The notes beneath the pieces were generated by a model. That model ran no database searches, had not been told where the DNA came from, and saw only the letters and a program-made list of their open reading frames with translations. From positions 2,317-66,316 of the forward strand of contig JAVBMD010000012.1 in the NCBI GenBank assembly GCA_031552825.1: a DNA stretch of 64,000 nucleotides, written 5' to 3'. This document shows, piece after piece, positions 1 to 64,000 of this stretch. Both the position numbers and the translations under genes were made by a program. Numbering within the stretch: the stretch's first letter is position 1; each line of letters opens with the position of its first letter. This DNA is from Eubacteriales bacterium (lineage in GTDB: Bacteria; Bacillota; Clostridia; Christensenellales; Aristaeellaceae).

Positions 1-387
1 GCCGACGCGGATGTCGGTCACCGGGCGCGAATAGTGCTTGGCGTACAGCTGCTTCTTTTCATCGGGCACGTCGGCGGTTTCATAGGCGTTGTCGCCCGCG
101 CGCACGCCGATATAAGCCTGCATCTCCTGCATGCGCGCCAGTTCATAAGCCGCCATGCTCTTGAGTTGCTCCTCGGTGCAGTGCAGCATCAGCGCGCGCT
201 GGATCGTCGGCTCGGTGAGCTGCACGAAGGGCAAGCCGCCCGCCGCCACCACCTGCTCCATCAGCTCCGCGCCGAACTCGCGCAGTCCGCCGCCCACCAG
301 CTCGATGAGCACGCGCTCGCCGGGCTTCACCGCGCAGGAATAGTTCACCAAGTTACGTGCCAGCTGTACCATTCTCGGATCCTTCAT
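1..387 (-). CDS. M29-family aminopeptidase (AmpS/PepS-like), N-terminal part only; gene runs off the left edge
   Basis: Own minus-strand translation from ATG 385-387 (GGAGG 6 nt upstream) gives MKDPRMVQLARNLVNYSCAVKPGERVLIELVGGG..., a typical M29 aminopeptidase N-terminus. It has no in-window stop, so it is absent from the ORF track. Confidence 0.7.
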   Translation of the reverse strand, partial: MKDPRMVQLARNLVNYSCAVKPGERVLIELVGGGLREFGAELMEQVVAAGGLPFVQLTEPTIQRALMLHCTEEQLKSMAAYELARMQEMQAYIGVRAGDNAYETADVPDEKKQLYAKHYSRPVTDIRVG

Positions 388-1660
388 TGGGCGCCTCCAT
401 TCGTTCGGGTTGTTTTGATTTTGAGGATTGCCTTGATTGCTTGGATTGTTTGCGCTTTTTATATGCCTTCCAGCCCGCCTTGGCAATGGGCTGCTCAAAG
501 CCGTAGGTCAATATCAGCGACAGGATCAGCGGAAAACCGAACGCGCAGAGCGTGAACAGCCATTGCCATGGTTGCTCCCCGTCGACATGCGGCTCCAGCG
601 AGCGCGAGGGCGGGAAGCGCCAATCGTTATGCATCTTCGCGGCGAGAAACTGGTGCCAAATGTAGTATTGGAAGGAGATGGCCGACAGTATCCGCATCAC
701 TTTATTGGAGAGCAAATAGCGCAGCCCGGCGCTGGCGTGCGCCGCCGCAAGGATGAACATGCAGCAATATGCGCTGAACATGAACCGGTGCTGCGCCTGA
801 TAGACGCGGATCATTTCGTGCGTGGAGGCTGAAGCCTGCCGCAGGATCACCTGCCAGATAGCGGCCAGCAGCACCAGCGCAAGCGCGGTACCGGCCAACC
901 TTGTCCATCTGTTATGCTTCACTGCGCGCGCTAGGTGCACGTAAAAGATTGCGGACAACATGCCGTTTGCGTATACGTCTAGGAACGCTGGAAGCTGGTT
1001 GACCCAGAGCGTGGTATCGGGCTGTTTGAGCACGATCAGGTGCCGGAACGCCAGCCCGGCAGCCACCATCACGACCCATGTGAGCAGCGGTTTCTTTGTA
1101 AACAGCCTAGCGATCAGCGGGAAGATCAGATAAAACTGCACCTCGATGGCCAACGTCCACAGCACAACGTTGAGCTCGGTTCCGACGTAGGTATGGCCAT
1201 TGAATACGTGGGTAAAGGTCAGGTGTGTAATCAGATCCAGCCGCAGCCATTTGTCCATCCGCCAGCCGTGCGCGGGCAGCGCGAAGCAGAACAGCAGCAC
1301 GGCGATGCACAGCCAGTACGAGGGCAGGATGCGCAGTGCACGCTTTACGTAGAACTCGCGCGCGCGGGGCATCGCCTCGCCCTCGATCATATGGCGCGCG
1401 TAGGGCAAAAACAGCAGAAAGCCGCTCATCAGCAGCATCAAATCCACCATGATATAGCCGGAACGCACCATCGGCTCGGCGTTCAGATAGGCTTTGTGCG
1501 CCGCCGCATCGTAGATAAAGGGCCGCAACCACGATTGCTGCCAGATATGGAACCATGCCACGATGAAAATCGCCAGCACGCGCACGCCGTCGAGGATGTC
1601 CACATGCCGCGTGCTGATCTCTCGCTCCGCGCAGGCTTTGTAGCCAGGTAAGCCTCTCAT
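353..1660 (-). CDS. Acyltransferase family 3 membrane O-acyltransferase
   Basis: 435-aa polytopic membrane ORF. The N-terminal VLAIFIVAWFHIWQQSW and overall TM pattern are typical of acyltransferase_3 (OatA-like). ATGA overlap with the upstream gene. Confidence 0.7.
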   Translation of the reverse strand: MRGLPGYKACAEREISTRHVDILDGVRVLAIFIVAWFHIWQQSWLRPFIYDAAAHKAYLNAEPMVRSGYIMVDLMLLMSGFLLFLPYARHMIEGEAMPRAREFYVKRALRILPSYWLCIAVLLFCFALPAHGWRMDKWLRLDLITHLTFTHVFNGHTYVGTELNVVLWTLAIEVQFYLIFPLIARLFTKKPLLTWVVMVAAGLAFRHLIVLKQPDTTLWVNQLPAFLDVYANGMLSAIFYVHLARAVKHNRWTRLAGTALALVLLAAIWQVILRQASASTHEMIRVYQAQHRFMFSAYCCMFILAAAHASAGLRYLLSNKVMRILSAISFQYYIWHQFLAAKMHNDWRFPPSRSLEPHVDGEQPWQWLFTLCAFGFPLILSLILTYGFEQPIAKAGWKAYKKRKQSKQSRQSSKSKQPERMEAPNEGSENGTAGT

Positions 1661-2226
1661 TTTGAATCTTTCTCCTTTGAATCCTGCTCGCTCGCTTTCG
1701 CCGCGCCGGGCAACACCTTAAGGTAACGCAGCACGCCGGTGGCCGCGACGCCGGTGGCGATGCCGGTGGCCGCGCCTACCGCCAGCAACACCGGCGCGTA
1801 GCTGACGAGCAAGGCGCTGCGCAACACCGCCATGGCCAGCGAAAGCTGCCCCACGTTATGAAACACGCCGCCCACCACGCTGACCCCCACCGGGCTGAAC
1901 CAGCCCAAACGCTTGGCCAGCGCCATCATGCCCAAGCTGAGCATGCCGCCCGCAAGGCTGTAGGCCATCGTAGAAAGGTTGGCGAACACGAAGCCCATCA
2001 TCAGCACGCGCAGCAGCGCCACAACAAATGCCTGACGGAGCCCCATCGCATACAGCGCGATCAGCACCACCACATTGGCCAGCCCCAGCTTGATGCCCGG
2101 CACCACGATGGGAATCGGCGGCAGCATCCGCTCGATCCAACTGAGCACGAAGGCCATCGCGGTCATCATCGCCATCAGCGCCACGGTCTGCGCCGCGCCG
2201 CGTCTTCCCTGCCCTCGTCCGCTCAT
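1657..2226 (-). CDS. Gx transporter family protein (heptaprenyl diphosphate synthase component I-like)
   Basis: 189 aa, multi-TM. PGIKLGLANVVVL and GGVFHNVGQL segments are characteristic of this family. Confidence 0.65.
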   Translation of the reverse strand: MSGRGQGRRGAAQTVALMAMMTAMAFVLSWIERMLPPIPIVVPGIKLGLANVVVLIALYAMGLRQAFVVALLRVLMMGFVFANLSTMAYSLAGGMLSLGMMALAKRLGWFSPVGVSVVGGVFHNVGQLSLAMAVLRSALLVSYAPVLLAVGAATGIATGVAATGVLRYLKVLPGAAKASEQDSKEKDSK

Positions 2227-2621
2227 TGTACCACCATATCCACTTCATCCGGCGCTTCCTGCGCCGGGCGCTCCCATCGCACGATCAACCGATGCGGCAA
2301 GCACACGATGGCGCCGGCGCCCGGCGGCACCGTACCCTTGCGCATGCACCAATGATCCGGGCAGTTGGCCTGCACCATGCGCACGCCCTGCGCGGTAATC
2401 TCGATGCGGTTCCGCTCGCCGCCGTTCAGCGGCAGCTCGTGTTCCCCGATGGCCTCGGCGGGCAAGCTCAGCACCTCCGCGCCATCGACCAGCACCTGCA
2501 CCCGCGCGCCCACGTCCGAAGCACCGAAAAATGGCGCCGCCGTCCAACGCGCGACACCATAGATCCCTGCCGCCACCAGCGCGATCACCAGCAGCAGCAA
2601 CGCTTCGTTTCGTTTAAACAT
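2223..2621 (-). CDS. NusG domain II-containing protein
   Basis: 132 aa with an N-terminal TM helix then a beta-rich domain carrying CPDHWC and CLPHRL. It is 4-nt overlapped with the Gx transporter gene, a common pairing. Confidence 0.6.
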   Translation of the reverse strand: MFKRNEALLLLVIALVAAGIYGVARWTAAPFFGASDVGARVQVLVDGAEVLSLPAEAIGEHELPLNGGERNRIEITAQGVRMVQANCPDHWCMRKGTVPPGAGAIVCLPHRLIVRWERPAQEAPDEVDMVVQ

Positions 2622-2636
2622 GGGCGGAATCCCTCT

Positions 2637-5390
2637 CTATTGCCCCGGTGCGGGCGTGCTTGCCGGGGTCACGGCGACGACTGGCAAATCGGGCGAGGCG
2701 ACGCGGGAATATTTGACGGTGGTCGCGTCGCTCTCGCGCTGCAGCGTCAGCTTCTTTTCGTCGAGCAGCACGATAGCGTGGGTGCGCTTCTGTGGCATCG
2801 GCGAATCGCCGACCATCACACCGTAGCCGTCGACGTTGAAATACTTCTCCTGCCCGTCGATGGCGCAGGTGCCATTGGCTCGGAACTCGGCCACCGAGCC
2901 GTCGGCCGACGCCCAAGTGCCTAAGATCATGAAAATATGATCCTTGAGCAGCGTGCGCGCCTCCTTCTGCCCCGACACACGCTGAAGATACGGGTAGGCG
3001 GGCAGGCTGTTGCCCGAGGCGATCAGCTGCTTCGCGTATTCAAGGTTGGCTTTGTAATAGGCCTCCTCCAGCCCGGCATACTGCTCGGGCAAGTCGGCGA
3101 AAGTGACACCTTGCTCGATGGCGTTCATCACCTGCGCGTAGTTGCCCGCGCCCATGGCCGCGTCGACGGTGCGCTGAATATCTGCCAGCCAAGTATCGTA
3201 TGCCCTGCTGCTGCGCTCGCCGGAATCACCGTAGCTGCCCAGCGCCGCGAAGGTCTTGCCTGCCAGCGCGTACTGCCCTGCGGCCTCGTAGCGCTCGGCA
3301 AGCGTGTAGCGGGTAGCGTTGGCTTGCGTCATCGCGTCTTGAAACTTGCCCAGCGAGGCGAATAACGCCGCGGACTCCTCCAACTGGTTGTTCAGGCGAA
3401 TCTGCTCGGCACGCTTATAGGTACACAGGTTGGCTTGCGTAGGCGCGTCGCTGTGCTCACCCAACGCGGCGAAGGCTTCGCTCGCGGCCGCCCACTCGCC
3501 CTTGTCCATCAGCGCCTTGGCCAGCGCGTAGCCGCAATCCTTGGCACGGGCGGCGGCGTCGGAATGCTCGCCCAGCGCGGCAAACAGCGCCTGCGCCTGG
3601 GCGTAGTTGCCTGCCTCCTGCTCGCGCACCGCGGCCTGATAGCGCGCGTCCAGCGTGCGCGTTGCCGCGTCGTCATAATCGCCCAAGGCCGCGAAAGCCT
3701 CGGCGGCTTCGTCCTGCTTGCCGCCCTCCAGCAGTTGCTGGGCAATCTGGTAGGCGGCCTTCTGCGCCTGCGCATCGGCATCCTTGTAGCCAGTGATGGT
3801 TTTGAACAGATCCGCCGCTTGCTGGTACTCACCTTTTTCAAAATGAGCGGCGGCGGGCAGGTACACGCACTCCTTGGCCAGCTCAGCGGAATCCAGATAG
3901 CCGGGGATTGCTGCGAACAGCTCGGCGGCCTCAGCGTAGGCGGCGGCTTCCATGCGCGCCTTGGCCGGGAGGTACACGCATTCCTTGCCCTGATCGGCGG
4001 AATCGAGGTACGCGCCCAGCTTGTCAAACTGCTTCTTGGCTTCCTCATACTTGGCCTCTGCCTTGAGCTCCAGCGCGTATTGGTAAACGCAATCGCGCGC
4101 GCGATCCACCGCATCCAGATACTCCGGAATGGAGGTGTACAGCGAAGCCGCCTTGAGGTAGGACTTGGCCTCCAGCGCCTTGCCAGCCTGCCGGTACACG
4201 CAGTCGACGGCACGGGTGGCGGCGTCGCGGTAAGCGCCCAGCGCGCCAAAGCGCTTGGCGGCGGCCTCGTACTCGCCCTGATTCATTTGGATGCTTGCGA
4301 TCTGGTACGCGCAGTCCTGCAGCAGCTCCGGCGCGTTTTCATATTCGCCAACCTTGGTCAGCAACGATTCGGCGCGCTCGTATTCCCCGGCGTCCATCGC
4401 CTTTTCCGCCTCGGCGAGGCGCGCCTTTTGCGCCTCCACCCGCGCCTGCGGGTAGCTCGTCATGGCGTCCAGCTGCCGCAAGCCTTCCTCGTATTCGACG
4501 ACCTGCTCGCTGGCCACCAGCTCCATCGCGATGCCAAATTCGGTATCGCGCACGCGCTGATCCGCCCCGCGGTAGGTTCCCAGCGAGAGAAACACATCCT
4601 TTGCCCGGCGCGCGCTGCCGCTGGCCAACAGCGACTCAGCTTGGCGAAAGCGCAGCTCCGGCACGCCGTACACGATGAACAGATACGCCGCCACCGCCAG
4701 CACCGCCGTAGCGATCGCTGCGGCGACGCGGTTCCGGCGCTTTTTGCGCTTCTTTGCCTGCTCGGCCTTGCGCGCATCCTCCTCGCGGGTTGCCTCCTCG
4801 CGCGCCCGCTTAGCGGCCTCCTGCTGCTGGCGATCGCGCTCCTCAATCCACGTTTGCACCGCAACCGGCGTCAGCTGCGCGAACATCTGCTGCCGGTCGC
4901 GCTCGCAGCGGCGGCACACCAACTCGGCGGGCAGGTTGGCGCGTCCGCAAACGCAGACCCACACCTCGCCCTGATCCGCCGGAAAGCCCACCGCGTCCTT
5001 GCCCGCCAGCGCGCGCAAATGATCCAGCACCCGCCCGGCGGGCAGCGTATTGGACTGATATTCCTGCAACGGCGTCGGCGTTCTGCGCCACACCGTCGCA
5101 TCGTCAAACCAGATTTTCTCGATGGTGGTCTCGATGCTGCACACCCAATCGGCGTCCTCTAGGGCGATGTTGGCCTCGAACAGCTCCCTGCTCTCGCCCG
5201 CCAAGCCCAGCGCGCGCTCCACCCGCCGCGTTACCGGGTTGCCCTCGGCATCGAAAAGCAGCATGGACACCTGCACGCTACGCACGATCTTCTCAGCCAA
5301 ATTAAAGAGCACCAGCGAGCAATACGGTTGCTCGGGCGTCGGCAGCTCGTAGTTATAAACCTCCACCGGGCAGAAAAGATCCACTTTCAT
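2637..5390 (-). CDS. Zinc-ribbon / single-TM / TPR-like tandem-repeat protein, function unknown
   Basis: Start moved to ATG 5390 (GGAGGTG 6 nt upstream). Contains a CxC..CxxC motif (VCVCGRANLPAELVCRRCE), a KR-rich linker, a TM helix (AAAIATAVLAVAAYLFIVYGV), about 11 tandem 36-38-aa repeats and a C-terminal beta-rich domain. Confidence 0.6.
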   Translation of the reverse strand: MKVDLFCPVEVYNYELPTPEQPYCSLVLFNLAEKIVRSVQVSMLLFDAEGNPVTRRVERALGLAGESRELFEANIALEDADWVCSIETTIEKIWFDDATVWRRTPTPLQEYQSNTLPAGRVLDHLRALAGKDAVGFPADQGEVWVCVCGRANLPAELVCRRCERDRQQMFAQLTPVAVQTWIEERDRQQQEAAKRAREEATREEDARKAEQAKKRKKRRNRVAAAIATAVLAVAAYLFIVYGVPELRFRQAESLLASGSARRAKDVFLSLGTYRGADQRVRDTEFGIAMELVASEQVVEYEEGLRQLDAMTSYPQARVEAQKARLAEAEKAMDAGEYERAESLLTKVGEYENAPELLQDCAYQIASIQMNQGEYEAAAKRFGALGAYRDAATRAVDCVYRQAGKALEAKSYLKAASLYTSIPEYLDAVDRARDCVYQYALELKAEAKYEEAKKQFDKLGAYLDSADQGKECVYLPAKARMEAAAYAEAAELFAAIPGYLDSAELAKECVYLPAAAHFEKGEYQQAADLFKTITGYKDADAQAQKAAYQIAQQLLEGGKQDEAAEAFAALGDYDDAATRTLDARYQAAVREQEAGNYAQAQALFAALGEHSDAAARAKDCGYALAKALMDKGEWAAASEAFAALGEHSDAPTQANLCTYKRAEQIRLNNQLEESAALFASLGKFQDAMTQANATRYTLAERYEAAGQYALAGKTFAALGSYGDSGERSSRAYDTWLADIQRTVDAAMGAGNYAQVMNAIEQGVTFADLPEQYAGLEEAYYKANLEYAKQLIASGNSLPAYPYLQRVSGQKEARTLLKDHIFMILGTWASADGSVAEFRANGTCAIDGQEKYFNVDGYGVMVGDSPMPQKRTHAIVLLDEKKLTLQRESDATTVKYSRVASPDLPVVAVTPASTPAPGQ

Positions 5391-5467
5391 CGCATCCACC
5401 TCCGGCATACTTGCCTGCGATTGCGGTATGCCCGCACTGCTACACCTATATATTGTGTATCAGATAA

Positions 5468-5496
5468 ATAATAGTAAGAAAGGCGGACTTTGTCAA
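5468..5496 (-). promoter_or_regulatory. Putative sigma-A promoter for the repeat-protein gene
   Basis: The minus strand reads TTGACA, a 17-nt spacer, then TATTAT, about 75 nt upstream of ATG 5390. Confidence 0.5.
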
Positions 5497-5515
5497 CCTC
5501 TAGGTAACGAAGAGA

Positions 5516-5550
5516 AAGCTGTTTCCCCCGCGCTGCGGGAGAAACAGCTT
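5516..5550 (-). terminator. Hairpin downstream of the beta-helix protein gene (copy A of a recurring hairpin family)
   Basis: AAGCTGTTTCCCCC / GCGCTGC / GGGAGAAACAGCTT. On the minus strand it is followed by TCTCTTCGTT. Confidence 0.5.
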
Positions 5551-5577
5551 GAAATGCACGCAAGAAATGCACACAAT

Positions 5578-7296
5578 TTATCTTTCCCTGCGGCAGTAGG
5601 GCCACATGACGCAGTACCCCATCAGCGTCATCAGCAGCAAAAAAAGCGCGAAGCACACGCGCCGCACAGTATCGCTTATGACCCACTGTGCGTACAACGT
5701 CGCATTATTGTTTAAAGTGATCGTGTCACCCGGGGCATAGGCATGCCCGCTGCCGTCCGGTTCGGTATTCCAGCCCGTAAAGGTGAAGCCAACGCGCCTG
5801 ATCCCTGTTTCCTGCTGGGGCAGGATCGTATCCGTATAACTCGGCTTGATATCCAGCCCGGTATGGTACCCCCTGCCGCCATTGCCCCTATAGGTTACAT
5901 GAAACCGGAGGACTTCCGTACCGGTAAGAAAGATATCGTAGTTGTTGAGAGGATGATCCGCGATGCTGGTGGTCGCGAACCGGATATGCGGATAAAGCGA
6001 CAGCGCGTCTTCCGGCGGCGTATAAGCCTCGGACGCAAGGTTGCCGCTGAAACGCGTCGCGTCGTCGGTGGTCAGGTTTAGATAATTCGCGATGTCCTTC
6101 GTGTAGATGCCGCCGCCGTCGTATTGGGCGACATTGGCGCGAATCACGCCGCCGGTCATTATGAGATCCGTTCCGTCGTTCAGGTAGATGCCCGCACCGT
6201 ATGCGGCTCGGTTGTCGTATACGGCGACTGGCCCAGAAATGGTCAGCGACGCTTCGTTTTGCAGATAGATGCCGCCGCCTAAGCTGTCGTCCGCCGTCGC
6301 CGTGTTGCCAAAGACAGAAGCTTCATCCGATAAATCGACGGTCGATGCGCTGGCAAAAATGCCGCCGCCCGCTCCCGCACGCGTTGTGTTGCCACTGATC
6401 TTCGCCTCGCCTGTCATCGACAGGGGCGAGTTGTTCAGCGCGACGCCGCCGCCCAAGGTCTCCGCAGTATTGTCGGAAATCGAGGCGCCAAACCCCATGT
6501 TCAGCTCGCTGTCCACCAAGTAAACGCCTCCGCCGTAATTGCTCGTGGAGGTGTTGCCGGAAATGCGCGGCGCGTCGCCGACGCTCAGCCCCATGTTGAT
6601 TACGCTGTTGTAACCGGCCAGCACGCCGGCGCCGGGCCTCGCTGCCGTGTTGTCGGAGATGGACGCGTTCCCGGTCATATTCAGGGTGGAACTGATGATG
6701 CCGATGCCGTACGCGCCGTTATCCGAGATCGACGCGGTGCCGCTCATATGGATCGTACAGTTATAGCCTATGACCACGGCATCCATACTTACGCCGGTGA
6801 TCAGCCCGCCAGTCATGTTGAACGTGCCGCCCATACCGGCGTCGGTCGAGTCGCCAATGGTAACCGCCCGGTTGGAACCGTTGCTCAGCTGATTTCTCAG
6901 CACGGCACCGTCCTGCATCGTGAACGTCGCGCCTTCTACCTTGACCATCTTTACATATTTCCCGTCGCCGTCGAGCGCGATGTCGGCGAGGGTGAAGTTC
7001 GCATCGTTGTCCACGATAAACACCGTTCGGTTGGCGGGTCCGCCCCAGCGCAGAGCCGCGCTTGCCGACGACCGGATCGTCAGATCGCGCGATATCCGAT
7101 ACCCGCGTGTCAAAGAGATGTCGTTGGCGACGACAATCAGCGTTTCAGCTGAATTGATCGCGTTGATGAAGCCCGGTTCGTCCGTGACAATGGTTTCAGC
7201 CGACGCGTCCAGATCGCCGCACGTCAGGCAGAGAGCAAATATGAGCAAAACCAATAGGACAAAAGCCCATTGGTAGAGCCTGTAACTTTTTAGCAT
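5578..7296 (-). CDS. Secreted, membrane-anchored beta-helix protein with Pmp-like GGxI/GGGIY repeats and a Listeria-Bacteroides (Flg_new) repeat
   Basis: Start at ATG 7296 (AGGAGG upstream) with a signal/TM segment. Repeated GGGVY, GGGIF and GGGIY plus NxxxxGG units. C-terminal FTFTGWNTEPDGSGHAYAPGDTITLNNNATLYAQW followed by a hydrophobic anchor. Confidence 0.6.
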   Translation of the reverse strand: MLKSYRLYQWAFVLLVLLIFALCLTCGDLDASAETIVTDEPGFINAINSAETLIVVANDISLTRGYRISRDLTIRSSASAALRWGGPANRTVFIVDNDANFTLADIALDGDGKYVKMVKVEGATFTMQDGAVLRNQLSNGSNRAVTIGDSTDAGMGGTFNMTGGLITGVSMDAVVIGYNCTIHMSGTASISDNGAYGIGIISSTLNMTGNASISDNTAARPGAGVLAGYNSVINMGLSVGDAPRISGNTSTSNYGGGVYLVDSELNMGFGASISDNTAETLGGGVALNNSPLSMTGEAKISGNTTRAGAGGGIFASASTVDLSDEASVFGNTATADDSLGGGIYLQNEASLTISGPVAVYDNRAAYGAGIYLNDGTDLIMTGGVIRANVAQYDGGGIYTKDIANYLNLTTDDATRFSGNLASEAYTPPEDALSLYPHIRFATTSIADHPLNNYDIFLTGTEVLRFHVTYRGNGGRGYHTGLDIKPSYTDTILPQQETGIRRVGFTFTGWNTEPDGSGHAYAPGDTITLNNNATLYAQWVISDTVRRVCFALFLLLMTLMGYCVMWPYCRRER

Positions 7297-7402
7297 AGTA
7301 GCCTCCTGTTTTATTGGGATCCCAGTGCATACTATGCTCATTCAATTTTGGGCGTGTTTCGCGCCCTCACACCCTCGGCGGCAGATGAGATCGCTGATTT
7401 GC

Positions 7403-9475
7403 CTACTTGACGCGGTAGGTCTCGATGAAAGCCTTCTGCTGGCTGGATAGCTTGACGCGAATTGGCTCGCCCAAGGCGGGCTGCGGGATCGTCGCGCTGA
7501 TCCATTCCAGCGTGTCCCCTATCGGAAAGCTTTGGGCAAACTCTCCGCAGGAAAGGGTGAGCGTCGCCGTTCCCTTCTCCGCCCGCGCATGAAGCCGCAG
7601 CACGATGCTTGTTTGCTTGGTCAGCGTTTCGTCGAACACGGAGACCATGCTGTCACCAAGCATCAGGCTGCTTTTGCTCACCCAGCGCTTGTCCAGCCCG
7701 CTCATGGCACTGTGCACCCAAGACTTGCCCGGCACAGGGGTCACGATGGCATACCGCGCGTTTTTTGTATACGCGACGCCCACACCCTGGGCGAGCGTAA
7801 CGTTGTTCAACAGCTCGGCATCCATGATCAGCCACTTGGCGTCCGGCGTCGGGTTCTGGCGATAGGTTTTCCAATGCTTTTGGGGCGTGAACGGCAGATA
7901 GACGCCGCTCTTGGCGGTATTGCCCATCAGGTCGGCCAATTCAACGGCCCGCAGCGCCGTCCGGCTGTGAACATCCAGCGCTGTCGCCGTGGTCGAGAAA
8001 TAGTTGAGGTCCTGCGCGATGTAGAGCATGTCCCGCGCTTCGATTCGCCGATTAATCTCCATGGCGTCAGCCGCGATCAGCGGATCATTTCGCTGCCGCA
8101 TCCGCTCGTATCCCGCCATGTTGGTGACCACGAAGAACAGCGCAAGCGCCGCCGCCGCGCTCCGTCGCACGCGGCTCGTCCACCCGTATCGGTACAAAAA
8201 CAGGCCGCCGACCAGAATCCAGGCGGCGAAAAGGAACTGAAAAAGCACCTTTGGCTGCGTCCAATCGAGCTGAATGAGAATCGCGGACAGCGACAGCGCG
8301 TCGATGGGGTTGGTCGTCCGGCTCGCATTCGCGCCCATGGTAAATACCGCGATCGCAGCCAGCATCATCCCCAGCAGGATGGCCAAGGGCATGCTCAGCC
8401 GCTTGTCGCGCAGCTGCGGCGCGAAGGCAAACGGCAGCAATGCCGGAAAGAACGGCGCCACATAGCGCAGGTGTATGCGCGCCGAGAAGGGTTGGCCGGT
8501 ATACTCGTACAGATAGACCACGTAACACACGCCGATTACGATAAACACCGTGCTGGCTGCAAGGATCAGCAGGAGTGCTCGGCCGGGCTTATCGAAGCCC
8601 TTGAAGTAGGCCAGTGGCATGAGCACAGGAAATATCAGCAGGGCGATGGGAATGAACATCGCGTACAGCAGCATGCCGTTCAAGCTTTTCAGCACCGTCG
8701 CCACCGAAAAGACCGGTTCCTGCACCTTATAGATTGACGGAAGGCTATAGTCCAAGCCCAGCGAGCTGGTCAGCAACGCCCGACTGACGATGAACATCGC
8801 TAGAAAGGTGAGCCCCGCCACGATCGCCACGCGCAGCTTGCGCCTGTCCCTTTGGGCGGCTGCTTGCCCCAGCAATAGCAGCATGAACGCGACGAAAACC
8901 GCGATCAACCCAACCTTGCAGAAATACAGCAGGAAGCAACCGGCCGCGACGAGCACGGCGTCCCTTTCCTTTTCGCTGGCAAAGACGCGATGCATCCCCA
9001 AAAACGTCCACAGAAGCAGGGGTGTGCTCAGGCTTTCGATCATCATCACTTCGGTCATGATGCCATCCGGCACCAAGGCGACGAGGCAGCAGACCAGCAA
9101 GGCGGTTTTTTCGTTGCGGGTAATGCGCTTCGCCAGCAAAAACGCCGGAAACAAGGCGCTCGCCATCATCAGCACATTCACCAGTTGGACTGCGCGGTAA
9201 AGGTTTACGCTGCTGGGCAGCGCAAAGAGCGGCGATAGCACCAACGGATACAGCAGGTTGGCATAAAAAATCGGATGATTGCGATGCACCAGCCCGCCAC
9301 CGTTCCAAATGCTGCGGGACAGGTTCAAGTAGAGCGACTCATCCGGCATCAGGATCGGGTTAGCGGTAAACGCCAAGGCCGCGCTAAACCGAACGGCGGC
9401 AACCGCCGCATACAGAAGCAACAACCATAGCCAAGCTTTTTTTACACGCGCGGTGTTTCCCATAAAATTCCTCAT
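7403..9475 (-). CDS. GT-C fold membrane glycosyltransferase (family 39 / PMT-ArnT-like)
   Basis: 690 aa with more than 10 TM helices. The first extracytoplasmic loop has the DE motif (MPDESLYLNLSRS), and there is a C-terminal soluble domain of about 230 aa. Confidence 0.5.
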   Translation of the reverse strand: MRNFMGNTARVKKAWLWLLLLYAAVAAVRFSAALAFTANPILMPDESLYLNLSRSIWNGGGLVHRNHPIFYANLLYPLVLSPLFALPSSVNLYRAVQLVNVLMMASALFPAFLLAKRITRNEKTALLVCCLVALVPDGIMTEVMMIESLSTPLLLWTFLGMHRVFASEKERDAVLVAAGCFLLYFCKVGLIAVFVAFMLLLLGQAAAQRDRRKLRVAIVAGLTFLAMFIVSRALLTSSLGLDYSLPSIYKVQEPVFSVATVLKSLNGMLLYAMFIPIALLIFPVLMPLAYFKGFDKPGRALLLILAASTVFIVIGVCYVVYLYEYTGQPFSARIHLRYVAPFFPALLPFAFAPQLRDKRLSMPLAILLGMMLAAIAVFTMGANASRTTNPIDALSLSAILIQLDWTQPKVLFQFLFAAWILVGGLFLYRYGWTSRVRRSAAAALALFFVVTNMAGYERMRQRNDPLIAADAMEINRRIEARDMLYIAQDLNYFSTTATALDVHSRTALRAVELADLMGNTAKSGVYLPFTPQKHWKTYRQNPTPDAKWLIMDAELLNNVTLAQGVGVAYTKNARYAIVTPVPGKSWVHSAMSGLDKRWVSKSSLMLGDSMVSVFDETLTKQTSIVLRLHARAEKGTATLTLSCGEFAQSFPIGDTLEWISATIPQPALGEPIRVKLSSQQKAFIETYRVK

Positions 9476-9488
9476 CTCCTACACAACT

Positions 9489-9521
9489 GAATTCCCGGGG
9501 GCGCATTTCCCCCGGGAATTC
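9489..9521 (-). terminator. GC-rich palindromic hairpin between the repeat-protein gene and the GT-C gene
   Basis: GAATTCCCGGGGG / CGCATTT / CCCCCGGGAATTC, a 13-bp perfect stem. Confidence 0.5.
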
Positions 9522-9555
9522 AGGCAACATAGGCTTAGCTTCTGGGGTATCCGTT

Positions 9556-10335
9556 TTAGCGACTAAGCGTACCCTCCGTGGTGTTTGAGGTAGGTCCGCC
9601 CTCCGAACCAGACTCGGGACCCGTGCCGCTCTCGGTGCCCGTGCCGGTCTCAGGACCCGTACCGGTCTCGGTGCCCGTGCCGCTCTCGGTGCCCGTGCCG
9701 CTCTCGGCGCCCGTGCTGGTCTCGGTGCCCGTGCCGCTCTCGGTGCCCGTGCCGCTCTCGCTGCCCGTGCCGCTCTCGGTGCCCGTGCCGCTCTCGCTGC
9801 CCGTGCCGCTCTCGCTGCCCGTGCCGGTGCCGGTGCCAGCATTGTTTGCGGGTCCGCTGGGTCCCACGCCTTCGGTGTCGTCCTCGCCGTCGAGCGTGTC
9901 CCCCATGCCGGGTTCGCCCTGCGGAGCGATCGCATCCGTGCCATCTTGGGAGGCTTGCGTGCCGGTCGCGCTAGGCGCGCTGGTCGCACCAGCCGGACCG
10001 GTCTCCTCGGTCGAACGGGCGATATCGTTCGCATCGGTATCGTCGGCGGCGTTCTGCGGTACATTCGGAAGAAAAACCGCGTAATAAACGACATCATTGG
10101 TCACGGTATCCTTGCTCGCCTCCACCTGCACCAGTGTGCCATATCCCTGCGCAAGGAAGGAGTTGGCAATGCTCTCGATATGCGCCGCGATTTCCGGCGT
10201 CATATCTTTATTCTGGATTTTAACATACTGCTGCTGCGCGCCATTGTTGGGTGCGATACCGGCGCTCACGGCCAATACCCCAGACAGCAGCAAGACAAAC
10301 ACTACGCACAAGGCCACCAAAAAACGCTTATTCAT
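9556..10335 (-). CDS. Secreted protein with a C-terminal low-complexity (G-T-G-T/S-E-S)n repeat region
   Basis: Start at ATG 10335 (GGAGGA upstream). Signal peptide MNKRFLVALCVVFVLLLSGVLAVSA. About 80 aa of GTGTESGTGSES repeats. Confidence 0.6.
   Translation of the reverse strand: MNKRFLVALCVVFVLLLSGVLAVSAGIAPNNGAQQQYVKIQNKDMTPEIAAHIESIANSFLAQGYGTLVQVEASKDTVTNDVVYYAVFLPNVPQNAADDTDANDIARSTEETGPAGATSAPSATGTQASQDGTDAIAPQGEPGMGDTLDGEDDTEGVGPSGPANNAGTGTGTGSESGTGSESGTGTESGTGSESGTGTESGTGTETSTGAESGTGTESGTGTETGTGPETGTGTESGTGPESGSEGGPTSNTTEGTLSR
9613..9838. repeat. About 12 tandem copies of an 18-bp unit (CTCGGTGCCCGTGCCGCT and variants), in frame within the CDS
   Basis: Direct reading of the sequence. 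The units differ by 0-4 nt. Confidence 0.85.
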
Positions 10336-10476
10336 GACAAATGATCCTCCGCATGGTTTTCTCAAGTGTGCAAGGCCGCGCACATCTTGTTTACCATTCT
10401 ACCACGCCTTGGTTACTTGTCAACATTAGTTGTCGTGCTTAAATGTAACTTAATATGTGCTGCGCTTCGCCCGCCC

Positions 10477-11229
10477 TCACACCTCCGGCAGCCGCTTCAT
10501 TGACAGCGCGCCTTCCGCGGACGCTTCCCGCAGCGCCGCCAACTCCTCTGCCGACAGATCCCGGTACGCGCCGCGCGGCAAATCGCCGAGCTTGAGCGGC
10601 CCGAACTGCACGCGCCGCAGCGTCAGCACCTTATGCCCCACCGCCGCGAACATGCGCCGCACCTGCCGATTGCGTCCCTCGTGGATCGAGACCAACACCA
10701 TGCTGGCAAAGGTTTCGCGCCGGATGATCTGCACCTTGGCGGAAGCGGTAGGTCGATCGTCACCCTCGAGGCGGACGCCATGGCGAAGCGCGCGCAGCGC
10801 CGCCTCATCGGGTTCGCCGGTTACGCGGGCGATGTAGGTTTTCGTCACCTCATGGCTGGGATGCAGCAGGCGCTGCATCAGCTCGCCATCGTTGGTGAGC
10901 AGCAGCAGTCCTTCGCTGTCGAAGTCCAGCCGCCCCACCGGAAACAGGCGCACAGGGAACTCCGCAAACCGATCCAGCACGGTAGCTCGTCCGCGATCGT
11001 CGCTGGCGGTACACACCTCTCCGGCGGGCTTGTGGTAGAGGATGTAACGCTTTTCCTCCTCAAAGCGCACCGGCGCGCCGTCCACGGCAACGGTATCGCT
11101 CCCCTCGACCTGCACGCCCATCTCAGTAACCACAACACCGTTGACGCTGACCCGCCCTTCGGCGATCATCGCATCGCAATGCCTGCGCGAAGCCACGCCG
11201 CATTGCGCCAAATATTTGTTTAACCGCAT
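10477..11229 (-). CDS. rluB: rRNA pseudouridine synthase (RsuA/RluB family) with N-terminal S4 domain
   Basis: MRLNKYLAQCGVASRR S4 motif and the VGRLDFDSEGLLLLTNDG catalytic Asp motif. Confidence 0.85.
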   Translation of the reverse strand: MRLNKYLAQCGVASRRHCDAMIAEGRVSVNGVVVTEMGVQVEGSDTVAVDGAPVRFEEEKRYILYHKPAGEVCTASDDRGRATVLDRFAEFPVRLFPVGRLDFDSEGLLLLTNDGELMQRLLHPSHEVTKTYIARVTGEPDEAALRALRHGVRLEGDDRPTASAKVQIIRRETFASMVLVSIHEGRNRQVRRMFAAVGHKVLTLRRVQFGPLKLGDLPRGAYRDLSAEELAALREASAEGALSMKRLPEV

Positions 11230-11262
11230 GCCTTTGTATTCCTCTGTTTCTCGCTGTTTTCA

Positions 11263-12414
11263 TTACGCCAGTAGGCACCACGCGCGCAGCACCCGTGCCA
11301 GTTGATTCCACAGCGTCAGTTCCGCCACCGGATGGGCGGGATAGACCGGCAACTCGCACAGCACCACGCCGCCCGCGCGCAGTTGCGCCGTGCCGATGCG
11401 CTGATCCGCCGCCAGCGGCGCTTCCAGTTCCTCCGGCAGCGCCAGCACGATCGTGGGATTCTCCCGCTCGCTGAGCGGCGCGCCAAGCGGATCGCGCAGC
11501 ACCGCGTCCACGCGGCCATACACGCCGCGCTTCACCGGAAGGGAACGCAGCCGCTCGCCCGCGCCCAGCAGCACCACCTGCTGATACGCCGCGAAGGCCT
11601 GGTCCATCAGCCTCTGCGCCACATCGAACCAGTCCGGGCAACCCAGCACCGCGCCCACCAGCTCCAGCTCCCCGCGCCGCGCGCTGAACACCAAGCACCG
11701 CCCAGCGGCACGGGTATAGCCGGTTTTGATGCCGGTTGCGCCGGGATAGTCGCTAAGCAGGCGGTTTTTGTTGCGCAACTGGCGGTTGTAGGCGTGTCCC
11801 TCCCACGGAATCGAGGCGCGCTGCGTCGAAACGATGCGGCGGAATACCTCGTGCCGCATCGCCTCGCGGGCGATGGTGGCCAGATCGCGCGCGGTGGTGT
11901 AGTGATTGTCCATCGGCAGGCCGTGCGGGGTGATGAAGTGGGTGCGCGTCGCGCCCAATTCCTGCGCCCGCTGGTTCATCAGCTCGGCAAATCCCGCCAC
12001 CGAGCCGCCGATGTGCTCGGCGATGGCCACGGCGGCATCGTTGCCCGAGGCCAGCATCAGGCCTTGCAGCATCTCCTCCATGGTCAGCGTCTCGCCTAGG
12101 CCGAGGTAGATCGAAGTGCCGGGTACGCCGTAGGCCGCCTTGCCGCAGCGCACCGGTTCGGTCAGCTCGCAGCGCTCCAGCGCCAGCAACGCCGTCATCA
12201 CCTTGGTGGTGGAGGCCATGGGCAACTGCGCGTCGGCGTTTTGCTCGTACAGCACGCGGCCGCTGCTTTGCTCCAGAATGCAGGCGGCTTTGGCGCCCGC
12301 CGTTGCCGCCGCCGCCTCGGCCCCGACCTCTTCCTCGGCGCAAACTGCACCAACATCATTATACAGTAGCAAGAACACGATGAAAAGCCCGGCTATCCAT
12401 CTTTTCATACACAC
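11263..12414 (-). CDS. Serine-type D-Ala-D-Ala carboxypeptidase (PBP5/DacB-like)
   Basis: Signal peptide. SxxK (ASTTK), SxN (SGND) and KTG (IKTG) motifs are all present. Confidence 0.85.
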   Translation of the reverse strand: MCMKRWIAGLFIVFLLLYNDVGAVCAEEEVGAEAAAATAGAKAACILEQSSGRVLYEQNADAQLPMASTTKVMTALLALERCELTEPVRCGKAAYGVPGTSIYLGLGETLTMEEMLQGLMLASGNDAAVAIAEHIGGSVAGFAELMNQRAQELGATRTHFITPHGLPMDNHYTTARDLATIAREAMRHEVFRRIVSTQRASIPWEGHAYNRQLRNKNRLLSDYPGATGIKTGYTRAAGRCLVFSARRGELELVGAVLGCPDWFDVAQRLMDQAFAAYQQVVLLGAGERLRSLPVKRGVYGRVDAVLRDPLGAPLSERENPTIVLALPEELEAPLAADQRIGTAQLRAGGVVLCELPVYPAHPVAELTLWNQLARVLRAWCLLA

Positions 12415-12467
12415 AATCCCTTTCCTCCGCCCGCAAGCCGCATGCCAAAGCCTATGCGCGGAGGCGC

Positions 12468-12500
12468 AAAAAAAGCCGCTTCCCCCTGCGAAAAGCGGCT
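12468..12500 (-). terminator. Rho-independent terminator after ytfJ
   Basis: The minus strand reads AGCCGCTTTT..AAGCGGCT followed by TTTTTTT. Confidence 0.6.
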
Positions 12501-12513
12501 GCCCATGCTTCTG

Positions 12514-13002
12514 TTATTGTCCGTACACGCCGGTAGACGGATCGTACTCGGGCGTAACGATGGGCGGCGGCGCGGCCTTGCTTTTCTGCGGCTCGCCCGC
12601 CGGATCCGCCAAGATCTGTTTGAGATCGCCCACCACCTGCGGCAGCAATTCCATCACGCGATCCACCGGGGTGATGTAGTTGGCGCTGAGCAGCTTGACC
12701 TGCCCGTTGCCCACCACCAAGAAGCCCATCGGCTGCACCGACACGCCCGCGCCGCTGCCCCCCGCAAAGGGCAGATCCTCGGCCTGCTGCGCGCCCGGCG
12801 CGGCAGTCGCCTTCGCGCCCTTGGTATCGGCGCTGTATTCGCCGCCCCCAGCCACAAAACCGAAGGACACCCGTGAGATCGGGATGATGGTGCTTCCATC
12901 CTCGGTGCGCACCGGATCACCGATCACAGTATTAACGTCCACCATGTCCTTGATGTTTTCCATCGTCGTGCCCATCAGGCTTTCGATCGGATGCCGTTCC
13001 AT
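12514..13002 (-). CDS. ytfJ: GerW/YtfJ family sporulation protein
   Basis: MERHPIESLMGTTMENIKDMVDVNTVIGDPV...IIPISRVSFGFVAGGGEY is typical of YtfJ. The ORF-track N-terminal extension (to 13290) is Arg/Gly-rich and overlaps the upstream gene, so it was trimmed. Confidence 0.8.
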   Translation of the reverse strand: MERHPIESLMGTTMENIKDMVDVNTVIGDPVRTEDGSTIIPISRVSFGFVAGGGEYSADTKGAKATAAPGAQQAEDLPFAGGSGAGVSVQPMGFLVVGNGQVKLLSANYITPVDRVMELLPQVVGDLKQILADPAGEPQKSKAAPPPIVTPEYDPSTGVYGQ

Positions 13003-13589
13003 TTGTCTATCCATCCTTCCCATACCGCCAGCCATGCTATGGCCATAATGTCCCCGATGCGCACGGTGATTATGCAATCGGCGCCGAGCAGAAACACCGT
13101 CTGGCGATAATCGGGCAACACGCGCACCGTGGGATGCGTGCCGCCCGCGCGCAAGCGCGCGGCCAGCGCCAGCATCGATGCTTGGCACATGCCGTAGAGC
13201 AGCGCGGTAAACGCGGCATCCCCGGCGCCCACGCGCGCCGAAAGCGCCAGCGAATCGCATTGAATCGCCCTGCGCGCCCGCGCGCGGCAACGCGGCCTTC
13301 TTCTTATGAATACATAGATTCTTCGCAGATCGTTCAAGGAAGTTTGCGTCTCAGCGCTCGGCTGCTTCCGCCGCCGCCGAATCACCAGCGTCAGCCCCTT
13401 CTCCCGCCGCTCCAGCGCGGCGTCGAAAGCCATATGCAGCCCCAAGAGCGAAAGCTCCGCATGCAGCGAAGGAAGCCGGCCAATGTCCGCCCGCAGACGC
13501 GCGCGCACCTGTTGCAGGCACAGCAACGCCAGCAGCGCGCCAGCTATCGCGATTCGTGAAAGCATCACGCGCATCCCTCCCCACAGCAT
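12975..13589 (-). CDS. DUF2953-like sporulation protein (YtfI-like)
   Basis: N-terminal TM helix and a position immediately upstream of ytfJ, as in Bacilli and Clostridia. The start is uncertain within the first 9 codons. Confidence 0.5.
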   Translation of the reverse strand: MLWGGMRVMLSRIAIAGALLALLCLQQVRARLRADIGRLPSLHAELSLLGLHMAFDAALERREKGLTLVIRRRRKQPSAETQTSLNDLRRIYVFIRRRPRCRARARRAIQCDSLALSARVGAGDAAFTALLYGMCQASMLALAARLRAGGTHPTVRVLPDYRQTVFLLGADCIITVRIGDIMAIAWLAVWEGWIDKWNGIRSKA

Positions 13590-13667
13590 GTACTATTTGC
13601 TTGACATGGAAAAATAATGCGCTATGATGATATGGAAGAAATACACAAAAAGGTGGTGTTTCGCGTT

Positions 13668-14768
13668 ATGCAGGGTTTTTCTCGGTACACGCGTCTGCTC
13701 GCTTTGTTCGCCGCGCTGCTTTTGCCGCCTTGCGTCGCCCATGCGGAATTTTCGCAAGAAGAGCGCGCCGTCGCCGCCCGGGGATCGGGCATCTACTACT
13801 TTGCCGACATCGGCATTCCTGCCGAAACGCTGCTCGTCAGCGCCGATTTTTACATCGCGCAAGACGACATTATGTCGTCAATCCATACTCGACAGCTCGA
13901 TCCTTCCGAGGTAAAGGCGCTGCCCGCACCCGAAGGGCTCATCGCGCTGCAAATTCATTTGGACGAGGCAAAGGATCGCACAGCCACTCCAGCTGGGGGC
14001 TTTGACCAGATCGAGTTTTCATTTTCCACGGTGGGCGCGCCGTTCGGCGGCAAGTCGCGCGCGCTTCGCGCCGTCGCCACCGGCTATCAGTACCTGCCCG
14101 AAAAGCTCTATCTATATAAGGCGGAGACCGAGGGAGTGGTGGAGGATTCGATCTTCAGCGTTGTCAGCAACCTGCGAAACCCCTTCCGCGATAGTTGGTA
14201 CGCCTATGCGCAGGTCACGCAAGCCAACGAGATCATCGGCAGGCAAACCGGGATGGATGATAACACGCCATTCTACCTGATCGGCGAAGACGTGGTGCGG
14301 TTCTCCTTCTCGATCTGGGATAAGACAAAAGCAGGCCGTATATGGCAGGGATACGAGCTGGAAGCATCTCTCGCATCGCTGGATCTAGGCGAATCCATCA
14401 CCCTGCCGCTGAACGCCAACGCAAAGGAGTCCAGCGAGACGACGGTTACCGTCACCAAGGTGGCGCTGCTGCGCGACGGCGACCAGTTCACCGGCAGCAC
14501 CGGCACCCCGGCATCCGTGGCGAACGGCCTGCCGGATCCCATCAATTGGCCGGAAGATTCCGTCGGCCGCATCGTGGTGCTGGAGAGCGGCACCAACGTG
14601 CGCGAGGGCGGCAGCACCAATTATAAGGTGCTCACACGGGTACGCAAGGGCGATGTATTCTACGTCGTCGGCGCCGACGCCTCGGGCTGGTATGCCTTCT
14701 ATCTGCCGGAGGATGGGCAGCTCGCCTACATTCATCCCAGCAAAGTGGAGTTTACGCCGAGGCGATAG
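13668..14768 (+). CDS. Secreted protein with C-terminal bacterial SH3 domain
   Basis: Signal peptide ..LLALFAALLLPPCVAHA. C-terminal GTNVREGGSTNYKVLTRVRKGDVFYVVGADASGWYAF is SH3b-like. The start codon is uncertain (13617 or 13668). Confidence 0.5.
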   Translation: MQGFSRYTRLLALFAALLLPPCVAHAEFSQEERAVAARGSGIYYFADIGIPAETLLVSADFYIAQDDIMSSIHTRQLDPSEVKALPAPEGLIALQIHLDEAKDRTATPAGGFDQIEFSFSTVGAPFGGKSRALRAVATGYQYLPEKLYLYKAETEGVVEDSIFSVVSNLRNPFRDSWYAYAQVTQANEIIGRQTGMDDNTPFYLIGEDVVRFSFSIWDKTKAGRIWQGYELEASLASLDLGESITLPLNANAKESSETTVTVTKVALLRDGDQFTGSTGTPASVANGLPDPINWPEDSVGRIVVLESGTNVREGGSTNYKVLTRVRKGDVFYVVGADASGWYAFYLPEDGQLAYIHPSKVEFTPRR

Positions 14769-14788
14769 ACATCTGCATTCAAACAACG

Positions 14789-14817
14789 GCGCCGCGCGGG
14801 ATTTCCCCGCGCGGCGC
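14789..14817. terminator. Bidirectional hairpin between convergent genes
   Basis: GCGCCGCGCGGG / ATTT / CCCCGCGCGGCGC, followed by TGGCTTTTATTATT. Confidence 0.6.
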
Positions 14818-14826
14818 TGGCTTTTA

Positions 14827-15435
14827 TTATTCGGTTTCCTCGAGCGTCTCCTCGGCGCTTTGCGCCATGAGCTGCTGCACGGTGGGCGCATCCTCTCCTT
14901 CGGCCAGCTCGGCCTGCAGCGGCACGGAAAGGTCGATCTCCGGCAACTCCTCCAGCGAGGAGATGCAGAAGTGGCGCAAAAATTCATCGGTGGTGCCGTA
15001 GAGGATGGGGCGGCCCAGCGCCTCCTTGCGGCCGATATCCTGAATCATTCGCTTTTGCACCAGCGAGGAGATCGAATAATCGCACTTTACGCCGCGGATG
15101 GCTTCCACCTCGCTGCGCGTCACCGGCTGCTTGTAGGCGACCACCGCCAACGTCTCCAGCGCGGCTTGCGAAAGCGACTGCTTCTGCACCGGCTGCAGCA
15201 GCCGCTCCACGTAGGGCGCGTAATCCGGCCGGGTGGCCAGCTGCACGCAACTACCAAAGCGCAGCAGGCGGATGCCCCGCTTGCCAAATTCATATTCGCC
15301 ATCCAGCGCGTCCAGCGCGTCCTTGAGCTCTTCCGGGGTAACCTCCAGCGCCTCCAGCAGCGCATCCCGCTCCACCGGCTCCCCGGCCACGAACAGGATG
15401 GCCTCAATGATGGCGCTCAACTCATTCCGCTCCAA
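14827..15435 (-). CDS. scpB: SMC-Scp complex subunit ScpB
   Basis: AIIEAILFVAGEPV..., LSQAALETLAVVAYKQPVTRSEVEAIRGV and GRPILYGTT.FL motifs. Confidence 0.9.
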   Translation of the reverse strand: MERNELSAIIEAILFVAGEPVERDALLEALEVTPEELKDALDALDGEYEFGKRGIRLLRFGSCVQLATRPDYAPYVERLLQPVQKQSLSQAALETLAVVAYKQPVTRSEVEAIRGVKCDYSISSLVQKRMIQDIGRKEALGRPILYGTTDEFLRHFCISSLEELPEIDLSVPLQAELAEGEDAPTVQQLMAQSAEETLEETE

Positions 15436-16186
15436 GGGCTTCCCTCCCGCCGCTCGACTTCAGCATAATCTCGCCGAACACTTCGCTCTGCTCAATGTGC
15501 AGCTTCCCCATGCGCAGCATCTCCAGCAGCGCCATAAACAGCGTCACCACCTCGTCACGGGTGGGGCGCTCGGAAAACAGATGCGTAAAGGCTACCGGCC
15601 CGCGCCGAATGCGCGAGGAGATGCGGAACACGCATTCCTGAATCGAGTAAGTTTCGCGCACGATCTCGCGTGCGGCGTGTACCACCTCCTCGGGCTCGAC
15701 GGCGCGGAGCATCAACCGGCGAAAGGCGGCGACCAGCCCATCCATCGTCAGGTTATCCAGCTGAAAGCTGGGAGGCGGCAGCGGGTATTCCTCGGGCAGC
15801 TTGGAGAACACCGCCCGCGCTGCCTGCTCGATGCTCTGCATCTCCCCCGCGCCTTCCTTGATGGCCTTGTACTCGTGCAGGCGGCGGATTAACGCTTGCT
15901 CCGGCGACTCCTCGCCTTCCTCCTCCGGGGCGGGCATGCGCGGCAACAGCGCGCGGGATTTGATCTCCAGCAGCATGGCCGCCATGGTCAAAAACTCGCT
16001 GGCGGTATCCATATCCAGCGAGTCGATGCCCTGCATGGAGGCTAAGTACTGCTCGGTGATCTCCGATACAAAAATATCGCAAATATCAACCTTGGCCTTA
16101 CTGATGAGGTGCAGCAGCAGGTCGAGCGGCCCTTCGAATTGATTGAGTTGTACTTCGTAGGCCATGCGTTTCCTCCGCTCAGACAA
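15422..16186 (-). CDS. scpA: Segregation and condensation protein A
   Basis: Starts ..YEVQLNQFEGPLDLLLHLI, the typical ScpA N-terminus. Overlaps scpB. Confidence 0.9.
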   Translation of the reverse strand: MSERRKRMAYEVQLNQFEGPLDLLLHLISKAKVDICDIFVSEITEQYLASMQGIDSLDMDTASEFLTMAAMLLEIKSRALLPRMPAPEEEGEESPEQALIRRLHEYKAIKEGAGEMQSIEQAARAVFSKLPEEYPLPPPSFQLDNLTMDGLVAAFRRLMLRAVEPEEVVHAAREIVRETYSIQECVFRISSRIRRGPVAFTHLFSERPTRDEVVTLFMALLEMLRMGKLHIEQSEVFGEIMLKSSGGREALGAE

Positions 16187-16237
16187 AAGTTTTCTAGCGA
16201 TTTTTTCCCGCTTCGCGGGAGAAAACAGCTTCGAGCA

Positions 16238-17005
16238 TCAGGCCCCGCCGGTCATCGCTAAAAACAGCGTGAGCACGCCGCCTTGAATGTTGGATGCGAA
16301 AAAGTAGATCACATCGCTGACAATGTCGGTGGTGTAGGAAAGCAGCAGCAGGATCGCCATGCCGCCCTGCATGAACTGCGGCGGTAAGCGCAGGCCGCCC
16401 TTAAACAGCAGATCATCGAACACATGATAGCCATCCAGCGGCGGAATCGGGAATAGGTTGAATATCGCCAGCGACAGGTTCATCTGCGCGAAGAGCGATA
16501 GGAATGCCAGCACCGGCGCCAAGGAGAAGTTGCGAATGAGGGGACTAAAATTGTTCGCGCCCTGAATCAGCGCGTAATTATAGCCGAACAGATCCAAGAA
16601 GGTGCGCGAACCCAAGTACTCGATTGCATCGGCGTTCCACAGAAAGCCATTGAGCGCAACGCTGAGCGCCGTGGCCAGCAAAAACAGGATCAGGTTGACG
16701 GTAACCCCGGCGACCGACACCTTGAGATCGTCGCTCCTGCCGTTGCGGTAATTGCGCGGATTCACCGGCACCGGCTTGGCCCAGCCGAAACCCACGGTCA
16801 GCATCATCAGGGTACCCAACACATCGAGATGGCGCAGGGGATTGAAGGTCATGCGCCCCATCAGCCGCGCGGTGGGATCGCCGCAGCGGTTGGCCACCCA
16901 CGCATGCGCCCATTCGTGGCAGGAAAGCGAGATAATCAGCGCCGGAACGCGGTACATCGCCAGCTGGAAAAATAGCGTGGGGTTTTTTTGCAGCAATTCT
17001 AGCAA
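16238..17005 (-). CDS. Site-2 protease family (M50) membrane metalloprotease
   Basis: HEWAHAW (HExxH) in the first TM and NLFPIPPLDGYHV in a later TM. The start was placed at TTG 17005 (GGGAGG 9 nt upstream) because the ORF-track start lies inside the upstream gene. Confidence 0.7.
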   Translation of the reverse strand: MLELLQKNPTLFFQLAMYRVPALIISLSCHEWAHAWVANRCGDPTARLMGRMTFNPLRHLDVLGTLMMLTVGFGWAKPVPVNPRNYRNGRSDDLKVSVAGVTVNLILFLLATALSVALNGFLWNADAIEYLGSRTFLDLFGYNYALIQGANNFSPLIRNFSLAPVLAFLSLFAQMNLSLAIFNLFPIPPLDGYHVFDDLLFKGGLRLPPQFMQGGMAILLLLSYTTDIVSDVIYFFASNIQGGVLTLFLAMTGGA

Positions 17006-17156
17006 AATGGTTTTCCTCCCGTCAAAAGCTGGTATCGGCTTATTATACAGCAGGCGGGAGGGTTGCGCAATGTTTGGCGCAAACAAACGAAAACCGGGTT
17101 CGAGGCTCCCTATGCCCCGAACCCGGTCCTGAATCCGGTTACTGTATGTCAAAGGA

Positions 17157-18377
17157 TTAGAACCGCCAACCCTGCAAGATCCGCAGCAACCCCTCCAACA
17201 TGCCGGGCAGCAGCACCTCGCCTGCGGCCACCAGCGGCAGGCGGCGGATTTCCTGCCCATCGCGGAGCACACGCACCTCGCCCAGCGCCTCTCCCTCGCG
17301 GATCGGCGCGCTGACGCTATCGGGCAGCACAGCTTCTAGGCTCAGGCTCTTTTCCTCACCGCGCCGCATCAGCAGCGACAACGCCTCGCCGATCACGGCG
17401 TCGACGGCATCCTGCGCGCCGCGGCGCACCGCCACCTGCATGCCCACCTTCTCGCCCCGCTTGGCGGCCTGCACAAGCTGGTAGTTGGCAAAGCCGTAGT
17501 CCAGCATGGCGCGCGCGGTATCGAAGCGCGCTTGGCTACCCGAGGAACCCAGCACCACAGCGATCAACCGCAAGTTGCCGCGCTTGGCGCTGGCTGAAAC
17601 GCAATAGCGCGCCTCATTGGTGGAGCCGGTTTTGTAGCCGTCGCAATTCTCGTAGAAGCGCACGAGGCGGTTGGTATTGGTCAGATCGGTCACGCGCCCG
17701 CCCTTGTGGGTGATGGTATCCATCCAAATGGTGCTGTAGTTATAATACCGCGGATGCGCGTCGAGCCGACGCGAAAGCTCGGCCACGTCGCGCGCGGTGG
17801 TATACTGCCCGTCTGCGGGCAGTCCGGTGCAGTTGGCGTAGCGCGTGTTGTCCAGCCCTAACTCCTGCGCGCGGGCGTTCATGCGCTGCACGAACACCTC
17901 CTCCGCCCCGGCCAGATGCTCGGCCAGCGCAACGGCGGCATCGTTAGCGCTGGCAATGATGGTGGACTTGAGCAAATCCTCCAGCCGGTAGTACTGGTTG
18001 CCGTCGAGCAATGCTTGGCTGCCGCCCATGCCGGAAGCGCGCGAGCTGGACAGCACCTGATCTTCCAGCTTCACCTCGCCCGCATCCAGCGCCTCCAGCG
18101 TCAGCAGGATGGTCATCAGCTTGGTGATGCTGGCCACCGGGCGGCGCTCATCGGCGTTGACGGCGAAGATCGGCTGGCCGGTGGAGGCCTCGATGAGCAC
18201 GGCGGACACGGCGTCCATCTTGATCGAGGGCGCGGTTTCCAGCGGCGCAACCTGCTGCGTGGTATCAGCAAACGCCGAAACCGACTCCGCCGCGCCCGCC
18301 GCCGAGGCGGCGCAACACAGCGCCAGCGCGCAGATCAGTGCCGCGCCGCGCCGGAACCATTGATTATATTTCATCAT
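17157..18377 (-). CDS. Serine-type D-Ala-D-Ala carboxypeptidase (DacB/DacF-like)
   Basis: Start ATG 18377 (GGGAGG 6 nt upstream) with a signal peptide. Has SITK, SAND and YKTG motifs and a C-terminal PBP5_C-like domain. Confidence 0.85.
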   Translation of the reverse strand: MMKYNQWFRRGAALICALALCCAASAAGAAESVSAFADTTQQVAPLETAPSIKMDAVSAVLIEASTGQPIFAVNADERRPVASITKLMTILLTLEALDAGEVKLEDQVLSSSRASGMGGSQALLDGNQYYRLEDLLKSTIIASANDAAVALAEHLAGAEEVFVQRMNARAQELGLDNTRYANCTGLPADGQYTTARDVAELSRRLDAHPRYYNYSTIWMDTITHKGGRVTDLTNTNRLVRFYENCDGYKTGSTNEARYCVSASAKRGNLRLIAVVLGSSGSQARFDTARAMLDYGFANYQLVQAAKRGEKVGMQVAVRRGAQDAVDAVIGEALSLLMRRGEEKSLSLEAVLPDSVSAPIREGEALGEVRVLRDGQEIRRLPLVAAGEVLLPGMLEGLLRILQGWRF

Positions 18378-18468
18378 AAAAAACCTCCCGCTCCTGATGG
18401 GCAAAGCTTGCCCTGCGAGAGATTTTTTCATGCGAGAATTTGTATGGATATGGTTGTCAGTTAACCTT

Positions 18469-19290
18469 TTATGCCTGCGCGATGATATCATCCAGCAGCG
18501 CGCGGAAGGTATGCTTCACCCGCTCGCCGGTCTCCATCACTTCCTCATGATTGAGCGGCTGATCGAGGATGCCCGCCGCCATGTTGGTGATGCAGGAGAT
18601 GCCCAGCACGCGGATGCCGCCATGGCGCGCGACGATGGTCTCCGGCACGGTGGACATGCCCACGGCGTCGGCGCCCAGCGTGCGCAGCATGCGAATCTCC
18701 GCCGGGGTTTCAAAGCAGGGGCCGGTCATCTGCGCGTAGACGCCGCTCCGCAGCGCGATGCCCTTTTCCTTGGCGCAGCGGTGCGCCAGCGCGCGCAGCT
18801 CCGGATCGAAGGCCTTGGACATATCCGGGAAGCGCGGGCCGAAGGCATCAAGGTTTTCGCCGAACAGCGGGTTGGCGCCGGTCATGTTGATTAGGTCGTC
18901 GATGACCATCAGGTCGCCGGGATGAAAGGCGGTGTTGACGCCCCCGGCGGCGTTGGTGACGATCAGCGTGCGCACGCCCAACTGCTGCATCACGCGCACC
19001 GGCAGCGTCACATCCTGCAGAGAATATCCCTCGTAGTAATGAAAGCGCCCGCGCATCATCGCCACGCGCTTGCCATGCAGCGTGCCGCAGCACCACTGCC
19101 CGGCATGGCCGGGCACCGTCGATACCGGAAAGCCGGGGATCTCGGCGTAGGGCAACACCTGCGCGCCCTCCAGCGCCTCGGCGTAGTCGCCCAAACCGGA
19201 ACCCAAGATCACGCCGATATCGGCACGCCCGCAGCGCTGTTCGATAACCTCCGCCGCGCCCTGAATTCGTTTCATCGCATCGCTCATCAT
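18469..19290 (-). CDS. punA: Purine nucleoside phosphorylase (PNP family I)
   Basis: GVILGSGLG, GRFHYYEGY, NAAGG and EVMETG motifs. Confidence 0.85.
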   Translation of the reverse strand: MMSDAMKRIQGAAEVIEQRCGRADIGVILGSGLGDYAEALEGAQVLPYAEIPGFPVSTVPGHAGQWCCGTLHGKRVAMMRGRFHYYEGYSLQDVTLPVRVMQQLGVRTLIVTNAAGGVNTAFHPGDLMVIDDLINMTGANPLFGENLDAFGPRFPDMSKAFDPELRALAHRCAKEKGIALRSGVYAQMTGPCFETPAEIRMLRTLGADAVGMSTVPETIVARHGGIRVLGISCITNMAAGILDQPLNHEEVMETGERVKHTFRALLDDIIAQA

Positions 19291-19311
19291 GGTCTGTCCT
19301 CCTGCGTGTTG

Positions 19312-20478
19312 TTATAGTAACCCCAGCACCGATTCCCCGGCCAGCGCCTCCGGCTTGTCCACGCCGAAGAAATCCAGCACCGTCGCGCCGACATCGGCAA
19401 AGGTATTGCGCGTGCCCAGATCCACGCCGCCGCGCAGCGCCTTGCCATAGAGCAACAGCGGCGCGTGCTCGCGGGTGTGGTCGGTGCCCGGATAGGTAGG
19501 ATCGCAGCCGTGGTCGGCACAGAGGATCAGCAGATCCTGCCCGCCCATGGCGGCGATGATGTGCTCCAGCGCGGCATCGAAGTCAGCCAGCGCTCCTGCA
19601 AAGCCCTTGGCATCGTTGCGATGTCCGTAGACCATGTCATAATCCACCAAGTTGGTGAAGATCAGGCCGTCGAAGTCCTCGCGCATCGCGCGCAACGTCG
19701 CCTCGATGCAGGCGGGATTCCCGGCTGCATGATCCGACCGCGTGAGGCCTTTGTGGCAAAAGATATCCTCGATTTTACCGACGCCATAGGTGGTCAGACC
19801 CGCTCCGGAAAGCGCGTCGAGCACGGTGGGCGGCGGCATCAGCGAAAAATCACGCCTGCGCGCGGTGCGGCTGAACGCCCCAGCCTGCCCGATGAACGGG
19901 CGCGCGATCACCCGCCCCACCGCCAAGGGGCCGGTGAGCAGCTCCCGCGCGATGGCGCAGATGCGGTATAGCTCCTCGATGGGGATGATCTCCTCGTGCG
20001 CGGCGATCTGGAACACGCTGTCCGCCGAGGTGTAGACGATGGGCTTTCCGCTGGCCATATGCCGCGCGCCCAACGCCTCGAGAATCTCGGTGCCGGAGGA
20101 GGCGTAATTGCCCAGCGTCTCCCGGCCGATGGCGGCCTCGAACGCGCGGATGAATTCTGCCGGAAAGCCGTCCGGGAAGGTTGGGAACGCTTGCGCCAGC
20201 GTCACGCCGCACATCTCCCAATGCCCGGTGGTGGTATCCTTGCCCGCCGAGCGCTCGCGCATGCGGCCATAGCATCCCTGCGGCGCGGACGCCGCGTCGG
20301 GCAGCGTGCTTCCCTCGATGTTAGCCAACCCGAGACGCCGCAGGTTAGGCAGCGCCGTCGGGCAATTCGCCAACACGTGCCCCAAGGTATGCGCGCCCGC
20401 GTCGCCGTAGCGCGCCGCGTCGGGCAACGCGCCGATGCCCACGCCGTCCAAAACGATCAAGATTGCCTTTTTTCCCAC
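19312..20478 (-). CDS. deoB: Phosphopentomutase
   Basis: LIVLDGVGIG, GKDTTTGHWE and the C-terminal ADHGCDPT motif. Start set to GTG 20478 (GAGGTGA upstream), but the upstream ATG 20529 remains possible. Confidence 0.85.
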   Translation of the reverse strand: MGKKAILIVLDGVGIGALPDAARYGDAGAHTLGHVLANCPTALPNLRRLGLANIEGSTLPDAASAPQGCYGRMRERSAGKDTTTGHWEMCGVTLAQAFPTFPDGFPAEFIRAFEAAIGRETLGNYASSGTEILEALGARHMASGKPIVYTSADSVFQIAAHEEIIPIEELYRICAIARELLTGPLAVGRVIARPFIGQAGAFSRTARRRDFSLMPPPTVLDALSGAGLTTYGVGKIEDIFCHKGLTRSDHAAGNPACIEATLRAMREDFDGLIFTNLVDYDMVYGHRNDAKGFAGALADFDAALEHIIAAMGGQDLLILCADHGCDPTYPGTDHTREHAPLLLYGKALRGGVDLGTRNTFADVGATVLDFFGVDKPEALAGESVLGLL

Positions 20479-20561
20479 TTTGTTCACCTCATGTAAGGGA
20501 TCGAAAAAACAGAAAACCGGTGTACTCATTGTACACCGGTTCGCAAGAAAAAGCGAGAGGT

Positions 20562-21326
20562 TTACTTTAGCCCAATCCGCACATACTCGGCCAGCATAGC
20601 GATAAACTCGCTGTTGGTGGGCTTTCCCTTCTGTGGATCCATCGTGTTGCCGAAGAAGCGGTAGAGCACATCCATGCTGCCCTTATTGAAGGTGGTTTCG
20701 ATGGCGTGGCGGATGGAGCGCTCCACGCGGGTGGGGGTAGACTCAAAGTGCTCGGCGAGCATCGGGTAAAGCCGGTTGGTGATGCTGCGCAGCAGCGACA
20801 TATCGACGCTGACCAGATTGACGGCCTCGCGCAGGTACTGATAACCGTTGATGTTGGGCGCCATGTTGATCTGCCCCAGCAGGGAGACCACAAGCTGGTC
20901 GCGCCGCTGGTAGTTGGTGCGCATCATGCCGCCGAGCCGGTCGTCCATCAGCACCTTGGCGCGCTTGACCAGCGCGTTCATATCAAAGGGCTTGAGCATG
21001 TAGTAATCCGCCCCCAAGGAGAGCGCCATGCTGGCGATGGCATCCTGCCCCATGCCGGAAAGAATGATGACACGCGGCATCTTTTCCAAGCGGCACTCGT
21101 GCAGTTTTTCGAGCACGCCAAGCCCGTCCAGATGCGGCATGATGATATCTAAGATCAACAAATCCGGCAATAGCTGCTGAACCTGTTCCACAGTTTTGAT
21201 ACCGTCGTGTACGCTGGCAACAACTTGAAATCCGGGCGTCGCGTCTATGCTTTTACAGAGCATATCGCAGAATCGTTGGTTATCGTCCGCCACGATCACG
21301 CGCGCGGACGCAGGTTCTTCTCGCAT
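20562..21326 (-). CDS. spo0A: Sporulation master regulator Spo0A
   Basis: Receiver domain (LILDIIMPHLDG) plus the Spo0A_C signature (..RVERSIRHAIE..., GKPTNSEFIAMLA). Start ATG 21326 with GGAGG upstream. Confidence 0.9.
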   Translation of the reverse strand: MREEPASARVIVADDNQRFCDMLCKSIDATPGFQVVASVHDGIKTVEQVQQLLPDLLILDIIMPHLDGLGVLEKLHECRLEKMPRVIILSGMGQDAIASMALSLGADYYMLKPFDMNALVKRAKVLMDDRLGGMMRTNYQRRDQLVVSLLGQINMAPNINGYQYLREAVNLVSVDMSLLRSITNRLYPMLAEHFESTPTRVERSIRHAIETTFNKGSMDVLYRFFGNTMDPQKGKPTNSEFIAMLAEYVRIGLK

Positions 21327-21456
21327 GGGTGCCTCCAACAGCGGTTGATCGGGTCGTCGCGGAGTCCCCCCGTCTTTTGTTGGTACATTCGACACAAGTG
21401 CGATAATTCCTGCTGCCCGCCGCATCTGCTTGCGCTAGATCGAGGATTCGTTCAAT

Positions 21457-22764
21457 TTAGGCTGCCTTGTCCGGAGAAGCACTCCTGCCCGCCGTTTGCT
21501 CCAGCATCCAATCGATATACATGCCGTAGCCTTGCGTAGGATCGTTGACGTACACATGCGTTACCGCGCCGATGATATGCCCATCCTGCAGGATCGGGCT
21601 GCCGCTCATGCCCTGCACGATGCCACCTGTCTTGGAAAGCAGCTCCGGATCGGTCACCTTGATAACGATGCCCTTTTGCGCGGCTTGGCTCTGCGGCGTG
21701 CAGCGCACGATCTCGATGCTGTATTCGCGCACGCCGTTCCCATCCACCGTGGATAGGATGCTGGCCTTGCCCTCGTGTACCATGCTCTGCGCGCCCACCG
21801 GCAGGCCGTTCGGATACAGCGCGTCGGCGGCGGGCTGCGCCATCGAGCCGTAGATGCCGTAGACGTTGTTTTTCGAAATATCGCCGATGACCTTCTTTTC
21901 CTTTAAAAAGGAACCCTTGAGTTCGCCTGGCTCGCCGCGCTCGCCGCGCAGCACATCCACCACCTGCGCCTGCAAAATCTGCCCTTCGGAGACGGTCAGC
22001 GCCATGCCGGTATCCACATCGGTGATGGCATGCCCCAGCGCGCCGAAGGCCCGCGTTTGCGGATCATAGAACGAGAGCGTGCCCACACCAGCGGTGCTGT
22101 CGCGCACCCACACGCCAAGGCGGTAGTTGCCGTCTAGGCGATCCACCGCCGGTACCACCTGCATTTGCAGGCTGCGGTTTTGCCGCTCCACGACCAGGCG
22201 CATCGCCTGCGCGCCGTTTTGGTTGACCATGCTGGAGAGATGCACGGCGCTTTCCACTGGCACATCGTTGATGGTGCGGATCAAATCGCCGGGCTTCAGT
22301 CCGGCTTGCCGGGCGGGATTGGGCTCCTGTCCGCCGGAGATATCCGAGGTGCCGACCACCAGCACGCCCGCGGTGTGCAGCGCAACGCCGATGGCCTGCC
22401 CGCCGGGGATCAGCGTGCGCGTAGGCTGCACCTGCACCTTTACGTTCTTAACCGGCAGCAGACCCAGCAGCGAAAAGCGCAGCTGCGACTCCCCCGCGCT
22501 GCTTGGCGCTAGGCTCACGGTGCTCTGCATGGCATCGCCGAGCGACTGGTCGCCGCTGGCCAGCACGGTGGTTCCCTCGCTCTGCACGCTGAGCGGCACG
22601 CCGAGGCTGAGCACATGCTCCTGTCCGGAGTACATGCGCAGCACCTCCGGCAGCGCGCGCAATTGCGTCATCTGCGGAGAATAATTGATCGCGATCACCA
22701 TCGCGGACAATAATACCCCTATGATCTGTTTCGTTCCAAAGTTGCGCCCCGGTTTGCGCGCCAT
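21457..22764 (-). CDS. spoIVB: SpoIVB peptidase (S55) with PDZ domain
   Basis: GTLSFYDPQTRAFGALGHAI (His) and GIVQGMSGSPIL (Ser) motifs. Sits adjacent to spo0A, as in Bacillus. Confidence 0.85.
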   Translation of the reverse strand: MARKPGRNFGTKQIIGVLLSAMVIAINYSPQMTQLRALPEVLRMYSGQEHVLSLGVPLSVQSEGTTVLASGDQSLGDAMQSTVSLAPSSAGESQLRFSLLGLLPVKNVKVQVQPTRTLIPGGQAIGVALHTAGVLVVGTSDISGGQEPNPARQAGLKPGDLIRTINDVPVESAVHLSSMVNQNGAQAMRLVVERQNRSLQMQVVPAVDRLDGNYRLGVWVRDSTAGVGTLSFYDPQTRAFGALGHAITDVDTGMALTVSEGQILQAQVVDVLRGERGEPGELKGSFLKEKKVIGDISKNNVYGIYGSMAQPAADALYPNGLPVGAQSMVHEGKASILSTVDGNGVREYSIEIVRCTPQSQAAQKGIVIKVTDPELLSKTGGIVQGMSGSPILQDGHIIGAVTHVYVNDPTQGYGMYIDWMLEQTAGRSASPDKAA

Positions 22765-22913
22765 GCAACATCGACCCCTTCATCGCCATTCTCTTAGCAA
22801 AGAAAGGGTGCACAAAGCGGCAGGCAAATATGCCGAGCAATCCTTGGGATCGCTTTTTTCATAATCCTTTCTTTTTCCTTCTATCTTAAAAGGGTAGAGA
22901 TAGGAGGAAAACC

Positions 22914-23696
22914 ATGAACGCTCTATTTCGTTCGTTTTGCGCGGGTGTGCTTGCCTGTCTTCTCCTCGTGCCGGGCGCCGGGGGCGCGCAGGCGGAAAGG
23001 CCGCTTCCTTACGCCGGCAAAACCGCCGTCATCTTCCGCGCCTCACCAGACGATACCTCGGTGCAGCTCATGCTATACAGCGAGAAGAAGGGCGAGCGCA
23101 CGCTGCTGGTGTACCCGCAAGACGATCCGGCGGCGATATCCGCCTATCCGGCGGAAGCCACCAAGCGCGGCTCCCCCTTCATGCTGACCGGACTTTCGCC
23201 TGCGCGGCGGTACGTCGCGCTGCTGGTGACGCACGATGCCCCCGCCGAGCGCGCCGACGCTTTCCCCTACTTCGACCCTGTCAACGGATACGCGCTGCTC
23301 TCCTTCCACACGCCCGGGCTTTCCGCGCCGCACAACACCCTCCTCGCGATGTACGACATCACCGCCACCGGCGCTCATCTCCTCGCCCATACCGACGAGG
23401 GCTTCGCGGTGCGCCTAGCGCTGGACGAGCAAATATTCTGGCTGCGCGACGGACGAAGCTTTCAGTTGTCACGGATGCAGCCCAACACCTTGTACGATCT
23501 TACGTTCACCGCCATGCGCTGCCCTTGCGACGCCGCCAGCATGCGGCTGCCGCTGCGCACCCTGCAAACGCCGCAAAGCCGGGAACCGCGCCCCGTCGGC
23601 AAAGAAAATTCGCCCGCGCCAAACCTGACCTGCATCTGCGAGGACGCGGCGCTTTGCGAAGCCAACGCATGCAAAAAACAGCCTCCCGCACAATAG
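22914..23696 (+). CDS. Hypothetical secreted protein
   Basis: Signal peptide ..LLVPGAGGAQA and an AGGAGG RBS. No family recognised. Confidence 0.5.
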   Translation: MNALFRSFCAGVLACLLLVPGAGGAQAERPLPYAGKTAVIFRASPDDTSVQLMLYSEKKGERTLLVYPQDDPAAISAYPAEATKRGSPFMLTGLSPARRYVALLVTHDAPAERADAFPYFDPVNGYALLSFHTPGLSAPHNTLLAMYDITATGAHLLAHTDEGFAVRLALDEQIFWLRDGRSFQLSRMQPNTLYDLTFTAMRCPCDAASMRLPLRTLQTPQSREPRPVGKENSPAPNLTCICEDAALCEANACKKQPPAQ

Positions 23697-23723
23697 GGAG
23701 GCTGCAAAAGCATACCGCGCGTT

Positions 23724-24191
23724 TTATTTGTTGAGATCGACATCCACCAGTAGGTGCTTGAGCTCCTCCATAAAGGACTGGATGTCGCGAAATTGGCGAT
23801 ACACCGAGGCGAAGCGGACGTAAGCCACCTCGTCCAGCTTGCGCAGACCCTCCATCACCATCTCGCCGATCTTGGTGGTGCTGATCTCCTGCTCCAGCGA
23901 GTTGTAGGCCTGCATCTCGATTTCGCGCACCAGCTTGTCGATGTCGGCCAGCGCCACGGGGCGCTTTTCGCAGGCCTTTACGAGGCCGCGGCGGATCTTG
24001 TCGGCATCGAAGGGCTCGCGGCGGTTGTCCTTTTTGACGACCAGCAGCGTCACGGTATCGACCTTTTCATAGGTGGTGAAACGGCGACCGCAGTTCTCGC
24101 ACTCCCGGCGGCGGCGAATGGCGTTGCCTTCCTCGGTTGGCCTAGAATCCACCACACGGCTATCGGTGCAATTACAGTACATACATTTCAT
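23724..24191 (-). CDS. nrdR: Transcriptional repressor NrdR (zinc ribbon plus ATP-cone)
   Basis: MKCMYCNCTDSRVVDSRPTEEGNAIRRRRECENCGRRFTTYE is the canonical NrdR N-terminus. Confidence 0.9.
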   Translation of the reverse strand: MKCMYCNCTDSRVVDSRPTEEGNAIRRRRECENCGRRFTTYEKVDTVTLLVVKKDNRREPFDADKIRRGLVKACEKRPVALADIDKLVREIEMQAYNSLEQEISTTKIGEMVMEGLRKLDEVAYVRFASVYRQFRDIQSFMEELKHLLVDVDLNK

Positions 24192-24554
24192 GACGCGGCC
24201 GTCCTTTCCCTGCCCGATCGGGCATCCTTCATCGCAAAAGAAATATTATAGGAATTATTCTGTATTATACCCATTTCATACCGATCCGTCCAGTGCTTTT
24301 TTCTAAATTCGCATCTTCTCTCAAACTTTAATGTTGTTGCCGGGCGGCAGCCCTACCACAATCGCTTGTACTTATAAGGTAGAAAGCGTAGAGCGAATTA
24401 TTATGTTTACATCGTTTTAATGCGCGTCTTGCTGCAACTTCTCCGGGCGTTTCCCATCAATTATCGCGAAAAACGCCTCGCCTGCCCTTGGTTTTTGAAA
24501 AAATCTGTCAGGCGAATTGCATTTTATTTCACATTGGAAAATTTGCTCTTTCGG

Positions 24555-24583
24555 TTGCGCGGACGAAAATTCAATGCTATAAT
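24555..24583 (+). promoter_or_regulatory. Putative sigma-A promoter of the peptide ABC operon
   Basis: TTGCGC, a 17-nt spacer, then TATAAT, about 90 nt upstream of ATG 24675 in an AT-rich 483-bp intergenic region. Confidence 0.4.
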
Positions 24584-24674
24584 CTCAATAACTATTTATT
24601 CCGTCACAATCGAAGCGCGCGGAATGCGGGTTTTGATACATATTCAATAGAATGTCGGTTAGGAGTGTGGAATC

Positions 24675-25589
24675 ATGATCCGGTTTTTCACAAGGCGCGT
24701 ATTGATGGCGATTTTAACGTTGTTTATTATCACCACCATTACGTTTTTTTTGATGTTCCTTGTCCCCGGCGGCCCCTTCCTCAGCGAGAAGGTGTCCCCG
24801 CAGATGATGGAGATCATGAACAAAAGCTACGGCTTGGATCAGCCGGTCACAACGCAATATAAAAATTACATGACCAAGCTGGTGACCGAGGGCGATATGG
24901 GCATCTCCTTCAAGCGCAAGGGGTATACGGTCACCGAAATCATCTTCGAAAAATTTCCGGTGTCGGCCAGCATCGGCGGCTATGCCATCCTGCTGGGGCT
25001 GGCGGTGGGCATCCCGGCCGGGGTGCTGGCCGCCTATAAACGCAACAAACTCATCGACCGAATCATCATGTTCATCTGCACGCTGGGCATCGCCTTGCCC
25101 AGCTTCGTCATCGCCACGACGCTGCTCTACGTGCTGGGCATGAACCTGCAATGGCTGCCCACCATGGGGCTGAAAACGCCTGCCAACTACATCATGCCGG
25201 TGTTCGCGCTTTCACTCTCGCCCACCTGCTACATCACGCGGCTGATGCGCTCGAGCATGCTGGACGTGATGGGGCAGGATTACCTCAAAACGGCGCGCTC
25301 CAAGGGGCTTTCGGAGCAGGTGGTGCTGTTCAAGCACGCGCTGCGCAATTCGGTGATCCCGGTTATCACCTACTTGGGGCCGATGGTCACGGCGGTGCTC
25401 ACCGGCAGCTTTGTCATCGAGAAGATCTTCTCGATCCCCGGCCTGGGTCGATACTTCATTGACTCCATCGGCGGGCGCGACTATCCGATGATTATGGGTA
25501 CCACGGTGTTCTTCGCCGCCATCCTGATCCTTGCGAACCTGATCGTGGATATCCTCTATACCGTAGTCGATCCGCGGATCAAGTATTAG
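24675..25589 (+). CDS. Peptide/nickel ABC transporter permease (OppB/DppB-like)
   Basis: MIRFFTRRVLMAILTLFIITTITFFLM start and the EAA-like loop ..DYLKTARSKGLSE. Confidence 0.85.
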   Translation: MIRFFTRRVLMAILTLFIITTITFFLMFLVPGGPFLSEKVSPQMMEIMNKSYGLDQPVTTQYKNYMTKLVTEGDMGISFKRKGYTVTEIIFEKFPVSASIGGYAILLGLAVGIPAGVLAAYKRNKLIDRIIMFICTLGIALPSFVIATTLLYVLGMNLQWLPTMGLKTPANYIMPVFALSLSPTCYITRLMRSSMLDVMGQDYLKTARSKGLSEQVVLFKHALRNSVIPVITYLGPMVTAVLTGSFVIEKIFSIPGLGRYFIDSIGGRDYPMIMGTTVFFAAILILANLIVDILYTVVDPRIKY

Positions 25590-25592
25590 GAG

Positions 25593-26654
25593 GTGGCGAG
25601 CATGACGGATAACAATATGAACATGAAAAAGAGCCCGATTTCCGAGGCCGAGAAACTTACCGGCGAGCTCACCATTAAAAAATACATGAAGCCGGGCAGC
25701 TTCCATCTGAATATTCAAGACATGGAACCAGCAACCGAGGAGCAGAAGACGCAGCGCGTCATCATGCGCGAAAGCACCACCTATTGGCAGGACGCGCGCC
25801 GTCGGTTCATGAAGAACAAGGTGGCGGTCGGCTCGCTGATTATGATTATCCTGATCTTTTTGTTCGCCTTTGCCGGGCCGTACATGACCAAGTATTCCTA
25901 CGACGACCAGACCCGCGGCCACGAGCGCATGGCGCCCTGCGCCGAGCACCCCTTCGGCACCGACAACTTGGGCCGTGACATGCTGGTGCGCACGATGATC
26001 GGCACCCGCATCTCGCTGGCCATCGGCGTGTTCTGCGCGATCATGGTGGTGTTCATCGGCACGCTGGTCGGCTCGATCTCCGGCTACTTCGGCGGTTGGG
26101 TCGACAACCTCATCATGCGAATATGCGAGATCCTCTACTCGATCCCCGATATACTGGTCATCATCATCCTGCAAATCAGCTTAAAAGCATTTCTGGATAC
26201 GGCGCTGCCCAACTTCCGTATGGGTACCGCCATCGTATCGGTATTCATCGCGTTCGCGATGCTTTACTGGGTCAACATGGCGCGCATGGTGCGCGGCCAG
26301 ATGCTCTCGCTCAAGCAAAATGAATATGTGCTTGCCGCCAAGGCGCTGGGCGCTTCCGGCGGACGTATCATCCGCCGCCACCTGCTGCCCAACGCCATCG
26401 GCACCATTCTGGTCACCGCCATGTTCCAAATCCCCACCGCCATCTTCACCGAAAGCTTCCTAAGCTTCATGGGGCTGGGCGTGGCGGCGCCGATGGCTTC
26501 GCTGGGTTCGTTGGCAAGCAAGGCGTTGGACGGGTTGGCCAGCTATCCCTACCTGATGCTGTTCCCCGCGGCGATGATCGCGCTGATTATCCTCTCGTTT
26601 AACCAATTCGGCGACGGCCTGCGCGACGCGCTGGATCCGCGCCTGCGCGGGTAA
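25593..26654 (+). CDS. Peptide ABC transporter permease (OppC/DppC-like)
   Basis: HPFGTDNLGRDML motif and the EAA loop ..EYVLAAKALGASGGRIIRRHLLPN. Confidence 0.85.
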   Translation: MASMTDNNMNMKKSPISEAEKLTGELTIKKYMKPGSFHLNIQDMEPATEEQKTQRVIMRESTTYWQDARRRFMKNKVAVGSLIMIILIFLFAFAGPYMTKYSYDDQTRGHERMAPCAEHPFGTDNLGRDMLVRTMIGTRISLAIGVFCAIMVVFIGTLVGSISGYFGGWVDNLIMRICEILYSIPDILVIIILQISLKAFLDTALPNFRMGTAIVSVFIAFAMLYWVNMARMVRGQMLSLKQNEYVLAAKALGASGGRIIRRHLLPNAIGTILVTAMFQIPTAIFTESFLSFMGLGVAAPMASLGSLASKALDGLASYPYLMLFPAAMIALIILSFNQFGDGLRDALDPRLRG

Positions 26655-26701
26655 ACGCCCCCATTCTGCGCGATGATCGCAAACGGAAGGAAGGCCTAAA
26701 A

Positions 26702-27730
26702 ATGGAAAAATCAAACGCCGAAAGGCTATTGACAGTAGATGATCTGCACATCTCCTTTTTCACCCCCGCCGGTGAGGTCAAGGCGGTAAACGGCATGGAC
26801 TATACGCTGGACAAGGGCGAGGTGCTGGGCATCGTGGGCGAGTCCGGCTCCGGCAAGAGCGTATCGGTCAGCGCGCTGATGCACCTGCTCTCCTACCCCG
26901 GCAAAGTGGTGGGCGGCAGCATGACCTTCGACGGGCAGGACGTTCTCTCGATGAGCAAGCGGCAGATCCGGGAGATTCGCGGCAAGGAAATCGCGATGAT
27001 CTTTCAGGACCCGATGACCAGCCTCAACCCGGTCTACACCATCGGCAACCAGCTGACCGAAACCATCCTCTGCCACAGCAAGATCGGTGCCGGAGAGGCC
27101 CGCAATCGGGCCATGGAAGGCCTGCGCATGGTGGGCATCAACAACCCCGAGCGCCGCATGAAGCAATATCCGCACGAGCTTTCCGGCGGCATGCGCCAAC
27201 GCGTGATGATCGCTATGGCGCTGGCGATGCGCCCCAAGCTGCTCATCGCCGACGAGCCCACCACCGCGCTGGACGTCACCATCCAGGCGCAGATCCTCGA
27301 CCTGATGAAGTCGCTGCGCAAGGAGATCGACGCGGCGGTGATCCTGATTACGCACGATTTGGGCATCGTCTCCGACATCTGCGACCGCGTGCTGGTGATG
27401 TACGGCGGGCGCGTGGTGGAGTCGGGCAGCATCGACGATATCTACTATGCCCCCCAGCACCCGTACACGCGCGGCTTGCTGGCCTGCCTGCCCAAAGTGG
27501 ACGCCGGCAAGCGCGAACAGCTCTCCCCCATCGAGGGCACGCCCATCGACCTGCTCAACCTGCCCGCGGGCTGCCCCTTCGCCTCCCGGTGCGATCGCTG
27601 CATGCAGATCTGCCTGCGCGAGGAGCCGCCGATATTCGAATTCAGCGACGGCCATCAAGCCCGGTGCTGGCTGCACGCCTGCACCGAGCCTACCCAAGCG
27701 CCTCAGGCCGCGAAGGAGGAAAACGCATGA
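26702..27730 (+). CDS. Peptide ABC transporter ATP-binding protein (OppD-like)
   Basis: Walker A GESGSGKS, signature LSGGMRQR, Walker [13 protein letters not shown] and the oligopeptide C-terminal Cys motif. Confidence 0.85.
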
Positions 27731-28692
27731 GCGAGAAAGTTTTGCTCCGGGTCGAAAACCTTCAGCAGCACTTCCAGATCAAGGGCGGTTTGTTGCAGGG
27801 CAAGAGCTACGTCAAGGCGGTGGACGGCATTTCGCTGCACATCAGCCGCGGCGAAACCTTCGGCCTCGTGGGCGAATCGGGCTGCGGCAAGTCGACCTTC
27901 GGCCGTACGGTGCTGCGCCTCTACGAGCCCACCGGCGGCACCATCGAGTTCGACGGCAAGGACATCACCAAGGGCGACATGCGCCCCTACCGCAAGCGCA
28001 TGCAGATCGTGCTGCAGGATCCCTATTCCTCGCTCAATCCGCGCATGACGGTGGGCGACATCGTCGGCGAACCGCTGGACATCAACAAGAGCTACGCAAA
28101 TGCCAAGGAGCGCAGCGATAAAATCATTGAGCAGCTTAACTTGGTGGGGCTGAATACCGAGCATATGAACCGCTACCCCCACGAGTTCTCCGGCGGGCAG
28201 CGGCAGCGCATCTCCATCGCCCGCGCGCTGGCGCTGCAGCCCGAGTTTATCATCTGCGACGAGCCGATTTCGGCGCTGGACGTATCGATACAGGCGCAGG
28301 TCATCAACAAGCTGGTGGAGCTGCAACAGAGCATGGGGCTGACCTACCTGTTCATCGCCCACGATCTGGCGGTGGTGCGCTACATCTCCGACCGCATCGG
28401 CGTGATGTACCTAGGCAAGCTGGTAGAGCTGGCCGATTCCGATGAGCTGTATCACCATCACGTTCACCCCTACACGCAGGCGCTGCTTTCGGCGGTGCCG
28501 GTGCCGGATCCCAAAACCTCGCGCGCCAGCCAGCGCATCATCTTGCAGGGCGACGTACCCAGCCCCATCAACCCGCCCAGCGGCTGCTACTTCCGCACCC
28601 GCTGCCCGCACGCCACCGAGCGCTGCGCAAAGGAAGCACCCGTCATGAAGGAAGTTTCGCCCGGGCACTTTGCCGCATGCCACCTATTGTAA
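27727..28692 (+). CDS. Peptide ABC transporter ATP-binding protein (OppF-like)
   Basis: Start ATG 27727 (ATGA overlap with the upstream gene). [17 protein letters not shown] and [12 protein letters not shown] motifs. Confidence 0.85.
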
Positions 28693-28769
28693 GCGCGGTA
28701 TTCCATTCTGCCAAAGCAGCGGATGTTTGTCCGTTTGTTATGGAATAAAAAGCAAAGGGGAATCGGTCT

Positions 28770-30392
28770 ATGAAGAAACTGTTGTCTCTGGTGCTGGTTC
28801 TCGCGCTGTGCCTGACGATGCTGACCAGCATCGCGCTGGCCTCCGAGAACGGTGGCGACGAACTCAACATCTCCCTGGCTACCTCTCCGGAAACCATCGA
28901 CCCCACCCGCAACTCAGCGGTGGATGGCGCTTGCTACGCCGTTCATCAGTTTGAGCCGCTCATGCGCTATAAGTGGGATGGTTCCGGCGTCGAGTACGGC
29001 ATGGCCGAGAGCTATGACGTATCCGAGGACGGCATGACCTGGACCTTCCACCTGCGCGATTCCAAGTGGTCCGACGGCGAGCCCGTGAAGGCTGGCGACT
29101 TCGTGTTCGCCTATCGCCGCCTGGTCGACCCGAAGCTGGCCGCGCCTTACGCGATGGACATGGGCGGCTTCATCAAGAACGGCGCCGCCATCGTTGAAGG
29201 CAAGATGGAAAAAACCGAGCTGGGCATCAAGGCCATCGACGACAAGACCGTCGAGATCACCCTCGAAAAGCCCTGTCCCTTCTTCGCGGAAATCGCCGCC
29301 TTCCCGGTGTTCTCCCCGCTGCGCGAGGACGCCATCACCAAGGCCGGCGACGACAACTGGATCAAGAGCCCCGAGACCTACCTGACCAACGGAGCTTTCC
29401 AGATGGAAAGCTTCACGCTGGATGAGAAGATGGTGTCCGTGCCCAACCCGGGCTACTGGGACGCCGCTAGCATCAAGCCCGCCAAGATCAACTGGCTGTT
29501 CCTCAGCGACGACAAGGCAGATCTGGCCGCCCTGCGCGCTGGCGAGGCCGACTACATCGACAGCATGCCGCAGGAAGAAATCAAGGCCCTCAAGGCCGAC
29601 GGCCTCTATGGCGCCATCCCGCAGCTGGGCACCTACTATGTCAGCTTCAACTTTGGCAAGCCGCCGCTGGACAACGTGCTGGTGCGCAAGGCGCTGACGC
29701 TGGCCATCGACACTGACTTCATCGCCAACGTGCTGCGCGAGGGCTCCGTCGCCCCCGCCGAAGCGTTTGTCGGCACCGGCTTCAAGACCTCCGGTGCCTC
29801 CAAGTTGTTCCGCGACGGATACGCGACCTACGTTGCCCCCGCCCAGTATGAGGAGAACAAGAAGCTCGCCCAGGAAGCCCTGGCCGAGGCTGGCTACCCC
29901 AACGGCGAAGGCATCCCGAAGATCGAGTACCTGCTCAACGACAACACCGGCCACATCATGATCGCCGAGGCGATCCAGAAGATGTGGAAGGACGTGCTGA
30001 ACGTCGACATCGAGATCCGCGTGGCGGAGTGGGCCACCGTTACCGCCGACCGCCGCGAAGGCAACTTCAACATCGCGCGCAACGGTTGGATCGGCGACTA
30101 CAACGATCCCGCCACCATGCTCACCCTGTTCCTCTCCACCTCCGGCAACAACGACGGCAAGTACAATAACCCCGCGTACGATGCCAAGATCGCCGAGTCC
30201 TTCGCCGAGAAGGATCCCGACAAGCGTGACGCGTTGCTGCACGAGGCCGAGGACATCCTCATCGGCCAGGATTGGGCTTGCGCGCCGGTGTACTACTACG
30301 CCGACGAGTGGGGCGTAAATCCGAAGCTCAAGGATTGGGGCATCACCCCGCTGGGCTATAAGTTCTTCCAAAAAGCCTATCTCGAGAAGTAA
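28770..30392 (+). CDS. ABC transporter substrate-binding protein, family 5 (OppA/DppA-like)
   Basis: Signal peptide and SBP_bac_5-type sequence (WSDGEPVKAGDFVFAYRR...). Confidence 0.85.
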   Translation: MKKLLSLVLVLALCLTMLTSIALASENGGDELNISLATSPETIDPTRNSAVDGACYAVHQFEPLMRYKWDGSGVEYGMAESYDVSEDGMTWTFHLRDSKWSDGEPVKAGDFVFAYRRLVDPKLAAPYAMDMGGFIKNGAAIVEGKMEKTELGIKAIDDKTVEITLEKPCPFFAEIAAFPVFSPLREDAITKAGDDNWIKSPETYLTNGAFQMESFTLDEKMVSVPNPGYWDAASIKPAKINWLFLSDDKADLAALRAGEADYIDSMPQEEIKALKADGLYGAIPQLGTYYVSFNFGKPPLDNVLVRKALTLAIDTDFIANVLREGSVAPAEAFVGTGFKTSGASKLFRDGYATYVAPAQYEENKKLAQEALAEAGYPNGEGIPKIEYLLNDNTGHIMIAEAIQKMWKDVLNVDIEIRVAEWATVTADRREGNFNIARNGWIGDYNDPATMLTLFLSTSGNNDGKYNNPAYDAKIAESFAEKDPDKRDALLHEAEDILIGQDWACAPVYYYADEWGVNPKLKDWGITPLGYKFFQKAYLEK

Positions 30393-30409
30393 AAAACCGC
30401 TCCTTTTCG

Positions 30410-30447
30410 TCTCCCTCCGGCTCTCGCCGGAGGGAGATTTATTTTTT
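30410..30447 (+). terminator. Rho-independent terminator of the peptide ABC operon
   Basis: TCTCCCTCCGGC / TCTC / GCCGGAGGGAGA followed by TTTATTTTTT. Confidence 0.75.
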
Positions 30448-30628
30448 GTCGAAATTTGTTGACGTTTTACAACTTTCTTGCTAAACTTTGGACAGTCAAA
30501 TGTATATACAGGTTATATACAGGTGTTCGGAATATCGAAGCGGCTATTGCGAAAGGAGGATAGCGGCAGGGGTCGGCTCATCGTAATGGACTCATTCCTC
30601 AACTTACAAACAAACGCGGAGGGATATC

Positions 30629-32542
30629 ATGAAAACACATGCGAAGAAATGGCTCTGTATTGCTCTGGCATTGGTATTGGTCGGATCCGTCGTAGCCTCC
30701 ATCGCGCACACCAGCGGTGGCGCGGTCAAGGTGCAGTCGATCAACTTCGTGACCGAAGACGGAATCATGCTGCACGCGCTGCTGTACACGCCGAAAACCG
30801 CCACAAACGAGCAGCCCGCTCCGGCGGTGGTGGCCAGCCACGGCTATAACAACACCGCCGAAGTGCAGGATATGAACGCCATTGAGCTATCCAAGCGCGG
30901 CTACGTGGTGATGGCCATCGATGCCTACTCTCACGGCGACTCGGGGCTGAACACCGTGAACGTGAACCACAACGGCGTGGTGCCCGACATGGGCGGATAT
31001 GCCGCGCTGCAATACGTTGCCTCCTTGCCGTTCGTTGACAAAGCCAATATCGGCATGGTCGGCCATTCGATGGGCTGCGCGGTGATCCAATACGCTGCGA
31101 TGCGCGCCTTTCCGGCTAACGCCGCCGATCCCTCCATCGCGGTACCCAAGGCGCTGCTGCTGACCTCCAACGCCTTCGTTCTCGATAAGGACGGCGTGCT
31201 GGCCTACGGCAATTATCCCGTCAGCGTCGCGGATCTCTACGGCCAGTATGACGAATGGGCCGAGAACATGTGGGGCGTTAAAAAGGGCAGCGACATCAAC
31301 ATCGCGCCCAAAGCAGTGGCCGGCATGGGCTTCTCGGGCGCCAAGTATGGCTCCTATTACAACTTCGGTTCCGATGTGGAACTGACGCGCGAGCAGGCCG
31401 TCGAGGCCGCTGCCAAGGGAACGTTGCGCGTGCTCTATCAACCCAAGATCGATCACCCGCGCGTACACTTCTCGCCCACGGCGGAGCGCTATGTGCTCGA
31501 CTACTTCGACATCACGCTCAAGGCCGGCAAGGAGACCGTCTCCCCCGCCAGCCAAACTTGGCTTTGGAAGGAGATCGGCACCGGCGTCGCCATGGCAGGC
31601 TTCTTTATCTTCCTGGCCGCGTTCGGCCTGCTACTGCTGAAGGTTCCCTTCTTCGCCTCCATCGTGAAGCCGGAACCGATCGCTCCCACCATCGTGGACA
31701 GCAAGAAGAGCCGCCTGACCTACTGGCTGATTTACGCGGCCTGCCTGCTGCCCGCGCCGCTGCTGTTCTATTGGTTTGTCGGTTACTGCATCGATATTCC
31801 CAACATGGGGCGCACCGTGCCCATCGTGTTGCCTGCCAACAATTACTTCGTGCTCCCGGCGGCAAACGGCATCGTGCTGCTGAACGTGGTGGTCGGCCTG
31901 ATCCTGCTGGCGGCCTTCCTGCTCACCTACCGCTTCCTGATGAAGAAGAATGGCGCCACGGTGAACAACCTCGGCGTCAAGACCGATGCAAAGTCCTTCT
32001 TCAAGGCGCTGCTGCTGGCCGCCATCACCTTCCTCGCCGGGTACGCGCTGCTGGTGCTCGCCAACTTCTTCTTTATGGTGGACTTCCGCTTCTGGGTATT
32101 CAGCTTCCGTCCGCTCAACGCGATGAAGTTCGGCATCCTGCTCAAGTACCTGCCTTTCTTCGCGATCTTCTTCATCGTCACCGCGCTGACGCTCAACTCC
32201 TTCACCCGCATCCGCGGCGAAAAGGAATGGAAGAACGTGCTGTTGATGATTCTGGCGTCCATCGGCGGCCTCGCGGTGCTCACGCTGCTGGATTACGGCG
32301 CGCTGAAGCTGACCGGCATCAAGCTGTTCGAGTATGTCCCCTATCCCTCCGATCCCAAGATGACCAGCGCCTTGGCCGGTTTGTTCGTGTGGAACATGCT
32401 GTTCATCCTGCCGGTCACCACGGTCATCACGCGCATCTTCTTCAAGAAAACCGGTTCGATCTGGACCGGCGCGTTCATCAACTCGTTCTTGGTGACGCTG
32501 TTCGCGATCTCCAATACCGTCATCACCAAGGGCATGTTCTAA
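30629..32542 (+). CDS. Alpha/beta-hydrolase domain fused to a polytopic membrane domain
   Basis: Signal/TM segment, then a hydrolase domain with the nucleophile elbow GHSMG (VGHSMGCAV), then roughly 8-9 TM helices over the C-terminal 300 aa. Confidence 0.5.
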   Translation: MKTHAKKWLCIALALVLVGSVVASIAHTSGGAVKVQSINFVTEDGIMLHALLYTPKTATNEQPAPAVVASHGYNNTAEVQDMNAIELSKRGYVVMAIDAYSHGDSGLNTVNVNHNGVVPDMGGYAALQYVASLPFVDKANIGMVGHSMGCAVIQYAAMRAFPANAADPSIAVPKALLLTSNAFVLDKDGVLAYGNYPVSVADLYGQYDEWAENMWGVKKGSDINIAPKAVAGMGFSGAKYGSYYNFGSDVELTREQAVEAAAKGTLRVLYQPKIDHPRVHFSPTAERYVLDYFDITLKAGKETVSPASQTWLWKEIGTGVAMAGFFIFLAAFGLLLLKVPFFASIVKPEPIAPTIVDSKKSRLTYWLIYAACLLPAPLLFYWFVGYCIDIPNMGRTVPIVLPANNYFVLPAANGIVLLNVVVGLILLAAFLLTYRFLMKKNGATVNNLGVKTDAKSFFKALLLAAITFLAGYALLVLANFFFMVDFRFWVFSFRPLNAMKFGILLKYLPFFAIFFIVTALTLNSFTRIRGEKEWKNVLLMILASIGGLAVLTLLDYGALKLTGIKLFEYVPYPSDPKMTSALAGLFVWNMLFILPVTTVITRIFFKKTGSIWTGAFINSFLVTLFAISNTVITKGMF

Positions 32543-32572
32543 GCCCCATCGCATACCTCAACAAATCGACTC

Positions 32573-32607
32573 GGAGCCGCCGGTTTATTCCGGCGGCTCC
32601 TTTTTTT
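32573..32607 (+). terminator. Rho-independent terminator
   Basis: GGAGCCGCCGG / TTTATT / CCGGCGGCTCC followed by TTTTTTT. Confidence 0.75.
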
Positions 32608-32670
32608 ATGCAATTCCTTACATATTTGGAAACAAACCCACGCTTGATTCGTTAGACTTCAAAAGGAGGG

Positions 32671-34011
32671 TTGTCTATGCATTCCATCACGCGCAGGCTT
32701 TTCTCCGCCGCGCTGGCGGTACATCTTCTGCTCGCAAGCGCGGCCAGCGCCGAGATTTCGCTCCCGGATACATCGCTGCAACAGGCTGCCATCGATGCGC
32801 TAAGCAAGGCCGATGCCCGCGAGCAGGGCATGCGCATTGCGGTGGTAGCGGTCGACATGCACGGGCGCGTGCTGGTTATGGCCGACAACGCAGGCGGCGA
32901 CATGCCCATGGCGCTGACCGCCCGCGCCACACCGGGGCGCACGCTGACGCCGCTGACCGGGCTGGCGGCGCTTGCGCAGGGCAGCGTCACGCCCGAGGAG
33001 CGCATCAGCGACCTTGGCGCCTTTGATCGCTATGACAAGACCGATCCGCCCCGTTGCTGGACCGACCGGCCGGAACTTCACGCCAACCTAGACTTCGTTG
33101 ACGCGCTGCGCTACGGCTGCGATTATTACTTCTTTGAGATTGCCTCGCGCACCGGCGCGGAGCCTTGGGCAATGATGGCGCAGGCGCTAGGGCTGGATCG
33201 ACCCAGCGGTCTAAACCTTCCCGGCGAGGCAGTCGGCGTACTGGCCACGCCAAAGAACCTATACGACCCTGCGCTGCCGGTGGCGGCGCAGCCTACCGTA
33301 TACCCGGCACAGGTTCAGGCCTCCATCGCGCAGCACCTGCGGTTGCAAGCGAAGGGCGGCGGCCTCTCGCCAAGCGACGAGGCGATTAACGCCTGCACCG
33401 AAGCGCTGATGCATATGTCCCTCGATTACTCGCAAGAGCATTGGGTGAAAGCCATCCGCGGCATCCTTGAGCGCGACTTAGCCTTCCCTGAATCGATCCG
33501 CTATACGCAGGCCTGCATCGGCCCGATCTACCTGTGGCTCAACGACATCAAGTGGGGCGGCACGCAAACCGTCGAGGCAGCGGTGGGCAACTCCTTCACG
33601 CAGGTAACACCGGTCGCCATGGCGCGTTACTACGCGGCGCTGGCCAACGGCGGCACGGTATACGATCTTTCGCTGGCGCAAGACGCCGCCAATCCGCCCG
33701 TCGTCGCGCTGGATCTCACCGATGTGATCGGCCCGTATCTGCCGCACGTGCGTGACGGGCTGCGCGGCATAACCGACGCCACCGGCCATGCAGGCAAAAC
33801 CTTTATGGATTTTACATACCGCGCACAAATCGGCTGCATGCTCGTGCAGAGCCAATCACCGGAGACGGGCATGGGCGGCGCCACTTGGGCGGTGGGTTTC
33901 GTACCCAACGAAAATCCTGAAATCGCCGTAGTGGTCCTGTCGCTCAACGCGCCGGATGTGACGTATGTCGGCAGCGTATTCCGCGATGTGGCAGAGGCGT
34001 GCTTTCGGTAG
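32671..34011 (+). CDS. Secreted penicillin-binding-protein transpeptidase-fold homologue with degenerate catalytic motifs
   Basis: Signal peptide. Collinear with PBP2-type transpeptidase domains, but PGSTFKP is PGRTLTP, SCN is GCD, and the KTG position reads CML. See the finding for this region. Confidence 0.5.
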   Translation: MSMHSITRRLFSAALAVHLLLASAASAEISLPDTSLQQAAIDALSKADAREQGMRIAVVAVDMHGRVLVMADNAGGDMPMALTARATPGRTLTPLTGLAALAQGSVTPEERISDLGAFDRYDKTDPPRCWTDRPELHANLDFVDALRYGCDYYFFEIASRTGAEPWAMMAQALGLDRPSGLNLPGEAVGVLATPKNLYDPALPVAAQPTVYPAQVQASIAQHLRLQAKGGGLSPSDEAINACTEALMHMSLDYSQEHWVKAIRGILERDLAFPESIRYTQACIGPIYLWLNDIKWGGTQTVEAAVGNSFTQVTPVAMARYYAALANGGTVYDLSLAQDAANPPVVALDLTDVIGPYLPHVRDGLRGITDATGHAGKTFMDFTYRAQIGCMLVQSQSPETGMGGATWAVGFVPNENPEIAVVVLSLNAPDVTYVGSVFRDVAEACFR

Positions 34012-34093
34012 ACCGTCGTACCGATTGATTTTACATTTTGTTCCATTTTGTGCATACTGTCTTCATCCGGAAATTTTTCTAAGGAGAATCGAC

Positions 34094-35188
34094 ATGAAAA
34101 TACGGATGGGCGCGCTGCTGCTGCTCCTGTTGCTGCCGCTGGCCTGTGCCGCGCAGGCGAATGCATGGGATTTCGTACATACCGCCATACGGATTTCCAC
34201 GCCGGCGCAGATCGAGGAGCTGCTTGAGACAAGCGGCTGCGACTTCGGCAAAATGCAGGAAGAACCCAGCGCTTACTACTTCGAGAAACCAACGGTTTGG
34301 GGCCTGTCGGCGAAAGCCCTCGTGCTCCTTGAGATGCCGTACCCTGAGTTGACTGGCTTTTATTGCAACGTGATATTCGACGCGCCCGCAGGCAGCAACT
34401 TGGGAAACCCCGGTGAAGCTTACGCTGCCTTGTCAGACATGTTTCGCAAAAAATACGGTAAACCTTCCGATGTCACCCAAACCGTCGAGGAAAGAACATC
34501 CCTCTGGCATTTTCAAGATGCGCTTGTCACCCTAACCTGGTGGATAAACCCCGATACAGGACTGCCAGAAACCCGATGCGCATTCGCGGGTACACGGGGC
34601 GATCCCGACAGTCCCCGCGCGCAAACGCGCTCCTTTCCCTTCGAGCCGCTGGCCTTGTTGACACCCCCCGAAGCAGCAACCGCCTTCTCGGTGCTGAAAG
34701 TCTCGCCGGGTATGACGCAAGCACAGGTAATCGCCGCCATGGGGCACGAGCCCGATTCGATCAAGTTGAACGCGCTGGTGTATGCCAACCAGCGCGTTGC
34801 GCTTCATTACGCCCACATCGCTTATCGCTTTTTAATGGACGCCGATACCCTTGACAGCGTGCTGATTCAGTTCATCGTCGACGAAGAAGCGCCTGATGAA
34901 TGCATCGAGGATTATGCAATGCTCAAAGCCGTGCTCACCGGTTACCACGGCTCGCCGCTGCAGGACAACACAACCTGGGACAACGAGCGATACAAAAACA
35001 ACCCCGCAGAGCATAGCAAGGCGCTGCGCGCGGGGGATGTTTCCTATGACGCGCTCTGGCAGGTTGGCGAGACACGGATCATGCTCAATCTCTTTCTGGA
35101 AAACGACCAAATCACCCACTCGCTGCTATATTTCTTTAACCCCGATACGGCGCCCGCGCCGCTACTCCCCCTCCGGCAGACAAACTAG
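34094..35188 (+). CDS. Hypothetical secreted protein
   Basis: Start ATG 34094 (AAGGAG upstream) and signal peptide MKIRMGALLLLLLLPLACAAQANA. No family recognised. Confidence 0.5.
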   Translation: MKIRMGALLLLLLLPLACAAQANAWDFVHTAIRISTPAQIEELLETSGCDFGKMQEEPSAYYFEKPTVWGLSAKALVLLEMPYPELTGFYCNVIFDAPAGSNLGNPGEAYAALSDMFRKKYGKPSDVTQTVEERTSLWHFQDALVTLTWWINPDTGLPETRCAFAGTRGDPDSPRAQTRSFPFEPLALLTPPEAATAFSVLKVSPGMTQAQVIAAMGHEPDSIKLNALVYANQRVALHYAHIAYRFLMDADTLDSVLIQFIVDEEAPDECIEDYAMLKAVLTGYHGSPLQDNTTWDNERYKNNPAEHSKALRAGDVSYDALWQVGETRIMLNLFLENDQITHSLLYFFNPDTAPAPLLPLRQTN

Positions 35189-35404
35189 CACCACGTCGTC
35201 GCCAATCTTCTGGATCAGCGACCACGGGATGACGATACCGGTGCGCTCACCCTTGAGCAGGTTGCCCACGCTGAACGAACCGGGCACGACGATGGCATCC
35301 ACGCAGCCATCCTGCGCGCAAAACTCTAGGTCGATCACCTTGCCCAGCGAACGGCCATCGGGCACGTTGATGACTTCCTTGGTCTTGAGTTCCGAAAGGC
35401 TCAT
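35162..35404 (-). CDS. ylmC: YlmC/YmxH family sporulation protein (PRC-barrel)
   Basis: MSLSELKTKEVINVPDGRSLGKVIDLEF...IVIPWSLIQKIGDDVVLV is typical of the family. Confidence 0.8.
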   Translation of the reverse strand: MSLSELKTKEVINVPDGRSLGKVIDLEFCAQDGCVDAIVVPGSFSVGNLLKGERTGIVIPWSLIQKIGDDVVLVCLPEGE

Positions 35405-35474
35405 GGCGCTCCCTCCCCTTTCGACATACTATGCAGGCAGGGGGCGAGGGTTTCCGCTGTATCGGGAATCCAGC

Positions 35475-35774
35475 TTAATACAACACGCTCCTGTAATCGC
35501 GGGCAGCGGGCAATACACGGATGATCGAAACAAACTCCGCATCGACTTTATAAAAGATCAGAAAACTTTCCACCGTCAAAAAGCGCATCGTATCGCGCTG
35601 CCAACGCTTTTCGCGCTGCAATGGACCGCTCTCCGGAAAGTCTCGCAGCTGCTCTGCTCGCTCAATGATGCCCAGCACCACACGCACAGCGGCTTCGGGA
35701 TCGTCGTCCTCGATATAACGCTTGATCGCATCCAAATCCTCATGCGCCTTGGGCGTCCAATGCAGCCGGGGCAT
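35475..35774 (-). CDS. Type II toxin, ParE/RelE superfamily
   Basis: 99 aa. W.P.A..DL..I..YI pattern (HWTPKAHEDLDAIKRYI). Begins 3 nt downstream of the antitoxin gene. Confidence 0.7.
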   Translation of the reverse strand: MPRLHWTPKAHEDLDAIKRYIEDDDPEAAVRVVLGIIERAEQLRDFPESGPLQREKRWQRDTMRFLTVESFLIFYKVDAEFVSIIRVLPAARDYRSVLY

Positions 35775-35777
35775 CGC

Positions 35778-36026
35778 TCACACCCCCAGCTTCGCGCGCA
35801 GCTCTTCGGTCGACAGCCAATCCGCTTCCTTCCGAACCGAAGCCTCGCCCTCGGCCAGCTTGGCGAACAGCTCGAGCTTGGCCTGCTGCTTTTCGTATGT
35901 CTCCATATCCAGCAGAACATACTTGCCGTGGCCATTCCGCGTCAAATAGACCGGACGACCATCGACGCAATCCCGAAGCACCTCACCGTAGTTGCGCAGA
36001 TCCGTAACCGGCTTAATGATTGCCAT
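35778..36026 (-). CDS. Type II antitoxin, Phd/YefM family
   Basis: MAIIKPVTDLRNYGEVLRDCVDGRPVYLTRNGHGKYVLLDMETYE is a Phd/YefM-type N-terminus. Start ATG 36026 with GAGGTGA upstream. Confidence 0.7.
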   Translation of the reverse strand: MAIIKPVTDLRNYGEVLRDCVDGRPVYLTRNGHGKYVLLDMETYEKQQAKLELFAKLAEGEASVRKEADWLSTEELRAKLGV

Positions 36027-36055
36027 GTCGCTCACCTCACCAACATTGTAGCATA

Positions 36056-36069
36056 ATTCGTCGACGAAT
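36056..36069. promoter_or_regulatory. Perfect 14-bp palindrome, candidate toxin-antitoxin autorepression operator
   Basis: ATTCGTCGACGAAT is its own reverse complement and lies 30-43 nt upstream of the antitoxin ATG. Confidence 0.4.
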
Positions 36070-36100
36070 CCAACAGCATCACGGGCTTAAAAGTTTAAAA

Positions 36101-36137
36101 GGGCTGTCGTGCTGGCATTGTTCCAGCACGACAGCCC
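36101..36137 (-). terminator. 15-bp-stem hairpin after the hypothetical gene (copy 1 of a near-identical hairpin pair)
   Basis: GGGCTGTCGTGCTGG / CATTGTT / CCAGCACGACAGCCC. Confidence 0.6.
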
Positions 36138-36160
36138 CATCTTTTGCATCGACCCTTTTG

Positions 36161-36763
36161 TCAGGGCAACCGGAACGAGCGCAACATGGTATATTTTGCC
36201 ACCGAATCATCCTGCACTTCAGCAAATAGCGTGCAGTTCATGATCTCCCCATTCTCCAGCTTTCTATCATAACGCTTCCGGTACATTTGGTCGTCATCCA
36301 ACGCTATGCCTTCCACCTGGTTCTGCAGTTCCTCAATGCTCATACCCACTTCGACGCCAAACGGCCCAATGATTCCCGGCACATTAACGGCAAGTGTGCC
36401 CGCCGGGAAGTCCATCGCGGCCAGCTGATCTGCCGACAGTTCCGCCAGCGTTTCGCGCGTAGCGAGCACCTCGGGATCATTCAAGACAGCGATGATATCG
36501 AAATTCTCGAAACGAAACCACAAGGTTATAAAAGGCGATTTATCCTCCGCCTCCACGCCGGAGATACGAACCTCCCGGTTTGTCAGACCATGCTCCTTCC
36601 AAAGCGCGTAGAGTTCTGACGAGGTATAGGAAAAGAAATCTTTGCCGTCGAGCAACATACCGTAATCGGCGGTTGTGGCCAGCATCGGATTCTCGGCCGA
36701 TACTGAACCGGATAGGGTGGTCAACAACAGCACGCAAAGTAAGATGGACAAAAATGTACGCAA
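36161..36763 (-). CDS. Hypothetical secreted protein
   Basis: TTG start with AAGGAGG 8 nt upstream. Signal peptide MRTFLSILLCVLLLTTLSGSVSA. GC is lower than the surroundings. Confidence 0.45.
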   Translation of the reverse strand: MRTFLSILLCVLLLTTLSGSVSAENPMLATTADYGMLLDGKDFFSYTSSELYALWKEHGLTNREVRISGVEAEDKSPFITLWFRFENFDIIAVLNDPEVLATRETLAELSADQLAAMDFPAGTLAVNVPGIIGPFGVEVGMSIEELQNQVEGIALDDDQMYRKRYDRKLENGEIMNCTLFAEVQDDSVAKYTMLRSFRLP

Positions 36764-37096
36764 TTTGGCCGCCTCCTTTGTTTCGATGGATATTTATAAA
36801 ACGGATGGATATCAGAAAACCATGCAAATTCAACCATTATTTTGTGTATATCTTACAGATTATTTCTTTTCAAGCGCACCGCAATACAAGATCGATCCTT
36901 GAAACCAGTTAAAGGGGCTGTCGCGTTAGCGACGCCCCGGAACCCGAAAAAAACGAGCCTTGTCATATCGCCTTGGCTCGCTTTTTGTTGTAAGATTAGT
37001 TTGTGTACAATATGAGAGCTGACCGTTTGGTTTGTTTGCTCTACGCGTTTTCTCCGCTTTCTCTGCATTGTCCCTTGTTGCCTCGCGTCAAATTTG

Positions 37097-37144
37097 AAAA
37101 GGGGCTGTCGTGCTGGCATTTTTCCAGCACGACAGCCCCTTTTT
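37097..37144 (-). terminator. Rho-independent terminator of sigG (copy 2 of the hairpin pair)
   Basis: GGGGCTGTCGTGCTGG / CATTTTT / CCAGCACGACAGCCCC, flanked by A and T runs on both sides. Confidence 0.75.
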
Positions 37145-37162
37145 GTATGCCGCCGAAGCGGT

Positions 37163-37936
37163 TTACATAAACTTGCGCATGTGCTGCAGCGCGGTTTTCT
37201 CCAGCCGCGAAACCTGTGCCTGCGAAATGCCAATCTCGTTGGCTACTTCCATCTGCGTGCGGCCGTCGAAGAAACGCAGCTTGAGGATATGCTTCTCGCG
37301 CTCGCCGAGCCGATGCATCGCCTCGCGGATGGAGATCTCCTCCAGCCATAGTTCGTCGGCATGTTTATCGTCCTTGACCTGATCCATAATGTAAAGCGCG
37401 TCTCCCCCGTCGCTATAGACCGGCTCGAACAGCGAGACCGGATCCTGTATCGCCTCTAGCGCGAACACCACATCCTCGGCGGGCAGTTGCATCGCTTTGG
37501 CCAGCTCGTTCACGGTGGGCTCGCGCCCTAGCTCCGAAGCCATGCGATCACGCGCCTGCAGCGCCTTATAGGCGATGTCGCGCAGCGAACGGCTGACACG
37601 GATGGCGTTGTTATCGCGCAGATACCGGCGGATTTCGCCGATAATCATCGGCACCGCGTAGGTGGAGAAGCGCACGTTATGCGATACGTCAAAGTTGTCC
37701 AGCGCCTTGATGAGTCCAATGCATCCTACCTGAAAAAGATCGTCTACGTTCTCGCCACGGTTGTTGAAGCGCTGAATCACGCTGAGCACCAGGCGCAGAT
37801 TGCCTCGAATAAATTCCTCGCGCGCCACCAGATCGCCGCCATGCACCAAAGGAAAAAGCTCTCGCATCCGCTCGTTGGAAAGCACCGGCAGCGTGGAGGT
37901 GTCCACGCCGCAAATCTCGACTTTGTTGAGCGCCAT
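37163..37936 (-). CDS. sigG: Sporulation sigma factor SigG
   Basis: ..VEICGVDTSTLPVL...NLRLVLSVIQRFNNRGENVDDLFQVGCIGLIKALDNFD is a SigG/SigF-type sequence, positioned directly after sigE. Confidence 0.9.
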   Translation of the reverse strand: MALNKVEICGVDTSTLPVLSNERMRELFPLVHGGDLVAREEFIRGNLRLVLSVIQRFNNRGENVDDLFQVGCIGLIKALDNFDVSHNVRFSTYAVPMIIGEIRRYLRDNNAIRVSRSLRDIAYKALQARDRMASELGREPTVNELAKAMQLPAEDVVFALEAIQDPVSLFEPVYSDGGDALYIMDQVKDDKHADELWLEEISIREAMHRLGEREKHILKLRFFDGRTQMEVANEIGISQAQVSRLEKTALQHMRKFM

Positions 37937-37967
37937 CTCTGTTCCCTCCGTTCAACCGGATGGAACC

Positions 37968-37996
37968 ATTATTGCCCCGCGCATGGGGATTTATTC
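37968..37996 (-). promoter_or_regulatory. Candidate sigma-F/sigma-G type promoter for sigG
   Basis: The minus strand reads GAATA, a 17-nt spacer, then CAATAAT, about 30 nt upstream of the sigG ATG. It resembles the forespore promoter consensus as I recall it. Confidence 0.35.
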
Positions 37997-38020
37997 GGTC
38001 AAAAGGCGTCCGGCGGACGT

Positions 38021-38800
38021 TTAGCCGAGGCGCGCCATCTCCTTTTGCAGGCGGCCGAGGATGCGCTTTTCGAGGCGGGAAATGTAGGATTGAGAGATGC
38101 CCATAATGTCGGCCACCTCCTTCTGCGTCTTTTCCGCGCCACCGTGCAGGCCGAAGCGCAGCTCCATAATGCTCTTTTCCCGATCCGACAGCCGCATCAG
38201 TGCCGAGGCCAGCAGCTGCTTCTCTACGCCCTCCTCGATGGACTTGTAAACCATGTCGCCCTCGGTACCCAAGATGTCGGAGAGCAGCAGCTCGTTTCCG
38301 TCCCAATCGGTGTTGAGCGGTTCATCGAGCGAAACCTCCATCTTGGTGCGGTTGTTGCGCCGCAAAAACATCAGAATCTCGTTCTCGATGCAGCGCGAGG
38401 CGTAAGTCGCCAGCTTGATGCGCTTATCGGGATCGAAGGTGTTGACGGCCTTGATGAGGCCGATGGTACCGATGGAGATCAAATCCTCGATGCCCACACC
38501 GGTATTTTCAAACTTACGGGCGATGTATACCACCAGCCGCAGATTGCGCTCGATGAGCAGGCTGCGCACCGCCGGGTCGCGCTCCTTTAGCTTAACGACC
38601 AGCACTTCCTCCTCCTCGCGCGTCAGCGGCGCGGGCAACGCGTCGCTGCCGCCGATGTATTCCACGCTCCCCCGCGTCACCCGCGCGATCAGCGCTAACG
38701 CGCGGACGCGGAAGCGCGAGGGGCTCTCCCATCTCTCGTATGGCTCCTGCGCCAACTCCATGCCACGCCTCCTTCTTTGCTCGGGATAATCATCGTACAT
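38021..38800 (-). CDS. sigE: Pro-sigma-E sporulation sigma factor
   Basis: [17 protein letters not shown] follows the pro-sequence, then ..[47 protein letters not shown]. Confidence 0.9.
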
Positions 38801-38831
38801 CTTTGGTACCTCCCTTCGCTTGTACGCGCGG

Positions 38832-39614
38832 CTAGGCCGCTACCAGCGCCGCCGGAATCAGCGCCAGCGCCCCTTCCGGCATGGCGTGCAGGCCGATGGC
38901 CACCATGGCGCGCACCGGCTGCCAGACGCCTTGGCAGCGCACCTCCATGCTGCTGGGGCGAAAGCACATCAGCATGCGCGTCCCCCCGGTTGTAGCGGCG
39001 CAAACCAGCCGGAAGCCCGGTGGCAGCGTCTCCAAACGCGTTGGATCGCACCCCTCGGGCAGCAGCGAGCGCAGCAGCGCCTGCGGCACAATGACCACCG
39101 GCAAGCCGCTGAATGGCTCGGTGAGCAGATTGCCGGTGTCGACCAGCCCTTCCACCTCGGCATCAGCGTCGCCGTAGCGCAGGCGAATTTGCGCAAGGCG
39201 CACCTGCCTTGCCCTGCGCATACCCCGTCGCGCCGCCGCGCCCAAAGCCACCGCCAGCACCGCGCCCAGCGGCGCGATCAGCGGTAAGCCGCCCAATGCC
39301 TGCGCCAACGCGAACACCGTGCCGCCCATCAAAAACGTGACGGCGCACAGCAGCGCCACGGCGCGCAACAGATGCAGCCACCGGTGCCACCGCGCAGCCA
39401 CACACAGCATGAGCGCGCTGGCTATCAGCGCCACAGGCAGGCTGCGTAGCGACGCCAGCCTCGGCAGGCAGGCGGCGGCAGCATACACAGCACCAAGCAG
39501 CGAGGCCAGCGCAATGCGCCAGATCCGCAGCGGACGCGCGCACCAGCGCAGCGCCACGCACAGCAGCGCCGCGTCCATGCAGGCATTGAGCAACAGAAAG
39601 TTCTCCAGCCGCAC
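38832..39614 (-). CDS. spoIIGA: Sigma-E processing peptidase SpoIIGA
   Basis: Five N-terminal TM helices and the aspartic protease motif GLVDTGNLL. Start set at GTG 39614; the longer ORF-track N-terminus looks non-coding. Confidence 0.8.
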
Positions 39615-39834
39615 GCATCCACCGCCTCTCTCGCGCAGCGTCGCCTGCCGCAGGCGGTACGCTTGCCCCTGCCACACATTATATTCAGATACCCCATGCG
39701 GATATGTTGAACCGCGCGCAAAGAAAGTACGATTCCTGCCGCGCGCTCGACAGACTTTTGCGCCTTCGAGGAATTTTCCTCCATTCCACAGCAATCGTAT
39801 CGCAACGACTCTTTTGTTCCGTGGAGCGCGGCGG

Positions 39835-39841
39835 TTCGACA
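39835..39841 (-). promoter_or_regulatory. Candidate Spo0A box (TGTCGAA) upstream of spoIIGA
   Basis: Exact TGTCGAA on the minus strand about 220 nt upstream of the spoIIGA start. A second near-match (TGTCGAG) lies at 39746-39752. Confidence 0.3.
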
Positions 39842-39974
39842 ACATTTAGTGGATATGCGCGGCATTCTACACAATAGGATGTGGATGGCGCGAAAAGGGC
39901 ATAAAAAAAGACCGCCGGAGTGGTGGAAGGATCAGAATCCCTCCATCGCCCCGGCAGCCCCTTTCAAGACAAGC

Positions 39975-40682
39975 CTACGGATGCACCACAGTACCCATTT
40001 CCTCTCCATCCATCACGCGCAGGATGTTCTCCGGCTGCTCAAGGCCGAACACGCGAATGGCGGGCACCTTGTTCTCATTGCAGATGGTCAGCGCCGAAGG
40101 ATCCATCACGCGCAAGCCACGCAAGATGGCCTCACTGTAGGTGAGGTCGGTGAGCATCTTGGCGTTGGGGTTGGTGCGCGGATCGTCGTCGTACACGCCG
40201 TCGATGTTCTTGGCAAGCAGGATGGCGTCGGCCTCGATCTCCACTGCGCGCAGCGCGGCGGCGGTGTCGGTGGAGAAGAAGGGGTTGCCTGTGCCGCAGG
40301 CGAAGAGCAGCACGCGATCTTTCTCCAAGTGACGAATGGCTCGGCGATAGGTGTAGGGCTCGGCGAAGCGGATCATCTCCACGGCGGTTTGCACGCGGGT
40401 CTCAACATCCAAGCGCTCGATAGCATCCTGCATAGCGAGGGAATTGATCATCGTGCCGAGCATACCCATGTGGTCGGCGGTGGTGGCGTTCATGTTGGCG
40501 GCGGGGCCTTGGCGGCCTCGCCAGATGTTGCCCGCGCCGATCACGATGGCGATCTGTGCCCCGCGGCGGCTCAGCTCCGCGATCACCTCAGCCACGCGAT
40601 CGATCTGCGCATGGTCGAACAGGCGGCCATTATCCCCCAGCGCTTCCCCGCTGAGCTTAATCAGCACCCGACGGTAGATCAT
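39975..40682 (-). CDS. pyrH: UMP kinase
   Basis: YRRVLIKLSGEAL...IVIGAGNIWRG...TADHMGMLGTMINSLA. Confidence 0.9.
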   Translation of the reverse strand: MIYRRVLIKLSGEALGDNGRLFDHAQIDRVAEVIAELSRRGAQIAIVIGAGNIWRGRQGPAANMNATTADHMGMLGTMINSLAMQDAIERLDVETRVQTAVEMIRFAEPYTYRRAIRHLEKDRVLLFACGTGNPFFSTDTAAALRAVEIEADAILLAKNIDGVYDDDPRTNPNAKMLTDLTYSEAILRGLRVMDPSALTICNENKVPAIRVFGLEQPENILRVMDGEEMGTVVHP

Positions 40683-40773
40683 GCCGATTCCTCCTTCGTC
40701 CTTTTAATAGTTGGTCTTTTAAGAAAGGAACACGATCGCGTCGCCGCGAGGGTGTTCCTTACGTTTGTGTGAT

Positions 40774-41715
40774 TTAGAGCTGTCCGCCCGTCTGCGCCAT
40801 AACCTCTTCGGCGAAGTTATCTACGCGCTTCTCGAGACCCTCACCGCGCTCGAAACGAGTGAAGCGGTTGATGGTAATCTTTGCGCCGTTGGCCTTGGAG
40901 GCCTCCTCGACCAGCTCGCGGATCGACTTGTCCGGATCCTTCACGTAGGGCTGCTCGGTCAGGCAAACCTCTTTATAATACTTCTCGATGCGTCCTTCGA
41001 CCATCTTTTCGACGATCTTTTCGGGCTTGCCTTCGTTGAGCGCCTGCGCGCGCAGCACTTCCTTTTCCTTATCGAGCGCCTCGGTAGGCACCTCGACGCG
41101 CTCCAAATACTGCGGATTGGCGGCGGCGATGTGCATCGCGATATCATGCACCAGTCCCTTGAACGCCTCGCCCCGGGCGACGGAGGTGCTGTCACACCCG
41201 ATCTCCACGAGCACGCCGATGCGGCCGCCCATGTGGATATAGGCGTCCTCGATGCCCTCGCCCTTTAGCTCGTAGCGCACGAAGCGGCGGATGCTGAGCT
41301 TCTCGCCAATGGCGACGGTCGCCTCGCCGATCAGGTCGCTGACGATCTTGCTGCTGTCTTTCGCATAGGATTGCGCCAACAGGGCATCGACATCGGCGGG
41401 ACTTTTCTCGGCGATGTGCGCGGCAACGTCGTGCACAAGCTCCTTGAAGTTGTCGGTCTTGGCGACGAAGTCGGTCTCACAGTTGATCTCCAGCAGCACG
41501 CCGACCTTGCCATCCGTGCCGATGAAGGAATCCACGATGCCCTCGGCGGCGATGCGGCCAGCCTTCTTGGCGGCGGCGGCCAAGCCCTTCTCGCGCAGGA
41601 AATCAATGGCCTTGTCCATATCGCCGCCGCACTCCTGCAGCGCCTTTTTGCAATCCATCATGCCCGCGCCGGTGCGCTCCCGAAGCTCTTTGACCAATGC
41701 GGCAGTAATTTCCAT
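40774..41715 (-). CDS. tsf: Translation elongation factor Ts
   Basis: [28 protein letters not shown] is the canonical EF-Ts N-terminus. Confidence 0.9.
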
Positions 41716-41805
41716 AAGTATTCCTCCTGTTCATTCGGTCGTAGCGATATTTCCCTGAAAAGGGGAAGGTCGATCGCCTTCCCCCTCCGCATAAACGATG
41801 TCTTA

Positions 41806-42543
41806 TTACGCTTCGACAGCCTCGGCTGCAGCTTCCGGCGCGGCGTCGGGCTCCATCTGCTCGCCCTGCTTGCCTTCGAGCACAGCGTCGGCCATCTTGC
41901 CCGCGATGAGCTTCACGGCACGAATGGCGTCGTCATTGCCGGGGATGAGGTAATCGATCTCGTCGGGATCGCAGTTGGTATCGACGATGGCGACGATCGG
42001 GATGCCAAGGATGCGCGCCTCGCTGACGGCGATGTGCTCCTTGCGCGGATCGACGACGAACAGCGCGCCGGGCAGCTTCTTCATTTCGCGGATGCCGCCG
42101 AGGTTGTTCTCGAGCTTCTCGCGCTCTGCCATCAGCTTGATGACTTCCTTCTTGGGCAGAACGTTGAAATCGCCGCGCGCTTCCATCGCGTCGATAGAAT
42201 TCAGGCGCGCGATACGGGTTTTGATGGTGCCGAAGTTGGTGAGCATGCCGCCCAGCCAACGGTTATTCACAAAGAACATGTTGCAGCGCTTGGCTTCCTG
42301 CTCGATGGACTCCTGCGCCTGCTTCTTGGTGCCGACGAACAGGATGCTCTTGCCTTCCATCGCCACGTTGCGAACGAACATGTAGGCCTCGTCGATCTTG
42401 CGGACGGTTTTCTGCAGGTCAATGATGTAGATGCCGTTGCGCTCGGTAAAGATGTAGGGCGCCATTTTGGGGTTCCAGCGGCGGGTTTGGTGGCCGAAGT
42501 GTACACCGGCCTCCAGCAGTTGCTTCATAGAAATAACAGCCAT
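41806..42543 (-). CDS. rpsB: 30S ribosomal protein S2
   Basis: Start ATG 42543 (AGGAGGAA upstream). [27 protein letters not shown]. Confidence 0.9.
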
Positions 42544-42642
42544 GGTGGGTTCCTCCTTTTTTTCCTCCCCCAGCTTCCACTCTGCGGCGAACCGTGGACA
42601 CGGCAAAGCACCGAAAATCGGCTGAGGTGCGTTTTCCGAAGT

Positions 42643-42671
42643 ATTATAGCACAGGAAGGCCTGTCGAGCAA
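42643..42671 (-). promoter_or_regulatory. Putative sigma-A promoter of rpsB-tsf
   Basis: The minus strand reads TTGCTC, a 17-nt spacer ending in TGC (extended -10 like), then TATAAT, about 100 nt upstream of the rpsB ATG. Confidence 0.5.
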
Positions 42672-42683
42672 GCAAAATCGGGA

Positions 42684-43212
42684 TGCAATTCTAAAAGGGT
42701 AAGTTCCCAAAGTAAATTCCACAATGGACATGGTTGTAGAATTTAGTATGAGACGGAAAAAGAGGTGGAACTAAGTCCGGGAAATTTATAGTATCTCAAG
42801 ATTCCCGAGCCAGAGGCAAAAACAGCAACCGCCCGCAGGCGGCGCGGAAGCGGCCTTGGAATGGCGCGGGGAAAATGCTATAATAAGCCTGCGATGGTCG
42901 ACAAGGAACAGTAGTATCTCTGAGTTCCGTCACCATCGGCATGGTTTGGGAGCATTTTCCCCGCGCCATTTCAAGGCTTGCGGACGACATGCAGTTTCCC
43001 AAACTAAGTTCCTCCATAGTAGCGTTTAGTCTGGGAAGCCATCTTTTCAGGCTTATTTCGTGTATGTGCATTTCCTTCTCAGCGAGGCGTAATTCCCACT
43101 TTATAGGCGAATTGCCCGCTTTTCGCAGACTTACTTCCGCCCGTTCCCATAGTAAAGTCAACATCTCTTCTATGATGGATCTTACTTTGGGAATTTACGT
43201 GCAATTCTAAAA
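42684..43212. mobile_element. MITE-like non-coding insertion: about 503-bp AT-richer core with imperfect terminal inverted repeats, flanked by exact 13-bp direct repeats
   Basis: TGCAATTCTAAAA occurs at 42684-42696 and 43200-43212. The termini GGTAAGTTCCCAAAGTAAATTCC and (rc) CGTAAATTCCCAAAGTAAGATCC match at about 18 of 23 positions. The core has internal copies of the end motif and a long hairpin. Confidence 0.45.
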
Positions 43213-43273
43213 ATCAAAAAATCTAAACGCGCCTGCGGCGGAACGCCGAGGCGCGAATATTGCTATCGGGATA

Positions 43274-43732
43274 TCAACCGCGCGATTTTGCGCGCGCACC
43301 AGCGCGCGCGCCGGAGTCCCCCATACGCCGCGCGTACAGCTCATATTGCTGGATCAAGTTGGCGACGCCGCGACCCAGCATCCTAAAGCGCAGGTTCACC
43401 TGTTCGCGCCTGTCGTTATAAAAGCGCAGGAGCACGGTATCGGTCTTTTCGGCGGAGCGATAAAAAAATCCCATGCCGCTTATCAGCAGCAGCGAGAATC
43501 CGATGAAGTTTGCCGCCCAGCTCTTCTTAGCCTGCGCGGCATTCGCGCGCTGCTCGGGCGAATAGAATTCGATGATGTCGCCGATCGGGATGCGATAGAG
43601 GCACTCATCCTCGCGCAGGTACTCGCTGCGGTCGAGGAAAAGCTCGAACTCGGTCAGCGAAAAGGCGCAGATATAGTCCTCCGCTAGGTCGCTGTGCTCG
43701 GGGTCGATTTGGCCGACGAATTTGTGCGGCAT
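43274..43732 (-). CDS. Hypothetical protein with one central TM helix
   Basis: 152-aa ORF with an ATG start and a hydrophobic segment FIGFSLLLISGMGFFY. No family recognised. Confidence 0.4.
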   Translation of the reverse strand: MPHKFVGQIDPEHSDLAEDYICAFSLTEFELFLDRSEYLREDECLYRIPIGDIIEFYSPEQRANAAQAKKSWAANFIGFSLLLISGMGFFYRSAEKTDTVLLRFYNDRREQVNLRFRMLGRGVANLIQQYELYARRMGDSGARAGARAKSRG

Positions 43733-43817
43733 GATGTGTGTACTCCTTCTTCACTTGCAAATATTCAAAAAAATCCAGCGAAGCGCGGAAGCGTTCCGTT
43801 GGATCTCGATTGAGCAA

Positions 43818-44183
43818 GGGTTGCGAGCGCTGTCTGTAAGCCGAGTTCTGTCTTGAACGGCCATCTATCTAGGCCCGCCGTTGCCGGTGGGCTCCAGCGA
43901 AACTATAGGAGCGCGACGGGCAGCCGCATGTGCTCCCAATGTTCTTGCACCAGGTGGGGTTTACATCGCGGACAAGTCGCCAAGCCGCGGGTGAGCTCTT
44001 ACCTCGCCTTTCCATCCTTACCGCCCCCAAGCGACCGAATCATCGATCGCCCAACGACGGCGGTCTCTTTCTGTTGCACTTTCCTTGGAGTCGCCTCCAC
44101 CGGGGGTTACCCGGCACCCTGCCCTATGGAGCTCGGACTTTCCTCATGCCGAAGCATGCGGCCGTCCGGCAGCCTCGCAACCA
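43818..44183 (-). ncRNA. rnpB: RNase P RNA, bacterial type A
   Basis: The minus strand contains GAGGAAAGTCCGAGCTCCATAGGGCAGGGTGCCGGGTAACCCCCGG...AAGTGCAACAGAAA...ACAGAACTCGGCTTACAG. P1 pairing is GTTGCGAG / CTCGCAAC. Ends are approximate to about 10 nt. Confidence 0.85.
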
Positions 44184-44218
44184 CGGGAAGCATAGCATGC
44201 GGCGGTGGGGTTGTCAAG

Positions 44219-44926
44219 TTACTTCACCAGCAAAATCCGCCCGCAGTTCTCGCACTCCACAGCGGCGCTGCCTGCGCGGATCTTGTGCAGCACAGCCTGC
44301 GGCAGCGACATGTTACAGCCGCCGCAGCGGTCGTCATTGAGGCGCGACATGGGCGGCATGCTGTGCCGCTTGATGGTGTTGTATTTATCGAGCATGTCGG
44401 GCTGGATCTCCTTAGCGGCCTTTGCGGCGCGCGCCTTGAGCTGCTCCAGCTCGGCGGCCTGCCCCTTGTAGGCTTCGTCATAGGTTTTCTTGATTTGGTC
44501 AAACTCGGCCTTGACCTTTGCGGCGCGCACGCGCACCTCATGCTGCTGGCGGTCGCGGGCATCGGCGTCCTTGCGCATCTTGCTCAGCTCGGCTTCATAG
44601 CGCGTGATGCTGGCGATCAGCTTCTGCGCGGTAGCGATCATTGCCTCGGTCTCTTCCAAGGTTTGCGGCTCCTGCGTGTTCAGCTTGCCGGAAAGCTCGG
44701 CCACGCTGTCACGCAAGCGCACGACCTCGTCCTGCAGCGCCTCCATGCGGTCGGCCATCACGGCAACCTCGCTCTCGATGCGCTTGACGACGTTCTGCTG
44801 TTCAACCAAAAAATCGCGATTCTTTATCAGCTTTTGACGGTTAGGATCCTGCTTCATCTCGCGCTCAAAACGCTCCACCTCGATGTCCACCTGCTGATAC
44901 TGCCACAATAGCTCCAACTGATCCAT
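44219..44926 (-). CDS. Coiled-coil protein with C-terminal C4 zinc ribbon (COG1579/DUF164-like)
   Basis: Start ATG 44926 (GGAGGAG upstream), long heptad-rich region, and a C-terminal CGGCNMSLP...CENCGRILL. Commonly found next to Nif3. Confidence 0.7.
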   Translation of the reverse strand: MDQLELLWQYQQVDIEVERFEREMKQDPNRQKLIKNRDFLVEQQNVVKRIESEVAVMADRMEALQDEVVRLRDSVAELSGKLNTQEPQTLEETEAMIATAQKLIASITRYEAELSKMRKDADARDRQQHEVRVRAAKVKAEFDQIKKTYDEAYKGQAAELEQLKARAAKAAKEIQPDMLDKYNTIKRHSMPPMSRLNDDRCGGCNMSLPQAVLHKIRAGSAAVECENCGRILLVK

Positions 44927-44980
44927 AGGTTTCTCCTCCTCCGGCGCGGCAAGCTGCCGCAATCCACAAAACGCGCCCGG

Positions 44981-45748
44981 CTAAGCGAACGGCGCGCACG
45001 ACGACAAAACTACACGTACGGGATATTGTACCGCATTCGCCGCGCTTTGTAAAGTCTTGTGCAGCGCCGTCACGCCCGGCCATTCTGTGGCGAAATGCCC
45101 GGCGGACAGCGCGTGTACCCCGGCCTGCGTCGCGGCCAGCGCGTGATGTAGCTTGCACTCGCCGGTGAGGAAGCAATCCGCCCCGGCGGGCAGCGCCTCC
45201 TCCCAATAGTCGCTGCCCGCGCCGCCGCAGACCGTGAGCCGCCGCACAGGCTCCTCCCAGCCCGGCACGCCGAAGCAGCGCACGACATCGCCCAGCGCCG
45301 CCTGCACCCGCGCGGCCAACGCCTGCAGCGGCAGCGGCTCCGGCAGGGCGACGGTGCGGGTGATGCCCTCGCCGCCTTCGCCGGGGAAGCCCAGCGCCGC
45401 CAACAGCGCGTCGTTGATGCCGCCGGGGGCCTTGTCGAAGTTGGTGTGCGCGGCGATCAGCGAAAGGTCGGCGCGCGCCAGCTCGGCCAGCAGCCGTCCT
45501 TCGCGATCCTCCTCGCGCAGGTCGCGGCGCGGCGAAAACAGCAGCGGATGGTGCGTGACCAGCAGTTGCGCGCCAATGCTTTTCGCCTCGGCAATGACGC
45601 CCTCGGTGGCGTCCATCGCCACGAGCACGGTATCCGCCGCCCGGTCGGCGCGGCCGACCAGCAGACCGACATTGTCGTACGATTCGGCAGTATCGAAAGG
45701 CGCGAAGCCGTCGATCAGGTCGCGCAACATGCCAACGGTGGTTTTCAT
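44981..45748 (-). CDS. Nif3-like dinuclear metal centre protein
   Basis: Start at MKTTVGML.. (ATG 45748). DNVGLLVG, LLVTHHPLLF, IAAHTNFD and GHFATE motifs. The ORF-track N-terminal 244 aa overlaps trmK in another frame and was removed. Confidence 0.85.
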   Translation of the reverse strand: MKTTVGMLRDLIDGFAPFDTAESYDNVGLLVGRADRAADTVLVAMDATEGVIAEAKSIGAQLLVTHHPLLFSPRRDLREEDREGRLLAELARADLSLIAAHTNFDKAPGGINDALLAALGFPGEGGEGITRTVALPEPLPLQALAARVQAALGDVVRCFGVPGWEEPVRRLTVCGGAGSDYWEEALPAGADCFLTGECKLHHALAATQAGVHALSAGHFATEWPGVTALHKTLQSAANAVQYPVRVVLSSCAPFA

Positions 45749-46452
45749 AGCAATTCCTCCTCGATCCAAGCGATCTCCCGCAGGCAGGCGGCCAGGCGCG
45801 CCGCGAGATCGGGCTTGGTTAAATCCGCTGTGGTTTGGAGGCGCTGCGCCACGCGGGTCAGCACCTTTTTTCGCCAACGAAGGTATGGCATAAATTCCGG
45901 CGGGCGCTCCGCCAGCAGGCATGGGCCGAGCGCGCAAGCCTTGTCGTCCAGCGGTGCCGCCGTGCCGCGCCGCGCGCACAGAATCACATAATAGCGCCCG
46001 GCCGCCGCCGCCACCGCCTCGGCCTCCAGCGCATAGCCATGCTCCGTCAACCAGCGCCGCAGCATCGGCACATCGACATTGGCCTGCAGGATCACGCGCG
46101 CGGCGCCGACCGCCTCGTCCGCGCCGGGGGCAGCGAGAATACCCTGCAGCGTTTCCGCGCCCATGCCTGCCAGCACGATGGCCTGCACCGGCTGCCCGGC
46201 CAGTGCCTTGAGCCCATCGGCCACCGCGAAGCGCACGCGCTCCTCGAGGCCGCGCGCCGCCAGCAGCCGCCGCGCCTTGGCCAGCGAATCGGCACTGATA
46301 TCGGCCACCACCATGCGCAGCTCCGGCCGCACGGTGAGCAGCGCGCAGGCCAACCGCCCGTGATCCGCACCGATATCGGCGACCCAAGCGGCGCCCTCGG
46401 GGATGAGGGCGGCGATGGCTTGCAGGCGCTCGTCGAGCCAGTCGTTGCGCAT
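45745..46452 (-). CDS. trmK: tRNA (adenine22-N1)-methyltransferase TrmK
   Basis: Start ATG 46452 (AAGGAG upstream). LDERLQAIAALIPEGAAWVADIGADHGRL is the typical TrmK N-terminus. ATGA overlap with the Nif3 gene. Confidence 0.8.
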   Translation of the reverse strand: MRNDWLDERLQAIAALIPEGAAWVADIGADHGRLACALLTVRPELRMVVADISADSLAKARRLLAARGLEERVRFAVADGLKALAGQPVQAIVLAGMGAETLQGILAAPGADEAVGAARVILQANVDVPMLRRWLTEHGYALEAEAVAAAAGRYYVILCARRGTAAPLDDKACALGPCLLAERPPEFMPYLRWRKKVLTRVAQRLQTTADLTKPDLAARLAACLREIAWIEEELL

Positions 46453-46742
46453 GGGCGGACTCCTTTCGATTGTAACCCAAGTAAAAAGCCGCGTTGACGC
46501 TGCGTTTGGAAATAGGAGGATTATACCGCAGTCCGCAAGATTAATCAACGTCGGCGCGCCTCAAAAAGCGCGGACGCGCCTTTGCGTGCGTGGCGAAATA
46601 TGGAATAGCGGCGAACAACGCTGTCCCCTAACACATACAATGTTACAGAAAACGACAAATGCGATTTGCGATATGGCCTAGAAGCGCCATGCATGACATG
46701 TATCTGAACGATTTCAACAGAATCTATGAAGGAGAAATTCGT

Positions 46743-56359: not shown

Positions 56360-57109
56360 ATGGCGAAGAAGGTTCTGTTGGCCGGTGAATCCTGGAGCAG
56401 CTACACCACCCACGTCAAGGGCTTCGATTCCTTCTACACCTCGGTCTACGAGGAAGGCGCGGCCACCCTCATCGCCGCGCTGGAAAAGGGCGGCTTCGAT
56501 GTGACCTACCTGCCCAACCATCGCGCGGTACACGAGTTCCCCTTTACGGTGGAGGAACTGTTGAAGTACGACTGCGTGATCCTCTCCGACATCGGCTCCA
56601 ACACCCTGCTGCTGCACCCCGACGTGTTCTCCAAGAGCAAGCGCATCCCCAACCGCTGCCAAACGGTGCGCGACTACGTGCTGGCTGGCGGTTCGCTGCT
56701 GATGGTCGGCGGGTACATGGCGTTCAGCGGCGTGGATGCCAAGGCCAAGTATGGCCGCACCGCCATACAGGACGTGTTGCCGGTGAAGTGCCTCGACTAT
56801 GACGACCTGATGGAACACCCCGAAGGGCTGACCCCGGTGGTGGTGGCAAAGGATCACGCGTCGCTCAAGAACGTGCCCGCCAATTGGCCGCACTTCCTCG
56901 GCTACAACCGTACCGTCGCCCTGCCCGAGGGCGAGGTGGTGATGACCATCGACGGCGATCCGTTCATCGCGTTCCGCGATTGCGGCAAGGGCCGCGCCGG
57001 GATGTTCGGCTCCGATTGCGCGCCGCACTGGGGGCCGCCGGAGTTTGTGAGCTGGGAAGGCTATGATCCGCTGTGGCAGGGCATCGTGGGGTATTTGACG
57101 CGGAGCTAA
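56360..57109 (+). CDS. Class-I glutamine-amidotransferase-like (ThuA/DUF1355-like fold) protein, function unknown
   Basis: Start ATG 56360 (AAGGAGG upstream). The pattern KVLLAGESW...YDCVILSDIG...GGSLLMVGGY suggests a GATase1-like fold. The assignment is weak. Confidence 0.35.
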   Translation: MAKKVLLAGESWSSYTTHVKGFDSFYTSVYEEGAATLIAALEKGGFDVTYLPNHRAVHEFPFTVEELLKYDCVILSDIGSNTLLLHPDVFSKSKRIPNRCQTVRDYVLAGGSLLMVGGYMAFSGVDAKAKYGRTAIQDVLPVKCLDYDDLMEHPEGLTPVVVAKDHASLKNVPANWPHFLGYNRTVALPEGEVVMTIDGDPFIAFRDCGKGRAGMFGSDCAPHWGPPEFVSWEGYDPLWQGIVGYLTRS

Positions 57110-57146
57110 GGAGGCGCAAGCCTCCTGCCACTAGAAAGGAACGCCC

Positions 57147-58268
57147 ATGGAACAACTGCTCAATGACCTCCTGCGCATCCCCACCGCCAACCCGCCGGGC
57201 AACGAGCGCGCGCTGGCGACGTTCATCGCGGAGCACCTGCGCGATACGCCCTGCGAGGTATCCTGCCAAGACGTGGCCGAGGGGCGCGCAAATGTGACGG
57301 CCATCCTGCGCGGCAAATCGCGGGAAAACGCGCTGTTGCTGAACGGGCACTTGGATACCGTGCCCTTCGGCGCAGGCTGGGATACCGACCCCATCGAGCC
57401 AGTGCGGGACGGCGATTGGCTCCGCGCGCGCGGCGCAAGCGATATGAAGAGCGGGCTGGCGGCGATGCTGTACGCCTTCCGGCAGTTCGCGCTCGGCGGT
57501 AAGCAGCCGGAGCGCGACGTGATCTTCCTCGGCACTGCCGACGAGGAGGCCTACGGGCTTGGCGCGCACGCGGCGGGCAAGGCCGGGCTACTGGCGCACG
57601 TGGGCACCGCGATCATCGGCGAGCCCACTGGCAACCGCATCGGCGTCGCCTCCAAGGGCGTGCTGTGGCTCCAGGTGCAAGCGGCGGGGCGCACCTGCCA
57701 CGGCGCGTACCCGGATCGCGGCATCAACGCGGTGCGTCTGGCGGTCTCGCTGGCTGACGGCATCGAAAGCCTTTTGGCCGGGCAGCGTCACCCGCTGCTG
57801 GGGAATTCGACCTGTACCATCACGCAGATCAGCGGCGGCATCAAGATCAACATGGTGCCCGACGCCTGCGATATGCTGCTGGACATCCGCGCCACGCCGG
57901 GCGTGGATCAGGACGGACTGCTGCAGGACGCGCTGGGCCTAGCCGAAATGCTGGAGCGTGCGCACCCCGGCGCGCGCATAACCCTCACGGCGCTGACCAA
58001 CCGCCCGCCTGTGCTGGCCGAAGCGGACGGCGCAGCGGTGCGTCGGCTGGGCGAGATCGTGGGCGGCGTCACCGGAAGGCAGGCGGAGCATACCGGCACG
58101 GCGTTCTTCAGCGACGCGTCGGTGTTCTGCCGGTACAAGGCGGCGGAGTACATCCTGTTCGGCCCCGGGGAGAGCGATCAGGCGCATCAGCCCAACGAGC
58201 GGGTTTCTCTTGCGCAGTACCGGCAGGCGGTGGCGGTGTACCAACAGGTGCTGGCGGAGATGGCGTGA
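57147..58268 (+). CDS. M20-family metallohydrolase (ArgE/DapE-type), second paralog
   Basis: ..LLLNGHLDTVP.., ..RGASDMKSG.. and ..GTADEE.. motifs. Confidence 0.75.
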   Translation: MEQLLNDLLRIPTANPPGNERALATFIAEHLRDTPCEVSCQDVAEGRANVTAILRGKSRENALLLNGHLDTVPFGAGWDTDPIEPVRDGDWLRARGASDMKSGLAAMLYAFRQFALGGKQPERDVIFLGTADEEAYGLGAHAAGKAGLLAHVGTAIIGEPTGNRIGVASKGVLWLQVQAAGRTCHGAYPDRGINAVRLAVSLADGIESLLAGQRHPLLGNSTCTITQISGGIKINMVPDACDMLLDIRATPGVDQDGLLQDALGLAEMLERAHPGARITLTALTNRPPVLAEADGAAVRRLGEIVGGVTGRQAEHTGTAFFSDASVFCRYKAAEYILFGPGESDQAHQPNERVSLAQYRQAVAVYQQVLAEMA

Positions 58269-58285
58269 GCCTGCGATTGCATAAC

Positions 58286-58327
58286 AAAAAAAAACGATCT
58301 GTCGCAGTTGAGACGGATCGTTTTTTT
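58286..58327. terminator. Bidirectional terminator between the convergent LacI-nucleoside and BMC operons
   Basis: A-run, then stem AACGATC..GATCGTT, then T-run (AAAAAAAAACGATC...GATCGTTTTTTT). Confidence 0.6.
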
Positions 58328-58394
58328 GCGGAAATAACTGCGCGGTTATTGTGGTGCGTTTAGTGAACAGCAAGCGCAGCACCGTCTCACCCTT

Positions 58395-58658
58395 TCACAG
58401 TGTCTCCGGATCGATGATGCCCGCGATGGTCGTATCGCTTGGCGGCGGCGCTTCGCGGCCAAACATCAGGGCGGCTTCGGCGCGGCCGATCAGGTAGACG
58501 GTATCGCCGATACCGGCCTGCCGCGTGCCGTCGCAGGCAATAATCAGCCCTTTTTCCTCGCCGTTGATGAGCTGGCGAACCACCATGAGCTTGATGCCCT
58601 CCAGCGTCGGCGTTTTGACGGTGCAGACCACCGTGCCGACCACCCTGCCGATATTCAA
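58395..58658 (-). CDS. BMC-P (EutN/CcmL family) microcompartment vertex protein, paralog 4
   Basis: TTG start 58658 (GGGAGG 7 nt upstream). (L)NIGRVVGTVVCTVK...AGIGDTVYL. Confidence 0.8.
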   Translation of the reverse strand: MNIGRVVGTVVCTVKTPTLEGIKLMVVRQLINGEEKGLIIACDGTRQAGIGDTVYLIGRAEAALMFGREAPPPSDTTIAGIIDPETL

Positions 58659-58682
58659 AGCGCCGACCTCCCTTGGCATTTG

Positions 58683-58976
58683 CTACCCATGGCACCGCGT
58701 CGTCTTGCCCTGACAGGTAAACGAATCGACCACACCGCAGACCGTGACGCTGGCGATAAGGGTTTTATCGCCCATCACCATCTGCGCCGCGCCGCCGTCG
58801 TTGTTGATGAGCACGATATCGCCGATGCCCGCGTTGGCGGCGTCCAGCGCCACCACTTCCTCTCCGGCCTCGGCCAGCGACAGATCCAGCGGACGCACGC
58901 GGAGCATCTTCATGCCCCGGTAGCGTTCGTACTTGATGGTGGAAACCACTGTGCCGGTTACGCGCGCTAATTTCAT
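58683..58976 (-). CDS. BMC-P (EutN/CcmL family), paralog 3
   Basis: MKLARVTGTVVSTIK...DAANAGIGDIVLI. Confidence 0.85.
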   Translation of the reverse strand: MKLARVTGTVVSTIKYERYRGMKMLRVRPLDLSLAEAGEEVVALDAANAGIGDIVLINNDGGAAQMVMGDKTLIASVTVCGVVDSFTCQGKTTRCHG

Positions 58977-59284
58977 GGCACATCGACCGCCTTGGCTTTG
59001 TCATATTTGCGGGCGCCCAGAATGTCCACATAATCCACGATGCCGATGATGGTGCTGTCTACAGGCTTGCCGGTGGTCAGCTCGGTTTGGCGCGAGGAAC
59101 TGCCGCCTGCCCACATCACGATCTCGCCCACCCCCGCGCCCACCGTGTCCACGGTGACGAAGGGCGCGCCTTTCTCCTGCATGGTGTCCATATCGATGGG
59201 CACGGCGACCAGCAGCTTCAGCCCTTGAAGACGCTCGGATTTGCGCGTGCTCACCACGGAGCCGATTATTCTTGCCAGCTGCAT
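58973..59284 (-). CDS. BMC-P (EutN/CcmL family), paralog 2
   Basis: MQLARIIGSVVSTRK...DTVGAGVGEIVMW, with the C-terminal extension ..ARKYDKAKAVDVP. Confidence 0.85.
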   Translation of the reverse strand: MQLARIIGSVVSTRKSERLQGLKLLVAVPIDMDTMQEKGAPFVTVDTVGAGVGEIVMWAGGSSSRQTELTTGKPVDSTIIGIVDYVDILGARKYDKAKAVDVP

Positions 59285-59589
59285 GCGTTACGCTCCTTTG
59301 CCTTATCGTATGTCCGGACGCCGCGCATCTCGATGCTGTCCAGAATGGCGAAGATCGAGTAATCCGAAGCCACCTGCTTGCTGCTCTCGGTTTGCCGGGC
59401 GGAACTGCCGTAGGCGCACATCACCAAATCGCCCACGCCCGCGCCGATATCGTCCACGCAGACCACGTAATCGTCCTGCATGCCCAGCGTATCCAGCGCC
59501 ACCGGCTGCACGATGAGCAGCTTGGTGCCGGTCAGCGCGGCCACCTTGCTAGAGCTGACGACATTGCCGGTCACTCTGCCTACCAACAT
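59266..59589 (-). CDS. BMC-P (EutN/CcmL family), paralog 1
   Basis: Start ATG 59589 (GGAGGG upstream). MLVGRVTGNVVSSSK...DDIGAGVGDLVMC, with the C-terminal extension ..VRTYDKAKERN.. Confidence 0.85.
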   Translation of the reverse strand: MLVGRVTGNVVSSSKVAALTGTKLLIVQPVALDTLGMQDDYVVCVDDIGAGVGDLVMCAYGSSARQTESSKQVASDYSIFAILDSIEMRGVRTYDKAKERNACSWQE

Positions 59590-59614
59590 GCGTTTCCCTC
59601 CCCGCGGTGATTTT

Positions 59615-60634
59615 TCAATCGGCACGCATCGGCTGGGTGCTGCCGCGCACCACCAGCCGCCCCGCCAGCCGCACCCGCATGGTCGGCCAATCGGGATACT
59701 TGATGCGCCTGCGCAGCGTATCCACCGCCAGCTCGCCCATGGCCGAGCGGGAGATGTTCATCGTGGTCAGCGCGGGCATGGTCATCGCGCTGAAGGGGAT
59801 ATCGTCGACGCCGATGATCGATACATCTTCCGGGATGCGGTAGCCCGCTTCCTGAATCGCCTTCATCGCGCCGATGGCCACGGTGTCGTTATCAGCCACC
59901 AGCGCGCCGCAGGGCACATACTCCCTCGCCTCCAGCAGCCGCTTCATGTCCAGATAAGCGTCCTGCAGCGTGGGCATCACCGAAGCGGGCGGCGGCGGCG
60001 TCAGCCCCAGCTTCTCCATCTCGCGCAGGTAGCCTTGGTAGCGCTCCTGACAGTTGCGGATCGGCAGGCTAAAGCGGACATAGCCGATCGCACGGTGGCC
60101 AATGCTGTGCAGGTAGCGCACCGCCTCGGCGCTGATGGCCTCGTTGTCCATCACCACGCTATCGATGCGCATCTCGTTCATGCCGTTATCGAACACCACG
60201 GTAGGCACGGTAATCAGATCCAGCAGCTTGTAGTTGTTCTCGTTCAGCTCGGTACCCATCAGGATCACGCCGTCGGGCGGGGTAGCCATCAGCTCGCGCA
60301 GCGTCTCCTCGGCGGTGCTCTCCCTGCAGTTGACCATCGCCAGATCATAGCCGTAATGGCGGCACTTGCTCTCGATCTGGTCGATGATGGAAGCAATGAA
60401 GCCCTGATTTTCCTCGATGGCGATGCCGTGGGTGCAAAACTTGACCACGCACAGGCGGGAGCGCTTGCGCTTGGTGCTGCCGCGCTTATGCCCCGGCACG
60501 ATGTAGTGATTCGCCTCAATGACGGCCTGCACGCGCCGCCTTGTCTCCTCGCTGACACCCTTTTTGTTGTTGATGACCAGCGAAACCGCTGCCGGAGAGA
60601 CCCCTGCTAAGTTGGCAATTTCCCTGATCGTCAT
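59615..60634 (-). CDS. LacI family transcriptional regulator embedded in the BMC locus
   Basis: HTH MTIREIANLAGVSPAAVSLVINNK plus a sugar-binding fold. Confidence 0.85.
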   Translation of the reverse strand: MTIREIANLAGVSPAAVSLVINNKKGVSEETRRRVQAVIEANHYIVPGHKRGSTKRKRSRLCVVKFCTHGIAIEENQGFIASIIDQIESKCRHYGYDLAMVNCRESTAEETLRELMATPPDGVILMGTELNENNYKLLDLITVPTVVFDNGMNEMRIDSVVMDNEAISAEAVRYLHSIGHRAIGYVRFSLPIRNCQERYQGYLREMEKLGLTPPPPASVMPTLQDAYLDMKRLLEAREYVPCGALVADNDTVAIGAMKAIQEAGYRIPEDVSIIGVDDIPFSAMTMPALTTMNISRSAMGELAVDTLRRRIKYPDWPTMRVRLAGRLVVRGSTQPMRAD

Positions 60635-60689
60635 ATCGGTATCATCCGTCCTATTCTTTGACTACACGCGCTCGTGCAAACATTTTCTT

Positions 60690-60717
60690 GCTGCTCCCCG
60701 CTTCGCGGGGGAGCAGC
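60690..60717 (-). terminator. Hairpin directly after dhaL (copy C of the recurring hairpin family)
   Basis: GCTGCTCCCC / GCTTCGC / GGGGGAGCAGC. No clear U-tract. Confidence 0.4.
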
Positions 60718-60718
60718 T

Positions 60719-61345
60719 TCAATCATCGTTTACCGCGCGCACAAAGCCCTGCATCAGCAGTGCCGCCACCGCCGCACCCGGATCGAGGTATTCCCGCGAT
60801 TGCTCGCCGTGGATGGCCATGCGGCCGTGCTTGGCGAGCATGCCGCGCGTGGCGAGGAATGCGGCGTCGGCGGCATCGGCGGCGGCCTGCGCGGCCTTGG
60901 GCAGATCGCCTGACTGCGCCTGCAGGATCTGCACCGCCGGGTGCAGCCCGTCGAGAAAGGTTTTCTCGCCCAGCTGCGCCTTGCCCCGGGTCTGCACGGC
61001 GTCGTAATACCCTTGGAAGAAGGTCGCCCAGAAGGCACTTTCCGCCAGCTTGGCATCCTTCTCGGCGTCCTTGAGCGCTTTGGCCGCGCCCATCAGGCCG
61101 CTGGCCATCAGCGTGCCCATGGTGGAGGGTACGGCGGCGCCTATGGCCTTGCCCGCCGCGTAGATCAGCTTGGCGGCGTCGGTCTCCGGCGATTCGCGCA
61201 CGGCCTCGTAGGCGGCGCGAAAGCCGTCGGCCATGGTAAGGCCTAGGTCGCTATCCCCGACCATGCCGTCCAGCTCGATGAGGCGCTGTTTGTTTTCTTG
61301 CATGAGCTCCGCCCAGGTTTTAAGCAGCGTGCGGATTTCGGTCAT
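60719..61345 (-). CDS. dhaL: Dihydroxyacetone kinase subunit L (ADP-binding, Dak2 domain)
   Basis: ..LDGMVGDSDLGLTMADGF.. and the ..GTLMASGLMGAA.. Dak2 pattern. Confidence 0.8.
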   Translation of the reverse strand: MTEIRTLLKTWAELMQENKQRLIELDGMVGDSDLGLTMADGFRAAYEAVRESPETDAAKLIYAAGKAIGAAVPSTMGTLMASGLMGAAKALKDAEKDAKLAESAFWATFFQGYYDAVQTRGKAQLGEKTFLDGLHPAVQILQAQSGDLPKAAQAAADAADAAFLATRGMLAKHGRMAIHGEQSREYLDPGAAVAALLMQGFVRAVNDD

Positions 61346-61357
61346 GAACTGGCCTCC

Positions 61358-62374
61358 TTACAGCGCGAACTGCCGATAAAACGGCGTGTCGGCGGCAGCG
61401 GAAAGATACCGTTTGAGCTCGTCATCGACCTTGAGCAGCGAGATCGACGCACCGGCCATCTCCATCGAGGTGGCAAATTCGCCGATAAACGGGCGGAAAA
61501 CCTTGATGCCGCGCTGATCCAGCACCTGCTTCACGCGGCGGTACATCACGTACAGTTCCTCCGGCGGCGTCGCGCCCAAGCCGTTGATGAGCACCGCGAC
61601 CTCATCGCCCGCCGTGTAGGGCAGATCGCTAAGGATCGGCGCCAGCATCTCGTCGACGACGGCGTCTGCGGGTTGAATCTTGCCGCGCCGCACCCCCGGC
61701 TCGCCGTGGATGCCCATGCCGATCTCCATTTCGTCCTCGCCGATCTCAAAGCTGGGGCGGCCGACGCGCGGCACCGTGCAACTGAACAGCGCTACGCCCA
61801 TGGTACGCACATTGGCGCACACCTTGTCGGCCACGCGCTTGACGGCTTCCAGATCCGCGCCCTCGGCGGCGGCGGCGCCCGCGCACTTGAACACGAAGAA
61901 GATGCCCGCCACGCCGCGGCGCTTGTTGGCCTCGCCGGGCAGCGGCGCGGGGCCTGCCACATCCTCGCCCGCCACACAGGTCAGCGTGCGGATGCTCTCC
62001 TCAAAATCCGCCATCTCGGCGGCGCTGTCGAAGTTGAAGATGTCTCCGTTGTAGTTGCCGTAAATATAGAGCACGCCCGCGCCTTGGTCGATGTGCTTGG
62101 TCACGGCCAGAATTTGCTCGGCGCTGGGCGATTGGAACACGTCGCCGATGGCGCAGCCGTCGAGCATGCCCTCGCCCACGTAACCGAGAAACAGCGGCAG
62201 ATGACCGGAGCCGCCGCCGGTCATCAACCCGACCTTGCCCGCGTGGGTGCGCGCGCTGACCAGGCAATGAAGGTCTCCGTCCACGCAGGTCAACGCCTCG
62301 GAGTGCGCGGCGTAGATGCCCTCCAACATTTCCGGAACGAACCGCTCCGCGCTGTTCATGATCTTTTTCATCAT
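61358..62374 (-). CDS. dhaK: Dihydroxyacetone kinase subunit K (Dak1 domain)
   Basis: ..VGLMTGGGSGHLPLFLGYVGEGMLDGCAIGDVFQSPS.. is the canonical Dak1 motif. Confidence 0.85.
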   Translation of the reverse strand: MMKKIMNSAERFVPEMLEGIYAAHSEALTCVDGDLHCLVSARTHAGKVGLMTGGGSGHLPLFLGYVGEGMLDGCAIGDVFQSPSAEQILAVTKHIDQGAGVLYIYGNYNGDIFNFDSAAEMADFEESIRTLTCVAGEDVAGPAPLPGEANKRRGVAGIFFVFKCAGAAAAEGADLEAVKRVADKVCANVRTMGVALFSCTVPRVGRPSFEIGEDEMEIGMGIHGEPGVRRGKIQPADAVVDEMLAPILSDLPYTAGDEVAVLINGLGATPPEELYVMYRRVKQVLDQRGIKVFRPFIGEFATSMEMAGASISLLKVDDELKRYLSAAADTPFYRQFAL

Positions 62375-62392
62375 AACGCTCTCCCGGCGTTC

Positions 62393-62818
62393 TTACAGAA
62401 CGCCCTTTTTCAAAATGATGCAAGCATACAGTGACCGCTCGCCGGTGGCCACGCAGGCATACGCCTTGCGCGCACGCTCATAGAAGGCGAAGCGCTCCAC
62501 CTGCTCGATCTGAACATTGGCCTGATGCTTATCCACGACCTCGCGGAACTCCCGCCAAATCGGCGGATCCCCGACGAGCGTGCCCGGCACCACTTGCATC
62601 AGCGACACCGGCGCCTCCACAAAATTATCCAGCGGGAACAGGCTAAGTACCGCGTCCAGCAGCGCGACGCCACCGTGCCCGTCCTCGCGGACGCAGCGCT
62701 GCCCCATGCTCTGCGCAGGGAAGTTGGCATCGCCAATAACCAACTCGTCGCCATGCCCCATCTCGGCCAGAATCTTGAGCAGCTCCGGCGAAATCAGAGG
62801 CGAAATTCCTTTTAGCAT
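62393..62818 (-). CDS. RbsD/FucU family sugar mutarotase/pyranase
   Basis: Start ATG 62818 (GAGGAGGAA upstream). MLKGISPLISPELLKILAEMGHGDELVIGDANFP is the typical FucU/RbsD N-terminus. Confidence 0.8.
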   Translation of the reverse strand: MLKGISPLISPELLKILAEMGHGDELVIGDANFPAQSMGQRCVREDGHGGVALLDAVLSLFPLDNFVEAPVSLMQVVPGTLVGDPPIWREFREVVDKHQANVQIEQVERFAFYERARKAYACVATGERSLYACIILKKGVL

Positions 62819-62867
62819 AGTTTTCCTCCTCAGTGCAACACTGCCCGACACGTTGCCGCAGGGGATA

Positions 62868-63019
62868 GAATCCCTCCACCGCTCACGCGGTTCCCCTCCC
62901 TTTGACAAGGGAGGCTTTTGGCTCGATTGAGCAGCATTGTCAGCTATAGATATTTTGCACCAGCCCCAAGCCGCCCTTGTTAAAGGGAGGGGGACCGCCC
63001 GCAGGCGGTGGAGGGATTC
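62868..63019. repeat. Composite inverted repeat: two 44-46-nt arms separated by 62 nt, between BMC-H and fucU-like genes
   Basis: The reverse complement of 62868-62911 matches 62974-63019 except in the loops of the small internal hairpins. Each arm itself contains two short GC hairpins. Confidence 0.7.
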
Positions 63020-63028
63020 CGCGCCTCC

Positions 63029-63304
63029 TTACGCCTTGGGCAGAATCGCTTCCACATCATCATGCGGACGCGGGATCACATGTACGCTCACCAGCTCGCC
63101 CACGCGCTTGGCCGCCAAGCTGCCTGCTTCCACCGCCGCCTTGACCGCGCCAACATCGCCGCGCACCATGACGCTCACCAGACCGCCGCCCACGTGCTCC
63201 TTGCCGATCAAGTGTACGTTCGCGGCCTTGACCATCGCGTCCGCCGCCTCAATCGAGGCCACCAGCCCCTTCGTTTCCACCATACCCAATGCCTGCTTCT
63301 CCAT
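63029..63304 (-). CDS. BMC-H shell protein (PduA/EutM type, Pfam00936-like)
   Basis: [26 protein letters not shown]...[23 protein letters not shown]. Confidence 0.9.
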
Positions 63305-63327
63305 GTTGTTGCTCCTTTCGAGGCGGT

Positions 63328-63630
63328 TTACGCCTTGCTCTTTGCTACCTTTGCCGCCGGATCACCGGGCAGCACGCCCTCCACGTCGCCGTGGGGACGC
63401 GGGATCACGTGTACGCTGACCAGCTCGCCCACGCGCTTGGCCGCTAGGCTGCCAGCTTCCACCGCCGCCTTGACCGCGCCCACATCGCCGCGCACCATCA
63501 CTGTTACCAACCCGCCGCCCACGTGCTCCTTGCCGAGCAAGTGAACGTTGGCGGCCTTCACCATGGCATCCGCCGCCTCAATGGCGGCCACCAGGCCGCG
63601 GGTTTCGATCATGCCCAAAGCTTCCTGCAT
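63328..63630 (-). CDS. BMC-H shell protein, tandem near-duplicate
   Basis: Start ATG 63630 (AGGAG upstream). [26 protein letters not shown]... differs at 5 residues over about 77 core positions from the neighbouring copy. Confidence 0.9.
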
Positions 63631-63658
63631 ACGATCTACTCCTATCTTATGGTTTCTT

Positions 63659-63690
63659 GCTGTTCCCCCCGCGAAACGGGGAAAAACAGC
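63659..63690 (-). repeat. Inter-shell-gene hairpin (copy D of the recurring hairpin family)
   Basis: GCTGTTCCCCCC / GCGAAAC / GGGGAAAAACAGC. Its flanks TTTCTTGCTG.. and ..CAGCTTCAATCATCG are shared with copy C. Confidence 0.5.
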
Positions 63691-63706
63691 TTCAATCATC
63701 GCTCCC

Positions 63707-63985
63707 CTAGAGCAAAGCTTCCACTATATCCCGATGGGGCGAGGGGATCACCACGCTGGATCCGATCAGCCCCTTGGAATCCTCGTTTGCCTCGACGGCC
63801 TGCACCGCCGCCTCCACCGCCGAAACCTGCCCCGTGAAGATCACGAAGGACTTGCCGCCCAGCCCGCGCCCCAAGCGCACCTCGATCAGCTCAACCGCCG
63901 CCGTCTTAACGGCGATATCGGCGGCACTGATGCTGCTGGCCAGCGAAAAAGTTTCGATCAGCCCCAGCGCCTGCGCACCCTCCAC
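63707..63985 (-). CDS. Divergent BMC-H-like shell protein (start uncertain; frame stays open to the window edge)
   Basis: (V)[33 protein letters not shown]...[20 protein letters not shown] matches the BMC domain pattern. The start is GTG at 63985, or the protein is longer (possibly tandem-domain) and continues beyond 64000. Confidence 0.65.

Positions 63986-64000: not shown

Follow-up and report, generated by a model that had tools for sequence, protein, structure and literature searches.

A tandem cassette of four diverged BMC-P genes at the 3′ end of a microcompartment operon in a Christensenellales bacterium

Introduction

Why bacterial microcompartment (BMC) loci keep several genes for the pentameric vertex protein, BMC-P, is an acknowledged open question (Sutter et al., PMC8217296), and the reason has been said to be one that 'remains unknown' (PMC11585597). 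The question is posed in compact form by a 64,000-nucleotide stretch of Eubacteriales contig JAVBMD010000012.1 (hereafter the window), where four consecutive reading frames of this family, here termed P1 to P4, occupy positions 58395-59589 of the minus strand. A first-pass annotation, made from the letters alone, proposed that the four are genuine paralogs and that a set of this size is new. In the 2021 BMC catalog BMC-P genes are mostly single or arranged as triplets, but extra copies are also recorded, of the purple type in most MUF2 loci and sometimes of the green type in MIC4; triplet-plus-one loci are represented by SPU2, MUF2, and MIC4, and MIC3 has five BMC-P genes (PMC8217296). The claim of novelty therefore fails, and the 'three-plus-one' set is a known pattern that provides a useful example rather than a surprise. 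The reading favored here, to which a probability of about 0.7 is assigned, is that P1-P4 are functional vertex genes that are translationally coupled and close a metabolosome operon at its 3′ end, and that they represent the known triplet together with one extra paralog.

Results

Organization of the cassette

The four tightly coupled minus-strand genes encode proteins of 107, 103, 97, and 87 aa. P1 (59589..59266, 107 aa) begins with an ATG codon preceded by GGAGGG and overlaps P2 (59284..58973, 103 aa) by 19 nt, P2 and P3 (58976..58683, 97 aa) share an ATGA overlap, and a gap of 24 nt separates P3 from P4 (58658..58395, 87 aa), which begins with TTG and has AAGGGAGG 8 nt upstream. These positions, lengths and spacings are those given by the first-pass annotation, and the shared N-terminal motif, the G-x-G-(D/E) motif and, in P1 and P2, the R-x-Y-D-K-A-K tail are likewise seen as it described them. 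A mechanical reading frame for P4 would run from an ATG at 58679 and encode 94 aa, vs. 87 aa from the TTG; the 87-aa form is supported by the start codon, whose position is the same in 30 orthologs (TTG in 23, ATG in 7), and by an independent gene call, also of 87 aa, on an 8-kb Logan contig that spans the downstream side. The spacing is similarly constant among related loci, where P1 and P2 overlap by 19 nt in 32/32, P2 and P3 share the ATGA in 29/30, and P3 and P4 are 10-33 nt apart in 29/30 and 225 nt apart in the one exception. A scan of positions 58100-60900 for promoters and terminators detected nothing above shuffled sequences. Pairwise identity among P1-P4 is only 32-43%, so that recent tandem duplication, which the earlier reading had also discounted on the grounds of strong divergence, can be rejected.

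Family assignment and predicted fold

The profile search for PF03319 (EutN/CcmL) that had been proposed at first pass gave full-length matches for all four proteins (83.2, 97.2, 71.7, and 63.4 bits for P1-P4, respectively, covering profile positions 1-83 or 2-83) against a gathering cutoff of 25 bits. The assignment of P2-P4 to the family and its fold is based on this Pfam match and on sequence matches in the PDB, while P1 alone was modeled. The AlphaFold (AF2) model of P1 has a pLDDT of 83.4; an alignment restricted to close orthologs gave 51, which rose to 83 when other paralog families were added. The model superposes on CcmL, the Haliangium ochraceum (HO) BMC-P and EutN with TM-scores of 0.77-0.80 normalized by query length and 0.85-0.89 by target length (0.85-0.87 for CcmL and HO BMC-P), and the match spans about 94-100 columns, including the C-terminal hairpin. 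The 47 best Foldseek matches to the model (all E<=0.01, the best 46 with E<=0.001) are BMC-P chains. P1 is hence predicted to adopt the EutN/CcmL beta-barrel fold. The best sequence and structure matches are the HO protein (5V74; for P1, E 2e-15 and 42% identity) and CcmL (4JW0, 4N8X, 6OWF), and in the shells solved to date each of these two is the only pentamer incorporated. To our knowledge, neither the paired members of grey/orange type, to which P3 and P4 would belong, nor a tail of the P1 type has been solved structurally.

In solved shells the acidic residue of the G-x-G-(D/E) motif pairs with the arginine of the BMC-H (A/P)RPH motif (PMC13370225). Of 128 ortholog sequences, 124 retain this acidic residue, with two of the remaining four falling outside the search pattern, and the (I/V)(I/V/L)D motif is kept across orthologs of P1-P4. 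P2 carries the canonical GAG(E/V)GE motif, and the tail of P3 contains conserved Cys and His residues. Because the docking motifs are kept and both BMC-H genes of the locus carry the KAAN and PRPH interface motifs, each of P1-P4 could in principle seat in a five-fold vertex.

Orthology of the four paralogs

A neighbour-joining tree (95 columns, 100 bootstraps) relates three of the four proteins to the members of known triplets. P2 groups with the upstream ('1 of 3') BMC-P of triplet loci (86% bootstrap), P4 with the middle ('2 of 3') member (86%), and P3 with the last ('3 of 3') member (98%), while P1 forms its own clade (92%). P1 and P2 were recovered as exclusive sisters in 0% of bootstraps, the placement of P1 relative to HO BMC-P and CcmL has 39-46% support, and mean identity to the upstream triplet BMC-P is 58% for P2 and 43% for P1. 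Orthologs of P3 and P4 are adjacent, or one BMC-H apart, in 17/17 loci showing the full triplet; in these loci the third member, which groups with P2, is located upstream of the pair, mostly about 4 kb off. The order in SPU4-like triplet loci is DeoC, BMC-H, PTAC, BMC-P, AldDh, PduS, BMC-T (181 aa), BMC-H, P4-like, BMC-H, P3-like, DeoC.

From the tree and the gene context, P2 is orthologous to the 'third' pentamer found in SPU4-like loci, a CcmL/HO-type protein, and P3 and P4 are orthologous to the co-occurring triplet pair. According to the catalog, SPU loci have a grey and orange BMC-P pair (PMC8217296), and it is via orthology to SPU4-like triplets that P3 and P4 would belong to the grey/orange clades. 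SPU4, a sugar-phosphate-utilization BMC of Firmicutes (PMC8217296, PMC11585597), includes the nearest relatives of P2, P3, and P4. P1 is a divergent, lineage-restricted extra copy; its distribution is narrow, with two clusters among 1.84 billion representatives at E<=1e-30 and the next-best full-length matches at ∼52% identity. In the BMC-P tree of the catalog, the SPU4 locus of Christensenellaceae R-7 has two adjacent BMC-P genes labeled 'heather1' (100 and 106 aa), and third BMC-P members of SPU4 are labeled heather1_spu4like (PMC8217296). DBX46_00425 is probably an ortholog of P1, judged only from its length, adjacency, taxon and long branch.

Conservation and selection in relatives

Whether relatives keep all four genes, a point raised by the first-pass annotation, can be answered in the affirmative. 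The quartet is present in the same order in 29/32 species-level genomes of Candidatus Limiplasma and its relatives, and also on six metagenome contigs detected with a two-sequence P3 alignment as query. Among the three other genome loci, one is ended by its contig after P1/P2, one (L018) has no P3 and P4 at the cassette site, and one (L032), on a short contig, has a different layout consisting of PduL, P1-like, P2-like, AldDh, PduS, and BMC-T. A reduced locus (L035) has lost PduL, PduS, and BMC-T, and retains all four BMC-P genes. The hosts of the cassette include many gut and digester Clostridia.

Values of dN/dS are 0.10-0.13 for P1, P3, and P4 (0.13 for both P1 and P3), and for P2 pN is 0.108 and pS 0.538 across orthologs. 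With dN/dS near 0.1, the possibility that the genes are pseudogenes was rejected, and the earlier description of genuine diverged paralogs is borne out: they are old, and all four are retained under purifying selection in relatives.

The surrounding locus

The genes upstream of the cassette are likewise encoded on the minus strand. A LacI-family regulator gene (59615..60634; PF00356 and Peripla_BP_3) is located 25 nt upstream of P1, and a LacI-family gene directly precedes P1 in every related locus. It is followed on the upstream side by genes for two dihydroxyacetone-kinase-family subunits, DhaL (60719-61345; PF02734) and DhaK (61358-62374; PF02733), whose NCBIfam scores are under the equivalog cutoffs; DhaKL is optional, neither gene being found in nine related genome loci and DhaL alone in two more. 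Further upstream are a FucU/RbsD-family mutarotase gene (62393..62818; PF05025) that matches the L-fucose mutarotase equivalog NF011949 (151 bits vs. a cutoff of 141), two near-identical BMC-H genes (63029-63304 and 63328-63627; PF00936, 101 and 105 bits) and the C-terminal domain of a tandem, PduT-like BMC-T (63707..64000), the frame of which is open to base 64000 and cut by the window end. This partial BMC-T is 84% identical to a 181-aa two-domain protein of a related locus (L015). No other BMC genes were found in the window. What had initially been counted as three BMC-H genes are consequently two BMC-H genes and half of a BMC-T. The description of P1-P4 as the last genes of the BMC operon holds.

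The 5′ half of the locus lies beyond the window end, and its content of MtnK, MtnA, PduL, AldDh, and PduS was read from relatives. These carry equivalogs of MtnK (TIGR01767, 415 bits) and MtnA (TIGR00512, 414 bits), and an acylating aldehyde dehydrogenase is present in all of those with enough upstream sequence. A class II aldolase, which in a DHAP shunt would be encoded together with MtnK and MtnA, was detected in L035 alone, at a distance of about 3 kb on the upstream side of the operon; the window has none, so the gene set of that shunt is not seen here. Searches by tblastn, with E. coli RpiB and two DeoC proteins of SPU loci as queries, detected neither DeoC (PF01791) nor RpiB (PF02502) in the window or within any of the 37 quartet loci; the only matches near such loci lie well outside the operon, past the last BMC-P gene by ∼8.8 kb in L018 and by ∼1.7 kb in L002. 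The same searches gave matches in essentially all triplet loci of sufficient length, and DeoC adjoins the P3-like gene in every triplet locus sampled. Because DeoC and RpiB are absent, membership of the SPU type was rejected. The host locus is also none of SPU2, MUF2, or MIC4.

The quartet loci of relatives and SPU4 have in common AldDh, PduS, a 181-aa BMC-T block, two similar basal BMC-H and PTAC, but in quartet relatives MtnK/MtnA equivalogs, FucU and sometimes DhaKL are found in place of DeoC/RpiB. From its gene content, the host locus looks like an uncatalogued one in which an SPU4-like shell is associated, in relatives, with MtnK and MtnA rather than with DeoC and RpiB. A literature search for BMCs associated with MtnK, MtnA or methylthioribose returned nothing relevant, one paper calling an adjacent mtnK unrelated. 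A fuller scenario can be proposed only tentatively, and we consider it rather doubtful: Candidatus Limiplasma and other Christensenellales would have a metabolosome of an uncatalogued type, in which an SPU4-derived shell swapped its signature enzymes DeoC and RpiB for MtnK, MtnA, FucU, and sometimes DhaKL, which would suggest a 5-deoxypentose, methylthioribose or deoxyhexose route by way of an aldose-1-phosphate, and P1 might have arrived with the swap as a fourth, specialized vertex protein, its conserved Cys/Trp C-terminus facing outward and giving some vertices a distinct role.

The C-terminal tail of P1 and P2

The R-x-Y-D-K-A-K tail was initially put forward as a possible docking appendage. 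In P1 the C-terminus is conserved as R-T-Y-D-K-A-K-E-x-x-a-C-s-W, with C103 and W105 invariant in 42 sequences, and in P2 conservation is limited to G-x-R-x-Y-d-K. Triplet loci also have an R-x-[YF]-[DE]-K stretch in their third BMC-P (GKRVFEK, GAVAYDK), and that of P1 and P2 aligns with 'RRLYGE' of CcmL, so the motif is an ancestral part of the fold. As far as about residue 98-100, the P1 model superposes on CcmL, EutN, and HO BMC-P, and residues 85-95 are predicted to form a beta-hairpin within this match. The 'YDKAK tail' is thus the C-terminal hairpin ordinarily seen in long BMC-P proteins, CcmL, EutN, and the HO pentamer among them, and the model places only the last ∼8 residues of P1 (E-x-x-a-C-s-W) beyond the common fold.

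Discussion

[quoted passage not shown] It differs from SPU2, MUF2, and MIC4 in that all four genes lie in a single overlapping tandem cassette, after a LacI gene and at the operon end, and from catalogued triplet-plus-one loci generally in that the extra copy is highly diverged (43% identity to P2) and belongs to a narrow clade of its own. A further parallel is offered by CsoS4A and CsoS4B of alpha-carboxysomes, which are also BMC-P paralogs that obligately co-occur and have adjacent genes; these, however, are two genes rather than four, belong to another clade, show weak similarity (E 1e-4 to 1e-5) and serve an anabolic organelle.

Other readings of the cassette have to be weighed against four separate vertex genes. 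The paralogs might co-assemble into mixed (hetero) pentamers, so that the cassette would specify one composite vertex rather than four homopentamers. Strict translational coupling and a gene order that is fixed in all relatives would favor co-translational assembly at fixed ratios, and the core fold signature and the docking motifs are common to P1-P4. Solved BMC-P pentamers are nevertheless, as far as is known, homopentamers, also in intact shells, and the solved matches to P1-P4 are single-protein pentamer entries; the four are also only 32-43% identical, and coupling of all BMC-P genes is not ancestral, since in SPU4-like relatives the third member is encoded about 4 kb from the pair. Mixed pentamers are hence considered unlikely. 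Specialized vertices, with the tail of P1 and P2 as a docking site for cargo or cytoskeleton, would be consistent with conservation of the tail, above all of C103 and W105, and a Strep-tagged HO BMC-P pulls down assembled shells, indicating that part of BMC-P can be reached from outside (PMC6962350). Against this, the modeled hairpin coincides with that of CcmL, EutN, and HO BMC-P, its motif recurs in triplet third members and in CcmL, and what is particular to P1 amounts to about eight residues, making a docking role for the tail as a whole quite improbable.

It is still far less probable that any of the copies is a redundant or decaying duplicate lacking a role of its own. An icosahedral shell needs only 12 pentamers, and one MAG (L018) has no P3 and P4 at the cassette site, but in about 30 species each paralog is found intact, its length is fixed, its start is conserved and dN/dS is near 0.1, and even L035, which is without PduL, PduS, and BMC-T, still has all four. 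Under the favored reading of a known triplet plus one extra paralog, P1 would be a fast-evolving duplicate of a P2-type gene that is restricted to Christensenellales-like Clostridia; in a Christensenellaceae contig the ancestral position, between PduL and AldDh, is occupied by a tandem P1-like/P2-like pair. A division of labor may be envisaged in which P2 acts as the main cap, P3 and P4 do a job common to all triplet BMCs, and P1 adds a lineage-specific vertex variant distinguished by its last residues past the common fold. Heterogeneous vertices and several shell types, both suggested at first pass, are possible.

The cassette gives no answer to why BMC loci keep multiple pentamers. It does offer a compact test case, consisting of four short co-transcribed genes with clear triplet orthology and an extra copy, and with two BMC-H and one BMC-T genes nearby. 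The host locus is the more interesting part than the four-gene BMC-P set itself: it suggests that BMC shells may be re-usable with a new enzyme set, here MtnK and MtnA for DeoC and RpiB, and this enzyme swap, if confirmed, would add a functional type to the BMC catalog.

Four BMC-P Genes in Tandem

At the end of the microcompartment operon lie four minus-strand ORFs encoding BMC-P (EutN/CcmL) vertex proteins, P1 (59589..59266, 107 aa, ATG start, GGAGGG upstream), P2 (59284..58973, 103 aa, ATG start), P3 (58976..58683, 97 aa, ATG start) and P4 (58658..58395, 87 aa), the last of which begins at a TTG codon 8 nt after AAGGGAGG. P1 and P2 overlap by 19 nt, P2 and P3 share an ATGA overlap, and P3 and P4 are separated by a 24-nt gap. 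All four match PF03319 over its full length (83, 97, 72, and 63 bits for P1 to P4, against a cutoff of 25 bits) and pairwise identity among them is 32–43%, P1/P2 being the closest pair (43%). The ORF lengths, spacing, family assignment and strong divergence reported in the first-pass annotation are thus all upheld. The 87-aa form of P4 is right, since the position of its start codon is common to 30 orthologs (TTG in 23, ATG in 7) and an independent gene call on a Logan contig is also 87 aa. No fifth BMC-P gene was detected within the window.

Upstream of P1, on the same strand, are found in order a LacI-family regulator, whose stop codon lies 25 nt before P1, DhaL, DhaK, FucU (of the L-fucose-mutarotase type), and two BMC-H genes that are near-identical to each other. 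An ORF at 63707-64000 (minus) is open to base 64000 and shares 84% identity with the second domain of the PduT-like, 181-aa tandem BMC-T that comes after a PduS-like gene in relatives. The BMC-H genes of the window therefore number two, not three as counted earlier, and the remaining ORF is a BMC-T cut short by the window end. A convergent M20 peptidase gene downstream of P4 closes the locus.

A plus-strand gene block (49271-58268) converges on the operon, and encodes a BMP-family ABC transporter (binding protein, ATPase, and two permeases), an inosine-uridine-type nucleoside hydrolase, two M20 peptidases, and a GATase1-like protein. Just upstream of the transporter operon is a second LacI-family gene (48219-49205, plus), 28% identical to that of the BMC operon.

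Conservation in Related Loci

A scan of species-representative genomes yielded 35 loci, mostly from MAGs of Candidatus Limiplasma, Clostridiales or Eubacteriales, of which 32 belong to the P1–P4 locus family. The question of whether relatives keep all four genes can be answered in the affirmative, since the order P1-P2-P3-P4 is retained in 29 of these 32 (69–93% identity) and six more quartets were found in metagenomes. The three exceptions are a contig that ends after P1/P2, a MAG lacking P3 and P4 (L018), and L032, a short contig whose genes are laid out differently. The 19-nt overlap is invariant (32/32 loci) and the ATGA overlap nearly so (29/30), ortholog lengths are nearly invariant, and dN/dS is 0.10–0.13 for P1, P3, and P4 (for P2, pN is 0.108 and pS 0.538). 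Conservation of order, overlaps and lengths, together with low dN/dS, indicates that all four are maintained genes and rules out decaying copies; P1–P4 are genuine vertex paralogs of ancient origin that have been conserved.

In L018, unrelated sequence follows straight after P1 and P2 (10600-11400), representing either real loss or an assembly join. Across the related loci (L001-L041) LacI and the BMC-P quartet form the constant part, to which DhaK/DhaL and FucU are optional additions; in nine loci (e.g., L004, L015, and L023) no DhaK or DhaL was found, and FucU is absent from seven (L006, L008, and L027-L031). A reduced locus in Bacillota bacterium Meth-B3 (L035, 738-11187), with MtnK, MtnA, AldDh, one BMC-H, FucU, and LacI, is without PduL, PduS, and BMC-T and retains all four BMC-P genes.

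Orthology and Origin of the Paralogs

Scanning metagenomes with a profile of P3 retrieved many more distant loci (45–53% identity). Where enough sequence is available, these have precisely three BMC-P genes each, always placed alike: one lies upstream, mostly ∼4 kb away, and the other two are adjacent or have one BMC-H gene between them. Neighbour-joining analysis of 98 non-redundant BMC-P sequences (100 bootstraps) joins P3 to the last gene of the triplet (98%), P4 to the middle one (86%), and P2 to the upstream, or third, member (86%). P1 forms a clade of its own that includes one Christensenellaceae sequence (92%), and P1 and P2 as exclusive sisters receive 0%. Mean identity to the triplet third members is 58% for P2 and 43% for P1. 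Compared with 1.84 billion representative proteins, P1 has matches at E<=1e-30 in just two clusters, and its next-best full-length matches are ∼52% identical; it is a narrow, fast-evolving lineage. In L032, a P1-like gene neighbours a P2-like one in the interval from PduL to AldDh, the site occupied by the single third member in triplet loci, which points to a tandem duplication there. All four genes would have been gathered at the operon end in Limiplasma-type loci after this duplication.

Multiplicity of vertex proteins has precedent. [quoted passage not shown] Some MIC4 loci have an extra green copy, a fourth BMC-P is occasional in ACI, and MIC3 has five (PMC8217296 Supplementary Data 2). 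Four BMC-P genes, understood as a triplet with one further gene of the basic type, are hence already on record, and the suggestion that such a number falls outside known practice was wrong. As listed in the catalog's BMC-P tree, an SPU4-typed Christensenellaceae R-7 genome has two adjacent 'heather1_spu4like' BMC-P, one of 100 aa and one, long-branched, of 106 aa, with a 181-aa BMC-T nearby (PMC8217296); going by these entries, the pair looks like P2/P1.

C-Terminal Tails and Vertex Occupancy

The C-terminal stretch of P1 and P2 had been taken for a special extension, possibly for docking. The best PDB sequence match of P1 is 5V74 (E 2e-15), the Haliangium ochraceum pentamer that caps the solved shell, and its alignment to a CcmL (6OWF) extends through R-T-Y-D-K. 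In an AlphaFold model built from a mixed-paralog alignment (pLDDT 83, pTM 0.77), residues 85–95 form a beta-hairpin, and 95–100 of the 107 residues align by Foldseek to CcmL, EutN, and the H. ochraceum pentamer (TM 0.77–0.80 by query length, 0.85–0.89 by target length). The third BMC-P of triplet loci also carries this stretch (GKRVFEK, GAVAYDK). On all of this evidence it is the ordinary C-terminus of a long-form BMC-P, and its reading as a special extension is not supported; the ends of P3 and P4 are shorter or different. Features peculiar to the P1 tail are confined to the last ∼8 residues of its C-terminus (59266-59295), which include C103 and W105, invariant in P1 orthologs together with C44 and C58. 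P3 orthologs keep C80, C95, H96, and often C88 in the tail (58683-58730); in more distant P3-like proteins the cysteines of the tail are missing. Because the locus has a PduS/PduT-like pair, these P1 and P3 residues could conceivably serve in metal binding or redox chemistry.

In solved shells the acidic loop residue of BMC-P pairs with Arg of BMC-H (A/P)RPH and a loop Gly contacts Lys of KAA (PMC13370225). None of the four paralogs has lost the G-x-G-(D/E) loop or the (I/V)(I/V/L)D motif, and both BMC-H genes in the window carry KAAN and PRPH, so each paralog could plausibly occupy a vertex. P2 is probably the main cap, P3 and P4 would perform the job common to triplet BMCs, and P1 would be a lineage-specific variant. 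Mixed pentamers, vertex specialisation via the P1 tail, and control of shell size by the paralogs are also possible; according to a 2024 SPU study, the reason for BMC-P paralogs 'remains unknown' (PMC11585597).

The Host Locus

Relatives are the basis of the locus typing, as the window stops within the BMC-T gene. Their complete locus reads MtnK, MtnA, PduL, AldDh, PduS-like, BMC-T, BMC-H, BMC-H, (FucU), (DhaK, DhaL), LacI, P1–P4; the first five genes are at the start of L001 (1-6005), L015 (615-7595), and 30 other related loci. The MtnK and MtnA assignments in relatives, which also carry FucU, exceed their equivalog cutoffs (415 vs. 275 and 414 vs. 279 bits). [quoted passage not shown] DeoC adjoins the P3-like gene in every triplet locus sampled.

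The quartet locus has a shell like that of SPU4, and judged by this shell it is SPU4-derived, but it has a different enzyme set (MtnK, MtnA, and FucU, no DeoC/RpiB). Neither DeoC nor RpiB was found within the operon of any quartet locus or anywhere in the window, and SPU membership is excluded by definition. A class II aldolase, absent throughout the window, occurs in one relative only (L035, ∼3 kb upstream of its operon). The catalog HMM table lacks PF01008, and a literature search found no paper linking microcompartments to MtnK or MtnA and no description of a BMC type combining an SPU4-like shell with this enzyme set. Judged from relatives, the locus type appears uncatalogued. The nucleoside uptake and cleavage block beside an MtnK/MtnA-type locus could supply a sugar derived from 5′-deoxynucleosides; the L001 neighborhood differs from this block.

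The cassette is a new form of a familiar pattern: the triplet and one additional gene, here arrayed in tandem, within what appears to be a new type of locus.
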